Source: Podarcis pityusensis
Taxonomy: Eukaryota
DNA length: 64,000 nucleotides
Direction: 5' to 3' (one strand)
Assembly (NCBI GenBank): GCA_964106645.2
Contig: OZ067046.1
Shown piece after piece: positions 1 through 64,000 of the stretch (position 1 is the first letter of the stretch; each line of letters begins with the position of its first letter). Both the position numbers and the translations under genes were made by a program. Below the pieces are notes generated by a model. It did no database searches. It worked only from the letters and a program-made list of their open reading frames with translations, and was not told the DNA's origin.

Positions 1-129
1 CGGTGGTGGTGGTGCTGGAGGCAGTTGTTCTTCTGGTTCTGTCGTATCTCCAATCATTAATCCAGCTTCAACTGAAATAGCTCCATTTTCTTTGTCATTG
101 ACCAAAGAGACACAATTCATAACATGCAT
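1..129 (-). CDS. FHDC1: FH2 domain-containing protein 1 (formin INF1), first coding exon, partial (runs off window start)
   Basis: The reverse complement from ATG at 129 reads MHVMNCVSLVNDKENGAISVEAGLMIGDTTEPEEQLPPAPPPP. This matches the recalled mammalian FHDC1 N-terminus (MHVMNCVSLVSDKENG...) leading into the poly-Pro FH1 tract. It lies downstream of ARFIP1 on the same strand, as in the known gene order. Confidence 0.93.
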   Translation of the reverse strand, partial: MHVMNCVSLVNDKENGAISVEAGLMIGDTTEPEEQLPPAPPPP

Positions 130-283
130 TTTACAGCCTCTCTCTCTATGAGAGAGAGAGACTTACTTCCTCAGATGTGCATGGAGCACCAAACACACAG
201 TGGCAACTTACTATTTACACACCAGAACTGTTAATTTACCATCAGCGACGGGGAATGCAGGAAATCAGTCATTTCTCAGAAAC
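130..283 (-). other. FHDC1: FHDC1 exon 2, 5'UTR portion
   Basis: Minus-strand acceptor ctaattttgtttctctctgctattattttgttgcag|G: AG at 285-284, polypyrimidine tract and CTAAT branch-like motif. Confidence 0.7.
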
Positions 284-783
284 CTGCAACAAAATAATAG
301 CAGAGAGAAACAAAATTAGACTGGATATGCTGAGTAGCATGGCTGAAGCATCAATTTGTAGGCTGTGTGCAAATAGGATGACCAATCCAGACACACCAAT
401 TAGTAGCCCCACCCTATGGCTCTTGGGCTCGAGGACACACCCCAGTGCCATGTTTGTAAACAACAGAGGCAAGGACCACTGCTTTAAACCTTCATGCCCA
501 AGGCTTGTTAGCCTAGTCTTTGAGTGTACAGACTATGATCCAAAGGAGGAGGTCATGCACATGAGGGATGCCCATGATTTTACTGAAGTAGTTCCATTCC
601 TTATGGGTCAATGTGCTGTTGAAACACCAAAGGACCTTGGCAGTAAAATTGAGCAATGAAATCAAGACCCTACAAATGAAGGCGGCACTTTAATGAAGGA
701 GACAGCCATGACAATCCACAGGGATATTCAAAGAAGTTTATTATGCAACCAGTGTTAGGACATTGTTACTTAATTTTCAGAAG

Positions 784-1119
784 CATAGGAAACTACCTTA
801 CACTGAATCAGACCATTGGTCCATCTATCTAGCTCAGTACTGTCTACAGCAGGCACCCCCAAACTCGGCCCTCCAGATGTTTTGGGACTACAACTCCCAC
901 CATCCCTAGCTAACAGGACCAGTGGTCAGGGATGATGGGAACTATAGTCCCAAAACATCTGGAGGGCTGAGTTTGGGGGTGCCTGGTCTACACTGCCTGG
1001 CAACTGCTCTCCAGAGTTTCAGGCAGGGATGCTCTTCCAGCCCTACCTGGAGATGTCAGAGATTGCACCAGGGACCTCCTGCATTCAAGGCAGATGGTCT
1101 ACCACTGAGCTAATATGGG
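784..1119 (-). mobile_element. tRNA-derived SINE, interrupted by a hAT MITE
   Basis: The minus strand begins TAGCTCAGTGGTAGACCATCTG (A-box-like), followed by a degenerate B-box, and ends ...TTTCCTATG. The two halves join across the MITE target site. Confidence 0.7.
850..985. mobile_element. Non-autonomous hAT MITE (fold-back, 136 bp)
   Basis: Long TIRs CAGGCACCCCCAAACTCGGCCCTCCAGATGTTTTGGGACTA / TAGTCCCAAAACATCTGGAGGGCTGAGTTTGGGGGTGCCTG. 8-bp TSD gtctacag (842-849) / gtctacac (986-993). Confidence 0.9.
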
Positions 1120-1204
1120 ATGTTAATTACATATACAGCTTCGCAAAAGGACAAGTATTATTCATTCCATTAACTGTGTAAATATAAAATTTATTTTAGA
1201 CATG

Positions 1205-1575
1205 ACTTCAGCCCAGTATACCTGAAGGAGCGTCTCCACCCCCATCGTTCAGCCCAGACACTTAGGTCCAGCTTCGAGGGCTTTCTGGCGGTTCCCTCAC
1301 TGCGAGAAGCAAAGTTACAGGGAACCAGGCAGAGGGCCTTCTCAGTAGTGGCGCCCGCCCTGTGGAATGCCCTCCCATCAGATGTCAAGGGAATAAACAA
1401 CTATCTGACTTTTAGAAGACATCCGAAGGCAATCCTGTTTAGGGAAGTTTTTAATGTTTGAAGCTTTATTCTGTTTTTAATGTTCTGTTGAAAGCCACCA
1501 AGAGTGGCTGGGGAAACCCAACCATATGGGTGGGGTAGAAACAATTTCTTCTTCTTCTTCTTCTTCTTATTACTA
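1205..1575 (+). mobile_element. L2-clade LINE 3' fragment
   Basis: Translates PVYLKERLHPHRSAQTLRSS...RAFSVVAPALWNALPSDV...FREVFNV*, typical of the L2 ORF2 C-terminus, followed by a 3'UTR and a (CTT)n/(TTA) tail. Confidence 0.85.
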
Positions 1576-2769
1576 TAGCCTGTACTTCAAAAATTAAGAC
1601 AAATCTCCATTCACCTAATGAGTGAAAATTTGATACTATCTAACACTTTTATTTCATATTTCCACTTGAAATGCAGCTTCCTTGGTTTAAATGCAACACA
1701 AAGGTAATCCGAACTCTTAACAGCAACTTTTATGATAACTAGAGCTACACTAGCTTAATGAAAAAAATATTGAGGTAGTCTTCTCAAACTCATCATACCA
1801 ACACTTAAAACCTTGTTATAACCGCATTAAAAACAAAAAGTTAATTGTAGACCTTGGACTCATCACTTCATCATCACTGCTTATCATTTACATTTCTTTC
1901 ATATCATTAATATCAAGAGTATGGATGCCATGCTACAGTAGGAAGGCATGCTTTACATATTGCATAGTACTATCTAACATTGTTATCCTTAAGCATGCAA
2001 GACTCTTCACAAAAGCTTGCCATGGGAACTTGATGACTAATAATAATAGAACAATGCGCCAAACATTTATTTAATTGCATTGGAATTGTTTAGCAATTTA
2101 GTCATTTCACCTTGTTCAGAGTAACATTTGTATGGAACAGCAAGTTTAGAATTATCCTGAACTGAGTGCAGAAGTCAAGGCTTCCTATGAAAGATATGTA
2201 CATATAGGAAGCCACAGTTTTCAAACTCTGAGAAATTAGTATGAGATCTTGTGAACTGTCAACTTTCTGGAGTCAGGTGTTTACCAACTAAAATCCTCAT
2301 TTTTTTAATTCAGATTTTAAAGGAGAAGTCTGTACACAGCCATAGTCACACACTGACTTTCCGAACCACTGCCCACTTACACAGCAGGACTTGAAACTTA
2401 TATTTAACCAAATGCCATTTTTCCTGCCTTAGAAAATGGTTCTCTATTACAAAACAGATTAAAAAACCACCTATTTGTGTAGCCAGTTACCATTATAAAG
2501 ATTAAAACTAGCTATTTAATTGAAATGTAACAAAGTATACAAAGAAAATGATCTTACCCCTCTATCACCCTGGCAATAAAAGGAAATGCTAATAAACTCT
2601 CCAAATGTACAATGGACTAATTTTTAATTCATTCAAAGTATTTATATGGCACTTTTCAGAGCCATGCTCTCGCAACGCAATGTACACAAGATGTACTGTT
2701 TAAGACACATCAGAATGGTACACATTGCTATCTATGCGAAAGCTTCCCTGAATCACATAAACCATGTAC

Positions 2770-2907
2770 ACTGAGGTGGTTAATTTGTGGTGCTACAGAT
2801 GTTGCTGGACTACAACTCCCATCATTCCCTACCATTGGGCATGCTAGCTGAGTGCTGGTGGAAGCTGGAGTATCACAACGTCTGGAGGGCCACAGGTTAG
2901 CCACCCG
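2770..2907. mobile_element. Degenerate hAT MITE related to 850-985
   Basis: Shares CAGATGTT...GGACTACAACTCCCATCAT and the TCTGGAGGG end motif. Confidence 0.6.
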
Positions 2908-4890
2908 ATTTGTACCCTTGGGGAAGGGGAGCATTGAAAAGAGAGCCTGCACTATAGTGGGGTCCAGGATACTTCAATTATTCAGAAGAGAGTTCTGTAA
3001 CTGTGGTGCCTCCACTGAGAAGGCCGCTTCTGTCATGCTTGACAACCTAACCCTTTACTGCTGGGCACAAGAGCATTTAAAATGATAAACTAGTTAGTAA
3101 TTCCTAGTATATTTTTCATTCTAAATGTAGGAGGCAGTTTATTGCAGAAGCCATGGTCTTAATCTTAAAACCCCCCACACTAAGAGTATTAACAATTTTG
3201 TAAAATTAATATAATTGTTGAAGACCAAATTCTGGATATTGGATAAACCCAAGCAATCCTGATATATTTCGAGAGCAGCCCAACACCTGTTGGCAAAACT
3301 ACGTAATGAAATTCAGCAGCATTGGGTTTAAAAAATAATAATTCCATGGACACACTTCAATGCTTAGACTGCTACTGCAAAGTCAGTAAAATAAATGATC
3401 ATATGTGGAGAGGAAGATGTGTACCTTAAACTCAACATATGTGCAAAGCTAAGAATTTACATAGGCAAACCTGTATGTCCAGATTGCCTCATACCAGTTT
3501 AATGGGAACTTTAAAAGCCGGGACAACAACCATATAATTGTACTGCCGTCATCCAGCAAGTAAAGGCGGCATTGGAAGCAAATACGTATTTTTAAATTTA
3601 GTCTTTTATGGTTTTGAAATCTGAATCATCCTAAAGTGTAAATTCATTCTCTTCTTTTAAAACAACAATTACTTTATTCTCAGTCTTTACCAATGCTTCG
3701 GTGAAACCGTATTTAATTCAAATGATGAAGCAAAAGAATCAGATAAGGAAGAGGGCTTAACCAGGGATGTGGTAAACAGCACAACTGCATTACAGGAACA
3801 CCACAACATTTGAAAACAGTGAACAGAAAAAGGTGAATGGAAAACCCACAAGAAAACGAATGTAGCAGAATTGGTAGAAAGGAAGCAAAACCAGGCAGTT
3901 GCTAAGAACAGAAATTTTAGCAACCAATTACCCTACTTGCATTCCCTAAACATGTGTGGAGAAACATACAAAAGTTGCTAAATATTTTCATTTTAGTAAC
4001 ATACAGATGGGATATCAGACACAGTTATAGCAGAAAAAGGGCACATATTCTTAATTTCTAAACTGCCTTTCCTCCCATGGAATCCCAGGGTGGTTTATAG
4101 ACAAAACACACATAAAACAACCAGTTCTAAAAATAAGAGTATTAAACTATATCCATCAGCCAAAACAATTTCCATAACACAGCAATCAAAAAAAAGACTA
4201 ACTTTGAGGCTCAATATCGCTATCATTACCCGCAAGCCCAAGTGACCAGTTGTGTCTTCAGTGGATACTGGGAAGTTGTCACTGAGAAGGACAAACTAAG
4301 TTCCACAGAGAAGGAATTCCACTGCTACAAAGAATGCCCTTTCTTGTGTCACCAGTGGCCAGATAGGTTTCAGATACATCCAATGAACCACGTTTTAAAG
4401 ATGCGTGAAAGGTACAACTTAAAAAAAAAAACAGACAAGGAAAACTAACACTACAGTCAATAGTACTGGACTTGGAACTACACAGAACAGGTTTAAACCT
4501 TAGATGAGCATGAGACTTGTTGAATAACCTTGGGACAAGTCACCTAAGAACCTCACTCCTAGCCTCAGTTTTTGAGTTCCATAAAATGGGAGTAGTAATT
4601 ATCTATATGGCTGTTGTGAGACTAAGTGAACTGAATAAGGGCCCATTCATGCTTAATGCAGCAGGTTTTTTGTGCCATGGTAAGTATTATGTTGTGACAC
4701 ATAACTATGTAGTTGTGGCCATCAGGGCATCCAGGTACATGTCTACTAGATGTTTAGAAACATGCAAGCCATACTTTAGATCATTTCCCCCTGAATAGCA
4801 TATAGCAAATGCTATGACTGTCTCTAAGTGATTGACAATAACACTACAGAGTTTTTCTTGAATGCTTTCTCCTTTCCTTTGAAGAAAGCT

Positions 4891-4963
4891 ATTGGAATAA
4901 CTCAGTCAGTAGAGCATCAGACACTTAATCTGAGAGTTGTGGGTTCAAGCCCCATGTTGGGCA
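4891..4963 (+). pseudogene. tRNA-Lys-derived pseudogene / SINE head
   Basis: TAACTCAGTCAGTAGAGCATCAGACACTTAATCTGAGAGTTGTGGGTTCAAGCCCCATGTTGGGCA aligns to vertebrate tRNA-Lys (CTT anticodon). The acceptor stem 5' strand is destroyed, there is CpG decay, and an A-run follows. Confidence 0.8.
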
Positions 4964-5070
4964 AAAAATATTTCAGCAAGGGCAAAGCAATTTACGTTAA
5001 CTTAAAGATAAAAACACCATCTGTAAATCAAGTCTGCTATATGCTAGGTTGCATCTCAGTGGCAGAGTTT

Positions 5071-5102
5071 ACTACACTACACTACATTACACTACACTAC
5101 AC
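5071..5102. repeat. (ACACT/ACATT)n pentanucleotide repeat
   Basis: actacactacactacattacactacactacac. Confidence 0.8.
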
Positions 5103-7393
5103 ACATACAATATTTTATTGGGGGGAAAATCTAAGTTTATCAAAGCAGTTTCTTCCCCTTGATACTTTGGGGGAAAACATTTTACTATACTGGCACATGG
5201 TGCTTCCTTCCACAAGTATGAGCTACTAGGATAAAATACTGAAAACTTAAGGTATCTTTCCACAGTAGTTAGCGGATTCCTGATTTTAGCTTTTTTAATA
5301 TGGTTTTTATTGTATGGGTTTTTTGCACTATTGTTCTAAACTAGTTTGATATTTATGAATAGAGGTATATAAACATTTTTATAATATTTTTTAAAACAGC
5401 CACAACACACAAGTGTTGTTGTGCAAGGATGCACAAGTGGGCTTTTTTTCAGTGTCTAAAGGTACACAGAGCCAAGTTACTAAACTGATGGTAACCAGGA
5501 ACCAGTTAACAGACCTGAAGTAGGATCCTTATCCTGTAACTTGTTAGATCTAAAAATTCAACTTCAATACATGATGAAATATGGATTACAAGGACCAAGA
5601 AGTGGGTTTGAGGCATACGGTGAAATTAAAACCATGCTGGGCAAAAAAAGGCATATTAGCGGGGTTTTTACTCAACTGTGCATAACAGACATAGGATAAT
5701 AAGAACACAAGCAAGTCTTGGAGAAGAAAAAGCTTGCAGCAGAAAGAGCACAATTACTATTCTGCATTAGCACAACAATGTAGTTCTTTGTTATAGGAAT
5801 ACTGAAAGATTACTAAAACTTCCTGGGAGTGGGGGAGACAGAATGAAGATGTTGGATTAAAGGTAAATACATCCTGGACAAAGATCATCTATAAGAACAG
5901 AGGTTTATTTTGGATTGCTGGATATTTAAAAAATGAGTTTGATTCTTTAGATTATGCAATAATTATAATGAAATATATCAAGGATTTGCCAGCATGGCAA
6001 GTGGCTTCAGAAGCTATTCAAGACACCCACAGAAATAGATATTTTCCCTTATTCTGGTTATTCTCCATGGCTACAACTCATCTTTTTCTTTGCAAGTCAC
6101 ACAATGTTTGTTTTTTTAATGCAATTCCCGGTCACTGCAAACTTGCATGGGTTTGTGCCCGATTGCTGAAGGGGGGTGGTATTTAACCATCAGCTCTAAA
6201 ATATGTTTTGAAGAATCACGTTGCTTTTTAAATGAGATTACTGCCATTGTTCCAAGACTGGCTTCTTTGATCTACAACTCGTGCATTCAAAAACAGAGCA
6301 GGGGTGCTTGACAACATGCTACTTAATTGAGAAAATCATAGAGTGGTAAAGACAAAGACATCCAACTTAGGACATTTTGTTGCAACAGGGAGGACTGAAT
6401 TGAAGTTAGCTTCCACACTAGACAGTCTAGCTTTCAATATCTGCATTAATAAGCAACCATTCTAAATGTATCACACACATACATAACATTCACAGAAGCC
6501 CAGTAATCCCAAATTACATCTCATGTGCAAGATAAGCATGAATGCTACAAATTAGTCTCTGCTCTGTCCATCAGTAAAGGAAGCAGGTGATGGATGATCT
6601 AAAAGGAAGTGATTAATACATTCCTAATACTGCACTGATGTGCAGAATGAATAGATGCAAGAGGTTGAGGAAGGAGATTCCTTTATAGTCAAGAGGAGAG
6701 GACACAAAACATGACTCCTGAGCAGCATCATAGAGTGGCAAAGATGTTGGGAAGTGGCAAGAGAAGCCACTGCTTTGTTTAATAATTCTACTCTACACAT
6801 CACTTTGATGCAAGTTTTACAAACTGAATTGAAAACTGCCTTCTATGTACATAGCTTTATGATACAATTGTGAAAGAATTCTCTCTGAAGCTCCTCTGTC
6901 CCCACAAGAGCTGAGAAACAGCAAGGTGCGAAAGAAGATATCTACATACCGTGAGCTTTCAGTGGTTATTTGGGCACCATGCACAATTTGCAGTAAGTTC
7001 TTTCTGCAGTATTGCAGCCTTTTTTCTTGGCAAAACTAGAGGATTGCCAGGTTTTTTGAAATGGTAAGTTAAGGTAGTGGTGAAATCACACATGCAAGAT
7101 ATCCACAGATGGGCTTCACCATCTCCCCCACCAAAGACACACCATTCAGACAAGAAGCACAGCAAATGGTAGTAGCTCCCGTACATAGGGATTTGCCATG
7201 GTCACACGCCTAACACTATTTCATATGTTACTTTCTTTTTCCTCAGGGATTGTGTGACCATCCTCAGAGGAGAAGACTAGAAGACATAACCTATTCTATT
7301 TTAAGATTGACACCAATATAGGTTTTATTTTTACTGTAAGCTGCTTTGACACATTTACATCTCTGACCCACTCCAGCTTTTTTTGGAATATGA

Positions 7394-7546
7394 TAGGAAT
7401 AACAGGATTGTAGAGTTGGAAGGGACCTTGAGGATCATCTAGTCCAACCCTCTGCAATGCAGGAATATGCAGTTGCCCCATATGGGGATCGAAGCTGCGA
7501 CCTTGGTGTCATCAGCACCATGCTCTAACCGACTGAGCTGTCCAGT
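7394..7546 (-). mobile_element. SINE with tRNA-Ile-like head and CR1-derived tail
   Basis: Minus strand AGCTCAGTCGGTTAGAGCATGGTGCTGATGACACCAAGGTCGCAGCTTCGATCCCC (tRNA-Ile-like), then ATTCCTGCATTGCAG...CCCTTCCAACTCTACAAT, shared with the CR1 3' ends in this window. Confidence 0.85.
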
Positions 7547-7823
7547 TGTCAAATCCACCTAATGCCAGAATTTTCAAGGAAACCTAGAGTTTATAATAAA
7601 AAAATGAATTTATTATATTTGGGTAGATTTGGGTAGGCTTCTCCGGGTAAAATGTTTCAGAGAACAAAATTTAATATTAAAACAGTGCAACCCAATAATT
7701 TTGCTTCCAGAACTATATTTGAAGTATCATATTTCAGTTCAATTCAGGTTTGTTACAGGCACGTTTCTTAGACTTGCTGAAGGTTCGCTTTAGATAAAAC
7801 ATCCAATTTTTGTTTATTGCAGG

Positions 7824-7824
<1 letters not shown>

Positions 7825-7892
<68 letters not shown>
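7825..7892. repeat. Compound microsatellite (TG)n(TA)n(CA)n
   Basis: Directly visible. Confidence 0.95.
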
Positions 7893-7896
<4 letters not shown>

Positions 7897-8719
7897 TGCA
7901 CGCAAACTGTTGTGTCAGTTGTATCTGCTTTAGGCAAGGGTGTACTTCATTGTGGCACAGCACGGAAACCCAACAATTGGAGAAGGAATTATATGGTTTT
8001 ATTTTGATGCTCTTGTTTTACCCAAGGTCTACCTTAAGGCAAATTCACCATACAGTCCCCAGCGATTCAGGAAAACGAGACTTATCAAACTACACAGCAG
8101 CCTGGAAAACTATTGCTCAATTTGCTTCAGCAGGTGTCTCCTACCCTGTAAGCAAGTACGAGAGTAAAACTGGAGGCTATTGCCACACACTTTGCTGCAT
8201 GTGGGATAACAGCCTGAACAACCAGTCTGGAAGGAACTGGCGTTTCAATTCTAAGAGGTCTTAGGGTTGGTTCCCATACAACCCAGGTGTTCAGGTTACA
8301 CAGGTGGGGTGCGGTAGTGAGCCTCACATAGGGCCCTGCTTTACATTAAAGGGTGTGAGTGAGTGCTGGGCGGCCAGGAGGGGGATGTGCATACCTAAGG
8401 CTCGCTCTCACAGCGCCATCATACGTAGCATATACACACCTGTGTTCTGCACAAAAAAGATACTCACAGCTGCTTTGCAATGTAAAAGCTGATGCACAAC
8501 GGCACAGTTAGGTAATTCTAAACTCTGGAGAGGAAGGGGGCACCTTTCAGTTGGTAACGTGTATCACTTCACATGCTTCAAAACTGTGGTGTGCTAGCTC
8601 TGCTATGTTTGGAGAGCCTCTCTGCTCATCCTCCTCCTTAGTGCGACCAAGGACCTCTGTAGTGCCACACCAGGGGAACTTGAACACCTTGCTGCAAAAG
8701 TGACACGCAAGGCTGAGTG

Positions 8720-8866
8720 GAATCACAGAGTCATAGAATTGTAGAGTTGGAAGGGACCCTGAGGATCATCTAATCCAACCCCCTGCAATGCAGGAATATG
8801 CAGCCGGGGATTGAACCTGCAACCTTGGCATTATCAGCACCATACTCTAACCAGCTGAGCTATCCA
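8720..8866 (-). mobile_element. Second copy of tRNA-Ile/CR1-tail SINE
   Basis: Near-identical to 7394-7546, with a short internal deletion and an (ATTCTATG)-type CR1 tail. Confidence 0.85.
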
Positions 8867-10798
8867 TACATTTAAAGCACATGACTGTCCCCAGAGGAAC
8901 CTGGAAACTGTGGCTTCAGGGGGCACACGACAGTTTCCTGCATTCTTTGAAGGAAAATATTTGCTTTAAATGTATGTTGTGTGCACAGCAAAGATCCCTT
9001 TGAGTACATTATACCAAAAGTGCTAAACGAACAAGACAACTGTGCAATGGAATGGTGCTGCTTAGAATATGTAAGACCAATTTATACTTTATTATTTAAT
9101 AGAGACAAGACTAATGGGAGAGAACAGAATTCCAGTCTACATCTAAAGCAAGTAGACCATCACCAGGTTTAGGCAACAAATTACAAATTGTTCATTCATC
9201 TGGGTCTGTCTGATAGTAATCAGCACCAGGGATCCATAGACAAATTGGGATTGCTCCAGAAATAAGCTACATTTGCCTTTTCACCATTTGTTTATATTCT
9301 TCCAAACAAACGGGCTACCATTAAAATATCTGTAAAATAAAATAAAAGGTCTACAGCAATATTCAGCTGTATTCAATATAAAGCAAGCATAGGAGGGAGA
9401 GATCCTGCCACAAGCAATGAGTGCAGAATAAACTTCAAAATACCTGCTTCCATATCAGAACTGTGATGCCTAAAGTTTCACATATACCACAGACTTTCAA
9501 TCAACTCAGTGCTCCAATGTAACATATCATCATTCATGCAAAATTGGTAAAGAGAGCAACTAACCACAGATACTGCAGCAACTATTGTTATGCATTAGCA
9601 GGAGCTCAATGAATGGCACTTGAAATCCCACTCATTCCCAAAAAGAAACAAACACAAGCCTGTTTTGCTTAGCATGATAAACGATATAGCCCAATACTAT
9701 ACATTTAAACTGGGAACAAAGTCCATGTGATTTCCATGGAAAGGCCCTGAATCTTTCCATGCAGTGCTAATGCTAATTGTTCCTTGCCAGCAATTCACAT
9801 AATACCCCATTGCTCAGAAGCAAATCCATTGCTGGCAGTTTTCAGTTTGTCATTACTGAAAACCACAATATTGCATTAACCAGGTGAACATTACTTCTGG
9901 TAGCACAACTACTGAAAGCAAAGTGATGTGTGGATGTTATTGGCGATTTTGTTGCTGGCATCTACTGGCAGGCACCTGTAACCTCAGAGCACCCTCTTCT
10001 CAAATGTTGCTTTGCAAAATTGAATTTGCAAAGTTGGAGAGAATATCCTCCCCAGAAGCCTATGTACAATTCTCTTTAAAGAGGATACTGAGATATAATG
10101 ACACACTGGTGTTCTTTGGGGCTACCACCAGTGAGCCACTAAAAGGATGGGGTTTCAGCACCTTGAATCAACCTTAAGATACCTTCTGGAATAAAAGAGA
10201 GTTCTCTTAAAAGCAACACACTTTGTATAAATCAGACCAAAAGAAATGTTATAGTCCCAGCTCAAGCAATTAACCCAAATGTCCCTCTGGCTAGCAGCAC
10301 AACATGCAATTTAAGGCTACTGGAGGTTGTAAAAAAGCCTGTTTTTGCAACAGAAAAAAAATACACCCCACCCTTAAATATCTGAAAAACAATTTTAATT
10401 TCTCTTTTGCCTACTTGCAACCTGCACTTCACAAGCTAAAAGGCACCTCCTCCGTGCTAATAAAAGCAAAAGTGGAGGGGGCATGAACTCGGAATAGAAT
10501 TGTCTTGTCCACCCAAGACCACCCAAGAGGGGCTGGGCATGAAAATGCGACTACTAGTTGATCATTAAGAAAAAGGTTCACCTACGTTTGCCCCGGTCCT
10601 GGTTTGGTTAACAATCGTTGCCTGGATGCAACACTTGAAATTGGAAACTCCATTGTTAGCCAGTGTTTTATAGGGAGTGTGGTGTGATTTAAACAACAAA
10701 AAACCGAGACAGACTCTTCTCTCTGCTCCCTCCCCCTTTTCAGATGAACGGCAACAAAAGTGTAAAACGCCCCTTCCCTCATCATCACCCTCCCCAAC

Positions 10799-10828
10799 AT
10801 TATTACTATTATTATTATTATTATTATT
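10799..10828. repeat. (TTA)n microsatellite
   Basis: Directly visible. Confidence 0.9.
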
Positions 10829-10849
10829 TAATTGCTTGTTTTGTTTCAG

Positions 10850-12980
10850 GGCGGATCCTGGGGGGGGGGGGGTAGAAAGAAAGACAGAACAGGCCAATTA
10901 AAAATAACAAGCCCACCGCCACGAGAGACCAAGTTGGCGGAGAGCTCCTGTTCTCTTCAGACGGGGCGAGGCGGCAGCAGAGACCAGATTGGGGCCCCCT
11001 CGGGAGCCGCGGCGGCGAAGAGACCCAGGCGGCGGACGCCCCGAATCCCCCCGCTGCCCCGTCCCAAGACCTCCGCCTCACGCCGGCTCAGGAGTTCCCA
11101 CACGAGCTCCTTTCCCCGCGGGCGGCGCCGGCTGCGGCGGCTTCCTCCTCTCCTCATACCCCTTCCTCGACGGGGTGTGAAAGAAAGCTCGCCTCCCCTC
11201 GCCCGCCCTCTCCGCAGCCCTATTGTTTTCCCGGCGCGCTCCCCGGGGGGGGGGCTGTCCTCGTCGCCCCCCCTCCCTACACGAGCTCCTCAGGCACCTT
11301 GCGGCAGCAGCGCCTGGCGGGAGGCGGCGGCTGCTGCTCCAAGGTGGCCTCGGCGCTTTGTAATCAGATCTCTGCCGTTTTCCTCCCCTCACAGCCCGAG
11401 GGAAGCGCGCGAGGCTGGCCGGGCGGGGGGAGACAGAGCGGAGGGCGACTCCCCGGGAAAGGACACCCAGCGGCGGCTTCCCACCGCCAACTCTCGCCGC
11501 CAGCCGGCCAAGTCCTCTCACGTGCGCCGTCTCGCTCGCTCGCTCGCTCTCCCGGCCTCACCCCGCGCCCAACTTGATGGTTCCCAAGAAAAGGGCAATA
11601 AGAGCATCGCGTTTGGCCGCCTTAGGTCAGCCCTGAGGAGATAAGAGGCGGCCGGAATCAAAGGGTCACCAATACGCGGCGCATTCTAAAAGTGTGGAGG
11701 GCGGCGGGGGAGAGAGATGTTTCTTCCTTCCCTCCCTATTTCGCTTCCACCTCACACTAATTGGAGCGGGGGAGAAGCAGCTACAGACTTCCAACTTCAG
11801 CAGAAAGAAAATGATCTTGCAGCGCCCGGAGAGCCGATGCTGCTGCTGCTGCGCTCCCTCTGCCCTTGCGAGGGCTGCTCAGCCTCCCCTCCCCTTTCAC
11901 GCCCGCCAGCCGAGTCCCGCTACCCGGCGGGAGGAAAGCAGCAGATCGCCTCCCCGGAAAGCCAGCAAACATTGCTGCTGCCCTCGAGAAGGACCCAGCA
12001 GACCCCGAGCGAGCGAGAAGTCTGGGAAGGAGATTCACGCGGGGGGCGCCGAGGATCCCCGGAGAGCCCGCCTGCCGCCGTCGAATCATAATTACAGGAG
12101 CCTCTGCCGGGGCTCAGCGATGAATCGGTCTTAAATGGGCCGTGGGGAGGGGAGGTTTCACGGCTTCTGTTATTCTAGAGGACCACAATAAAAAGCCGGG
12201 TCCTCCCTCGTCCAAGGCCCCGTGCCCGGATTTTAATTCCCCCCCCGGACACCTACAGATCGGATTACTAGATTGCAGTGCCCAGGATGTCGCGCGGGGC
12301 GGGAGAGCTACCAGATCGCAATTTCGAGGAAAGCAGCTCCGTGGTCCCATGGAAGATGCGCACCGAGGCACCCCTATGAAGCGAAGGGATGCGGGGCGGG
12401 CGTGGGAAGCCCCCGCTTAGCCGCACAGGGCTCAAGAACCTGTCCCTGGAAAGAGCCACTGCCGCCCCCCCCCCCCGACCCGTCTACGCGTCGCCTTCTC
12501 AGACGGAGCGGCTGCTGCTGCTGCTGCCTCGACTTACCCGGAGCCCCCAGCTGTGTGCGCGCTGCCCTCGGCCACCCGGGGCTCCTTCTCCTTCGCGGAC
12601 GCCGGACTCGCTCTCGCTGCCTGTCCAACTCTTGCGAAGAGAGAGCTGCTGCGCCGCCGCCGCCGCTGCCTCGCCTGCTCTGCCTCCTCCCTTCGCTCTC
12701 ACTGCGGCCCGGACCCGGGCGGAGGAGGGAGGCGGCACCGCGCAGGCGCGGCGTTAGGCGGGGCTGTTTCAGGTAACGCCACCAGCCTGTTCTCCGAGTC
12801 GAGCCGAAAGGCGCAGTTGCTGCTCCTGCTGCTGGTGCTGGGGACACTCTGGCTATATCGGTTCTCTTATTCCTCCTCCCAGCCTCTCGGTTCGCCCAGA
12901 CTCCCGTGGGAATGAATGGCCAAAGTTGAGAGGCAAGCCGGTGGTGCCCCGGATGCGAGCTGGGCGTTTTATACGGAGAG
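10850..12980. promoter_or_regulatory. CpG island, FHDC1 promoter / exon 1 / start of intron 1
   Basis: About 2.1 kb of very GC- and CpG-rich sequence against an AT-rich background. GC boxes near 12717 and 12757. It lies 11-13 kb upstream of the FHDC1 ATG. Confidence 0.85.
12538..12705 (-). other. FHDC1: Putative non-coding exon 1 of FHDC1 (5' end approximate)
   Basis: Consensus donor CGG|GTAAGT (acttac 12532-12537 on +), with an Inr-like CAGT near 12703 just downstream of the GC boxes. Confidence 0.6.
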
Positions 12981-13500
12981 GACCTCCCATTGAACACAAT
13001 GGGGCTCACTGATCCTACACTGGGGAGGAATAGGTCCCCACTGGACTCAACGGACCCTTACAGATCCTGATTTGGAAGTTGGGGTCCCATTGAGCTCCAT
13101 GGGGCTTGCTTCTGAGTAGACCACGTGTACAAGGGCCATTGAGGCGGGAAAGTACAGGGGGAAAGTTCTGGAGCAAAGCTGGGGTCACAACAGTCTCTAT
13201 AGGGCAGTGATTGGTAAAGAGAACAGAACGCAAGAAGCCAGGGCCATTGTCTGCACACAAGCAAGCCTTTTTGCTGCTGCTGCATGGCAGAAAAAGGTAA
13301 AAGGACCCCTGGCCATTAGGCAGAGTGAAGCAACCACCAATGGTGCCCTGTGCAACACTACAATTCAGAGCCCCCTGCCGCTTGCACTCCATTCTACAGT
13401 ATTGTTGTGGCACCCTCTGCAAAGCGGCACCCTGTGCAGCTGAACTGGTTGCACTACCCTAAAGCCGCCTTTTGCAAACACCTTAGATGGCTGTTGCTGG

Positions 13501-13882
13501 TTGTTGTCGTTTAGTCATTTAGTTGTGTCCGACCCCATGGACCAGAGCACACCAGGCCCTCCTGTCTTCCACTGTCTCCCACAGTTTGGTCAGACTCATG
13601 TTTGTGGCTGCGAGAACACTGTCCAACCGTCTCGTCCTCTGTCGTCCCCTTCTCCTTGTGCCCTCAATCTTTCCCAACATCAGGGTCTTTTCCAGGGAGT
13701 CTTCTCTTCTCATGAGGTGGCCAAAGTATTGGAGCCTCAGCTTCAGGATCTGTCCTTCCAGTGAGCACTCAGGGCTGATTTCCTTCAGAATGGATAAGTT
13801 TGATCTTCTCGTAGTCCGTGGGTCTCAAGAGTCTCCTCCAGCACCATAATTCAAAAGCATCAATTCTTCGGCCATCAGCCTT
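13501..13882 (-). mobile_element. Bov-B (RTE) LINE 3' fragment
   Basis: The minus strand encodes KADGRRIDAFELWCWRRLLR and MRREDSLEKTLMLGKIEGTRRRGRQR...VEDRRAWCALVHGV, hallmark Bov-B C-terminus. (CAA)n tail. Probable TSD ctgttgctgg (13491-13500) / ctgctgctgg (13883-13892). Confidence 0.93.
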
Positions 13883-14569
13883 CTGCTGCTGGTAGGCAGT
13901 TACTTTAGTATTGCACAGGATGCTGTTGAAATTTTGGCCCCAAGGTCTGCCACTGCTGTGCTCCCCACCCCCCCGCCATTAGTCTGTTGCATCAAGTGTG
14001 ATATGGTAGAGAATGCTATCCCATTGCTAATGTTGAAGTAGGATTCAACTTTCACACTAATTGGCTTCCGTAGCTAAGAATGTACTCTACTTTGGAGAGT
14101 AAAATGTCTTGAGCCACACTTTTGAGAGTTTCTGTAAAGTTTTGAAGGGCAATTAGAATGTGACCGACAAAGGATAAGGTGAAGCTACGGTATATCCTGT
14201 TCTGCATTTATTCCCTTCACTGCAGTCCTTTTATGCTGGATTTCACTAATGCAAACCGAAAATGGGATTCATCACAGATTTACTGGAGAGGAGTCCACTT
14301 ACATGCGAAAAGTCACTATGTGGGAATCTTTTTTCAGCTGGGCGCTGCATTCCATCTTCTGCAACGTTTCACGGACTGCATCCTAGTGGAGGGTGAGGCC
14401 AGAGGGAACAGTGTGTGGAGCAAAGGATAGGCTTCTTGGCTTTGTACAGAAAGCCTGCCATCCTAACCCCCCTTATGTAGGAGATAGCCCCACTGAATTC
14501 ACTCTACGTTCTGTGTAGACAGGGCTAGGGTTTCACTGTGTAAGCTGCAAGCTACAACCGGTCCTATAC

Positions 14570-14780
14570 CAATGGATTCACGTTACAAGAAAAAAAGATT
14601 CTGACTAAACATCAGGAAGGACTTTCTGACAGAGCAGTTCAGCAGTAGAATGGTCCTCCTTAGAAGGGAAGGGACTCTCCTTCCTTTGAGGTTTCTACAC
14701 AGAGTTTGGATGGCCATCTGTCATGGATGCTTTAGCTGAGATTCCTGCATTGCAGGGGGTTGAACTAGATGATCCTCAGA
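14570..14780 (+). mobile_element. CR1 LINE 3' fragment
   Basis: CTAAACATCAGGAAGGACTTTCTGACA...TTGGATGGCCATCTGTCA...ATTCCTGCATTGCAGGGGGTTG, a degenerate version of the CR1 ORF2 end (RLNIRKNFLT). Confidence 0.8.
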
Positions 14781-15468
14781 AGTTATGCCCAAAACAGGTA
14801 CAAGGGGGGGGGGCGGTATTTGAAAGGGGATATGAGTGGATCACATTGTATATAGCTCCACAGGAAAAGAAGCAGAAGGCTAAAATAGGAGGAATTTGAA
14901 TCTAAAGGAGATGGGTGATGGATGACAAATAAGAAACTTCTACCAGGTCTGTGACTGTGTAATATTTTTGTTGTATAATAATGAAGCGAACGCAGAGGGA
15001 TAAAAATGTATTACACAATGTAAAGGAAATTAATTATGTCTGTGGATACCTGGTTGCTTGGTAGTTGAATAACAATTTAAATTGCAATTAGCATGCATTC
15101 CTGACATTCCACACTTTGTGCTCAACCAGCCTGACAATTACATGAAAGCAATCCCTTAGAAATCTATAGGCTACTCACATATGAATATGAATATATGTAT
15201 CATATTGGACAACTGAAAAGGGACCTTGATAGTCAGTGTCAAACTCTCTCCAGGGATGAAATTTCCCACTGCAGTCATTCCCAGAAGATGCTTATCATCC
15301 CATCTCCTGAAGAAACTCTAGGATAGATAATTTCCACAACTTCTGTTCCAGGCTCTAATGCTGCGTTTCTTTATTATTCTCGATCATTTGATGGTCATAC
15401 TCAGAGTAGATCCACAGGAAAAAATTGACTTTAAGTCTATTGATTTCAGTATGTCTGATCTGAATCAG

Positions 15469-15469
<1 letters not shown>

Positions 15470-15513
<44 letters not shown>

Positions 15514-15548
15514 ATATTATACACACACACACAGAGAGAGAGAGAGAG
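15470..15548. repeat. Compound microsatellite (TA)n(CA)n(GA)n
   Basis: Directly visible. Confidence 0.95.
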
Positions 15549-15799
15549 CTACTACAACCTGAATCCATTCGTATTTCATTATGTGTACCCACTCACTGTC
15601 ATGAGGTGCCAAGAATGCTTACCTGTCCCTTCCCCCTTGAAAAGTGCTGAAGGAGGAAGTTCAAAGAGCTCACTCTCTTCCACTTCTTCCTTTACCTTAG
15701 TTTGCTTCTCAATATGTTCAGGTATGCTCCTGAACATAAAGCAGAGTGACCAAGGGCCTAGGAGGGGAAAACAGAGTGATCTAAGAGGTTGGGTGGCCA

Positions 15800-15920
15800 T
15801 ACTACTACTACTAATTTATTTTTTGTACCTTGCCCAGCTGACTGGGTTGCTGCAGCCACTCCGGGCGGCTTCCAACAAATATAAAAGCAAAATAAAATGA
15901 TCAAACATTAAAACGTCCCT
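15800..15920 (-). mobile_element. L2 3' tail fragment
   Basis: Reverse complement resembles the 3'UTR of the L2 at 1480-1540 (TGTTGGAAGCCGCCCGGAGTGGCTG...AACCCAG). Confidence 0.65.
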
Positions 15921-16092
15921 ATACAATAGTATGGAGTGAATGAATGAAATGCCACAGGGACACCCACACACCACATTGGATCCAGTTAAACAGAGCCACT
16001 TGAGATGCCGTCATGTTTTCACATTTACTCTTTCCACTATCAAACTGCAGTTGAAATGCTATGCCATGTGCCACTTCTCACTAATTCTTTTT

Positions 16093-16452
16093 GACATGGG
16101 TGGCACTGTGGGTTAAACCACAGAGCCTAGGACTTGCTGATCAGAAGGTCGGTGGTTTGAATCCCCATGACAGGGTGAGCTCCCATTGCTCGTTTCCAGC
16201 TCCTGCCAACCTAGCAGTTGGAAAGCACGTCAAAGTGCAAGTAGATAAATAGGTACCGCTCCGGCGGGAAGGTAAACGGCGTTTCCGTGTGCCGCTCTGG
16301 TTCGCCAGAAGCGTTTTAGTCATGCTGGCCACATGACCCGGAAGCTGTCTGCCGGCTCCCTCGGCCAATAAAGCAAGATAAGTGCCGCAACCCCAGAGTC
16401 GGTCACGACTGGACCTAATGGTCAGGGGTCCCTTTACCTTTACCTTTTTACC
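16093..16452 (+). mobile_element. Sauria SINE, near full length
   Basis: GGGTGGCACTGTGGGTTAAACCACAGAGCCTAGG...TCAGAAGGTCGGTGGTTTGAATCCCC...GTGCAAGTAGATAAATAGGTACCGCT...CAGAGTCGGTCACGACTGGACCTAATGGTCAGGGGTCC with (TTTACC)n tail. Confidence 0.9.
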
Positions 16453-16479
16453 CGTTGCTCAAATCCCCTGCATTTGCTA

Positions 16480-16720
16480 GAAGAAGAAGAAGAATTTGGA
16501 TTTGATGTCCCATTTTATCACTACCCAAAGGAGTCTCAAAGTGGCTAGCAATCTCCTTTCCCTTCCTCCTCAACAAACACTCTGTGAGGTGAGTGGGGCT
16601 GAGAGACTTCAAAGAAGTGTGACTAGCCCAAGGTCACCCAGCAGCTGCATGTGGAGGAGCGGGGACACGAACCCGGTTCACCAGATTATGAGTCCACTGC
16701 TCTTAACCACTCCACTACAC
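16480..16720 (-). mobile_element. tRNA-derived MIR/CORE-like SINE with (CTT)n tail
   Basis: Minus strand GTGGTTAAGAGCAGTGGACTC...CCGGGTTCGTGTCCCC...GCTGGGTGACCTTGGGCTAGTCAC...TCTCAGCCCCAC. Tail-to-tail with the Sauria SINE. Confidence 0.8.
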
Positions 16721-17378
16721 TCCACTCCAAAAAGCCTATGGTTTTAGCACTTCGAATATGTAAAAGATCTTGCACAGTAGTTCACATACACACGAGAGAG
16801 AAAAAGAACTGTGTTTCTCAAGCTGAAGCCACTGCACCTTCCATTCTTGCTTTCAGTTAAATATTGTTTCCCATTTCATTTTCAATTCCATATCCCTGCA
16901 GTGTCAGTAGTGAGGATTCCTAGGTTCAGCAGACCCAGCCTATTTGTGTGGATAGGCAAGGCTGGGACACAAATTAATGCTGGAGGTAGTACCAAAACAT
17001 GTTACACCGGATTCACAATGGGAGGGGAGCACCTGCTGCCAGGTCCACCTTTGTAAACAAAGCATGCTCACGTTTATAAGCAGTCACCCTGATCACAGTA
17101 TTGTGACTTTGAGAGTCTGCAGTGTGCACTTCCTACACACCTGCCCACAAATATATGCCTTCCCCCTTTTTAGCTATTTAGGTGGAATTGCCCCTTGGTG
17201 CAATGTGAAGGTTGCGGCTCTTATGCATGCAGAAACCCTGCATGCACATCAAGAGATGTGAACTGGTTTGGGGGCAAGTATTTCACAAAACATTACATTT
17301 ATCCTGGAAGTATATAGAAAAAATAACACAGGAGAAAATTGGGACAGGCTTAAATAAGGAAAGAATAATTTGGTTTTA

Positions 17379-17619
17379 CAGTGGCACCTCAGTTTGCAAA
17401 CTTAATCCGTTCTGGAAGTCTGTTCTTAAACCGAAACTGTTCTTAAACTGAGGCACACTTTCCCTAATGATGCCTCCTGCCGCCAGTGCCCTTCCACCGT
17501 TCAGATTCCGTTCTTAGACTGAGGTAAAGTTCGCAAACCGGGACACTACTTCCGGTTTTGCGGAGTTCGTAAATGGAATAGTTCGTAAACAGGGCTGTTC
17601 TTAAACTGACGTACCACTG
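17379..17619. mobile_element. Tigger/pogo-like (Tc1-mariner) MITE
   Basis: TIRs CAGTGGCACCTCAGTTT / AAACTGACGTACCACTG, flanked by TA on both sides. Confidence 0.85.
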
Positions 17620-17739
17620 TATTGCTTTTATTACCAAACACGAATACAAAAAAATCAGAAAATGAGTGGGACCTGCAACAAAACGTTGCAGAGTGGAGAA
17701 TTCCTGTACAGGATTCTACCCATGCCTTCTTCACAGATA

Positions 17740-17965
17740 TAGTGGTACCTCAGGTTACATACGCTTCAGTTTACAGACTCCACTAACCCAGACATAATAC
17801 CTCGGGTTAAGAAATTTGCTTCAGGATGAGAACAGAAATTGTGCGGCGGTGGCGCAGTGGCAGCGGGAGGCCCCATTAGCTAAAGTGCTGCTTCAGGTTA
17901 AGAACAGTTTCAGGTTAAGAATGGACCTCCAGAACGAATTAAGTACTTAACCAGAGGTATCACTG
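17740..17965. mobile_element. Tigger/pogo-like MITE, opposite orientation to 17379-17619
   Basis: TIRs (T)AGTGGTACCTCAGGTTA / TAACCAGAGGTATCACTG, TA flanks. Confidence 0.85.
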
Positions 17966-18498
17966 TACTGTGTTGCACAGTCTATCTCCCTTAGTTTTTC
18001 AGTTCCCCCATTCCCATACAGAGACAGCGTTCCATGGCCACCAAACATCAGGTTGCTCCATGTTTAAGGTTTTCCACTCCTATTCTTTTGTTGCTGTTGT
18101 TCTTGTACTTCTAAAACCTTGGGATTCCCCCGAGCCTGCTGACAGTGCCATTTTGCCTGCAGTCAGATATATATGTTGTTCCCTCCTAAGAAAAGATTCT
18201 TATCTCTGGGGAGAAAGCACATCTATGACTCGGGAGCATTTAAGATTAAAACTCAAATGTTTTACAGTATTTGAAGAAGCTGATATAAATATAGCTGCCA
18301 TGGGCAGTGCACATTTGGATCCAACACACCTGGGTAATGTAAAACCACAGCTCTGTCCTCCAGCCTCACCGGGTCACCTTATGCAAATCAGTCGCTCCAT
18401 CTCAGTTTCACATTTGCAAAACAAGCTGTCAAATTGTTGAGACCATTAATAAGGCAGTTTGCAGATTGAGAAGTATTTAAGAACTGATAATATGCAAA

Positions 18499-18585
18499 AA
18501 TTCCTTCCAGTAGCACCTTAGAGAGCAACTAAGTTATTGGTATGAGCTTTCATGTGCATGCACACTTCTTCAGATGTGAAGATCT
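18499..18585 (-). mobile_element. Penelope-like element terminal fragment with minimal hammerhead motif
   Basis: Minus strand CTGAAGAAGTGTGCATGCACATGAAAGCTCATACC...CTCTAAGGTGCTACTGGAAGGAA, flanked by the direct repeat atatgcaaa (18490-18498 / 18586-18594). Confidence 0.75.
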
Positions 18586-18789
18586 ATATGCAAATACCTT
18601 AATACACATTGGCCCCCAGTACAGAGATGCTCTTCTCTCTTCCCCCCTAAATAAACACACTCAGTGTTGTGCATAGGGAACAGCAGGAGAGGTATAAGCC
18701 TTTCTGTAGATGCAGACTTTATTGCCAGTTCAAGTGCAGATAGCCTTCTTTGGCTAAGGCCAGATCCTGGAAGCCAGTCTTGGAAGACA

Positions 18790-19240
18790 AGCTAGCCTTT
18801 ATAAACCACTTTATATATTTAAAATCTCTAAGCGGTGTGCAATATAAGAACAATATTATTAAAATGTAAAAAATACAGCCAAAAGCCAATAGGACAGCAG
18901 CATAACAGCAAATAAAATAGGAATTCACTGGGATTCTGATACATAAATCAGGGGTAGAGAAAACCTGGACCAAGTCTTTACAAGGTACCTGAAACTACCT
19001 CACATGGCAGAAGATGTGGAAATTCCATAACACAGGGGCAATAGCAGAAAATGCCCATTTTGGGTCACTACCCTTTAAATATCCTGTAAGGTGGGGTGTC
19101 ACAAGTAGCGATCATACAGGTTGTCTACAAAGTGGGCAGTCTTTCAGGCAACCTGGTCTTGAGTTGTTCAGGACTTTATATGCCAAGAACAAGACCTTCC
19201 ACGTGGCCTGGTAACTAATCAGCAGACTATATCACATGAC
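18790..19240 (-). mobile_element. Old degenerate L2-like LINE fragment
   Basis: aattccataacacaggggcaatagcagaaaatgccc is the antisense of a RAFS.AAP.LWN-like motif. AT-rich tail at the left end. Confidence 0.5.
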
Positions 19241-20409
19241 CACTGGGTCTGCGGGCACATGCAGCAGAACTGTAGATTCTTTGTACATCTTATCATGAAT
19301 ACTCCTTCCTGAGTTCTCCCAGCCCTAACCCCTAGTATGCAGCAGGACCCTAGACAACAGCCCTCACTAACCTTATTGTCAATTTATCATCATCTTTGGC
19401 AAAGGCTGCTATATAGGTTCTTGCATGTGGAATAGACAACATTTATACGCACAACAGAATTAAGAACAGAAGAGCTCTGATGGATCAACCAATGGCAATC
19501 TAGTCCAGCAGCCTGTTCTCACAGTGGTCAACTATGGAAAACCCACAGACAGGGCCAGAGCACAGGAGCACGCGTCCCTCCTGTGGTTCCCAGCATCTGG
19601 TGCTAACAAAATATGTACTCCCCATGGCTTCAGCAAGGCAAGTTTTTTGCCTTCACCCTCCCTGGAACTGGGAGGTATATCAGACCACAGAAACATCTAT
19701 CTTCAGAAAAGATGAATGAGCCATCATAGCACAGAAGTTTTAGACTGCAAGCTTGAGGACAGGCTCTGTCTTAGGAATGATTTTTGCAAGCCATTTGGGG
19801 AGCCTTTTTTCAGTTGCCTAGGAGCAAACCCCTTTGAAGTGAGACTTACTTCCAAGTAGGCATGTATAGGATTGTAGTGTATCACCGACTGCTGCCTTGT
19901 GAAGAATCTTGGGCATCAGGAGGTGATACAAGTAGCTTGTTAATGGGAGTATTCATACCGAAGGCACATTTACATCTGCCCTCTTTGCGACTTTTTGTGT
20001 GTGACTGTACTTGCTTTCTTGAAGACTGCCTTCTCCAGTGTCACACCCTCCTTATGGGACTGCCTGCTTGTAGAGTCGCATTAGGCGTCTTCTCTGTTTC
20101 AGCTCTGGATATTGCTTATGAAGCACCTTTTTATTGATGTCTACAGGTGCTTGTCAGCTTGTGAATAATCTGACTGTGAGCACTCTGAGAAGTTTTTCCC
20201 CTGCCGTTGGTTTTAGCTTAATGTATTTTTATTATTTTTACATATTTTCTAAGTCTGTCTGGGTACTGTTGTTATTATTTATTATTAGTTATATTCCATC
20301 TTTAATGAGGCTTATTGTGTGTCGGTAGAAAATTGGGCTACAGGGAAACTGATGTATAGAAAAAGTTGATATGCATGCATTTTTTACCTGTACATCAAAG
20401 TAATAAATA

Positions 20410-20622
20410 TTCATTATTTATTATTATTACATTTACAGTCTGCCTTTCCTCCAAGGAGGTGTAAAATGGTGCACAGGATTTCCATCTCCCCATTTTATCC
20501 TTGCCTCATCACAACCTTGTGGGATAGGTTGGGCTGAGAGACAATGATTGACCCAGTGAGTCAATCCTGGCTGAGTGGGCATTTGAACCCATGTCTCCAA
20601 GCTCCCCAGCGTCTATACCACG
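20410..20622 (-). mobile_element. Degenerate MIR/CORE-like SINE
   Basis: acaaccttgtgggataggttgggctgagagac...gacccagtgag...atttgaaccca, with an (ATT)n tail at the left end. Confidence 0.65.
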
Positions 20623-23600
20623 CTTGTGTACTGAACATTACATGGTTCTGTAAATGCTTCTTTCCTTTCTGCAGTGCTCTCTCTTTTTAGAATGAACCAT
20701 GTAGTTAAACCATCTAACTAGAAGTGTAAACACAGTTCCGAGAACTAGAAGTTTTGTTGGTTTGAATGCATTAATAGAGTGTGCATGGATGTCTGCTTAC
20801 ACTAAGTAGAGAGGGTTATTAATGTTGAAGGAGAATGAAGGAAACAACTCAATTTTCGCAAGTATTTTGGCTTTTTCCAGTCACCATCTCTTAGAAAATG
20901 AGCCTGTTACTGAATGCCCTTCCCCCAAGTCACTAAATCCTAATAATTTCTGACAAATTCCCAGAGTATCTGGGAGGCCAGGGTATGCCACGGAAGAAGC
21001 TTAGACAGTTCACACAGGAGCAGCACATAGTGAGTAGAAGAGAGAAGTCAGCGTTTTGAAACCCAGAAAGAAAGAAAAAACACAAGCAGTGATGGCAGAG
21101 GCTGCTTAAGGTGAAGGCTTGCCATCAGGCTTATGCAAAAACCCTTTAAAAGGAGTTCAGATTCTCACACAAGCATCACCACCTATATATATAAGTAACT
21201 CTTAATTATTTTAAACCAGAATGTGCTTCTGTAGGGTTCACACAGCCCTGCTCTGTACTGGCTGGGTTTTTTTGTTTTTTAATGTTACTATCGTTATAGT
21301 AAGTCTCCTTAATAATTAACAACTACAGCTAAGGGGGCATCACCTTTGTTGATTTTTACTAGACTCATGTCAATGCTTTGCAATCACTCCAAGTCAAAGC
21401 ACAAATCGACCCTGCTGTTAATTGCATGAACTTGTGCTATCTGTGTGATTCCAGGCCAGCATTCCCAATCCAGTGTTTAGTGTCTAGGTTTGCTGGATTT
21501 TGTGCATTTACAGAGACACACCATAGAAGCTGAAATCAATGCACCGTAAGCAGAAATGATATTACAACAGCAAAGCATTCTTACTGTCCCGCCAAAAGCA
21601 GGGAGAGGGGCCATCCTTATTTACTCTGTCATGCTTTCTGCAAAAAAGGGGGTTCCCTTTATGAGAGGAAATTGTTTCTGACATATTGAGAAAACCTAAG
21701 GAAAACAATCTAACCAAAGCTAAACACTTAGGTCTTACTGCATTAAAATCAATTACAGTAAGTGCTTTAATCGCTCCCATTGTGATCAAATGAAATCTTA
21801 AAGCACTTAACAATGGTAGATAATGTATATTTCACAATTAAATCCCACAACTGATATCATTAATTATCCAGACCAAGGACTACCTCCAGATACCTTTCAG
21901 GAGTTTGCACAATAATATAGCACTCAAGAGGCCACACTCAAAAATGTAATACACCTTCTAAGAAAATACAAGCTTACGGTTGAGATTAGAGAAAGTAGAC
22001 CTATTTGTTCACATACTGGAATTGCGTCAGGGATGGTAATGCTAATAATGATTATGTAATTTCTACTAGTCGTCATTATGAATATTCACAGCCCAGAGGA
22101 AAATTTCCACTTGGGTTTGTGAGTTTGTGTTATGGGCAGTGGCCAGCTGCCCACACAGTGCACAATTCTTCGTAGGAAACGTTCTGTCCTTCTGCACACT
22201 TACGACATTGTCTTTAGAGGGCCAAGCTCTGAGGATGACATATACGCGAAGGCCTCCCTTTATCATTTATGCAGACGGCAAACTCCCACCAACATCAGTA
22301 GCTGCAACAAAAATGGTAACAGTATGCCACTCTACCAAGGACAGTTTATTGTTCACAGGTTTAACTGTAATACCAATCCAGCTCAGTCATGAATTACTTA
22401 GTAGTTTTGGATAATATGTGCCGTCTGAACCTCAAAATGTGCCTATCTATGCAACAACAGAGAGCATGTCAGTAACCTATTACAAGATTCATGTGAGGAA
22501 TTTTGTATTTAACTCCTGCATCTTATTTGGTACATGGGACACTCCTAGTGTATAATGAGTGGTTGTGAAATCCTTCACTATCTCCTCTTAATTTCCTTAA
22601 CAATGAGATAAAGAGCACAATCTGAACTCCTGGAGGGAAGTAGTGAGTGATGGGAGTCACTGCGGCATCTGGTGTTCCACCATTTGTGGCAGCCAGAGTA
22701 GAAGGTGGGGCGCGAAAAGAATACATTTGCTGCACCACCTCCAGGCTGGCGCAGCAAACAGGCGTGGCTCAGACGCCTCACAAGATTTGTCAATAGACAC
22801 GAGCACCTTAGGGTCCAGTGGCTCCTTGGCTAGATCAGTTCCATATTCCTTCATTCCAGGGTTATCATATTCCACCCCATAAGTCACATTTTTAATGCTG
22901 ATTTTTATTTTCAAAAAAGAGGGGTGCGGCTTATGCGGTGGAAACCATTATGTGGTGAAATACAGTAAATGCATAGCTTAGCCTGGTCTCTTAACCCCGC
23001 CCTGCAAGCCCCCCACGGAGTAGTAGGCCCACTGCAAGGGGCCTTAGGCGCACACCCCTCTAGAGCAGGCAGTTTACAATTGCTGGGCATATCCACGGGC
23101 CCAAGCCGCATGCCACTGGCCAGGACCTTGCCACCACATTTCTCCTCCATCTCCATACTCCTCTCGGGTGAGGCCTCCTCAGCAGCTGCTTTCGCTCCTC
23201 GCACGAGGCTGCCTCATCCCCCGTGGGTTGAGGGCCGGCTCAGCCAACAGGCAAGTTCCACAGGTAGGAACAGGAAGAGGCTGGGAAACAGCTGTGCTAA
23301 GAGCAATTTCAATTACAAAAGCGGGCAAATGCTGTTAGGCAAAACTAATGTCCCACCGGCAAGGCATTTTCACTGCTGCGACTATTACGTGGGGAATGCT
23401 CTGGGGACAGCTTTTAGGGGTGGTGGTGCAACTATTATGCAGTGAAATATGGTACATTGACTACCACTGGTAGTAGCTTCTCCTGTTCATGCATTCGGTG
23501 GGTAGAGCAGGGACCTCCACAGTAGGCCACTGCCACTCCAGGTTTGGATTCATTTATCTGTGTTTATTTCCTTTCAGTGGAGAGAAGCCAATGCTCCTAA

Positions 23601-23745
23601 CAAAGTTCAAAAAATTCCTCCCCTCCAAAAACACCCACTTCCCTGATCCCAGCTTTCTAAGATATCCAAGTCCCTATAGTCTCTTACAAACCTTGATTAT
23701 TATTTTTTAAAATCAAAGCACTAAGCATCCTTTGGAACGTTCCAT

Positions 23746-26550
23746 TTTATTGTGTCCACATCAAGTTGGATTTGATCTAGTCCGTGTCTTTGATCTAGTC
23801 ATAAAGAACTATTCTTACAACTAAGAGCTTAGACACTGCAATGTTTACTAGTGCACCCTTCATAGAAGCACTTAAGCTTGCACTAGAAAAGTGGTGGAAT
23901 CTAGTGCATTTAAAGTGGGATTGCGTTGTGCCTTACTGTTCATAGTCATAGAACTAAAAAGTAAGAAGGAACTCCAAGGGTCATCTAGTCCAACTCCCTG
24001 AGACAAAAGTGATCCTGATTTCTATTTCAGTTACTACTGATCTATGCTTCTGACACCAGTATGGTAGTATGACAACCTGCAGCACCGGAAAAAAATATGT
24101 AGATTTCATAATACAAAGTACCCCATTCAATTTACACGTATTTGTGTATGTAGATTATTTTGCAAAAGATTTTATGATTTTCCTTGTGTGATGATTTCAA
24201 ATTCTTCAGTGCAGAATTTGAAATTCTTTGATAAATATTTCATGACCTGTACCTCCAGACAATTTCTCAAACTGATATACAGAAATTCACCATGTCACAC
24301 AGCGCCATAAGAAGTGAGAAATGCAAATAGAGAAGGAAAACGACAGTGACAAGTAAAAACAGAACTCTAGGAACAAACTCAGGGTTTCTGTGAAGTCAGT
24401 TATTATCAAACTGAGCACAAAAGATGTAAACTTGGCCAATAGTTGCTTTGTGAAAATGCCAGATAAATTTTAAAGGAGGAAGTTTGAACGCTCAAGGCAG
24501 CACCCAGCCTCCGTTTAGCCGTTTTACTGCATGGAGATGTCACACGCGAAGTTGAAACTTATGAAGGATTCCAACAGCACAGCCTAGGGCTGGAGGAAAG
24601 TATAAAATGATAAATGGGGCTAGGTACTTAAAAAAGAAAGAACTGTCATAGGAAAGACTGAAGAATTAGGGGGAGACAACTAAATCTACCCAGCTGACAC
24701 ACAAGTTTTGCTATGCTTGCTATATTGTCATCTTGAGAGTTAGCCATTTCACATTACCAGAGCTGTGGCCATGAGGATGTAAGCAGGGAAGAGAAAGTTT
24801 TTGTTTATATGTCAAGCAAATTTCTAGCCAACTAGTACAAAAGCCAGGATGATTGCTAACTTAGCTGTCAACATTTAAAAACATTATAATACATGAAAAC
24901 ACATGAATACCACTTCTATTCAGAGGATTTGTGGTTTTTTGGTACCACAGACTCACCTTGTCTACCCTGATAGGTTTTTGTCGCCTCTCCAATGTTCCAG
25001 CTGTAAGTCCACACAAGACAAAGCAACAGAACATGCTGTTTGAAGGAATGTGAACAAAGGGGGTGAAGAAGAGTACATTTCTGCTATAGCCCTGCTTCCT
25101 CAAGAACATTTGCTTCCCTTCCTAGCAGTGGAGGAAAAAAGCCATTGGAGGGGAAAAGTTCCAGTCAGAAAGGCAGCTAATCATATCTTGTTTGTAGGGC
25201 TATGGCTAATAAAAGTACCCCCAAGGCTTAGCTGGAAGAAAAAGAAGGTTTGTGCAAATGTTAATCCACAAATCCCATGAAATAAAGGAAACAGACTGCA
25301 GCAAACACCTTTAGTATGAAAACAAAGTTAACAATGGAGGCACATTCTGAGGAATGGTAACTTGGTAAAGTTATTGCAAGAGAAAAAATCCAATTGCAAA
25401 ACGTCATTGAACAGACAAGAATGTAATAAGGAATGATTTAAAATGTACTTGATACACACATTACATTAAGACTTAAACTAAACCATTTAAAGAAGCAACT
25501 GAATCATTTCAACATATAATACATAATTGTACAATCCATATAAACTGTGTTAAGTTATTTTTACTTCATTTATATAAACACAAAAAGCAGTGGATAATGT
25601 GCAATTGAGGATGCTCCATAACAGTGAATTTTAAAAGGCTATAAGAGAACAGAAATGTATGTTTAATAAAGGTTACACTATTGATTGAGAAAAGAAACAA
25701 TCAGTCATATTAGTCATGTGACATGGTCTGCCGTTCAACAGAAGCACACACAACCCAGACTGGCCTCAGACTGTCTCTTTAAAAAGTCATCAATCCAAAG
25801 AGGGTTTCTTACAGATTATGTACACTGGGTACAAAGTGTGTTGCAAAAGGCACTTCTGAATTTAAGGCAAGTAAAGGTATTTTTTTTAATAGACATTTAA
25901 ATATTAAAGAAGTAGGGCTATGGTCTGCTTCTCCAACGGTTCATCTTTACAATGCTAAAATGTGTTTTCAAAGCTTCAGACCAAGAGGGCAATTCTATAT
26001 TTAGTGTTTCTGAACCACAAAATTGAATGATCCAACATTTTTTTAAAAAGCTATTTGCTGCAATTCCACGTATCAGCCAGCCACTGATATTTTGTGGATG
26101 TTGCTTGAAGGCCTTCCTTATATTATTACTCTGTAAAACATTTATTCTTTTAACACATTTACATGAAAAAAGAATCTTTAGAGAAGCTTAATACATTTAT
26201 ATAAAATATCTGATGTTGATACAAACCATGAGCATCTCCCTTTGAAAAAATTCTCATCTAGCCACCACAATTACCGGAGATCACGAACATCTTTGTCAGT
26301 GCAAATCTATATTTCCCTACTACAGAAAACCATCCACCCTCAAATACAAAAAAGATCTGTTTCTGAAATGGCAAGTTACATTTGGTTACATCCATCCACC
26401 CTCCCAAACTATTATAGTAATTATTATCAAGGGGGAAATTAAAGCTGCTTGTGCAAGTATCATTACAAACAGTCCTCCTTATACAAATTCATTGATTCTC
26501 ATTAGGTGTACAATATTCTTGGTTGATCAAGGGATCTTCATGCTGTGGTC
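23746..26550 (-). other. ARFIP1: Probable ARFIP1 3'UTR with candidate poly(A) signals (3' end uncertain)
   Basis: AT-rich, almost TE-free stretch after the stop. Minus-strand AATAAA at 26141-26146 and 23746-23751. Confidence 0.45.
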
Positions 26551-26709
26551 CTATTGCTGATCTTCAAGCCAGGATGGAGCATCTACTCCAGGCGTTTTCA
26601 ATTTGATATGGAATAGTTTAAGAGTCTGTTCAAGCTGTTTTTGATTCCCCGCAAAGTATGCGGCAATGGCATTGTGGAACAGAACAAGCTGATTGTGCAA
26701 TACTTTCAC
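26551..26709 (-). CDS. ARFIP1: Arfaptin-1, last coding exon (159 nt)
   Basis: cag|[55 protein letters not shown] at 26553-26551. Confidence 0.97.
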
Positions 26710-27658
26710 CTGTGGACAAGGATAAAGTTAAAGATGAAAAGGCATGTAATTGAATATCGAAGATGATCAGAGGTTAACCCCAAGGTGTTCCAGTTTTAAA
26801 AACAAACAAATAGTTTTCCAACATTCTTCACAGTTAAAAAGCTGTGCAGATGTGGAATCAGTAGCTGCTGATATGAGAGGAAAACAAGAGTGCAGTGTAT
26901 GGAGGCAAAGAGAGTACCCAAAAATTTTGGAGCTTCAGAGTTTAAAAAATCCTAAATTCTTAAGCCACAGCACACCCTGGATTATGTCAAGTATCTTCCA
27001 ACAAGCTACCATCATCAGGAGGTAGGCCAAACATTCTACATCTGCAGACATTCTTCAAAATGACAACAGCACAAAGCACATAATTCAAATGATGCTACAT
27101 ATAGATGAGTAGTTTTTAATTATAAATAACAAAAAAGGGGAATGGACTGCCACTTTCTTCAGAGGACATTGCTGAAAAACACTTCAGCCAATATTCTAAT
27201 CTAAGTGTCCAGGAGGGACAATGGACACCATTCAGGTGAAAACAGTAAGAATGAATTTCTATCAGATATATCCAGAAGAGCAGAACAAATGCTGCAGATG
27301 ACTGAATGGATGGAAACCCCTGAAGGAGACTAGTAAAATAAAAGTTGTGGACTCCTATAAGAGAGGCGTCTGCTTCATCTTTTCACATACATACTCAATT
27401 TTGATCCGTGGATATTCTTAAAATTTAGCAGTACTATCATCCTTTTCTGTTATTATTTCACCTCTGCAAAATTGACTTTTGTTTCCTCCAGAACTACCTC
27501 CCTCTCTCTCTCTCTCTCCACACATTTTCTAGCTTAGGACAAAAACTTCCATGAATCTGATCCACAACTTATGCCATAATAAATTTGTTAGTTTTTGAAG
27601 TGTTACAAGTCTTTTTTTAGTTTTGCTACAACAGATAAACATGACTATCCCTCCAGAA

Positions 27659-27783
27659 CAGGCATAGGCAAACTCGTCCCTCCAGATGTTTTGGGACTAC
27701 AACTCCCATCATCCCTAGCTAACATCAGGGATGATGGGAGTTGTAGTCCCAAACATCTGGAGGGACGAGTTTGCCTATGCCTG
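27659..27783. mobile_element. hAT MITE, near-perfect fold-back (125 bp)
   Basis: CAGGCATAGGCAAACTCGTCCCTCCAGATGTTT... / ...AAACATCTGGAGGGACGAGTTTGCCTATGCCTG, with perfect 8-bp TSD ctccagaa (27651-27658 / 27784-27791). Confidence 0.93.
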
Positions 27784-29143
27784 CTCCAGAACGTCTGGAA
27801 ATATGCTACATCAGTTAACTGTAGCAGTTACCATTTGGGCTCCCTGCAGCAACTTTTGCTACAAGGCAAACAAATACGATCTCAATTGATATTCCTCCCC
27901 TTTAATAAGCAAAAATATAGAGTGGCAATCGTGCAACACATCAAAATAAAAGCCAATATGAAAAAAGGCATCAGTGCTGTATGGCAACTATTTGTTCATT
28001 GTTCACTTCTTCTACTATTCAGTCTTTTGGGTGTTTACAACTAAAGGCTGGGAAACCAGACTTCGTGGGTGAACTATGTGGGATGGACACACTTAAAATA
28101 ATATGAACATCTGATTACAATACTCAGACAGCACACTTAGACATTGCTGTATTTTACTGACTAAACAGAATTTTAAAATCAAGTGTTTTGAGTTAGATTT
28201 ATGTATTCGCTTATAATTCACAATACTTTTAATGGCAGCCCATAATAGTCAGCAATACTCATACATACCAATAGAGCAACACTGATGTAAAAGAAAGCAT
28301 AAAAGCCCCCAAAATCGTATTCCAAACGTTGGAGGTCCCCCAGAACTGTTTTTTTTTGGGTGCAGGGAAGGAGCAAAACTGAAAGTTCTGTAGTGCAAGC
28401 ATAGGATACAACCCATCATATCTGAATACTTTCTATAAAAAGGGAAGTGGCAACAAGGAACAATGTATGCTTTTTTCATTTACTATTTGAACGCTAAATG
28501 CACATCTATAAAACTAGCTTGTGTTCAAAATGTTCAGAACTGTTGAGAATGTATGGGACAGAGCACATTTTTATGAATGTTGCTATAACTGTAGCTTTAT
28601 CTTTTACTAATGCCATCATTAGAAGACAGCAAAGGCTTTTAAATGCATTTTTGAATTATTGAAGTAACCTCAAACTAAAAGATCTCTGTGCCATGCCACA
28701 TATAGTTATTTAAGATGACAGATCTTCTGGAAGTTCCATTGTCCTGAAGTTTTAACACTTTACATTTATTTCTTGGAGACGCAGGTGCTTTAAAGGAGTG
28801 TATGGTATAGAACTCAGCAACTTAAGGGAGAAAATTATAGGTCCCATGGCTCCCACACACCCTTCTAAGATCAACGCAGTGCAAAAACAGGATATTGCAA
28901 AACAATTATGTTCCCTCAAATCTTCCCATGAAGAAGTGGATTTCACTACAATCCAGAGGCCTGCAAAATTATTTTCAGGCAATTATTTATATTCCTAGAT
29001 TCCTCTATCTTTCAGTATCAAATATTTAAAGGCTTCTTCTTAGCCACAACTTTGAATCATTAGCTTTGAATCTCAAATAGCAGGTATGTCCCTGAGGAAA
29101 GCTGGGAGAAGGCTAAAATCCTGTCCCCTGAAATCTAGCTTTC

Positions 29144-29210
29144 TGTATGCTGTTACTGCTGATCAAAGTGAGCATTTGTATGCTGTTACTGCTGACCAAC
29201 AGTGAGCATT
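29144..29210. repeat. 33/34-bp tandem duplication
   Basis: tgtatgctgttactgctgatcaaagtgagcatt followed by tgtatgctgttactgctgaccaacagtgagcatt. Confidence 0.9.
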
Positions 29211-31589
29211 CCTTGCCAAGGAACGACCGGAAGGACTTTAAGGCTCCCAATTGTTCCTTGGTTGCTACATTTCTACCAACCCCACATGATGTCAGGTGTG
29301 GTGCAGGAGGGCGTAGCTTGGGGAAAACAGCCATACTGGGATCCATGCCAGGTCAAACTATGCCCACAGGCTGGAGATTCTCCATGCATGCTCTAAAGCA
29401 GAAGAAATTTTAGATCTTTTTCTTGTGTGTATGGAAGAGAAGGAAGAGGGGACTGCTATGTCCAAAACTAATCCACAGACATAAGTAGTGCTTCATGGTT
29501 ACAAATAGACAAAATCAAGAAGAGTGATTTCCAAGAGAAAATGACCCCCTCCCCTAATTTGGGTGCCATAAATTCCTCTGACTTTTGCCTGCATGTGGCT
29601 CAAAACCAAGGGGAGCTTACCAGAATTTGCTGTTCCCCACAGTGAATAAATACTATATGAGGCACTTATGGAAGCACTAGTGTGCAAACAGAAGCATGCT
29701 GATCCCAGCAGGACCTTCCATCACTGCCACAGATTGCTTCATGGCAAAACTATTTACACCAGATGTGGATGACATTTCAGAATATTCTGCTACTCAAAAT
29801 ATGCAGAGATCTATACAAGAGTGGATATTGTTGGTTACATTTAATAAGGTGCAATCTGTGCAAACATAGACTAGGCTAGAATAACAGGTAGTGCTACTAA
29901 CTGTCAAAAGAGTTTTTGACATCTTACAGACACTTATCACTGCACATTGTCAGTACAGCTTTTTATTTTTTGTGAAGAGAGCAAAGATATCAATTTATCT
30001 TAACATTTGAATGGCTGCCAAACCTCCTTCCCCTTAGGGTGTCTATAGCTAATGAAGTCATTGTGACAGAATTCAAAGACAATCAGCATAAGAATTATTG
30101 ACCCTCAAATTACTATCCTTAGCAAATTTCTGAAAATGATGCAAAGGAGAAACCTGCAGCATTTCAAGTAAACTATCTGACAAATATTACCGAACTACAT
30201 TCAGTCCATAGGATGAAGTCTCCACCTTCCCCTCCTTTCAACCCATGCACATCAGTCACAGCTTGCACACAGCTTCTGCCACTCATTTCCCCGAAAGGAG
30301 CCAACACAACAGGTATAAATATGGAACTCTCTTAGAAGTATATATATATGTACCTTCAATGTGGTAGGTACCAGATTGCTGCTTAACATGGTGCAAATAG
30401 AACTATTAACCAGTCAGATAGTGGTTCATTACAGAGTTGTCCTACTGCTTCAAACTAGCACTTTTAATCAGTGGGCTATTACACATGAAATAAATCTTTT
30501 GGGAGGTTTGCCTTTGCCCAACGCAGCTACTTGTCAAATAGAGAATAAAAAGTTTTGGCCCCTTTTTGTATAGAAGTTCATTGTACTCCAATTCTGACAG
30601 CAATCGACACTACTTATATGTTAACAAGAATAGCTATAGCTGTTACATTCCACATATTTAGCCAAAATGACATATTTGGTCAGGAAACAGAGGTCTACTA
30701 ATGGTAGTACTGCAACTGGAACTCAATGATATTGGCCAGCAAACACTGACCAACCACCCAAAATTACAGAGTTTGGTTTCCAGTAATACCCTAATGTCAG
30801 AAAGAGAAACATTCAGTTCATGTTCTGAGCTTTTCTCCAAAAACTGAAGCAAGTAAGCATACAATGTTAGACGACATCTCAAGCTTCAGATAAAAAAAGA
30901 ATTTTCAATCTAATTTGGAACTCAAAACAAAAGCAGTTCTAGGAAGGTAAGAGTGCTGGCAAAACTTATGCTTGCCAGACAATAAATCATTTTAATTTCA
31001 CCAAATATGACAACTATTTCAGAACTGAGGGGGCTAATATCAGCTCTAGAAGGCGTGTTTGTGTCACACTTTCCCTTGCAGTAAAGCAGGACTGTTAATT
31101 GTTGTGGCTGCTCATTACATACTTCTGCTAGACTATCGATCAGTGGCAGGGGTTGAAACTTGTGTCCATGTCACTGTAGCTCAGCAGCCAAAATTACCAG
31201 CAGGGTTAGCGTTCCACTCCTCCCTTTACAGTGGTGAACTTTTATAATCAGTTGAGCCCTGATTTTATCTGTCTTCAAGGGCTCCAAGGGTCCTCATGAA
31301 TAGTCAGGTACATTATCAACCCCTTGTTGTCAATATGGCACTGAAATAATTTTAAGGTGTCGTGCTACGCACAAACAAGAAAAACAAAAAGGAGTTAAGA
31401 ATAGAAAAAGAATCTGATTTAATGCTCTTACTCAAATCTATTCTAGTACTTACCTGCCAGAAGTTTAAATAGTTTAGTAAAGAGACAGAAATAATCAAAT
31501 TCAATAGACTGCATGATCTAATATATAGCTGATAATGCAAAGTTGAATTTCAAGTATATAGCAAATTAGGAAGTAATGCAATTCCTTAC

Positions 31590-31764
31590 CTTGTTTTCCT
31601 CCAGAAACTTCAATTTAACTGATACATCATTGCGCATTTTGTCATATTTCTCCTTATGTATTTGGAATAGTTGTTGCGACTGCTCAATTTTTGGCAATGT
31701 GTTTGCATCTCGTGGGCCAAGATTCAGCTCCTCTAGATCTGTGCGATAAGCATCATATTCAATC
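31590..31764 (-). CDS. ARFIP1: Arfaptin-1 coding exon (175 nt), AH/BAR domain
   Basis: cag|(R)[58 protein letters not shown]|gtaag. Confidence 0.97.
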
Positions 31765-34208
31765 CTGAGAAGAAGAAAGAATTAAAATGACCTGTGCATA
31801 TTTGCATGGAGCAATAGAAACACATACAATTCTGCCCCCCATTTTAAAGGCTTACATATCATCCCTGTCCACGCAAGTAACCCAGGTATCAGTTATTGCA
31901 ATCAGAAAAAGGGAACAAAGGCTCCCATTTGGGAATATGATATGGACCAAAGTAATCACAGAGTGATAACCAATAAGTCTGTCTGCTTACTTAACAGCAA
32001 TCTATTGCTCTTCTCACACTACCCTGGGTCTCACCAATACATGTAACAGATGTTTTCAAAAGATTACAAATGTATGATAATATGGGGGAAGCTAAAATCT
32101 TTTATTTTGTCATCTGGAGCCTCTTACAAATAGTTCCACTTTCTGTGCCTGGTAGGAATTGGTTATAAATGAGCAGGGGAGATCAGATAGCATTCATATT
32201 GCAGGTTTCAACAATTATGCTCATGGGAGAATGCAGGGTATTTTGCAATACTGTAAGCTACAGAACACGGGTGGCAAACTTTTTTTGGCTTGATGAGCCA
32301 GATCTTTATCTGACCAAACCACATGGGCCAGCTTTGATAGTACAACCCATCTGTCAATCACCTGACTTCATTATGATTGAAGACTGGCAGGTGGGCTGTC
32401 CCACCCATGAAAGTCCATTGCACAGCACTTCCTAAGCACTCTACAGCCAGTTGGTTGTTGGGCACTTCGGAACCACAGTATGTGGGGCTTTGCTGCTCCT
32501 ATAGCACCAAACAGTCTGCCTTGAAACTGTTGCTAAAATGCAAAGAACAAGCTTCATTTTAACAGCGTTTCAAACCTTTGGTGCTGTATGAGCAAGGTGC
32601 ACCCAACAAGTGGCGGGAGCGCACCTTTCTCCAGTAGAGGAAAAATCAATAGCAAACTTTAAGCTCCTAATTATTACTTTGTAGGCATGTTGATACCTGC
32701 TCCAATGGCGGGTGTGGTTTAGGGAAAATGGCTCAGCAGGCCAAATAGAGAGGTCTAGGAGGCCAACCTTGGCCTGTGGGCTACAGGTTTCCCACCCTTG
32801 CTTTAGAATATTTTTAAGCAATAATGGATGGCATTTCCACCCTTGACTGATCTCTACCCTTCCCCTCATCAATGAGACTATAGCACTCTATGAGGGAGAT
32901 ACTGACTTTTTTACGACTTTGCAACTGGGTGCCCCGGGAGTCATTTTGTTGGAGCAGAACTGCAGAGGAAGTGTGGAACCAGCTAATGACTGCCATTCAC
33001 CCAGAAAGCTACAGAACCAGCAAGGCTGAGCGCCCCTCCTTCAAGTTTTGCCTTTTGGAATGCCTCTTGCATGGGTTTAATTGTCTGAGGGCCCTTTGGT
33101 GACAGAAAGAAGTACCAGGGAGGGGTGTGTGCAGTTCAACACATCTTTGGGTGAGACAGAGCAATCCGAGTGAGAGCCAGATTGCTATCAGGAACAGCGA
33201 ATCTCTGAGTGACGGATGGGTGGCAATGTGTAGTGTCATTTATGTGGTTCTGTCAGTGAATGGTTTCATTGTCTCCTGGTGCTTCTGCAGTACATTTTTG
33301 TTGAGTGGAAGGAGTGACGGGTGATAGCGGTTGTGACTGAGTGGGAGAGTGATTGTGTGTACTGGTGGATGTGTGTGTAGTACTGAATGAGTAGTAGGTG
33401 ATGTATGATTTGTATAAATACAGGCAGAATGTGTGTGTGATGTGTATGTGTTAATGGGGTAAGTGTTTCATTTTGTGAGTCAGAATGTGCCTTGGCAAGA
33501 GGGAGGCTGAACTCTATATAAAGATGTCTCAAAATCTGTAGCTTTGCTGCTTTTTTTTTTTTAATGTTTTATGGCAGTGAATTATATGGTAATTTCTCAG
33601 TATTCATTGTCTTGTCTTGTATTGTATTGTAATTGTTATTTTGTAAACTGTATAGAGACTGTCTTCAGTACAGAGTGGTATATATTAAATGAGTAAGATA
33701 AAAATAAAGTCATTTACAAGCAAGTACTGGAAACTATGGCATAGCCAGATCTTTCTCTGAAATGTTCCCCACATCAACTCACACCCTCAAATAGATTAAT
33801 TTCGAAGATGAACAGCAGCTTGCTTCTTCAGCAGTGGAAAAGGACCAGAAAGAAAAGGTATGAAAAAGGCTGTAGCTACATAATATGGTTTCCTGACATA
33901 CTTATAAATTTATAACTGGTGCATCAGTTGGGTAGTTTTCACCTGCCCTCCACATCCCTGTTTCCTTTTATGTCATGTCTTAAGCCCGAGGGCAGGGACT
34001 GCTTTGTTTGCTATTGATCTCATGTAAGCTGGTGAGGGCTTTTGGGCTAAACAGCGGGGTAAAAATGCCTCAGACTGTATATTTGAATTTGTTTCTGTGG
34101 ACAGTATGTCTTAATGATATCTAAACTCAAAATTCAACAAACAACTAGCCTATGTGTTAAAACTACATACTTCAGGAAGACATCAGAGAATATTGTATAA
34201 TCCATTAC

Positions 34209-34366
34209 CTGGCACTTTCATATTGTTTCACGGTTATTAACGTGTCTTCAATAGTTTTGTTCACCAAAGTGTTCACACTAGCAATAAAAAAGTTAATTGC
34301 CCCAAGTAGAGTTTCACCGTTTTTAGCAAGAAGTTTCTGAGTATCTGCATTGTATCCAAATTCCTC
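34209..34366 (-). CDS. ARFIP1: Arfaptin-1 coding exon (158 nt), AH/BAR domain
   Basis: cag|[52 protein letters not shown](R)|gtaat. Confidence 0.97.
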
Positions 34367-35720
34367 CTGTTAAGAGATTGGAAATATAACAGTGTTTTTG
34401 AATGCTTAACTTTCCATTATTTATTAAACGCCAAATTATTGACACTATTCATAGCAATCAAGAGACTTCAAAGCCTTAAAATAGCCTGTGTTAGCTTACT
34501 GATTAGCTTCTCTCACAAAATTGAATTCTCCATTTGTAAGAACTTTATTCTATATGCCACAAGTCTATAATCATTTTAAAAGTGGAATGAATGGCTTTTC
34601 TATGGGTAAAAATTGTGGTGTCCTGTTTGTACATAACACTACGATAATTTTATTAATCCATGTTTTAGCTAATACGTGCAAATCATACCCAGTGGTTTAA
34701 TTATGGTTCATTTACTTCCAGCAAATCATCATCTGAAGCCATGGTTTATTTTTAGCTTATGAACTTGATTTGTTTTAACTATGGCTTAGTGTAATGCACA
34801 AACACTCAAGCATTATTGGCTAGTTGGGCTACTGCATCCCAAATGATCACCAAACTACAAAGGCACAAGGCAAAACCAGCTGAAAAACAAAGCAAGAAAC
34901 TGTTGTCTGATCATCTGTGGAATAACTCACGGTTTATATAAGAAACCATGGCTTAACATTAAGCACAAATAGGTACAGCTTCTGCCCTAAATTAGCTTAT
35001 TGCAAAAATTGAAACAAATGTGCAGAGATTAGCTAGAGTAGGCATGGGGAACCCCGGCCTATGTGCCAGATTTGGGCTGCCAGGCCTCCCCACTTGGCTT
35101 GTGAAGCCATTTCCCAAAACCATTCCCACATGCCTCACAACTGATGTCATGTGATGTTAGATGTGGGGCAGGTGGAGACATGGTTGGATCAGCTGCTTAC
35201 ACAGCCAACCCCTAGGGAATGCAGGACCAAAATATCTGCACATCGGCTCTTGTCTGGCAAGTTTAATCCTGTGGGGCTCAAGTGCATGAGCTAGGTTCCC
35301 CCACCCCCACCCCAGGAACTAGCTTGCACATTTGAACCCTGCAGAAATCAGGATGCACAAGGAGTTGAACCATGCTGGGGATTTCAATGCGAACTCCCTT
35401 CCTGGTCAGGGATACTTTTGTTCCATTTTAGCTGCAATTTCAGTTGTCCATCCCCTTTCTTTTCTCTAGGCAGGGAGATGGTGTCCACTGAAATAGTTGT
35501 AACTTCAGGTGATCTGAACTGATAAGTCAAAAAGGCTCCCCCGCCCCACTGAGTGAGAAAGCTAGTGATTAACATGCAAGGCAACAATTCATGCTGTTCT
35601 CTTTTTTAAAATTATGCTATCTGTTATCAGGCAATCGTACTAAAAATTAGACTAAACAAATGGAGGCATTTCCAATTTTCCTGTAACTTTACTATTTTTC
35701 TATTGCAATTAAATGCTTAC

Positions 35721-35942
35721 ATGGAGTTCTAATGATTTCAAACTCAAGTCTGCAAATGTATCTCCCAGCTGTCTTTGGGTATTCACCATCTGGAAAAGCT
35801 GTGTGGACAATGTTTGTGCCAATTTCAGGACATTCTCGTACTTCTTTTTGTTATCCCTCAGTATTTCTATTTGAGCTTCCAATTCCAAATCTACTGTTCG
35901 TGAGCCTCGACCCAGCTTCTCAGAGATAATCTGGCGAGTACA
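35721..35942 (-). CDS. ARFIP1: Arfaptin-1 coding exon (222 nt), AH/BAR domain
   Basis: cag|CTRQIISEKLGRGSRTVDLELEAQIEILRDNKKKYENVLKLAQTLSTQLFQMVNTQRQLGDTFADLSLKSLELH|gtaag. Confidence 0.97.
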
Positions 35943-37761
35943 CTGCAAAGTTTGCAAAACAAAGTGTAAAATTACAATTTTCTTACAATCAGGCAGTATA
36001 AATATTTTGCTAAATAAATAAAACACACCCAAGAAGCTTTCTTCACAATTCGTAGCCTGTTTAGGACTCCAAAAATTATATTAAAATACTGAGTACACCA
36101 CACTAGTGATTCAAATGTTGATCTAGAACTCTAAAAAGTAGATCTGTGATCCCTGTAGTATGTATCCACTCACTTAACTCTGTGAAAAGCCAATTAGAGC
36201 AAGCTAGTACAATTCATACTGGTTCTGTATGCGAAAAAAGAACAAGTGTATTTTTCTGATTAAAGGGTAAAAGTGTCATTTTGGGTTACTGCTGCTATGT
36301 AGCCATTCGAGACTGAAAAAGCTCATTAAAAAGATTTCAATTCATCCTGAAAAATAGAGAGCAGATTTTAGTATTAGTCAATCTTCTGTGTGGGCTTAAC
36401 ACACAAAGAAACTTACCAATACTCTGAATAGTAAACCAAGCACAGGGCCACAATGAAATGTGAAGAAAGAAACCACTGCATTTTTTTAAAGTTGCAGGAA
36501 CTTTAATGAGGAATACTGTCCTAAGCAACTGATGAGGCAGCCAAATGGTGAACAGATAAACAGAAAGCATGATCAAGAGCAAATGCAGCAAAGTTTTGAA
36601 ACAATCATAATTCTTAAAATTTTCCATCAACAAAAATGATCAAACATGAAAGCACAGAATGATTTGGGATGCACATAATAGACTCTGAGAGCAGGGAGCC
36701 AATTCACTACCTGCTTAAAATTACCAAGTTCCATATGGACCAGTTCACACAACAATACAATTTCCTGATTCTTCATTGAAAGAAATTCTAACTTTCAATA
36801 GGTATACATGTAAATGGAAAAAACAATGTGGAAGTTATGGATCACAGATATAGCCAGTTAGCCACTCCCATATTGAAAGTGGCATTTATATACTGTAACT
36901 GCTGTGAATCAGAAAATGAGGGAGGGAATGTAAGCATGTGAGCCTGAACTTTGTTGAAATAACGCATGCAGATCACCCTTAACATGCTATGTCAACATGC
37001 AGAAGTGAGGTGCACAAAGCTGAGGGCAAGGTAATCACAGTTAGCCCATGGACACATTTTGTCACTCATTTATAAATGAGCTCAGGCGCATTAAGTTTCT
37101 CCATGTGAGGAGCACATACATATGGGAAAGATGTAATGTGTCTTTGAACTAGCTATTTGAGGAAGAAATCCATTAATGGTTACTTATACTACATTTTCCT
37201 AAGCTGAAATATGCTGCAAAATGACATAATAAATTATACACCCTAAGCACAAAACAGCACCATTAAAACACACACTGCCCCTTCTTTTGCAATCTAAAAT
37301 CTACTGACTACATAATGAGCAGCACACATAACAATGAAATTCGAGATCTTATTGTGTGTAAATCTTACACACGTGTTGCATTTCTTGCCAATTTCAGCAG
37401 TTCTATTAGGAGATGACCAATTCAAATAACTTCAAAGCAATTACTTAATAGCCAACTTTATTAAGAAGTTCACACAGTACTCAAAATAATCTTGAAGAAG
37501 TAAATTTTAGAAAAACAAATTAGGTTCCTTATTACATGTCACTATTCCAAAAGCCTCTCTTCATCCCAAGGGGTCACTGTAGCAGAAGGAGATTAAATTT
37601 TCAAAATGCACGTCAGTCTCTTAAGACTTCTAATTCTGGTAAAATGCCAAATCCTTTTACATTTGAAGCACTGGAAACAGTGCTTCCTCTTAGCCAACAG
37701 GCCAAGAGAGAATGCTTAGCTTGCATCTGTGGGATCTAAACTGCAACTATGAAATACAAAC

Positions 37762-37874
37762 CTTGTAAGTATTTAGGCTCCATCTTCTTACAAGCTCCAG
37801 CTTTTCCATGGCTGGGTTCTTCGCCTCCTCTGCTAGCACAACTGGTCCACTTTTCTGCTGCATTCTTAGATTGC
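37762..37874 (-). CDS. ARFIP1: Arfaptin-1 coding exon (113 nt), amphipathic helix
   Basis: cag|(G)NLRMQQKSGPVVLAEEAKNPAMEKLELVRRWSLNTYK|gtttgt. Confidence 0.96.
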
Positions 37875-39759
37875 CTGTTTAGAAACCAGATGTAAATAGG
37901 CATGCTGAAGTGTGCCACTTAAACAGAAAGCTACAAAGTAAAGCATTTCCCGCTTCATTCTGAAGTGAATAGCACACTAATCTCTGTGTTAATATTATGG
38001 TGAACCTTAAAGAATAAGATTGCTTGGGTATTTGGATTTAAGTTACAACAGTCAGTAATTTGGAGATCTTAATTAAGAAGCTTTAAAATACTTTTATGAA
38101 CAGGATATTAGAAAATGCTACAAAGCAGACTCAATTAATTACTGCATTTGCCAGCTGTTGCATTGTTCACAGTATGAACTGATGTCCAAGTACACTGATG
38201 AATTAACAATTCTCTCAGCATGTGGAAAATATGCAGTATCTTGTATTTTCACTAAAGGCATATGTTGCAGTAAAGCTTATGAAGACTGGTTCTTTTAAAT
38301 ATCTGCATAGCAGTTATGGTTACAAGCCTACACACATTTAACTGGAAGCCAGACTGCTGAACTCTATGGGACTTGTTTCAGAGTTGAGAGGAACAAGATC
38401 AAGTCACAAGAGGACATCTACATGACATAGTAACTATGCCATTTCACTTTTAAAAAGATATGCAGACAGAATTAACTTCCCTATAACTAATATACAGATA
38501 GATAAATAAATAAATAGCTCTGACAGTTAAATACCAGTACAGCATGCTTGAGTGCTGCTCACTGTTGTCAAGGGAAGAGGCAACCCCATCTAACTTCTAT
38601 AGCACCCCATTACTCAAGAAGGCTTCAAATTTTTTAAAGCCGATGTCTTTCTGAGCTGTGATGAACCTAGGATGTGCCTACCATGTGTTTGCATGTGATG
38701 CATCACCCCCTTCAGATGTTTTGATGCTCAGAAGACATGTGTGAAGAATCACACAGTGATTCTAAAGTGACTCTAGTGATGACTACAAATACACTGCAAG
38801 GTAGAGGAGAGAAAGCAGCCACATTACAGTTTCGTCAACCAGAGGGCTTTTTTAGCGCACCATATTCCAAATCAGAATTATTATCCCAAATTCATGCAAT
38901 GATTCAGTTAGGCATCTCAATAATTTTGAAATGATCTTTTACCATGACCTTCAAAATCAAGAGAGCAGTGGAACCCAGCCATAAGTAGAAGTTAGTAAAA
39001 GAATTGCAAGCAAGGCTGTGAATTTTAAAATGTTACCATCAGCACTCTATATTTAGTGGCATTGAACTGCAGATAGGGAGTGCATAAAGTCTGCTCTTTT
39101 TACAAACACCCACCAGAAACAAGCACAGAATTGTTGGAAAACATTCCAAATTGCAACATATGCCTCACCTATACCAGTTTTATGATATGTTCCTTCATAG
39201 CAATACTCATACCTAACTAAAAAAAAAATGTGTGGCATTGCAGCTTGCTAGTACAAAGATGAACTGTCAGGATGGTGTTGACTCCCACAGATGATGTTAT
39301 TTTAGTATACAGGATAGAGCATGTTGAGAAGAAGCACACCAGCTCCTGCAATTCTAAAAGCTGCAACCTGAGATGTTTGCTATGTGAAAGCTAACAATCC
39401 AGTAGGAACATGTTTGGGCTATGACCTAAACATTAACAACCAATAGCAACTTTAGGAAGGTATCAATTCATTTGATTTCTGCAAATGATCCAGCAGAGCC
39501 ACAAGCAAGCAGATTTTAAATTGCTGTAAACCAAAGTATTATCAGTTCATTCTAAGTGGCTCATACAATTACTGGATAGCAAGTGCTTTCTATAACCTTT
39601 AAAATATGTTCACATTTCCAACCATGCATGAATCTAATTTTTAAAAGACTAAAACATGAAGGCCTCAGGTACATTTAGAGATTTCAGTGCTGATCACTGA
39701 CACATACTCTCAACTTCATCATACCTCAAATAATGTCTGCAGAATACCCTACACACAAA

Positions 39760-39891
39760 AGCCTTCCCCAAACTGATGTCCTAAATGGGTTTTGGGCTAA
39801 ACTGCCATCAGCCCCAGCTAGCATGGCCAAAGTCCAAGAATGATGGGAGGTGTCCAAAACACCTGGATGGCACCTGGATGGGGGAGGCTGC
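39760..39891. mobile_element. Degenerate hAT MITE related to 850-985
   Basis: gccttccccaaactg...ccatcagccccagctagcatggcc...tgatgggag...gggggaggctg, imperfect inverted termini. Confidence 0.55.
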
Positions 39892-40299
39892 CTTATACAA
39901 TAGACCTGGGAAATACTCTACCCTTTCAGAATGAAGTACCAACACTAGACTAACTTGATCAAAGCCAAGCAGTCCATGGTATAGCCTTGGAAATTATATA
40001 TTCCTGTTATAATGGAGAACTAATGGAACACCACTACCACTACAAGAGAAAACTGCAGTAGAAAGGTCATTCCTCAAATCATTCTCCTGATGATAATATT
40101 TGTTTGATCATGTTTAATAGTAAAGAAAGATAGTATACAGAAAGAAAAATGCACTGGTTACTTTGCCAAGTGACAGAACCATGAAAAAGCAGCTGTTATG
40201 CTTAGCAATAGCAAGTAAAGGAATCATAACAAATTATCTGCTAACTTGGGAGTTAGTATTGTATCAGCAAGAGTGTTATCTGCTTAAACCTCTGAATAC

Positions 40300-40395
40300 C
40301 TTTCGGCATAATTAAATCACTCCCTTGTTCAGCCAGTCTGCTAGCAGCTGCGCTGCTAGGAGATACAACAGGTGACATGGGTAATGACGAGGGAC
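40300..40395 (-). CDS. ARFIP1: Arfaptin-1 96-nt symmetric cassette exon
   Basis: cag|(G)PSSLPMSPVVSPSSAAASRLAEQGSDLIMPK(G)|gtattc. Phase 1-1, corresponding to the 32-aa segment that distinguishes long and short mammalian isoforms. Confidence 0.92.
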
Positions 40396-40805
40396 CTGAA
40401 AACGGGACATACACCATGAAAATCCATCCTTATTCGATCAACACATTACATGTACACAAAATACTGGAGAAACTAGACTGAAACTTGTACATCAACATTT
40501 CATGTTAGGGCTGCTTTGAAACAGAGGCAGCTCCATTATGGGGGCTGCTCCACAGGGCAAGCCCTTTTGTGTATACTGACCATTTATTTATCTCACCACC
40601 ACCACCATGAACTAGCCTTTAGAACTCAGCAGAGTTTTTTCATGTACAAATTCATTGAATGAATTGTGAATAGACATATTCTCCGGCCAAAGTGCTTTTT
40701 AAAAAAAAAACATACAAATGAGTAACAATGAATACTACATAGAATCCCTTTTCTATCATTAATGTATTTGTAGTAAATATTCTTAGTTCATCAGTAATTA
40801 CTTAC

Positions 40806-40914
40806 CTTGAAATGGTCCAGCTTCAATGATTCCCTCTTTGGTACTGTCGAAGCCATGCGATGTAATTTGGGTTTCAGACAGACCAAGTCCAGCTGGTATT
40901 GAGTGCTTCAAGTC
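40806..40914 (-). CDS. ARFIP1: Arfaptin-1 coding exon (109 nt)
   Basis: aag|DLKHSIPAGLGLSETQITSHGFDSTKEGIIEAGPFQ(G)|gtaagt. Confidence 0.96.
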
Positions 40915-41136
40915 CTTAGAAATGTTTGAATAAAAAGGGAAATCCATGTAAAGATCCCAGATAAAGGAACTTGTAGGCATTATAACAACCTATCAAGCTC
41001 CTCTATAACAAGGCATTTGACAGCCTAGAATCTAGTTTATGGTGTCATGAGATTCTATTATGATGACTTAACACAGTACAGCTTTGCAGTCTGCATCATA
41101 CATTTCACTTACATTTGTGAACCAGGTGCTATATGC

Positions 41137-41469
41137 CAGGGGTGTCCAACCAGCAGATCGATCCCTGGATGACTGTGGTGCACCGCGGGATCCCTATAGA
41201 TCGGCAGTAGTGATAAACAATAGAGTGAAAGTTCCCCCCCCCCACTGCTCTTTTCCTTTGTTGTGTCAAATGGGTATTTTGCCAACGAGTTAGAAAACAT
41301 CGTTGTTATAGGTGAGCGGTGTCCCCCCCCCAAAAAAAAGCTAACATGCTTTGCTATTCCTCCCTAAAAGAAGCTCAACAACTTTGGCTTCGTCCCCCCC
41401 TAAAAAAAGATCAACAACTTTGGCTCTACTGGGAGTAGTTCGCAGTCTCTTGGGAGTTGGATGTGCCTG
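41137..41469. mobile_element. hAT MITE with internal tandem repeats
   Basis: TIRs CAGGGGTGTCCAAC / GTTGGATGTGCCTG. TSD ctatatgc (41129-41136) / ctatatac (41470-41477). Three internal (C)n(A)nGCTCAACAACTTTG-like units. Confidence 0.8.
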
Positions 41470-42987
41470 CTATATACCAATGGTTTACAAGGACAAAGTG
41501 GTTTCTATTAGGAACTGGGGAGGGCAATATAACTTGTGGTCTAGAATGCACCTTGATTAGGTCAATATAGTACTTATATCCAATTTCTTTCCTAAAGGAT
41601 TTTGCTTTGACTTCAAGTATCCCTCTGCCATTTGGAAGGCTTAAGAATGAGACGAGTTCCATCAAGTTCAATGCAACTGCATTCTAAATAAATGTGTTTA
41701 GGACATTTAGGACAGAGTTTTATAATTTCTGCCTTAGAGAATATCTCTTAAGTTTGGGATACCTTACATATAGAAGCCACTTCTTGCAACAGTTTACTCA
41801 ACAAGCCAAATTTGGTGAATATAGTTATGAGATGATAATAAAACGTAACAGTTTCTAGCAAAAAGCTTTCTATTATCATTGTCCTCATCAATAAACTGAG
41901 CTAGCCCTAACAGCATGTTAGGAAAACGTGTGGTATCAAGCACAACTTAGTGCCACAAAGTCCCCAGGGCTCCATTCAGAACCAACCTGGGTCTGATACA
42001 GCATGAATTAAGGCTTAGACAAGAATTTGGATCCCACTGCTTCTTCCCCCCAATTTAACCTGGTTAAGGAGGGGACAGCAGATGCCCCAGATTTTGAGTT
42101 ATCACACAGCAAGCTACATTTCCTCCGCTGCTCAGTGACAACAAAGGGAACTGCTGGTATGCCCAGGTCCTAAGCCTAAGGTATTTACTGTTGCCAGTCC
42201 TCCATGCAACTGACCCACAGTTATGGGAAGGTTTGAGAAAGAGGACCTGGGAGCAAGGGCTGATTGAGCAATTCCAAAATGAACACAAATGTCAGAGATT
42301 TGCATCAAATTCAGAAGGTATTTGAAATGGTTAAAAAAACCCAACTCCCTCCATTCCCCAAATTGGGAACTATTTTACCTTAAAAAAAATTAAAAAGTTT
42401 TTTAGAAGTTTACAGTTAGACATTATGGCAGGCTATAGTTAGATGTTGCCAAAACAAACCCTTAGAAACTTCAGACTTACATGCTTCTGCTTTCTTCTTC
42501 AATCCTTATTTGCAGCAAACTATAGCTTGCAATTTTTTACATACAAGTAAACTGTAATTTGCACTTGCCTGTAGACTAGGATCAAGCTTGGTTTGTAAGC
42601 TGGGACAAACCCCAAGACAAACATGTATCAGAGGTAGGGACTTGCCATGTGTCAGGGGAAGGAGGGAGTGCAGAGTTCTAGGTTCATGCACATAATGTCA
42701 AACAATGGGCAGCATTACATTTGACTAAGACGTAAGGCTCAATTTAGACAAGCTATTAACTAAATTTAACTTTGGATTTGTGAAATATCTGAACTGATAA
42801 ACTATGGTTCATGACTTGTTGGTTAATCAAAATAGGAAATGGTTTCAAGTGGGTTTACAAACCTCAATATAAACAATTATGGTGAAACAAGAACCCACTC
42901 TAGTTGTGATTGCAATTTGTTTTAAACTGTTTTCAATGTTGTATTTTACACTGTGCTGACCAATCCTGGGACCTCATGATGAAAAGC

Positions 42988-43014
42988 TAATAATAATAAT
43001 AATAATAATAATAA
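42988..43014. repeat. (TAA)n microsatellite
   Basis: Directly visible. Confidence 0.9.
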
Positions 43015-43182
43015 TGAAAATTAAAGGAGACAAACATCTCTAGCCCAGGGTTTGCCATTACCTCTGGTAGCAATAGCATTGGCATGTCTGTGGTATGTTA
43101 GTGTACCTAAGATTTTCTCAACATAATGACTAATAATGGCTGAGTAGTTCAAGAAATACTACACCACAGTAAAATGAGGATA

Positions 43183-43423
43183 TAGTCAAACCTCAGTTGT
43201 TGAACATAATCCGTTCTGGGAGACCGTTCAACTTCCGAAACGTTTGACAACCGAGGAGTGGCTTCCAATTGGTTGCAAGAGCTTCTTGCACTCAAGCGGA
43301 AGCCGCGTTAGACGTTCAGGTTCCGAAAAATGTTCGAAAACCGGAGCATTTACTTCTGGGTTTTTGGCATTCAGGAGCTGAAACGTTTGAAAACAGAGCC
43401 GTTCGAGAACCGAGATTTGATTG
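43183..43423. mobile_element. Tigger/pogo-like MITE
   Basis: TA-(T)AGTCAAACCTCAGTT ... AACCGAGATTTGATTG-TA. The internal TAATCCGTTCTGG is shared with 17379-17619. Confidence 0.75.
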
Positions 43424-44821
43424 TATAAATGAATCCTACAGCTGCATCCTAATTTGTCCACACCAGGGCTGAAATCATAGAAGTCTGTGAGTCCAGGCTT
43501 CTCACTGCATGTATTCTGCTTTCATATTAAAAGTCAGAAACTTACATGCTAACTTACAGAAATAAGGAAAGTTGCAAAGGTAGCATTCTGCCACCCAGGA
43601 TGGTTAAGAAACACAGTTAACACCCTGCTACATTTCCCAGCATTGCATAGGCTGATCAACTAAGTAGGATTTTTTTATTTCCCCTTTTTTTGCCAGAAAT
43701 ACAACTTACATTTCAGTTGACTAGCAATCACTGCCCTGACTGGCGGAATAGGCACTGATTTCCTTTGGTATGGATGCTTATTTCTACAAGAAAACTATGT
43801 GTGGTTTGGGGTTTGTTAGTTTTTTTAAGGGGGGGGGGAGAGAGAGAGAAAGGGAGAGAGCGAGAGCGACCGCTGACTTATGGTGTTCCCCTCAGCCCTG
43901 GTAAATCCCCTTAAATACCCTCAACAAGATTTGACAAAGATATGAACCAGATTTGCTTTTCAGTGGCTTTCTCAACTTTATTCCCAGGTACAAATCTCAG
44001 TTTTCTGAATCATTCTGTTACTTGCCCATTCTGCTAATGCTCTATAGAAGTATGCTGCTCTGTGGGACCTCTGTACAATATTCCTCCCTAGAGTCACTCT
44101 CATCCCCTTACCACACCCAACTTCTGGCACATCTGAAACATTTTCTTGTTTTCAACTAAGTGCCAAAGTCTTATAGCAATGAACAAACACCAGGGATTAA
44201 GGCTTTAATCTCTAATCAAGAGATCCAGCCTCTATTGAGAAAGGTTGTCAGCATTAGTTTCAAAACCACAATGTTAATGACCATAATAGGCATAAAAAAC
44301 CATGCCAAAAGCCTACCCATATCTCAATTTTTAGCTCAATGCTTTAAAAGGTTTTAAAAAACATGTATAGTTTCTGTAACTTTTTCAAGGCCTGGTTGGA
44401 ATAGGGCACCTGCTTTATAGACAACTCTCTCACCAACCTTTTGTCACTTTAATGTAATTCACTGGCAACTCTTTGAAATGCAGAGTTGACAATGACCAAA
44501 ATCCACAAAGAAACATAAAAATGAATGATGCCTATTCTCAGCTGCCTGTAGCTTTAACTGTTATTAATATGGGTGACCGGACCAACAGGCTGGAATCCAA
44601 ATGGTCCAAGCTTCCCCAAACAAACACTCATATAACTACGTATAGGCTACCCTCTATAACATATCCCCCCACTATTCAGCCTATCTCTAACCCTAACTCC
44701 CCTTCTCCCACATTGTATGTCGGCACAACACTCTAGGTTTGACAGACAATGTAAGGGGAGATACACACAGGACAACCCAGACGGGTTGGCAGGAAAACAT
44801 CACATATAACAGACATACAAA

Positions 44822-45945
44822 ATGGCTAGCTTAAAAGCAACTGTACTAAACTTGAGGGAACTGGGAAACCCTATCAAAAGAAAACACATCACCTCGTATG
44901 TAAGCACAATGAAATCACACATTGCCTTTCTACAGGAAATACAAATACAGGAAGCAAACTCCTGAGTGAACCCTGCTTCAGTCAACAATGGGTGGCCCCT
45001 GGCTCAGGTAAGGTCTGCGGGGTAGTCATAGTACTCAGTAGAGACCTAAATTTTAAAGCCACAACAGTGCTAAAAGGCAGATTCAATTTTGCTAAAGGGG
45101 TACTAGATGGGAAACTAAACTGACAAATGGATCCATAAATGCCCCAAACACAAAACAACTAGAGTTCATCCAAAAGACACTAAGCAAATTCCTCTCCTCC
45201 TCCAAAGGGGAAGCAATCCTAGGAGATGACCTCAACCTAAATATGAGAGGCACCTCCCTAAAAGACATCCATCCTACAACCCCATGGGCAACCTTCCTCA
45301 GTGGAAAACCCCAAACAATTAGAGACTCTTACAAACTACTGAAAATTCAAAGAAACAGAGGCCTTTATGACATCCAGGGAGAAAAGAACCTAGAAGACAC
45401 CAGCCACACATTCCAGTTTGAATACCATGGCACAATGTCCAGACTGGACAGAATTCAGCTCACACGAGGCCTGTTCCCCATGGTAGAAACAACAAACATT
45501 GGTAACATTAAAATCATAGAGCACACCTCAGTAGAAGTTACTCTCAAAATAGGAGAGGAAACACAAACAACCCCATCACGGTCCTTTAGCCCCGTCCTAA
45601 TCACAAACCAACTGGCTAGAGAGAGTCTCTTGAAAACTCTCCAAAGCTACTTTAAGGACAATTATGTGGGCAACATAATAACCCCCTCCTCTGGGACACA
45701 ATGAAAGTGGTCACCAGAGGAGTCTGGATAAAGGAGAGAGCATCCCTTAAAAAACAAACCTCAAAAATTGTTAAATTAGAACAATAAATTATGACCCTCT
45801 CATCACACTACAAACAGGAGCAAAAAACCTCCTTAAACTCATAAAACAAAAAAGAAGGGAAACTGAATCTCTAGAAATCAATAAAACAATGATTAACATC
45901 CTATACTCTAAACAACGCTTTTACAAATATGGAGGGAAGAACTGG
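44822..45945 (+). mobile_element. Degenerate L1-clade LINE ORF2, APE endonuclease region
   Basis: MASLKATVLNLRELGNPIKRKHITSYVSTMKSHIAFLQEIQ, then across frameshifts GVVI, INAPN, ILGDDLN, HGTMSRLDRI, LWDTMKVVTRG and KQRFYKYGGK: the ordered L1 endonuclease and post-endonuclease motifs. Confidence 0.85.
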
Positions 45946-46959
45946 GGCTGATGAAGGGGAAGCAAGATTCATGTAGCTGCTCCTTTGGGGGCTGATGGAT
46001 CCAAGTCGACTTCTGGGGAGGTAAGGAGTCTCCCAGGGGGCCCTTGGACCCCACGCCAATGTCAGATGCTGGAATGTGCTGCCCTACAGCTCTGACAACT
46101 TTAGAAAATGAGTTTGGGAGCTAAAGTCCCATGTCAGAAAATCTGCAGAAACTGCATTTTTGGCAGCTGTGAAGCCTTGAGTGACTAAACGAGTAACATA
46201 GACCAAAACCAATTCTAAAAAGGGGGCAAAACCCAATATATAGGTCACAGTGCAGAATTAGTTATTGGAAAGTCTGCCCTACACACCAGGCATATGAAAC
46301 CCCCTTCCAACTTCCCCCCTGCAATATTTCTCCTCCTCTGTGGGGCACACCTAGAAGTGCTAATATGTCAAGTGCTCCCAAATGAGCAAAGATGAGTGAT
46401 GCAAGCATTCAAATGACAAAGATAATTTCCTGACATTATTTATACAGCACAAGGCAGTAACTTTACTTGTGTGTCCTGCAGAATAATTTAGTCTGCTGGG
46501 TTTCCTGTCCTAAAGAGTAGTTAAGAGGGACCTGCCAGCCAGCCACTCCATTGAATGGGCTACCAGTAATGAACTCAAGGGTGCATATACTTTCTTCCAT
46601 TTGAACTCCAGCAATTAATGTGATAACGTCTATTCAGCATTACTCAAGAACAGATTTTGAAAGCATTTTGTAGCTTCCAGTTTAACAAAGTGATAAGAGG
46701 ATTCCGACTAAAACATCAGGAAAAACTTTCTGATGGTAAGAGCTATTGTTTTCCAATGCACTGTCTACATAATTAAATACCTTAATCTCATCAGCTCTGA
46801 ACAGAGCTGATCTTTTAATACAAGTTTGCAGCAATTAATTTCTACTACTTTCGCTATGCAAGGGACTTGGGAGCAACATGGAGTTGTGTTTAGGAAATCC
46901 TTCTGACAGACAGGCAATAATGATTTCCTTCAATCAAAAGCCTTGGCACCGTTTTAAGT

Positions 46960-46990
46960 AACAGCAGCAACAGCAGCAGCAGCAGCAGCA
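46960..46990. repeat. (CAG/CAA)n trinucleotide repeat, intronic
   Basis: Directly visible. Confidence 0.9.
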
Positions 46991-47005
46991 TTTAACATCC
47001 CACAC

Positions 47006-47316
47006 CACGGGTAGGCAAACTAAGGCCCGGGGGCCGGATATGGCCCAATCGTCTTCAGATGGTCCGGGAATCAGTGTGTTTTTACATGACTAGAATGTGT
47101 CCTTTTATTTAAAATGCACCTCTGGGTTATTTTAGGGGCCTGCCTGGTGTTTTTACATGAGTAGAATGTGTGCTTTTATTTAAAATGCATCTCTGGGTTA
47201 TTTGTGGGGCATAGGAATTCGTTCTCCCCCCCCCCCAAAAAAAATATAGTCTGGCCCTCCACAAGGTCTGAGGGACAGTGGACCGGCCACCTGCTGAAAA
47301 AGTCTGCTGACCCCTG
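47006..47316. mobile_element. Charlie-like hAT non-autonomous element with internal duplication
   Basis: CACGGGTAGGCAAACTAAGGCCCGGGGGCCGGAT ... AGTCTGCTGACCCCTG, with TSD tcccacac / tcctacac. Confidence 0.85.
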
Positions 47317-49516
47317 TCCTACACAGAATGACACAATGGGAAGGGCTGCCCCCATTTTTTCCATAGATCCATTCTGTAGCAGCATATTGCAACACTGCTA
47401 GGCTGCAAATTGCAGCTCCACTGACATAAAGTGGCAGCAAGGCTTTATAAAATCTTTTAAATAAACGCCCTGCCACATCCTCTCATATTGGTACGTTCCT
47501 TCCCCTCTGAAAATTAATAGATCTGATCTCCCTCAATAGTTTTTGAAAGTGCTCTCCTACTTTTACAGAGGCAGCAGATGATTCTACAAACATTTTATGG
47601 GCACAGCCAACCAGCCAGGTATAAAACATAAGACTTTTTCAAGTCTGAAAGAGGTTATCCCTCAAACCACACAGCCTATACCAGAGCAGCCCCTAGTGGA
47701 CACAAAAGTATGTTACAATTTCATTTTATTCATGCAGTGTTTATTTTACAATAGCAATCCCTATTCGGCAAGAATATTTCACTTAACAATGTCAGCCTTG
47801 TAAATAAGCCAACAAAAGTTGCTAGCCTGCTTATGGATAATTTTAATGGGAGCATGATACTTTTACATATCCAGAAGATAAGCCCTAATAACCAACACAC
47901 ACCATATTTGTAGGTCTCCTGCAGCCAGAAAAAGGTGCTCTTTGCAAAAAGGAGTAACACAGAAAACATTCTAAGAAAGTTAAAAATAATTAACTTCAAA
48001 AAAAGCATGCAAAACAAGGACACATATGCAAAAGATTTCTACACCCTCAGCACTGATTTTCATCACTTATTACTTTGACCGGCCTCTCCATAGCCACCTA
48101 GACGAACCTTTTTTCATCCTTCCCATCAATAACAAACCTTCAGAATTCAGGCTGCAACTCCATACTCACTTACATGGGAGTGAAGTCAATGGGAGCTTAC
48201 TTCTGAGCAGACATCTAGGACTGCCGCAACACTCTGCTATCCTGCCATTTACAGTCACCCCACCACCACTTGCTCCCACACCTCCCCTATCACTCTCAGC
48301 AAAGAAAGCAATACTTAGATATTCTTTTCCTCCTGTTCTCTCAAATCACTGCAGCTACATTAATTGTCTGATTCACAAAGCAGTTAAGACAGAATCCTCA
48401 AGTTCAAACTGACACGGCATCATGATCCCATCAGTTAGTATCAATGGAATGCCATTTCAAATAGCAATCATAATCAACGGGTGCTGGAGGGAGGTGGCAG
48501 CACATTCCTACTTTGCTTGCAAAACATACTGGTCCCGTGAGTCTGGTGCTGGAAGGGAGGTGTTTGTGGGTGGGTGGAGGCTGAAGCATGTAGCTCTTGC
48601 TCTCCTCCCCATCCCTTTGTGGCTTGAGGTTGGGAAGCCTTGTGCCTCATGTACTTGCAGGCACATATTCTCATCCTGCCTGTATTAACAAGCCCTACCT
48701 ACCCAAGCAAAATTCCTGGTCACCACAACTTGATAGAAATGAAGTATATTTCAAGTCCCAGAAAGCTAATGTTTCAAAATACAACTAAAGTTGGAGTCAA
48801 CAAGGAGAGAATAACCTGAATAGTCTAGCAGTCTAATACGTTCTCAGATTCTCTTATTTATTCACCTGGATATTGGACTTTCCTTATTCCCAACAATCAA
48901 AACAAATTATACTCTAGAAAATATTAAATGAAATCTACAAATAACTTTAACTGCAAGAAATTAAAACATTACAGCATCTTACTCTTTATGTTTTATTACT
49001 TTTATAGAGTTATTTGCAACATATCTTGCGATTTGAAAGGATAAAACCTATATTCATCTCTAGACAAAAGGCTGGCAAGCCTTCTCCAAGCAGGAGAACA
49101 TTAGATTAATCTAGGCAATACTTTCACCCTATAATTTGCTTGCTCCAGGCATTAATCTAATTTGATTATTAGTAAAATGCTCAGAGATTTAATTTACACT
49201 ATACTTTTATCATCACCATCATTATTTATTAATATACATGTGTTGCCCAATGCAAAATGCCACTAGGCAACTTACAGTACCACGAATTCTGTTTTTTAAA
49301 GCAAAAATAATTTTAAAAGCAAAAAGTTTTTTTAAAAAAACTAACAATAGAAAAACCCCATTTTGAGCTGATCTAAATATGTGCAAATTCATCATTCAAA
49401 AAGTAACACTCCCCATGAAAAATATTAAGCCACTAGCTGAGAAAATATATTAAACTCAAACACTAAAAACCATTGCTATTATACATATTGTTAAACTGCT
49501 TAGTTATGCCTCATAC

Positions 49517-49609
49517 CCTGTTATAGTTGTGCTCATGTGTATCTTCAAGTTCTCCATTACTTGTCACAGAAATCTCTGCTGCTGAATTTTTTGGAGATTC
49601 TTCAGCCAT
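49517..49609 (-). CDS. ARFIP1: Arfaptin-1 first canonical coding exon (exon starts at 49618)
   Basis: tag|GAGTGTTCA-ATG: MAEESPKNSAAEISVTSNGELEDTHEHNYNR|gtatga. The eight exons total 1125 nt = 374 aa plus stop, with consistent phases. Confidence 0.96.
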
Positions 49610-50430
49610 TGAACACTCCTATAGTTTGAAGAGAAATATGTTGAGTGTTATAAAATGATATTAATATTAAATGTTTACCTATTTCGCTAAACTACCACAT
49701 TTCACTGAACCACAAAGAGGATATTTGCAGATCCCAACACAATGATCCTATGAAACATGCTTGTTAAATTATTCAGTCTCCTAAACAAAAAGCAAGCAGT
49801 AGATCAAGTACCCTTTGTTCAGGTCAGTCTGCTCCCACCCCAGTGCTAGACACACATAAAAACAACTGATGGCCCACATAGTAACTTCTGCCTCCTAGTC
49901 ACAGTACATTAGATATTCCTGTCACTTAACATTACCAAACAGCATAATATTTATATTTACTTTGGTACATGGCAACCCTTTTCAGTTATCAAAAGATGCT
50001 CACAGGACTTAAGAGAACTGCACCGCATGTGAGTCATCTGCCTCTTGTTGTGCAGCCTCAAATATTAATGCCCGTAAGGCTGATGAGTGAATCTGATCAA
50101 GCACCTGATTGTCACAGTGCCAGGTAAAACTCTAGTTTCCCCAGCTTCTCTATAGAAGTGTACATAAGACTAAGGCCAACCAACGGCTGTTCACTTACCT
50201 CCCATGGTGTTCCCACATTAACACTGGAGTATTATAATAGGTTATATATTTAATCTCAGCAGATGTACAATTTTGATACTGTAAACAGCTGAATAAGTAG
50301 TTTACGGGCAAACTGTTTCCTCTTTCACACAACACCTGCAATTTTATCAGTCAAAACTCATGTAACTATGGCATCTGTTTTTATAAGGTACTGAAAGCAA
50401 ATAAAAAGACTAATGCACACGTATAAGCTA

Positions 50431-50734
50431 CCGTATTTTTCGCTCTGTAAAACACACCTGACCATAAGTTTTTAGAGGAGGAAAACAAGAAAAAAAATAT
50501 TCTGAATCAAATGTTGTACTAAACTATTTAATAAACAACCCTCTCCCTCTCTGCACAGTGCCTCTCCTGTGAAACGGGAGGAGGAATGGTGCCCCTTCTG
50601 TTCCTCCTCCTGCTTCGCTGGGGCGCTGCGCAGCTCTCCCTCTCTGCGCAGCGCCATTCACTCCTAAGACGCACACACATTTCCCCTTACTTTTTAGGAG
50701 GAAAAATGTGCATCGTCTGGAGCAAAAAATACGG
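50431..50734. mobile_element. Tc1/mariner-type MITE
   Basis: TA-CCGTATTTTTCGCTC ... GAGCAAAAAATACGG-TA. Confidence 0.85.
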
Positions 50735-51279
50735 TAATATGAAAACACTACATAGCTATTATCTCTTTAGCTCATCTTTGCAAAACGGCATATGCCCCAT
50801 GGGCTAGAGTATCTCTCTGCATCTTCTGGGTTTTGTTAGATTGTGGAAGGACCTAACGAAGAGTCCACATAACTATGTGGTAAAAGCCTGAACCAATCAA
50901 GTCACCACAGAGTACATCATGCAGAGTGACCAGTGCTGAAAGTGCTAAGACACTAGCTGTATTAGTTAAGCCTGGTAAGGGTAAACTGTAAATTACAATT
51001 TATGACATATTGTAATAGTCATTCAAGCAGACCTGCCTTGCAACAGATCAGGTCACATCAATCAAATGTAGCATTCAGTTCTTAAAGCAATGGCATGGTT
51101 TGCACGTCATATTAAACCATAGTTTTAACCACACTATGGTTTGATGTATGCTGCTTAATAGTTCCCAAGGCACTCCTCTCTATGGCTTCTACTAGTCTGT
51201 TCACTTGATGCTGAACCACGATTTCATAATATATGCTAGCAAAATCCTTACCTACTGCGGTTGGTTTCATATACCCAGT

Positions 51280-51520
51280 TGGCTATGAAGCTCTCTGTGT
51301 GACTTTGGGTAAGTAATAGTCTCTCAGCCTAATCTAATTCACAGGATTGTTGCAATGATAGAACAGACAGAAGGGAGAACCATGTACGCCACCTTGAGCT
51401 CCTTAGAGAATCACAGAATTGTAGAGTTGGAAGGGATCCCAAGGATCATCCAGTCCAACCCCCTGCAATGCAGGAATCCTGCCCACAGAAAAGTTGGGAT
51501 ATAAATGCAATAAATAAACA
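51280..51520. mobile_element. MIR-like SINE (+) interrupted by a CR1/SINE tail fragment (-, ~51408-51480)
   Basis: gtgactttgggtaagt...tctcagcctaatctaattcacaggattgttg, then agaattgtagagttggaagggatccc...ccctgcaatgcaggaatc, then the SINE tail gggatataaatgcaataaataaa. Confidence 0.6.
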
Positions 51521-54124
51521 AATCTTTTCTGTTTTCTGCCAGTAGACAGATTGTAGAAAGAAGGCTATCAGTTATGTACTTCTCTCTTTGATCATGTATG
51601 TCTCCTGAATAAAATCCACCTGCCAACAACATGCAATCCTATGTTCATGCTAGGAAATAAGGTATTGCATCACTTTCCGTAGGTGTAATACTTTTTCTAT
51701 GATGTAATCAAAAGCATTGCTCTATGCAAAAACAAAAAACAATAAAAACAATAAAAAGTTTCTCAATACAAATTAAAAGACACTTCATAAAACTTTAGTA
51801 CACACTATAAAATCTACAATGCATTATATGACTCTGGAGGCACGAGTAGCCTTTGAGCCTACAGCTATACAATTCAGCGCAATAGCACCATGTTCTAAAA
51901 TTTAAGAAGCCTAAACACAAAATGCCCAAAATCACATCAGTCAGGTCAAAATTTAACCAGCTATGATTATTTTAAATACTTTTATATCACAAGTCTTGCT
52001 TATTTAGGGTTGTGTTCCCTGTTTTCTCAAAGCCAAAGGGAGACACCACCAAACTGTACTGAAGTCTGACTCAACATAAAAACTTACCCATGGCACATTC
52101 CTATGTAGCCTGCAGTCTCCTCATCCCCCTCCACATACTTTTAATCTGGTCTGCAACACATGTGCTGTCTGTGAGGGATGCCAGGTGAGCTTAAGGAAGA
52201 CAGATTGCTCTGCCCCTGCTTTGGTAGTTTCTGAGGTGGATGCAGAGGAAAAGGTTTATCTTCCTCAGCAGTGAGCAGGGAAGCTGAGTGAACTTCTGGA
52301 AGAAGGAATGAGTGTCCTACCCTTCCTATCACATCTCACTTTACTGGGTGGAAAGGGGACTTTCTTGTGTTTTGATATTGTGATTTTATCCTGTGAACTG
52401 CCCTGAGACATGCAGGTATGGGGCAGTATACAAATTTATCATCATCATCATCCTTCATTTACAGCCAGTACATGTCTATTCAGAAGTAAGCCCCACTGAG
52501 TCCAATGGAACTGGCTTCAATCCCAAACACACTTATGTAGTGTAGTGGTTAGCAAGTCCCTTTAGGACCAAGGAAACCAGAATTTGAATCCCCACTCAGT
52601 CATGAAGCTCACTGGCTGACCATGCATAATGTCGTGCTTTGATGGACCCGACCCCTGCTAGAGTGAAAGCAGCATGGAAGATTTTTGTGCTCCACATTCA
52701 GCCACGCAGACTTCTCTCCCTTCTTACCTTGGGCACTCACCAGAGACATGCTTTGCCACTGCCCTGGTGATGTCCATTTTCCCCACCTAAATGAATGACA
52801 CTTCCTTCCTATGGGGACAAGCTGCATTTCGGGATAAAACAAAGCCAAGCCTCTACTCCCAACACTGAGTAGCCACTACTCACAGGGTTCTTTACAATGT
52901 ACAGACTCTTCCTCCAACATTCGCAGTCAACCATCATGTGAAGCAGTTTACAAGTTAAAAAGCAATTCATTAGAGACTCTGTTGGGCGCAGCCACCTTCG
53001 CCTGATGTTTGTGTTTCTCTTGATCGAGTCATTCCAGAAAGAGAATGTCCCTGCCCACTACTGACATGCAGCTGCCAAGAGATCAGCACCAAGTGGGAGT
53101 ATGGCCCCTTATAGAAAAACAGAACTTCCCACAACTGTTCTAAAAGTTGCAGGTGTAAGCTCTGGTGGACTGCACTATGCAGAGCTTGCCATAGTACCAG
53201 GGACACAACCAACAAGGCTCTGTCCTTATCCAAAGAGACAACTAGCACAACTGACGCAGCAACAACTGGATATAATCACCTGAAAGTGGCCTGGAGCATT
53301 TTGCACCAGTTGTAGCTGTTCAAGGACAGACTTAAGAGCAGGATTCAGCCATTTTCTTGTGTTCCACATCTTAATAGGACACTTTGCAAGAAGTTACTCA
53401 AGCACCAAATAAGCTCCTTACCCGAAAAGGGGAAGCTGTGCCCTTACAACAAAAGCTGAAACTGTAATAGTCTCTCAAATTCAGGATGAGACTAGGCAAC
53501 GTTTTCAATCTCAAAATAAGTGGTAGCCAAAGATCCATATTATGAGGGTGCAAATACCGGAGATAGGTATGTTATCTCCCCTGTCTTCTACCTGGCCGAC
53601 TGAAAGCTTTTCAGCTAGATCTTGCCAAAGAACAGCAGTGGGGGGTTATTATGAGATTTTATGTACCAGAGCATAGTGATGAAAGACTTATCAAACCATC
53701 TAGCATCTGTGATTCTATCTTATTATTAATTATTTCTCTATAAACACACAAGAATCTGGATCAATAAGTTCACAGAGGTCTGTCATGTGTATCTTTCCTG
53801 AAAAAGCACCAGGTGAGCCCAACCACCAAAAAACCTGTGGGGACAAAAATGAAGCTAAGGGACAACAAGAACACTTGCAAGGTTATCTATAAAATCCTTA
53901 TTGTTCCTATGCTCTGACAGAATACTTTACTGTTTAATGGGGCAATACAAAATCAAATGTAAAAATTAATTTGTTTTCAGTTAATCATGTTTTGAATTTG
54001 ACAAATAATATTCTGTTATAATCAAGAACAATTAAAAGAGATTGGTTCAATTTTCTCCCCAGTCTGAGCCTGTTACTGATTGGTTGATTTTAAATAGCTA
54101 CAACCACTTGTATCACCCAATCAC

Positions 54125-54204
54125 CTCAGAGTCAGACTGGAGTTCTTCTGGAGCCTGGTGAAGTTCATCAACAGTTTCTGGATTCTTGCTATTTTCTGAC
54201 ATAC
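54125..54204 (-). CDS. ARFIP1: Candidate alternative ARFIP1 exon with upstream in-frame ATG (54202)
   Basis: cttatttcactttcag|GT ATG...: MSENSKNPETVDELHQAPEELQSDSE|gtgatt. The phase-0 end joins exon 49618 (GAG TGT TCA ATG) in frame. Confidence 0.6.
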
Positions 54205-55202
54205 CTGAAAGTGAAATAAGTTGAGCATGCATTGAGTTCTTCCAAGTAACTAAATTATGTGCTTTAAGGAAGTTCCTTCAAAATATTTACAAACCTTTCC
54301 GACTATATGTATCCAAATTAGTACACTTTTCATTCACTAGCAAATGTTATCATGAAATGTAAATTACTTTTACTCTCTTTCATAACACAAGGGACAGAAC
54401 AACAAGAGAATAGTTAAGGGCTCCCTCAGCTAAACTAGAACTACTAATTAAAAAATACAAATGTTCCCAAGCAATCTAAAAACAAATAACTATTAGTTCT
54501 ACCTATAGATCAAAATGCTGAGACTAACACAATAAACTCAAGGTCACAATGCTGTATACCAGCACCTGAGAACCTTTTTCAGTATTAGATATCCACAACA
54601 ATATTTTAGATACAGGTAATTTACAACTTATGCACATTTAACCCTAACCCTGCCCCTGCTCCCTTTCCGGGGCCAAAATCTGCAGCACACGCCAATCAAA
54701 CCTACATAGCCTCATGACTATCATTTTGGAACTGAAACAGGGAAATCCAAAAAGTGGACAGTACTTTCTTCATAACAAGGGACTTTTTTAGGTTTGCAGA
54801 AATGTTTTTAGTTGTAAGGGGGGAAGCCCCCAGAAGAACCTAATCCTTAATTCCCAGGACCTACAGAATACTGAAGGCAGCTGAGATACAGAATGTTGAG
54901 TGTTATTAGATAAAAAGGGAAATTGTTCTGGGTGAGCTTGTAACAGCTCTCAACGTTCTATAATTGGGATTAATTAGGGGGATTAAGGTCAAGGAGAAGA
55001 TTGTCATGAGGTTAAAATAAGGCTCTTCTCCAAACTATACAGGGAGGTTTCAGGTGAAGGAGGAGCAGAAGTAGTACTATTTTTCTTTCCCTCTCCAGAA
55101 ACCTCCCCCAGCCCCCGAATTTTAACGATGGATAGATCAGTCCACTTGTGACCTGGGTCAATTTTACATGCATTTACTCTTAAGTTTGGTCAGTCCTATC
55201 TC

Positions 55203-55710
55203 TTTTTTTTTTTTAAATGATATTTATTTCAGATTTAAAATTACAAAAAAGAAGAAGAAAAACCATACAAAATACAAGGAAAACTTTAACCGTAGAATAA
55301 ACAAATAAAAAAAACCCAATAAAATAGAATAAAAAAGACTTAACAAAAGATATAAAAATACATTAAGTTAAAATAAAACAAAAACAGATTAAACCTTTAC
55401 TTAACCTTTTTCCCTTTACTTATTTCCATGACCTCCTCTCACCTCCCAATTTTGTATTCTAGTTCAGATCGTATTTCCAGCAATTCCTTCTAACCTTATT
55501 TTCATTTACGTATTTTAAAATTTCAAATAATGTAATTAAACTTCCTCCATTTCATCAAATTCAACAACTCATTTTTGCTTAGTCCATTATATCATATCTA
55601 CCAAAACGACCTAATATTCTTTTTCCGACCTCTTTCTAACATTCTTTTATATTGCAGTATTTTTGAAGATATATTTTGAATTTTTTCCAATCTTCTTCCA
55701 TCGACCCTTC
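55203..55710 (-). mobile_element. 5'-truncated L1-like LINE with poly(A) tail and TSD
   Basis: The minus strand encodes EGSMEEDWKKFKIYLQKYCNIKEC*, then a ~430-nt 3'UTR, AATAAA (55228-55223) and A12. Perfect 9-bp TSD tcctatctc (55194-55202 / 55711-55719). Confidence 0.85.
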
Positions 55711-58024
55711 TCCTATCTCAACATTAATCTGATTTTAAAAAGAAGTCCATACAAATATTCATATTTAAGTATGAATTTTATCTCAATGTACATATTCCTA
55801 AACTTTCTACCCTAAAGCACATTTTTAAACACATGCTGGTACATTTTGAACCAGGATCTGTACTGCAAAATTATGTTCCAATTCATAATTTAAGCCTGCG
55901 AGATACGAATTAGGTCATCTCCTTTAAAAATACATAGTCTTCATTTCTACCACTCTGATACACAGCAAATTGATCAGGTTTGTTGATGATAGTCCACCCA
56001 AATCTTTTAGCATTATATAGCACAAGAGGAAAATGTTACAGGAAGGTGGAAAAGAAAGAAAGAAGTTTTCCTTTATGCTGCAATTTACCATCCTCTTCAC
56101 ACAAGCCCTGACTAGTGCTATAAAGCTCCTGTTCCAGAACGATTAGATCCATAAACAAGAAGGATCTTTTGGAAATTGCAGAAGACTATGCTGCATACTA
56201 TACTTTCTTATTTAATATGTGTATGCTCCCACTTTTCCTGATTAAAAACCCTCCCCTAAACCTAAGTTTTCCTAGTTCCCTGCCAAAACTGAATGCTGAG
56301 CAAACACTCTGTAGGAAGGTTATAGAGGGGAACAGGAAGACTGACTGCTGATGCCTTCAGTGCCTATTTACAACTAAACTCAAGAGACCTAGAGCATCTA
56401 AAGGCACTATCCAACTAAGGCTACAATCCTAGCCATGTCTTTTTTGAAGTAAATTCACTGAATTCAATGCAGCTTACATTCAGGCATGTGAGGTTAGGAT
56501 TCCAACCTTATCTATACTCAAGAGTAGACCCACTAAAAGCAATGGACCTGTCCACTGCAGGAATCATCATTTCAACACTATAACCAATTTAGAATGTTTT
56601 ATTTATACTGTATCTAATTAAAAGTATTTCCATCACATGGCTACATTACCTAGCATACAAGAACATGCTGAACGTAAGATAGTGAAACTGAATCACATGG
56701 ATTACATTACACTGATGTACATCTTGCTACATTATCATAGCCAAAAGGCAGCACTTAAAACTTTTCAAACCTTTAACAACTTTTAAATGCCATTTTAAGT
56801 ATATAAACTCACCCGCTAAAAAAGAAGTTAATGTTGGCACAATAAAATTAGCAGATATTGCACTATGCACTTGAAGCACTTCAGAAACTTGAAAAAAAAT
56901 ATAATTGTTAAATATTTGAGTCTCAAGGAACAACACTAGTCCCCTTTCTTTTCAGATATGCAGGCTGCTGGAAAGCCCACACTGTTTCACCCCATATTCA
57001 GCTCTTACTCCTTGCTGCTGCTGTTGAAGACTCTGACCATATGGTCTTACCATTCTAGACCTCTTTAAACCCATTGCCCCTTTCTTTCTCTTCTTCCATC
57101 AGTTCAGAAAATATACACTGAACTTTAAAAAAACAACAACAATAAAAATCAGGTCTTGTCAAAGACCTTTACTTTATGTGTAAAGGGGACATTATCAACT
57201 TGAATATTAATCTAATATTAAACAAACTTTCACTTCATAATAAATGACATTGTGTCAATCACAATAGAGAAAATGGAGAGAATTTTCAACAAGCGGAAGT
57301 AGTTACCATTAATCGCTGTTCTTCCGAGGACTGAGGAAGTTAAGCAAAGTTCACTGCAAATTAGTATGTTTAACAGTGTGGTTTTACATGATGCCTTTCT
57401 AACCTGCCAAGAACCCACAAATACACTAGTGGTAAACAGAAAATTAAATGTGCAGGGAAGGCTTCCAGTAAGTCAAACTATGCAAGTAAATTTTTTTTGA
57501 AGCATTTCTTTCACGGTTAGCACCAGCCTGCATCTAACTGGTGTGGTCAGAGGCGGATTTAAGGGAGTGTGATTGGTTCACCTGCGCTGGGTGCCAAGCT
57601 GAGAAGGTGCCACAGGGGAAACCACAACAATGACTTAAAATGGAAGGCGAGAGGCAAGGGGGTGCTGAATTTTGGTGTTGCACAGGGCACCTCTGAAATT
57701 TGAAAACCCGAAGTCTGCCACTTGTGGGATGTAATATGAGTAGGTAGACAGAAACAGGATTTTGCGGGTGAGCATACATGAAGCAGTGACTTGGCCATGT
57801 TGTACCACACATCAAACAGTTCAGGCAGCCTGCCACATCCAAGATTTCATTTAGGTTATGCTGAAACTCAATGTAGCAGTCAAGTCTCATCTGTTCATTG
57901 CCTTAAAGAAGCATCTGAGTATCTTATCTTAGGTTGGATTAGGATTTGCTATATACCTCTTCCCATCATTTCCCTGTAAAACTCCCCTTCCTTGTCAGTG
58001 GGTGTAAAAGAAGAACACCTAACG

Positions 58025-58282
58025 CATGGATAAGCAAACTAAGGCCTGGGGGCCGGATCAGGCCCAATCGCCTTCTAAATCCGGCCAGTAGACGGTCCGG
58101 GAATCAGCGTGCTTTTACATGAGTAGAATGTGTCCTTTTATTTAAAATGCATCTCTGGGTTATCTGTGGGGCACAGGAATTCATTCATATATATATATAT
58201 ATATGCAAAATATAGCCTGGCCTTCCACAAGGTCTGAAGGACAGTGTACCGGCCCCCTGCTGGAAAAGTTTGCTGACCCCTG
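58025..58282. mobile_element. Second copy of the Charlie-like hAT element (cf. 47006-47316)
   Basis: Colinear with 47006-47316 and ends AGTTTGCTGACCCCTG. Contains (AT)n. TSD not recognisable. Confidence 0.85.
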
Positions 58283-60263
58283 ATCTTGGCACAGGAACAA
58301 ATAAAGTCTCACTACCTACCAAGCCGAATCACAATTTGTGGACCTGGAAGCACAATTAAGCAATCTAAAATATTCCAGTTCTTTTACCAGAAATCTCAGA
58401 ACTATGTCATATTATGAATCATTACGATCCCATAATATATGCATGCTATAAAGCCCAGAACAATTTCCTTCAATAAAACAATATCATAATGGCAGAAGGT
58501 AGACTATATATATGCCATTACTTCCTTTTCACACTAGCTGCCTAGTTTTTATTTATTTTTAAAAGTTACACCCTGGGTCTCAAATATAGGCTTTATTTGG
58601 TTCTGTTGTTTCTGCCTTGTCTTTTTTTTTGTTTTTATGAGCATATTTTAATATTGTGTGTTGCTCTGGGGGCTTTCCAAAAAGCTGCCTAAGATTTTAA
58701 AGAAAAACACTGGTGGCAACTGCTGCTCCTTGTAGCATGTTATTAAGCATAAAACTGTAAGAACTTACAAATATATATACTGTACAGCAAACATCATGGA
58801 ATTAAAGCAGAAATACAACACAGAATTACGTGCATGCTTTTGTGATTAGCCTTGTGTTTAAAATGTTTGCCTCTAAAGACACAGGAAACATGTCTTAAGG
58901 AACAATAAGCTATGACCTCCACATAAAACTGAAAGGAGAAGCATGCATGGGGCAGGTGGGGGGGGGACATTCTTGGGCAAATCCTCCAAGTTCTAGTCAT
59001 CTATAAAACCAGAAAAGCCACAATTCCAGAAAGAGTTGGTACAATACACACAGAGTAGTGTACTCTGCAAGATGAATGCTGCGGTATAAGATGTGCAAGA
59101 GGAGACCCGAGTACATTATTCAACTAAGCAGCAGCCACATTTGTGCATCTCACTGTATTTTCAATGTACCTGCAGAAACCATTCCATGTCTGTTTCCTAT
59201 GGATGACTACAGTATTTCCTAGCTTGACAATCAGCTTCACGTACTGACTTTAGAGACGTCACTTCCACCCTAACAATCTTTAAGAACTGATCCAATATTA
59301 AATTTCTTCATAAGAAGACATAACTATTCAAGTTTTAAATCCCAGACAGTACTGAACTACAAGTTCCATTTCACAACGAAGAAAACCACCTTTGTGTGAA
59401 CATAGCCCCAAACCTTTCATCTATAACTCATCCAAATGGCTGGGAGTCATGGATTCTGGGGAAGCAGGGCAGAAAGCAGAGTGCATGGCCAGAATACAAC
59501 CCCTGAGCAAAAACAAAGCAGCAGCAACTTCACTTTTGGAAGTCAAGGGTGTGAGCACCAAGGAACCTAAAGATTTTGTGTGTTTTTTAAAGGCTAAATA
59601 AAGTGAGAAAGAGAAGAAAACCAAAAAGGGCGTTTTTCCATGAGCAGCTTTGTATTTCTCCGCTGAGCACAAGTACTTCCTCCTGGGCACAAACACATCA
59701 GCTTTACACCTGCCCTTTGCCCCACCCTCCAGGAGATAAAGACTAGGAACCCTGAGTGCGCACCAGGATCCCCTTCCCGACAGGCCTCCCAAGCGGATTT
59801 GTTACCTAACAGGCGAAGGTCTAATCTTCTCGCATCATCCTATACCTCCGTGCTGTGACATTTAAAAAATAAATAAAAATAAAGCAACACCTGTTGAGCC
59901 ACTGCCTGCCAGGCAGGCTGCAGCGGATAGGAAACGGTCTCTTCCGAGAAAGAGCGAAATGTGGGGGGACGCGCCCTTCCCTCATACGTGGCCTAGGCCC
60001 CGGCTGAAGCTCCGGGGCCGCAGCAGGAGGAGGCCAAGAACACCGGCCTGGCGCCGCGGGCGAGGAGGAAGGAGCGGAGTAACGGGAGAGGCGGCGGCGG
60101 AACGAGAAGGGCTTCGGCGAGGGAGGCGCTGAGGGCTCCGCGTCGGTCCTGTCTGAGGGGAGGTTTTTTTTGGGGGGGGGGACACGGCGCTCATCTCTTC
60201 GTCACCCCCGCCCACAGCAGCCACCCACCACACCCTTCTTCTCCTCCTCCCTCCCTCACTTGC

Positions 60264-60460
60264 CTTCAAGCTCGGCTGCTTCCAGCTGCTCCCCCCGCAA
60301 AAGCCACGGAAACACGGCCGAGCAGCTTAAACGGAAAGGGCTCGCGAGGAAACGGGCGCCGGTTACTTCAGCCTCTCTCTCTCTCTCTCACTCCCTACCC
60401 CCCCTCCCCGCCCTGCTTCCCTCCCTGAACGGCTGCACCAACCGGAACTGCCTGGCCGGA
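60264..60460 (-). other. ARFIP1: Putative non-coding exon 1 of ARFIP1 (5' end approximate)
   Basis: The best donor in the island is AAG|GCAAGT (GC-AG type, 60263-60258), with overlapping CAA|GTGAGG 4 nt downstream. Confidence 0.5.
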
Positions 60461-60546
60461 AGTAGAGCGTCCGCTTGCTGCTCTGTAACCTTCCGAAGGG
60501 GCCGCTCTAGGCGGCGGCAGCAGCGAGGGGCCGCTTCCACGTTGCT

Positions 60547-60560
60547 GTCACCATGGCAAC
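60547..60560. promoter_or_regulatory. RFX X-box motif
   Basis: GTCACCATGGCAAC fits GTNRCC-N(0-3)-RGYAAC. Confidence 0.65.
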
Positions 60561-60854
60561 AGCATCCGGGCCTGTAGTTTTGCGACCGGTCTCCCCCCGA
60601 CACACACACTTTCTCGCTTCTCGCCTGCGACAAGCGAGCCGCGGTTGCAGACCTAGTAGAAAAAAGGAGGAGCTCCTCCGGTTTAAGGGCTCCTCCACTT
60701 CGAATTGCGGCTCGCCCGTGGGAACGGGAAGCGAAGGGTGTGCTGTGTGTGGTTTTTCCTTTCCCGCCCTCCCAGAGGTGCATTCAATTGCCTGCTGCAA
60801 AAACAAGGAAGAGCCTCGTTTCACCCGGGAACTTCCCTAAGCGGGGTTGCCTTC

Positions 60855-61060
60855 AGGTGTTGAGATTCCAACTAAACATCAGGAACACCTTTCTGATGAC
60901 GAGAGCTGTTTGACAGTGGAAAAGGCTCCTTTCTTCCTTGGAGGTTTTTAAGCAGAGGTGGGATGGCTGTCTGTCCTGGATGCTTTAGTTCAGATTCCCG
61001 CATTGCAGGGGGTTGATGACTCTCAGGTTCCCTCCCAACTCTACAGTTCTGTGATTCCTA
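60855..61060 (+). mobile_element. CR1 LINE 3' fragment
   Basis: AGATTCCAACTAAACATCAGGAAC...GGAGGTTTTTAAGCAGAGG...CCCAACTCTACAGTTCTGTGATTC; same family as 14570-14780. Confidence 0.8.
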
Positions 61061-61097
61061 CTAGAGGTGGGATTGTGCTAAGTGGCATACGCAAATA

Positions 61098-61290
61098 CAG
61101 TCATACCTCAGGTTGAAGTAGCTTCGGGATAAGTGTTTTTGGGTTGCGCACTGCGGTGACCCAGAAGTAACAGAGTGCTTTACTTCTGGGTTTCGCCGCT
61201 CACGCATGTGCAGACGGTAAAAATGACGTCACGCAGATGCGGGTTGCGTTCACTTCTGGATGCGAACGGGGCTCCGGAACCTGTAACCTG
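61098..61290. mobile_element. Tigger-like MITE, right end disrupted
   Basis: TA-CAGTCATACCTCAGGTT left TIR, CpG-rich body ending ...GCGAACGGGGCTCCGGAAC, abutting the next element. Confidence 0.7.
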
Positions 61291-61292
61291 TA

Positions 61293-61519
61293 CAGTGGTA
61301 CCTCCGTTTACGAACTTAATTGGTTGCGGAGGTCCATTCTTAACCCAAAACCGTTCTTAACCTGAGGTGCGCTTTCGCTAATAGGGCCTCTCACTGCTGC
61401 GCGACTTCCGCTCACATCGCAGGGCAAAGTTTGCTACCCAGAACACCTACTTCCGGGTTAGCAGAGCTCGTTACCGGAAGCGTTCATAAGGCGACGGTAC
61501 GTAACCCGAGGTTCCACTG
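61293..61519. mobile_element. Tigger-like MITE
   Basis: TA-CAGTGGTACCTCCGTTTACG ... CGTAACCCGAGGTTCCACTG-TA; same family as 17379-17619. Confidence 0.85.
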
Positions 61520-63341
61520 TACACGAGACTTCAGGTGCTGCCGATGGGCCTCCACCGCACCTGATAACACACACACACACCACCTTTAATATAGCTGCAT
61601 TCCCCCCCCTCCTGCCACCACCATGGAATCAACAGCCCAACCCACCTTCCCTGCTGGGCTGCCAATGTGGCGTCTAACCTTTGGAAGGGCAGTGGTGCCA
61701 CTTTAGAATAGGACTGACCTTGATTGCCATCTGTGGTGGCCACCATCTTTGGATCGCATAGATCATTGTGTTCTGGGTAAATTAAGATGGTGGGCAGCCA
61801 CCATAGATGGGACCTAACCATGGCTTCCAATAAAAAGCAGCAGTGCCATCCACTGCTAAGACACCACCAGGGGAGGGGGGGTATCAGTGAGGACAGTGAG
61901 TGGTGGCATAGCTGAGTTGAGCTGCAGTGAGGTCCTCAGCTAGTGTGCCAGGGCTGCATGTAATTAACATCATGTGGAGAAAAAGTAAGGCTGCATACAC
62001 TAGTTCTATTCAGTGGTCCCTGCTTAGGAGATATGCACCTAATTCGTAGACAGTGTGGGGGCAAGCCTGGCACACATGCTGCAATGACAGGGCTAGCACA
62101 CATGGCCCTGCTCTTTCTTCATGTACTGTTGATTGCATGGAGAATATCATGGCTAAATAGAATTCAGTGAAGAATGCGAGTTGGAATCAGAGTCTATATT
62201 GTGGCTGGAATAGGTTGGGAGGGGCAGTCAACTGGGCTCTCTATTGATGTAAGAGGAAGTGGAATAATGTGCTGTACTCCTTTTTTCGGGAGTAAAGTTA
62301 CATTGATGGCAATGGTGGAAACAATGGCTGAGTGAGTGTAGGATTTGGACTAAGCCACCTGCCCAGCTTCCACACTTCACCCATTACAGGCTCTTTCCCT
62401 GTGATCAGTCCTGACTTTTCTGCATTCAGCGTAAAGGCCTGAATAAAATTTCAAAGCATGTTCAGCTGAGTGCATTCTCCCATCAGATCTTCACATGGAA
62501 TGCTTGATAGGACATGATTCTACTTTTAGAGCACAAGTGGTGAACCTCGTGCCAAATTTGTCCCTACAGGGTTCTCTGTTTGGCCCCCAGGACTCTCCAC
62601 AGGCCACACCCCTCACCAGGCCTGCTCAACACCCTCCTTGAGTGTTTTGCCCTGCTAGAATGTGCCCTTGAACTCTGACATTGTAGAAGAGAGAGGAAAG
62701 CATGAGTATATGGAGAAACTAGCCTTCTGGTTAGTTGCTCTGCTCACTTTTGCCTCAGACTTCACCCCCCACTGGCCTGTGGCCCCAGAAGACTGCTCAG
62801 AATAGACAGCAGCCCTTGAGCTGAAATAAGGTTCCCTAACCCTGTGCCAGGCATAGAGTGGGGCACCAAAGATCCATGTTAAAACACCTACTGCAACAAA
62901 TAGACACATCTGTCAGCAGATCTCTCAAATTAAAGCAGCAGTACTGACAAGTTTTACATATAGTACAACTGTAGTTACGTTTCACACTTTATTTTGATGT
63001 GAGATAAGAAGATTCCTAGTTGCAAAGTACTCAATTCATTAGTCCACATGTTTGAAACTCAGTCTAGAGAAGTTATGGAAAATATTCTTATTGGGCAAAG
63101 ATACCAGAAGGGCTTGTTTGTGCTCATTCCTTAGCTGTGTGCTTGTGATATACAAGAATATACCCATGGCATTGCTACTCTAACTCTGTGACGTTTATTT
63201 ATTAACACAGTGACGTTTATACCATGAGATCAGGGTACTCATTTGAAAGCCAATCTAATTAAAGCACTTGAGGATAGCAAGGTGACAGAACGAATGTCTC
63301 TAGATGCATTTGAGCCTCTGAGGGAGTTTGGGGGTTGTACC

Positions 63342-64000
63342 ATGGCAGAGTCTTCAGATGCTCCCTCACTTCTGCCTGCAGTAAGGAAGAAGAAAAGCTT
63401 ATCAATCAAGGACAAAATTAGTATAATAGCTGCAATAGAAAGTGGCAAGAAGAAGGCAGATATTGCGGAAAGATACGGTATAAAGAAAAACTCCTTGTCC
63501 TCCATCATGAAGAACAAAGAGAAAGTTTTGGAAGCCTTTGAATCATGGCAATTTGACCCTAAAAGAAAAAGGTTAAGGACTGCATTTCATACAGATCTGG
63601 AAGAGGCCCTGGTGAAGTGGTACAGAATGGCTCAGTGTTCAAATATACCAGTGAATGGGCCGATGCTACGCTTCCAGGCTAATGATTTTGCACAGAAACT
63701 TGGACATAACGATTTTAAATGCAGCAATGGTTGGCTAGATCGTTTTAAAGCAAGGTATGGACTGGCATTCAGATCTCAGCCAGTTGTAGCTACTGCTCAT
63801 ACTACTCGTACCACTGCTGCTACCACTACAGAGGATACAGCAACTGCTTGGCATCAAAATATTCTGTCTTACTATTTAAAGGTTTATCAGCCAAATGATA
63901 TATTTAACATGAAGGAGACAGGATTGTTTTATCAGATGTTACCTAGTGCTACTTTTACATTTAAAGGAGAAACATGCTCCCTGGGAAAATTAGGCAAAGA
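63342..64000 (+). CDS. TIGD4: Tigger transposable element-derived protein 4, partial (runs off window end)
   Basis: Uninterrupted ORF from ACCATGG: [82 protein letters not shown]...[37 protein letters not shown]...[15 protein letters not shown]. This gives psq-type HTH, CENP-B HTH and the start of the DDE_1 domain. It matches recalled TIGD4 and is head-to-head with ARFIP1. Absent from the ORF track because it has no stop in the window. Confidence 0.95.

Follow-up and report, generated by a model that had tools for sequence, protein, structure and literature searches.

A conserved optional exon in intron 1 of ARFIP1 in the lizard Podarcis pityusensis, probably a directly skipped cassette exon with an in-frame alternative start

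The window analysed here is a stretch of 64,000 nucleotides from Podarcis pityusensis (contig OZ067046.1), and all features discussed below lie on its minus strand. Protein mapping placed the nine coding exons of a lacertid 403-residue isoform at 54202–26554, which identifies the gene as ARFIP1; by protein identity, the organism is lacertid-like. The 3' part of exon 1 (60264..60363) is non-coding, contains no ATG and ends in AAG; a contig piece covering 60263-60363 is joined to exon 2 (49517..49618). Sequence, read joint and isoform mapping agree on exon 2, in which three codons counted from the start at 49618 precede the canonical ATG (49609-49607). Exon 1 is followed by a GC-type donor, AAG|GCAAGT (60258..60263), and the joint 49617/60263 was recovered in 4/4 runs; it has three letters of slack, and only a GC-AG intron of 10,645 nt (49619..60263) fits it. 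This is intron 1 of the skipped isoform, which an optional exon splits into 6,059 nt above and 4,506 nt below. A preliminary description of the window had placed such an exon in ARFIP1 intron 1, and both the isoform mapping and the exon 1–exon 2 joint spanning the site bear this out. It was silent on four points taken up here, namely the GC donor of exon 1, a predicted hairpin, an upstream UGCAUG and the prior annotation of the isoform.

The optional exon, delimited by sequence and by database models, is 80 nt long (54125..54204) and consists of two untranslated bases followed by 26 codons, MSENSKNPETVDELHQAPEELQSDSE, which begin with the ATG at 54202. Its acceptor AG (54206-54205) is directly followed by GTATGT (54199..54204), a donor-like hexamer that contains the upstream ATG (54202-54200), so that the boundary reads CAG|GTATGT. 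At the other end, the exon closes in phase 0 with its own donor GAG|GTGATT (54119..54124), which has no G at +5, and across this junction the frame opened by the ATG reads into arfaptin-1. The acceptor, the exon length, the phase and the in-frame ATG inside the hexamer were thus correctly given in the preliminary description, as was the length of the N-terminal addition, 29 residues; calling all of it acidic went too far, since D/E account for 9/29. The same description had made the regeneration of a strong donor depend on exon 1 ending in AAG. The reads confirmed AAG at 60264, and joining of exon 1 to the optional exon would form AAG|GTATGT.

Counted against the general donor consensus, the regenerated AAG|GTATGT matches 7/9 positions including the G at +5. 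A crude U1 duplex calculation gave the regenerated and the own donor the same energy (-6.8 each) and did not separate them, and the genomic CAG|GTATGT was the best U1 match tested (-8.3). The acceptor (54205..54222) has pyrimidines at 11/15 positions with a longest run of 4 before CAG, and it is the same in L002, a DNA locus of a second lineage described below. In both, YAGGT itself is present and the longer motif Y5+N0-4YAGGT, given for the lariat-supported set in the available part of PMC10156609, is absent. A scan that required a pyrimidine-rich YAG and behind it a strong donor gave one site in the window, the optional exon, where 30 Markov-resampled windows averaged 1.0; the acceptor/donor motif alone is not above chance, and it is conservation that makes the exon real. 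The optional exon and hairpin regions are single-copy in their own genome as far as the search sees. An Rfam search around the exon returned three matches, all far below the gathering score, and folding of the acceptor region gave no stable structure (z +0.8 and +2.2).

By sequence definition, the optional exon is very likely a putative recursive-splicing exon (RS-exon). In the available part of PMC6224609, putative RS-exons are those whose regenerated 5' splice site scores above a MaxEntScan threshold, 5.52 in human; judged from its agreement with the consensus, AAG|GTATGT would very likely exceed such a threshold. The downstream donor that belongs to the definition is present: it ends the 80-nt exon at GAG|GTGATT, has its counterpart in L002 and is joined to exon 2 in annotated proteins. 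The preliminary description had taken AG|GT architecture as defining RS-exons. The site does fit the sequence definition, but AG|GT marks candidates only and was rejected as proof of recursion; in human, the class comprises 3.6% of exons, of which 93.8% are constitutive (PMC6224609, in the part available). The accompanying caveat, that the intron is much shorter than classic recursive ones, falls away, since the accessible text of PMC10156609 gives a median of 3.4 kb for introns with lariat-supported sites. For RS-exons of the fly, the portion available of PMC8605326 states that donor strength alone is no predictor of the outcome.

A degenerate pattern scan of metagenome contigs yielded two loci, L002 and L003, and a scan of viral contigs yielded 88; when all 91 loci were compared by blastn, L001 and L002 were the only related ones. 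L003 was rejected as an orthologue and is a chance match to the scan pattern. The pattern fixed the upstream ATGCATGC, AGG and ATGTC, leaving the T at +2 and everything downstream as free observations in L002, and it would miss orthologues that lack the motif. L002 lies on a bird-like contig, and the peptide it encodes is identical to five bird records. It retains CAG|GTATGT, the 80-nt length, both exon ends, both flanks and a weak own donor, GAG|GTGACT. Between the window and L002, 61/80 bases of the exon are identical, and all 19 differences are confined to its central 52 bases, with a post hoc probability of 7e-5. The two sequences can be aligned for ~30 bases upstream and ~60 bases downstream of the exon, the remaining intron being unalignable. 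Central differences and alignable flanks together point to stronger constraint at the two ends and in the flanks of the exon than on its peptide.

With the open frame of the exon as query, a protein search returned five lacertid arfaptin-1 isoforms, and the lacertid records are 96-100% identical to the 26 codons of the window. Annotated N-extended isoforms (XP_028599076.1, XP_053259068.1, XP_039769749.1 and XP_068259007.1) contain the same exon and the same peptide, as automatic models with no mechanism attached; the optional exon and its isoform are real but already in databases, and not new. Further queries used residues 1-62 of the lacertid isoform (27 proteins) and residues 1-48 of the platypus isoform (164 proteins, the best 120 listed), with more records added by cluster look-ups. 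The resulting 318 arfaptin-1 records, a set biased by retrieval with the extension as query and made up mostly of automatic predictions, include 206 with the extension by a strict pattern, 194 of these with exactly 29 residues. The others begin at the canonical Met (35), have another upstream piece (43) or give no pattern match (34), and at least nine of the pattern-missing records visibly carry the extension. Many species' database models list canonical-start isoforms beside the N-extended ones, and some extended records sit on Logan contigs (P0078, P0249).

Carriers include squamates, turtles, a crocodile, birds, monotremes, marsupials and many placentals, lemur and colugo among them. Simian and vole entries among those listed are without the extension, and the set seen contained none from human. 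In the single frog record, the N-terminus is missing. The preliminary description had staked its proposal on conservation of the open frame and of AG|GTATGT in related reptiles, and this expectation held, with the extension kept across amniotes and CAG|GTATGT present in L002. Spliced upstream exons of boa, platypus, birds, turtles and a bat run in frame through G-M-S, which places the acceptor two bases before the ATG. Forty records with an in-frame upstream piece have G (29), S (7), C (2), A (1) or Y (1) before Met, and a G at +1 is compatible with all of them but two snake records (P0181 with Ala, P0190 with Tyr).

In the peptide itself, the residue after Met, left free by the search pattern, is Ser in 98/98 distinct 29-mers, E19 occurs in 97/98, and S/T-x-x-D/E is found within the last ten residues in 86/98, with a freely varying middle; the pattern had itself prescribed M1, E26 and the kinds of residue allowed at positions 3-4. 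Identity of the exon peptide is 16/26 to a bird and 10/26 to lemur, against 222-224/237 for the AH region (222/237 for the bird), and omega is about 0.48 over 25 codons of the exon. The extension would form an acidic tail that is likely disordered; the AlphaFold model of the 403-residue isoform has a mean pLDDT of 55, with residues 1-44 below 50 like most of 1-148, which fits a disordered N-terminus and says no more than that. The terminal SDSEE bears a resemblance, and a resemblance only, to the acidic cluster of furin, SDSEEDE in the text available of PMC5584140. In the part available of PMC4366199, the arfaptin-1 isoforms are 1a and 1b, which differ by an internal 32-residue exon. Literature searches found no paper on the optional exon or the N-extended isoform, and the ARFIP1 passages available from PMC11544703, PMC9554796 and PMC13009247 do not name the exon.

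Three raw RNA runs (X23, X24 and X21) and one contig set (X1), all from a related organism, were mapped to 49395-60494. Of each raw run, some 6-12 in 100 reads were covered, and joints were listed from 3 reads upward, with 24 more joints left off the list. The only gene-like joint among those listed connects exon 1 with exon 2 via the GC donor. It was seen in all four runs, with 7 reads in X23, 5 in X24, 30 in X21 (19 starts) and a contig depth of 126 in X1. No joint at 54204 or 54125 was among the joints listed in these four low-depth runs. In the three raw runs, depth was 0.17-0.25 in the bin with the optional exon, or about one read per run, and 0 in the bin above the acceptor (54205-54574). 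An X1 contig (54078-54435) passes unspliced over the acceptor and beyond the donor at depth 3, like other intronic contigs, and looks like pre-mRNA or DNA. Intronic depth was near zero or swamped by repeats, and no saw-tooth signal was seen at such depth. The optional exon is mostly skipped in the runs examined, and its inclusion is indicated by predicted database models. Direct and recursive skipping yield identical mRNA, and the reads cannot tell them apart.

Folding predicted a hairpin that covers the own donor of the optional exon. Its 5' arm (54112..54140) spans the final 16 bases of the exon, the donor and the stretch that follows it, and its intronic 3' arm (54059..54088) is kept in L002 while the loop has diverged. 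In the lizard, the 85-nt region, chosen after the fold was seen, reaches -37.6 kcal/mol (z -5.8, 0/200 shuffles as good), and in L002 the corresponding region reaches -24.6 kcal/mol (4/200 shuffles as good). A wider L002 region is no more stable than its shuffles (z +0.6). The two hairpins share 19 pairs, with conserved arms around the diverged loop; in this comparison of two sequences, 0/19 pairs changed on both sides and one changed on one side. Among the loci of the gene (3,358 windows, of which 94 with an energy of -28 or lower were z-tested), the hairpin ranks third by z, and the two ahead of it are a near-perfect inverted repeat and a locus with a repeat read pile-up. The own donor is predicted to be unpaired with 0.25 in the lizard versus 0.42-0.45 in L002. 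The L002 donor is predicted to be no more paired than ordinary donors, and values of 0.24-0.25 also occur in three constitutive donors at one flank size. For a computed part-spliced RNA, the regenerated donor exceeds the own donor in openness (0.43 against 0.25). A donor-masking hairpin is, as a structural prediction, the one new element at this locus.

A second candidate element is a TGCATG of RBFOX type (54226..54231), 22-27 nt above the exon and one of eight copies in the intron. It overlaps an intronic ATG (54230..54232) in frame with the exon, from which some database models that read through the acceptor start with M-H-A. This start occurs in 8/9 read-through models, the opossum model having M-N-T and no TGCATG, and the pattern fits conservation of TGCATG in sauropsids; in L002 the motif was fixed in the pattern by which the locus was found and hence is no free observation. 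Upstream RBFOX sites (UGCAUG) promote skipping, according to the part available of PMC5840707.

Taken together, the site is best explained as a regulated, amniote-wide cassette exon of ARFIP1 that provides an in-frame alternative start and is skipped directly, a reading to which we assign a probability of about 0.6. Sequence, conservation and a dominant skip junction in four runs are already established for it: the skipped form is given by reads (4/4 runs) and the included form by database models of many species, and the ATG is in frame, the frame conserved and the flanking intron conserved. Skipping would likely proceed by splicing of exon 1 straight to exon 2, with the predicted hairpin likely hiding the weak own donor and the upstream UGCAUG, by motif and position, likely adding repression via RBFOX. 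Upon inclusion, arfaptin-1 is predicted to be longer by 29 residues and translated from the upstream ATG. After splicing, this ATG has a G at -3, which is favourable by the Kozak rule, and leaky scanning past it would still yield the canonical protein. Two features of the locus, the GC upstream donor and the broken pyrimidine tract, work against an order in which the upstream intron is removed first, and nine models that connect the optional exon with exon 2 and yet leave its upstream side unspliced also count against that order. One argument cuts the other way: masking of the own donor would give the regenerated donor just as much of an advantage.

That regenerated donor is the core of the recursive reading, in which exon 1 is joined to 54204, AAG|GTATGT then beats the weak and masked own donor, and the exon is removed together with its ATG as the main route of skipping. 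We consider this somewhat unlikely. The consensus match with its G at +5, which the own donor lacks, speaks for it, as does the retention of GT and ATGT in L002, for which the search pattern had left +2 open, and so does the greater computed openness of the regenerated donor. Ser2 is invariant although a G at +4 would make a better start context, and the residues G, S and C before Met (38 of the 40 records) are all compatible with a G at +1. The hexamer may be a by-product, however, because the usual acceptor consensus has G at +1 and T at +2, +3 to +5 form the start codon and +6 comes from Ser, a residue that may serve N-terminal processing. The equal U1 duplex energies give the regenerated donor no advantage, no joint at 54204 that would mark the part-spliced intermediate was among those listed in the four low-depth runs, and the two snake records misfit a G at +1 if they use the same junction. 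Recursion, which a strong acceptor and a weak donor favour, requires that the upstream intron be spliced first (PMC6224609, in the part available); here the upstream donor is of GC type, the acceptor with its longest run of 4 fails the lariat-supported motif of PMC10156609, and the nine models are joined downstream while open upstream. Incomplete repression by the exon junction complex (EJC) does give physiological skipping of some human RS-exons, as the text available of PMC6224609 reports. ARFIP1 was absent from the searched supplements of PMC6224609, including 287 RS-lariats, and of PMC10156609; both hold human data, in which the optional exon may not be coding, and the files of the former seem by their size to be smaller than the full list of 6,837 candidates. 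The preliminary description therefore stands in its exon, its ATG, its N-extended isoform and its conservation, and use of the regenerated donor is not supported. Its idea of one element acting as donor or start is likewise retained for the N-extended isoform and dropped for the overlap, without which a switch would work as well, since plain skipping also takes the ATG out. A more elaborate version, in which a conserved hairpin masks the own donor, the spliceosome cuts again at GUAUGU once the first splice is made and takes the start codon out, and an opened hairpin or EJC shielding yields an isoform with a furin-like phospho-acidic tail across amniotes, is unlikely; if it were true, the extended tail could alter the sorting role of arfaptin-1 at the trans-Golgi network.

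Two further readings dispense with a skipped internal exon or with a functional peptide. The optional exon could be the 3' part of an alternative first exon driven by an intronic promoter, possibly with the M-H-A start, so that promoter choice would set the N-terminus. Nine models (lizard, python, turtle, five birds and opossum) do start at an ATG 30 bases upstream and continue across the acceptor, and the X1 contig is unspliced across it; but this contig passes the donor too at an intronic-like depth of 3, the bin above the acceptor is empty in the three raw runs, most models begin M-S, many of them with a spliced upstream exon, and the region is AT-rich (GC 0.37), all of which makes a first exon quite improbable. 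The site might instead be a conserved RNA element with incidental low inclusion, the peptide being a functionless by-product spread by homology transfer in annotation. Rapid divergence of the peptide beside the conserved AH region, its omega, the listed simian and vole models that lack the extension and the near-zero inclusion in the runs examined would suit such a view. Against this, every amniote group keeps the frame, the length, Met-Ser and the acidic end, with the caveat that a protein search detects intact frames only, and extended records P0078 and P0249 are found on Logan contigs; we regard the by-product reading as highly improbable.

Several known systems resemble the cassette exon of ARFIP1 in part. 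Masking of a 5' splice site by a stem is known from tau exon 10 and SMN2 exon 7, and the stem predicted here, with arms of about 30 bases, is longer than in those. Protein 4.1R intrasplicing reportedly removes an upstream AUG and so changes the N-terminus; there an acceptor is said to be regenerated or re-used, as shown experimentally, whereas ARFIP1 would regenerate a donor. In the text available of 10.1101/159350, 4.1R isoforms are set by first-exon-dependent two-step splicing; in ARFIP1, a two-step route would likewise set the isoform. Expressed RS-exons under EJC repression (PMC6224609, in the part available) are alike in the strong donor that would be regenerated, the weaker own donor and the alternative use; they differ in that the ARFIP1 acceptor is not strong and its donor overlaps a start codon. 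With the cryptic long-intron RS-exons of Sibley 2015, as presented in the portions available of PMC5126111 and PMC10156609, the site shares YAG|GT, a competing downstream donor and a conserved position in a first intron. In that class the median intron length is about 550 kb and premature stops are said to follow from inclusion, whereas the intron in ARFIP1 measures 10.6 kb and an in-frame start is gained on inclusion; with its 10,645-nt intron and its in-frame conserved coding exon, the site falls outside that class. RBFOX-repressed cassette exons (PMC5840707, in the part available) share an upstream UGCAUG in motif and position. Dual-specificity splice sites are matched in that the genomic CAG|GTATGT is by itself the best U1 partner among those tested, and no read or model was seen that uses it as the donor of an upstream exon.

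Short of proof of recursion, the ARFIP1 exon is an ordinary, well-conserved optional exon. Even so, it offers a compact test case of donor competition, with a start codon, a regenerated donor, a weak own donor and a predicted stem within 150 bases. If the cassette reading is true, it adds to arfaptin-1 an unstudied N-terminal isoform that is kept by most amniotes and missing in the listed simian models, and the missing simian extension may explain why human-centred papers describe isoforms 1a and 1b only.

Intron 1 of ARFIP1 belongs to the GC-AG type (window 60258-60266, minus strand), and a GT donor lies 4 bases beyond its GC donor; the exon 1-exon 2 skip junction listed in RNA reads uses the GC donor. 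On the plus strand, positions 63228-64000 contain an open frame similar to a Tigger-derived protein, presumably TIGD4-like, which is arranged head to head with ARFIP1 across a GC-rich region at 60-62 kb.

Among arfaptin-1 records, the lacertid isoform X2 (P0002, P0004 and P0005) lacks 22 residues within the AH domain. The gap falls where the exon at 35942-35721 ends, which points to a possible alternative donor there. A stable hairpin (z -5.7) is predicted at 37639-37723 (minus strand), about 40 bases past the exon 5 donor, and the last intron carries a near-perfect inverted repeat at 27660-27790 (-72 kcal/mol in an 85-nt folding window), probably a small repeat element.

Among mammalian protein records, the 29-residue N-terminal extension encoded through the optional 80-nt exon is present in lemur, colugo, squirrel and Peromyscus and is absent from simian and vole isoform X1 (records noted: P0196, P0197, P0204, P0193 and P0205), a distribution in which the absences are possible lineage losses.

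The final 28 intronic bases before the optional exon (54205-54232, minus strand) contain an in-frame ATG, and their reading frame, beginning M-H-A... or M-N-T..., is uninterrupted in models from nine species; if ever retained, this segment could add 10 further residues beyond the extension. Behind the exon, a second donor-like GTGA (54109-54116, minus strand) sits 8 bases past the exon's own donor, within the stem predicted to cover that donor, and also occurs at the orthologous locus of a bird-like contig. Splicing at this second GTGA would shift the frame.
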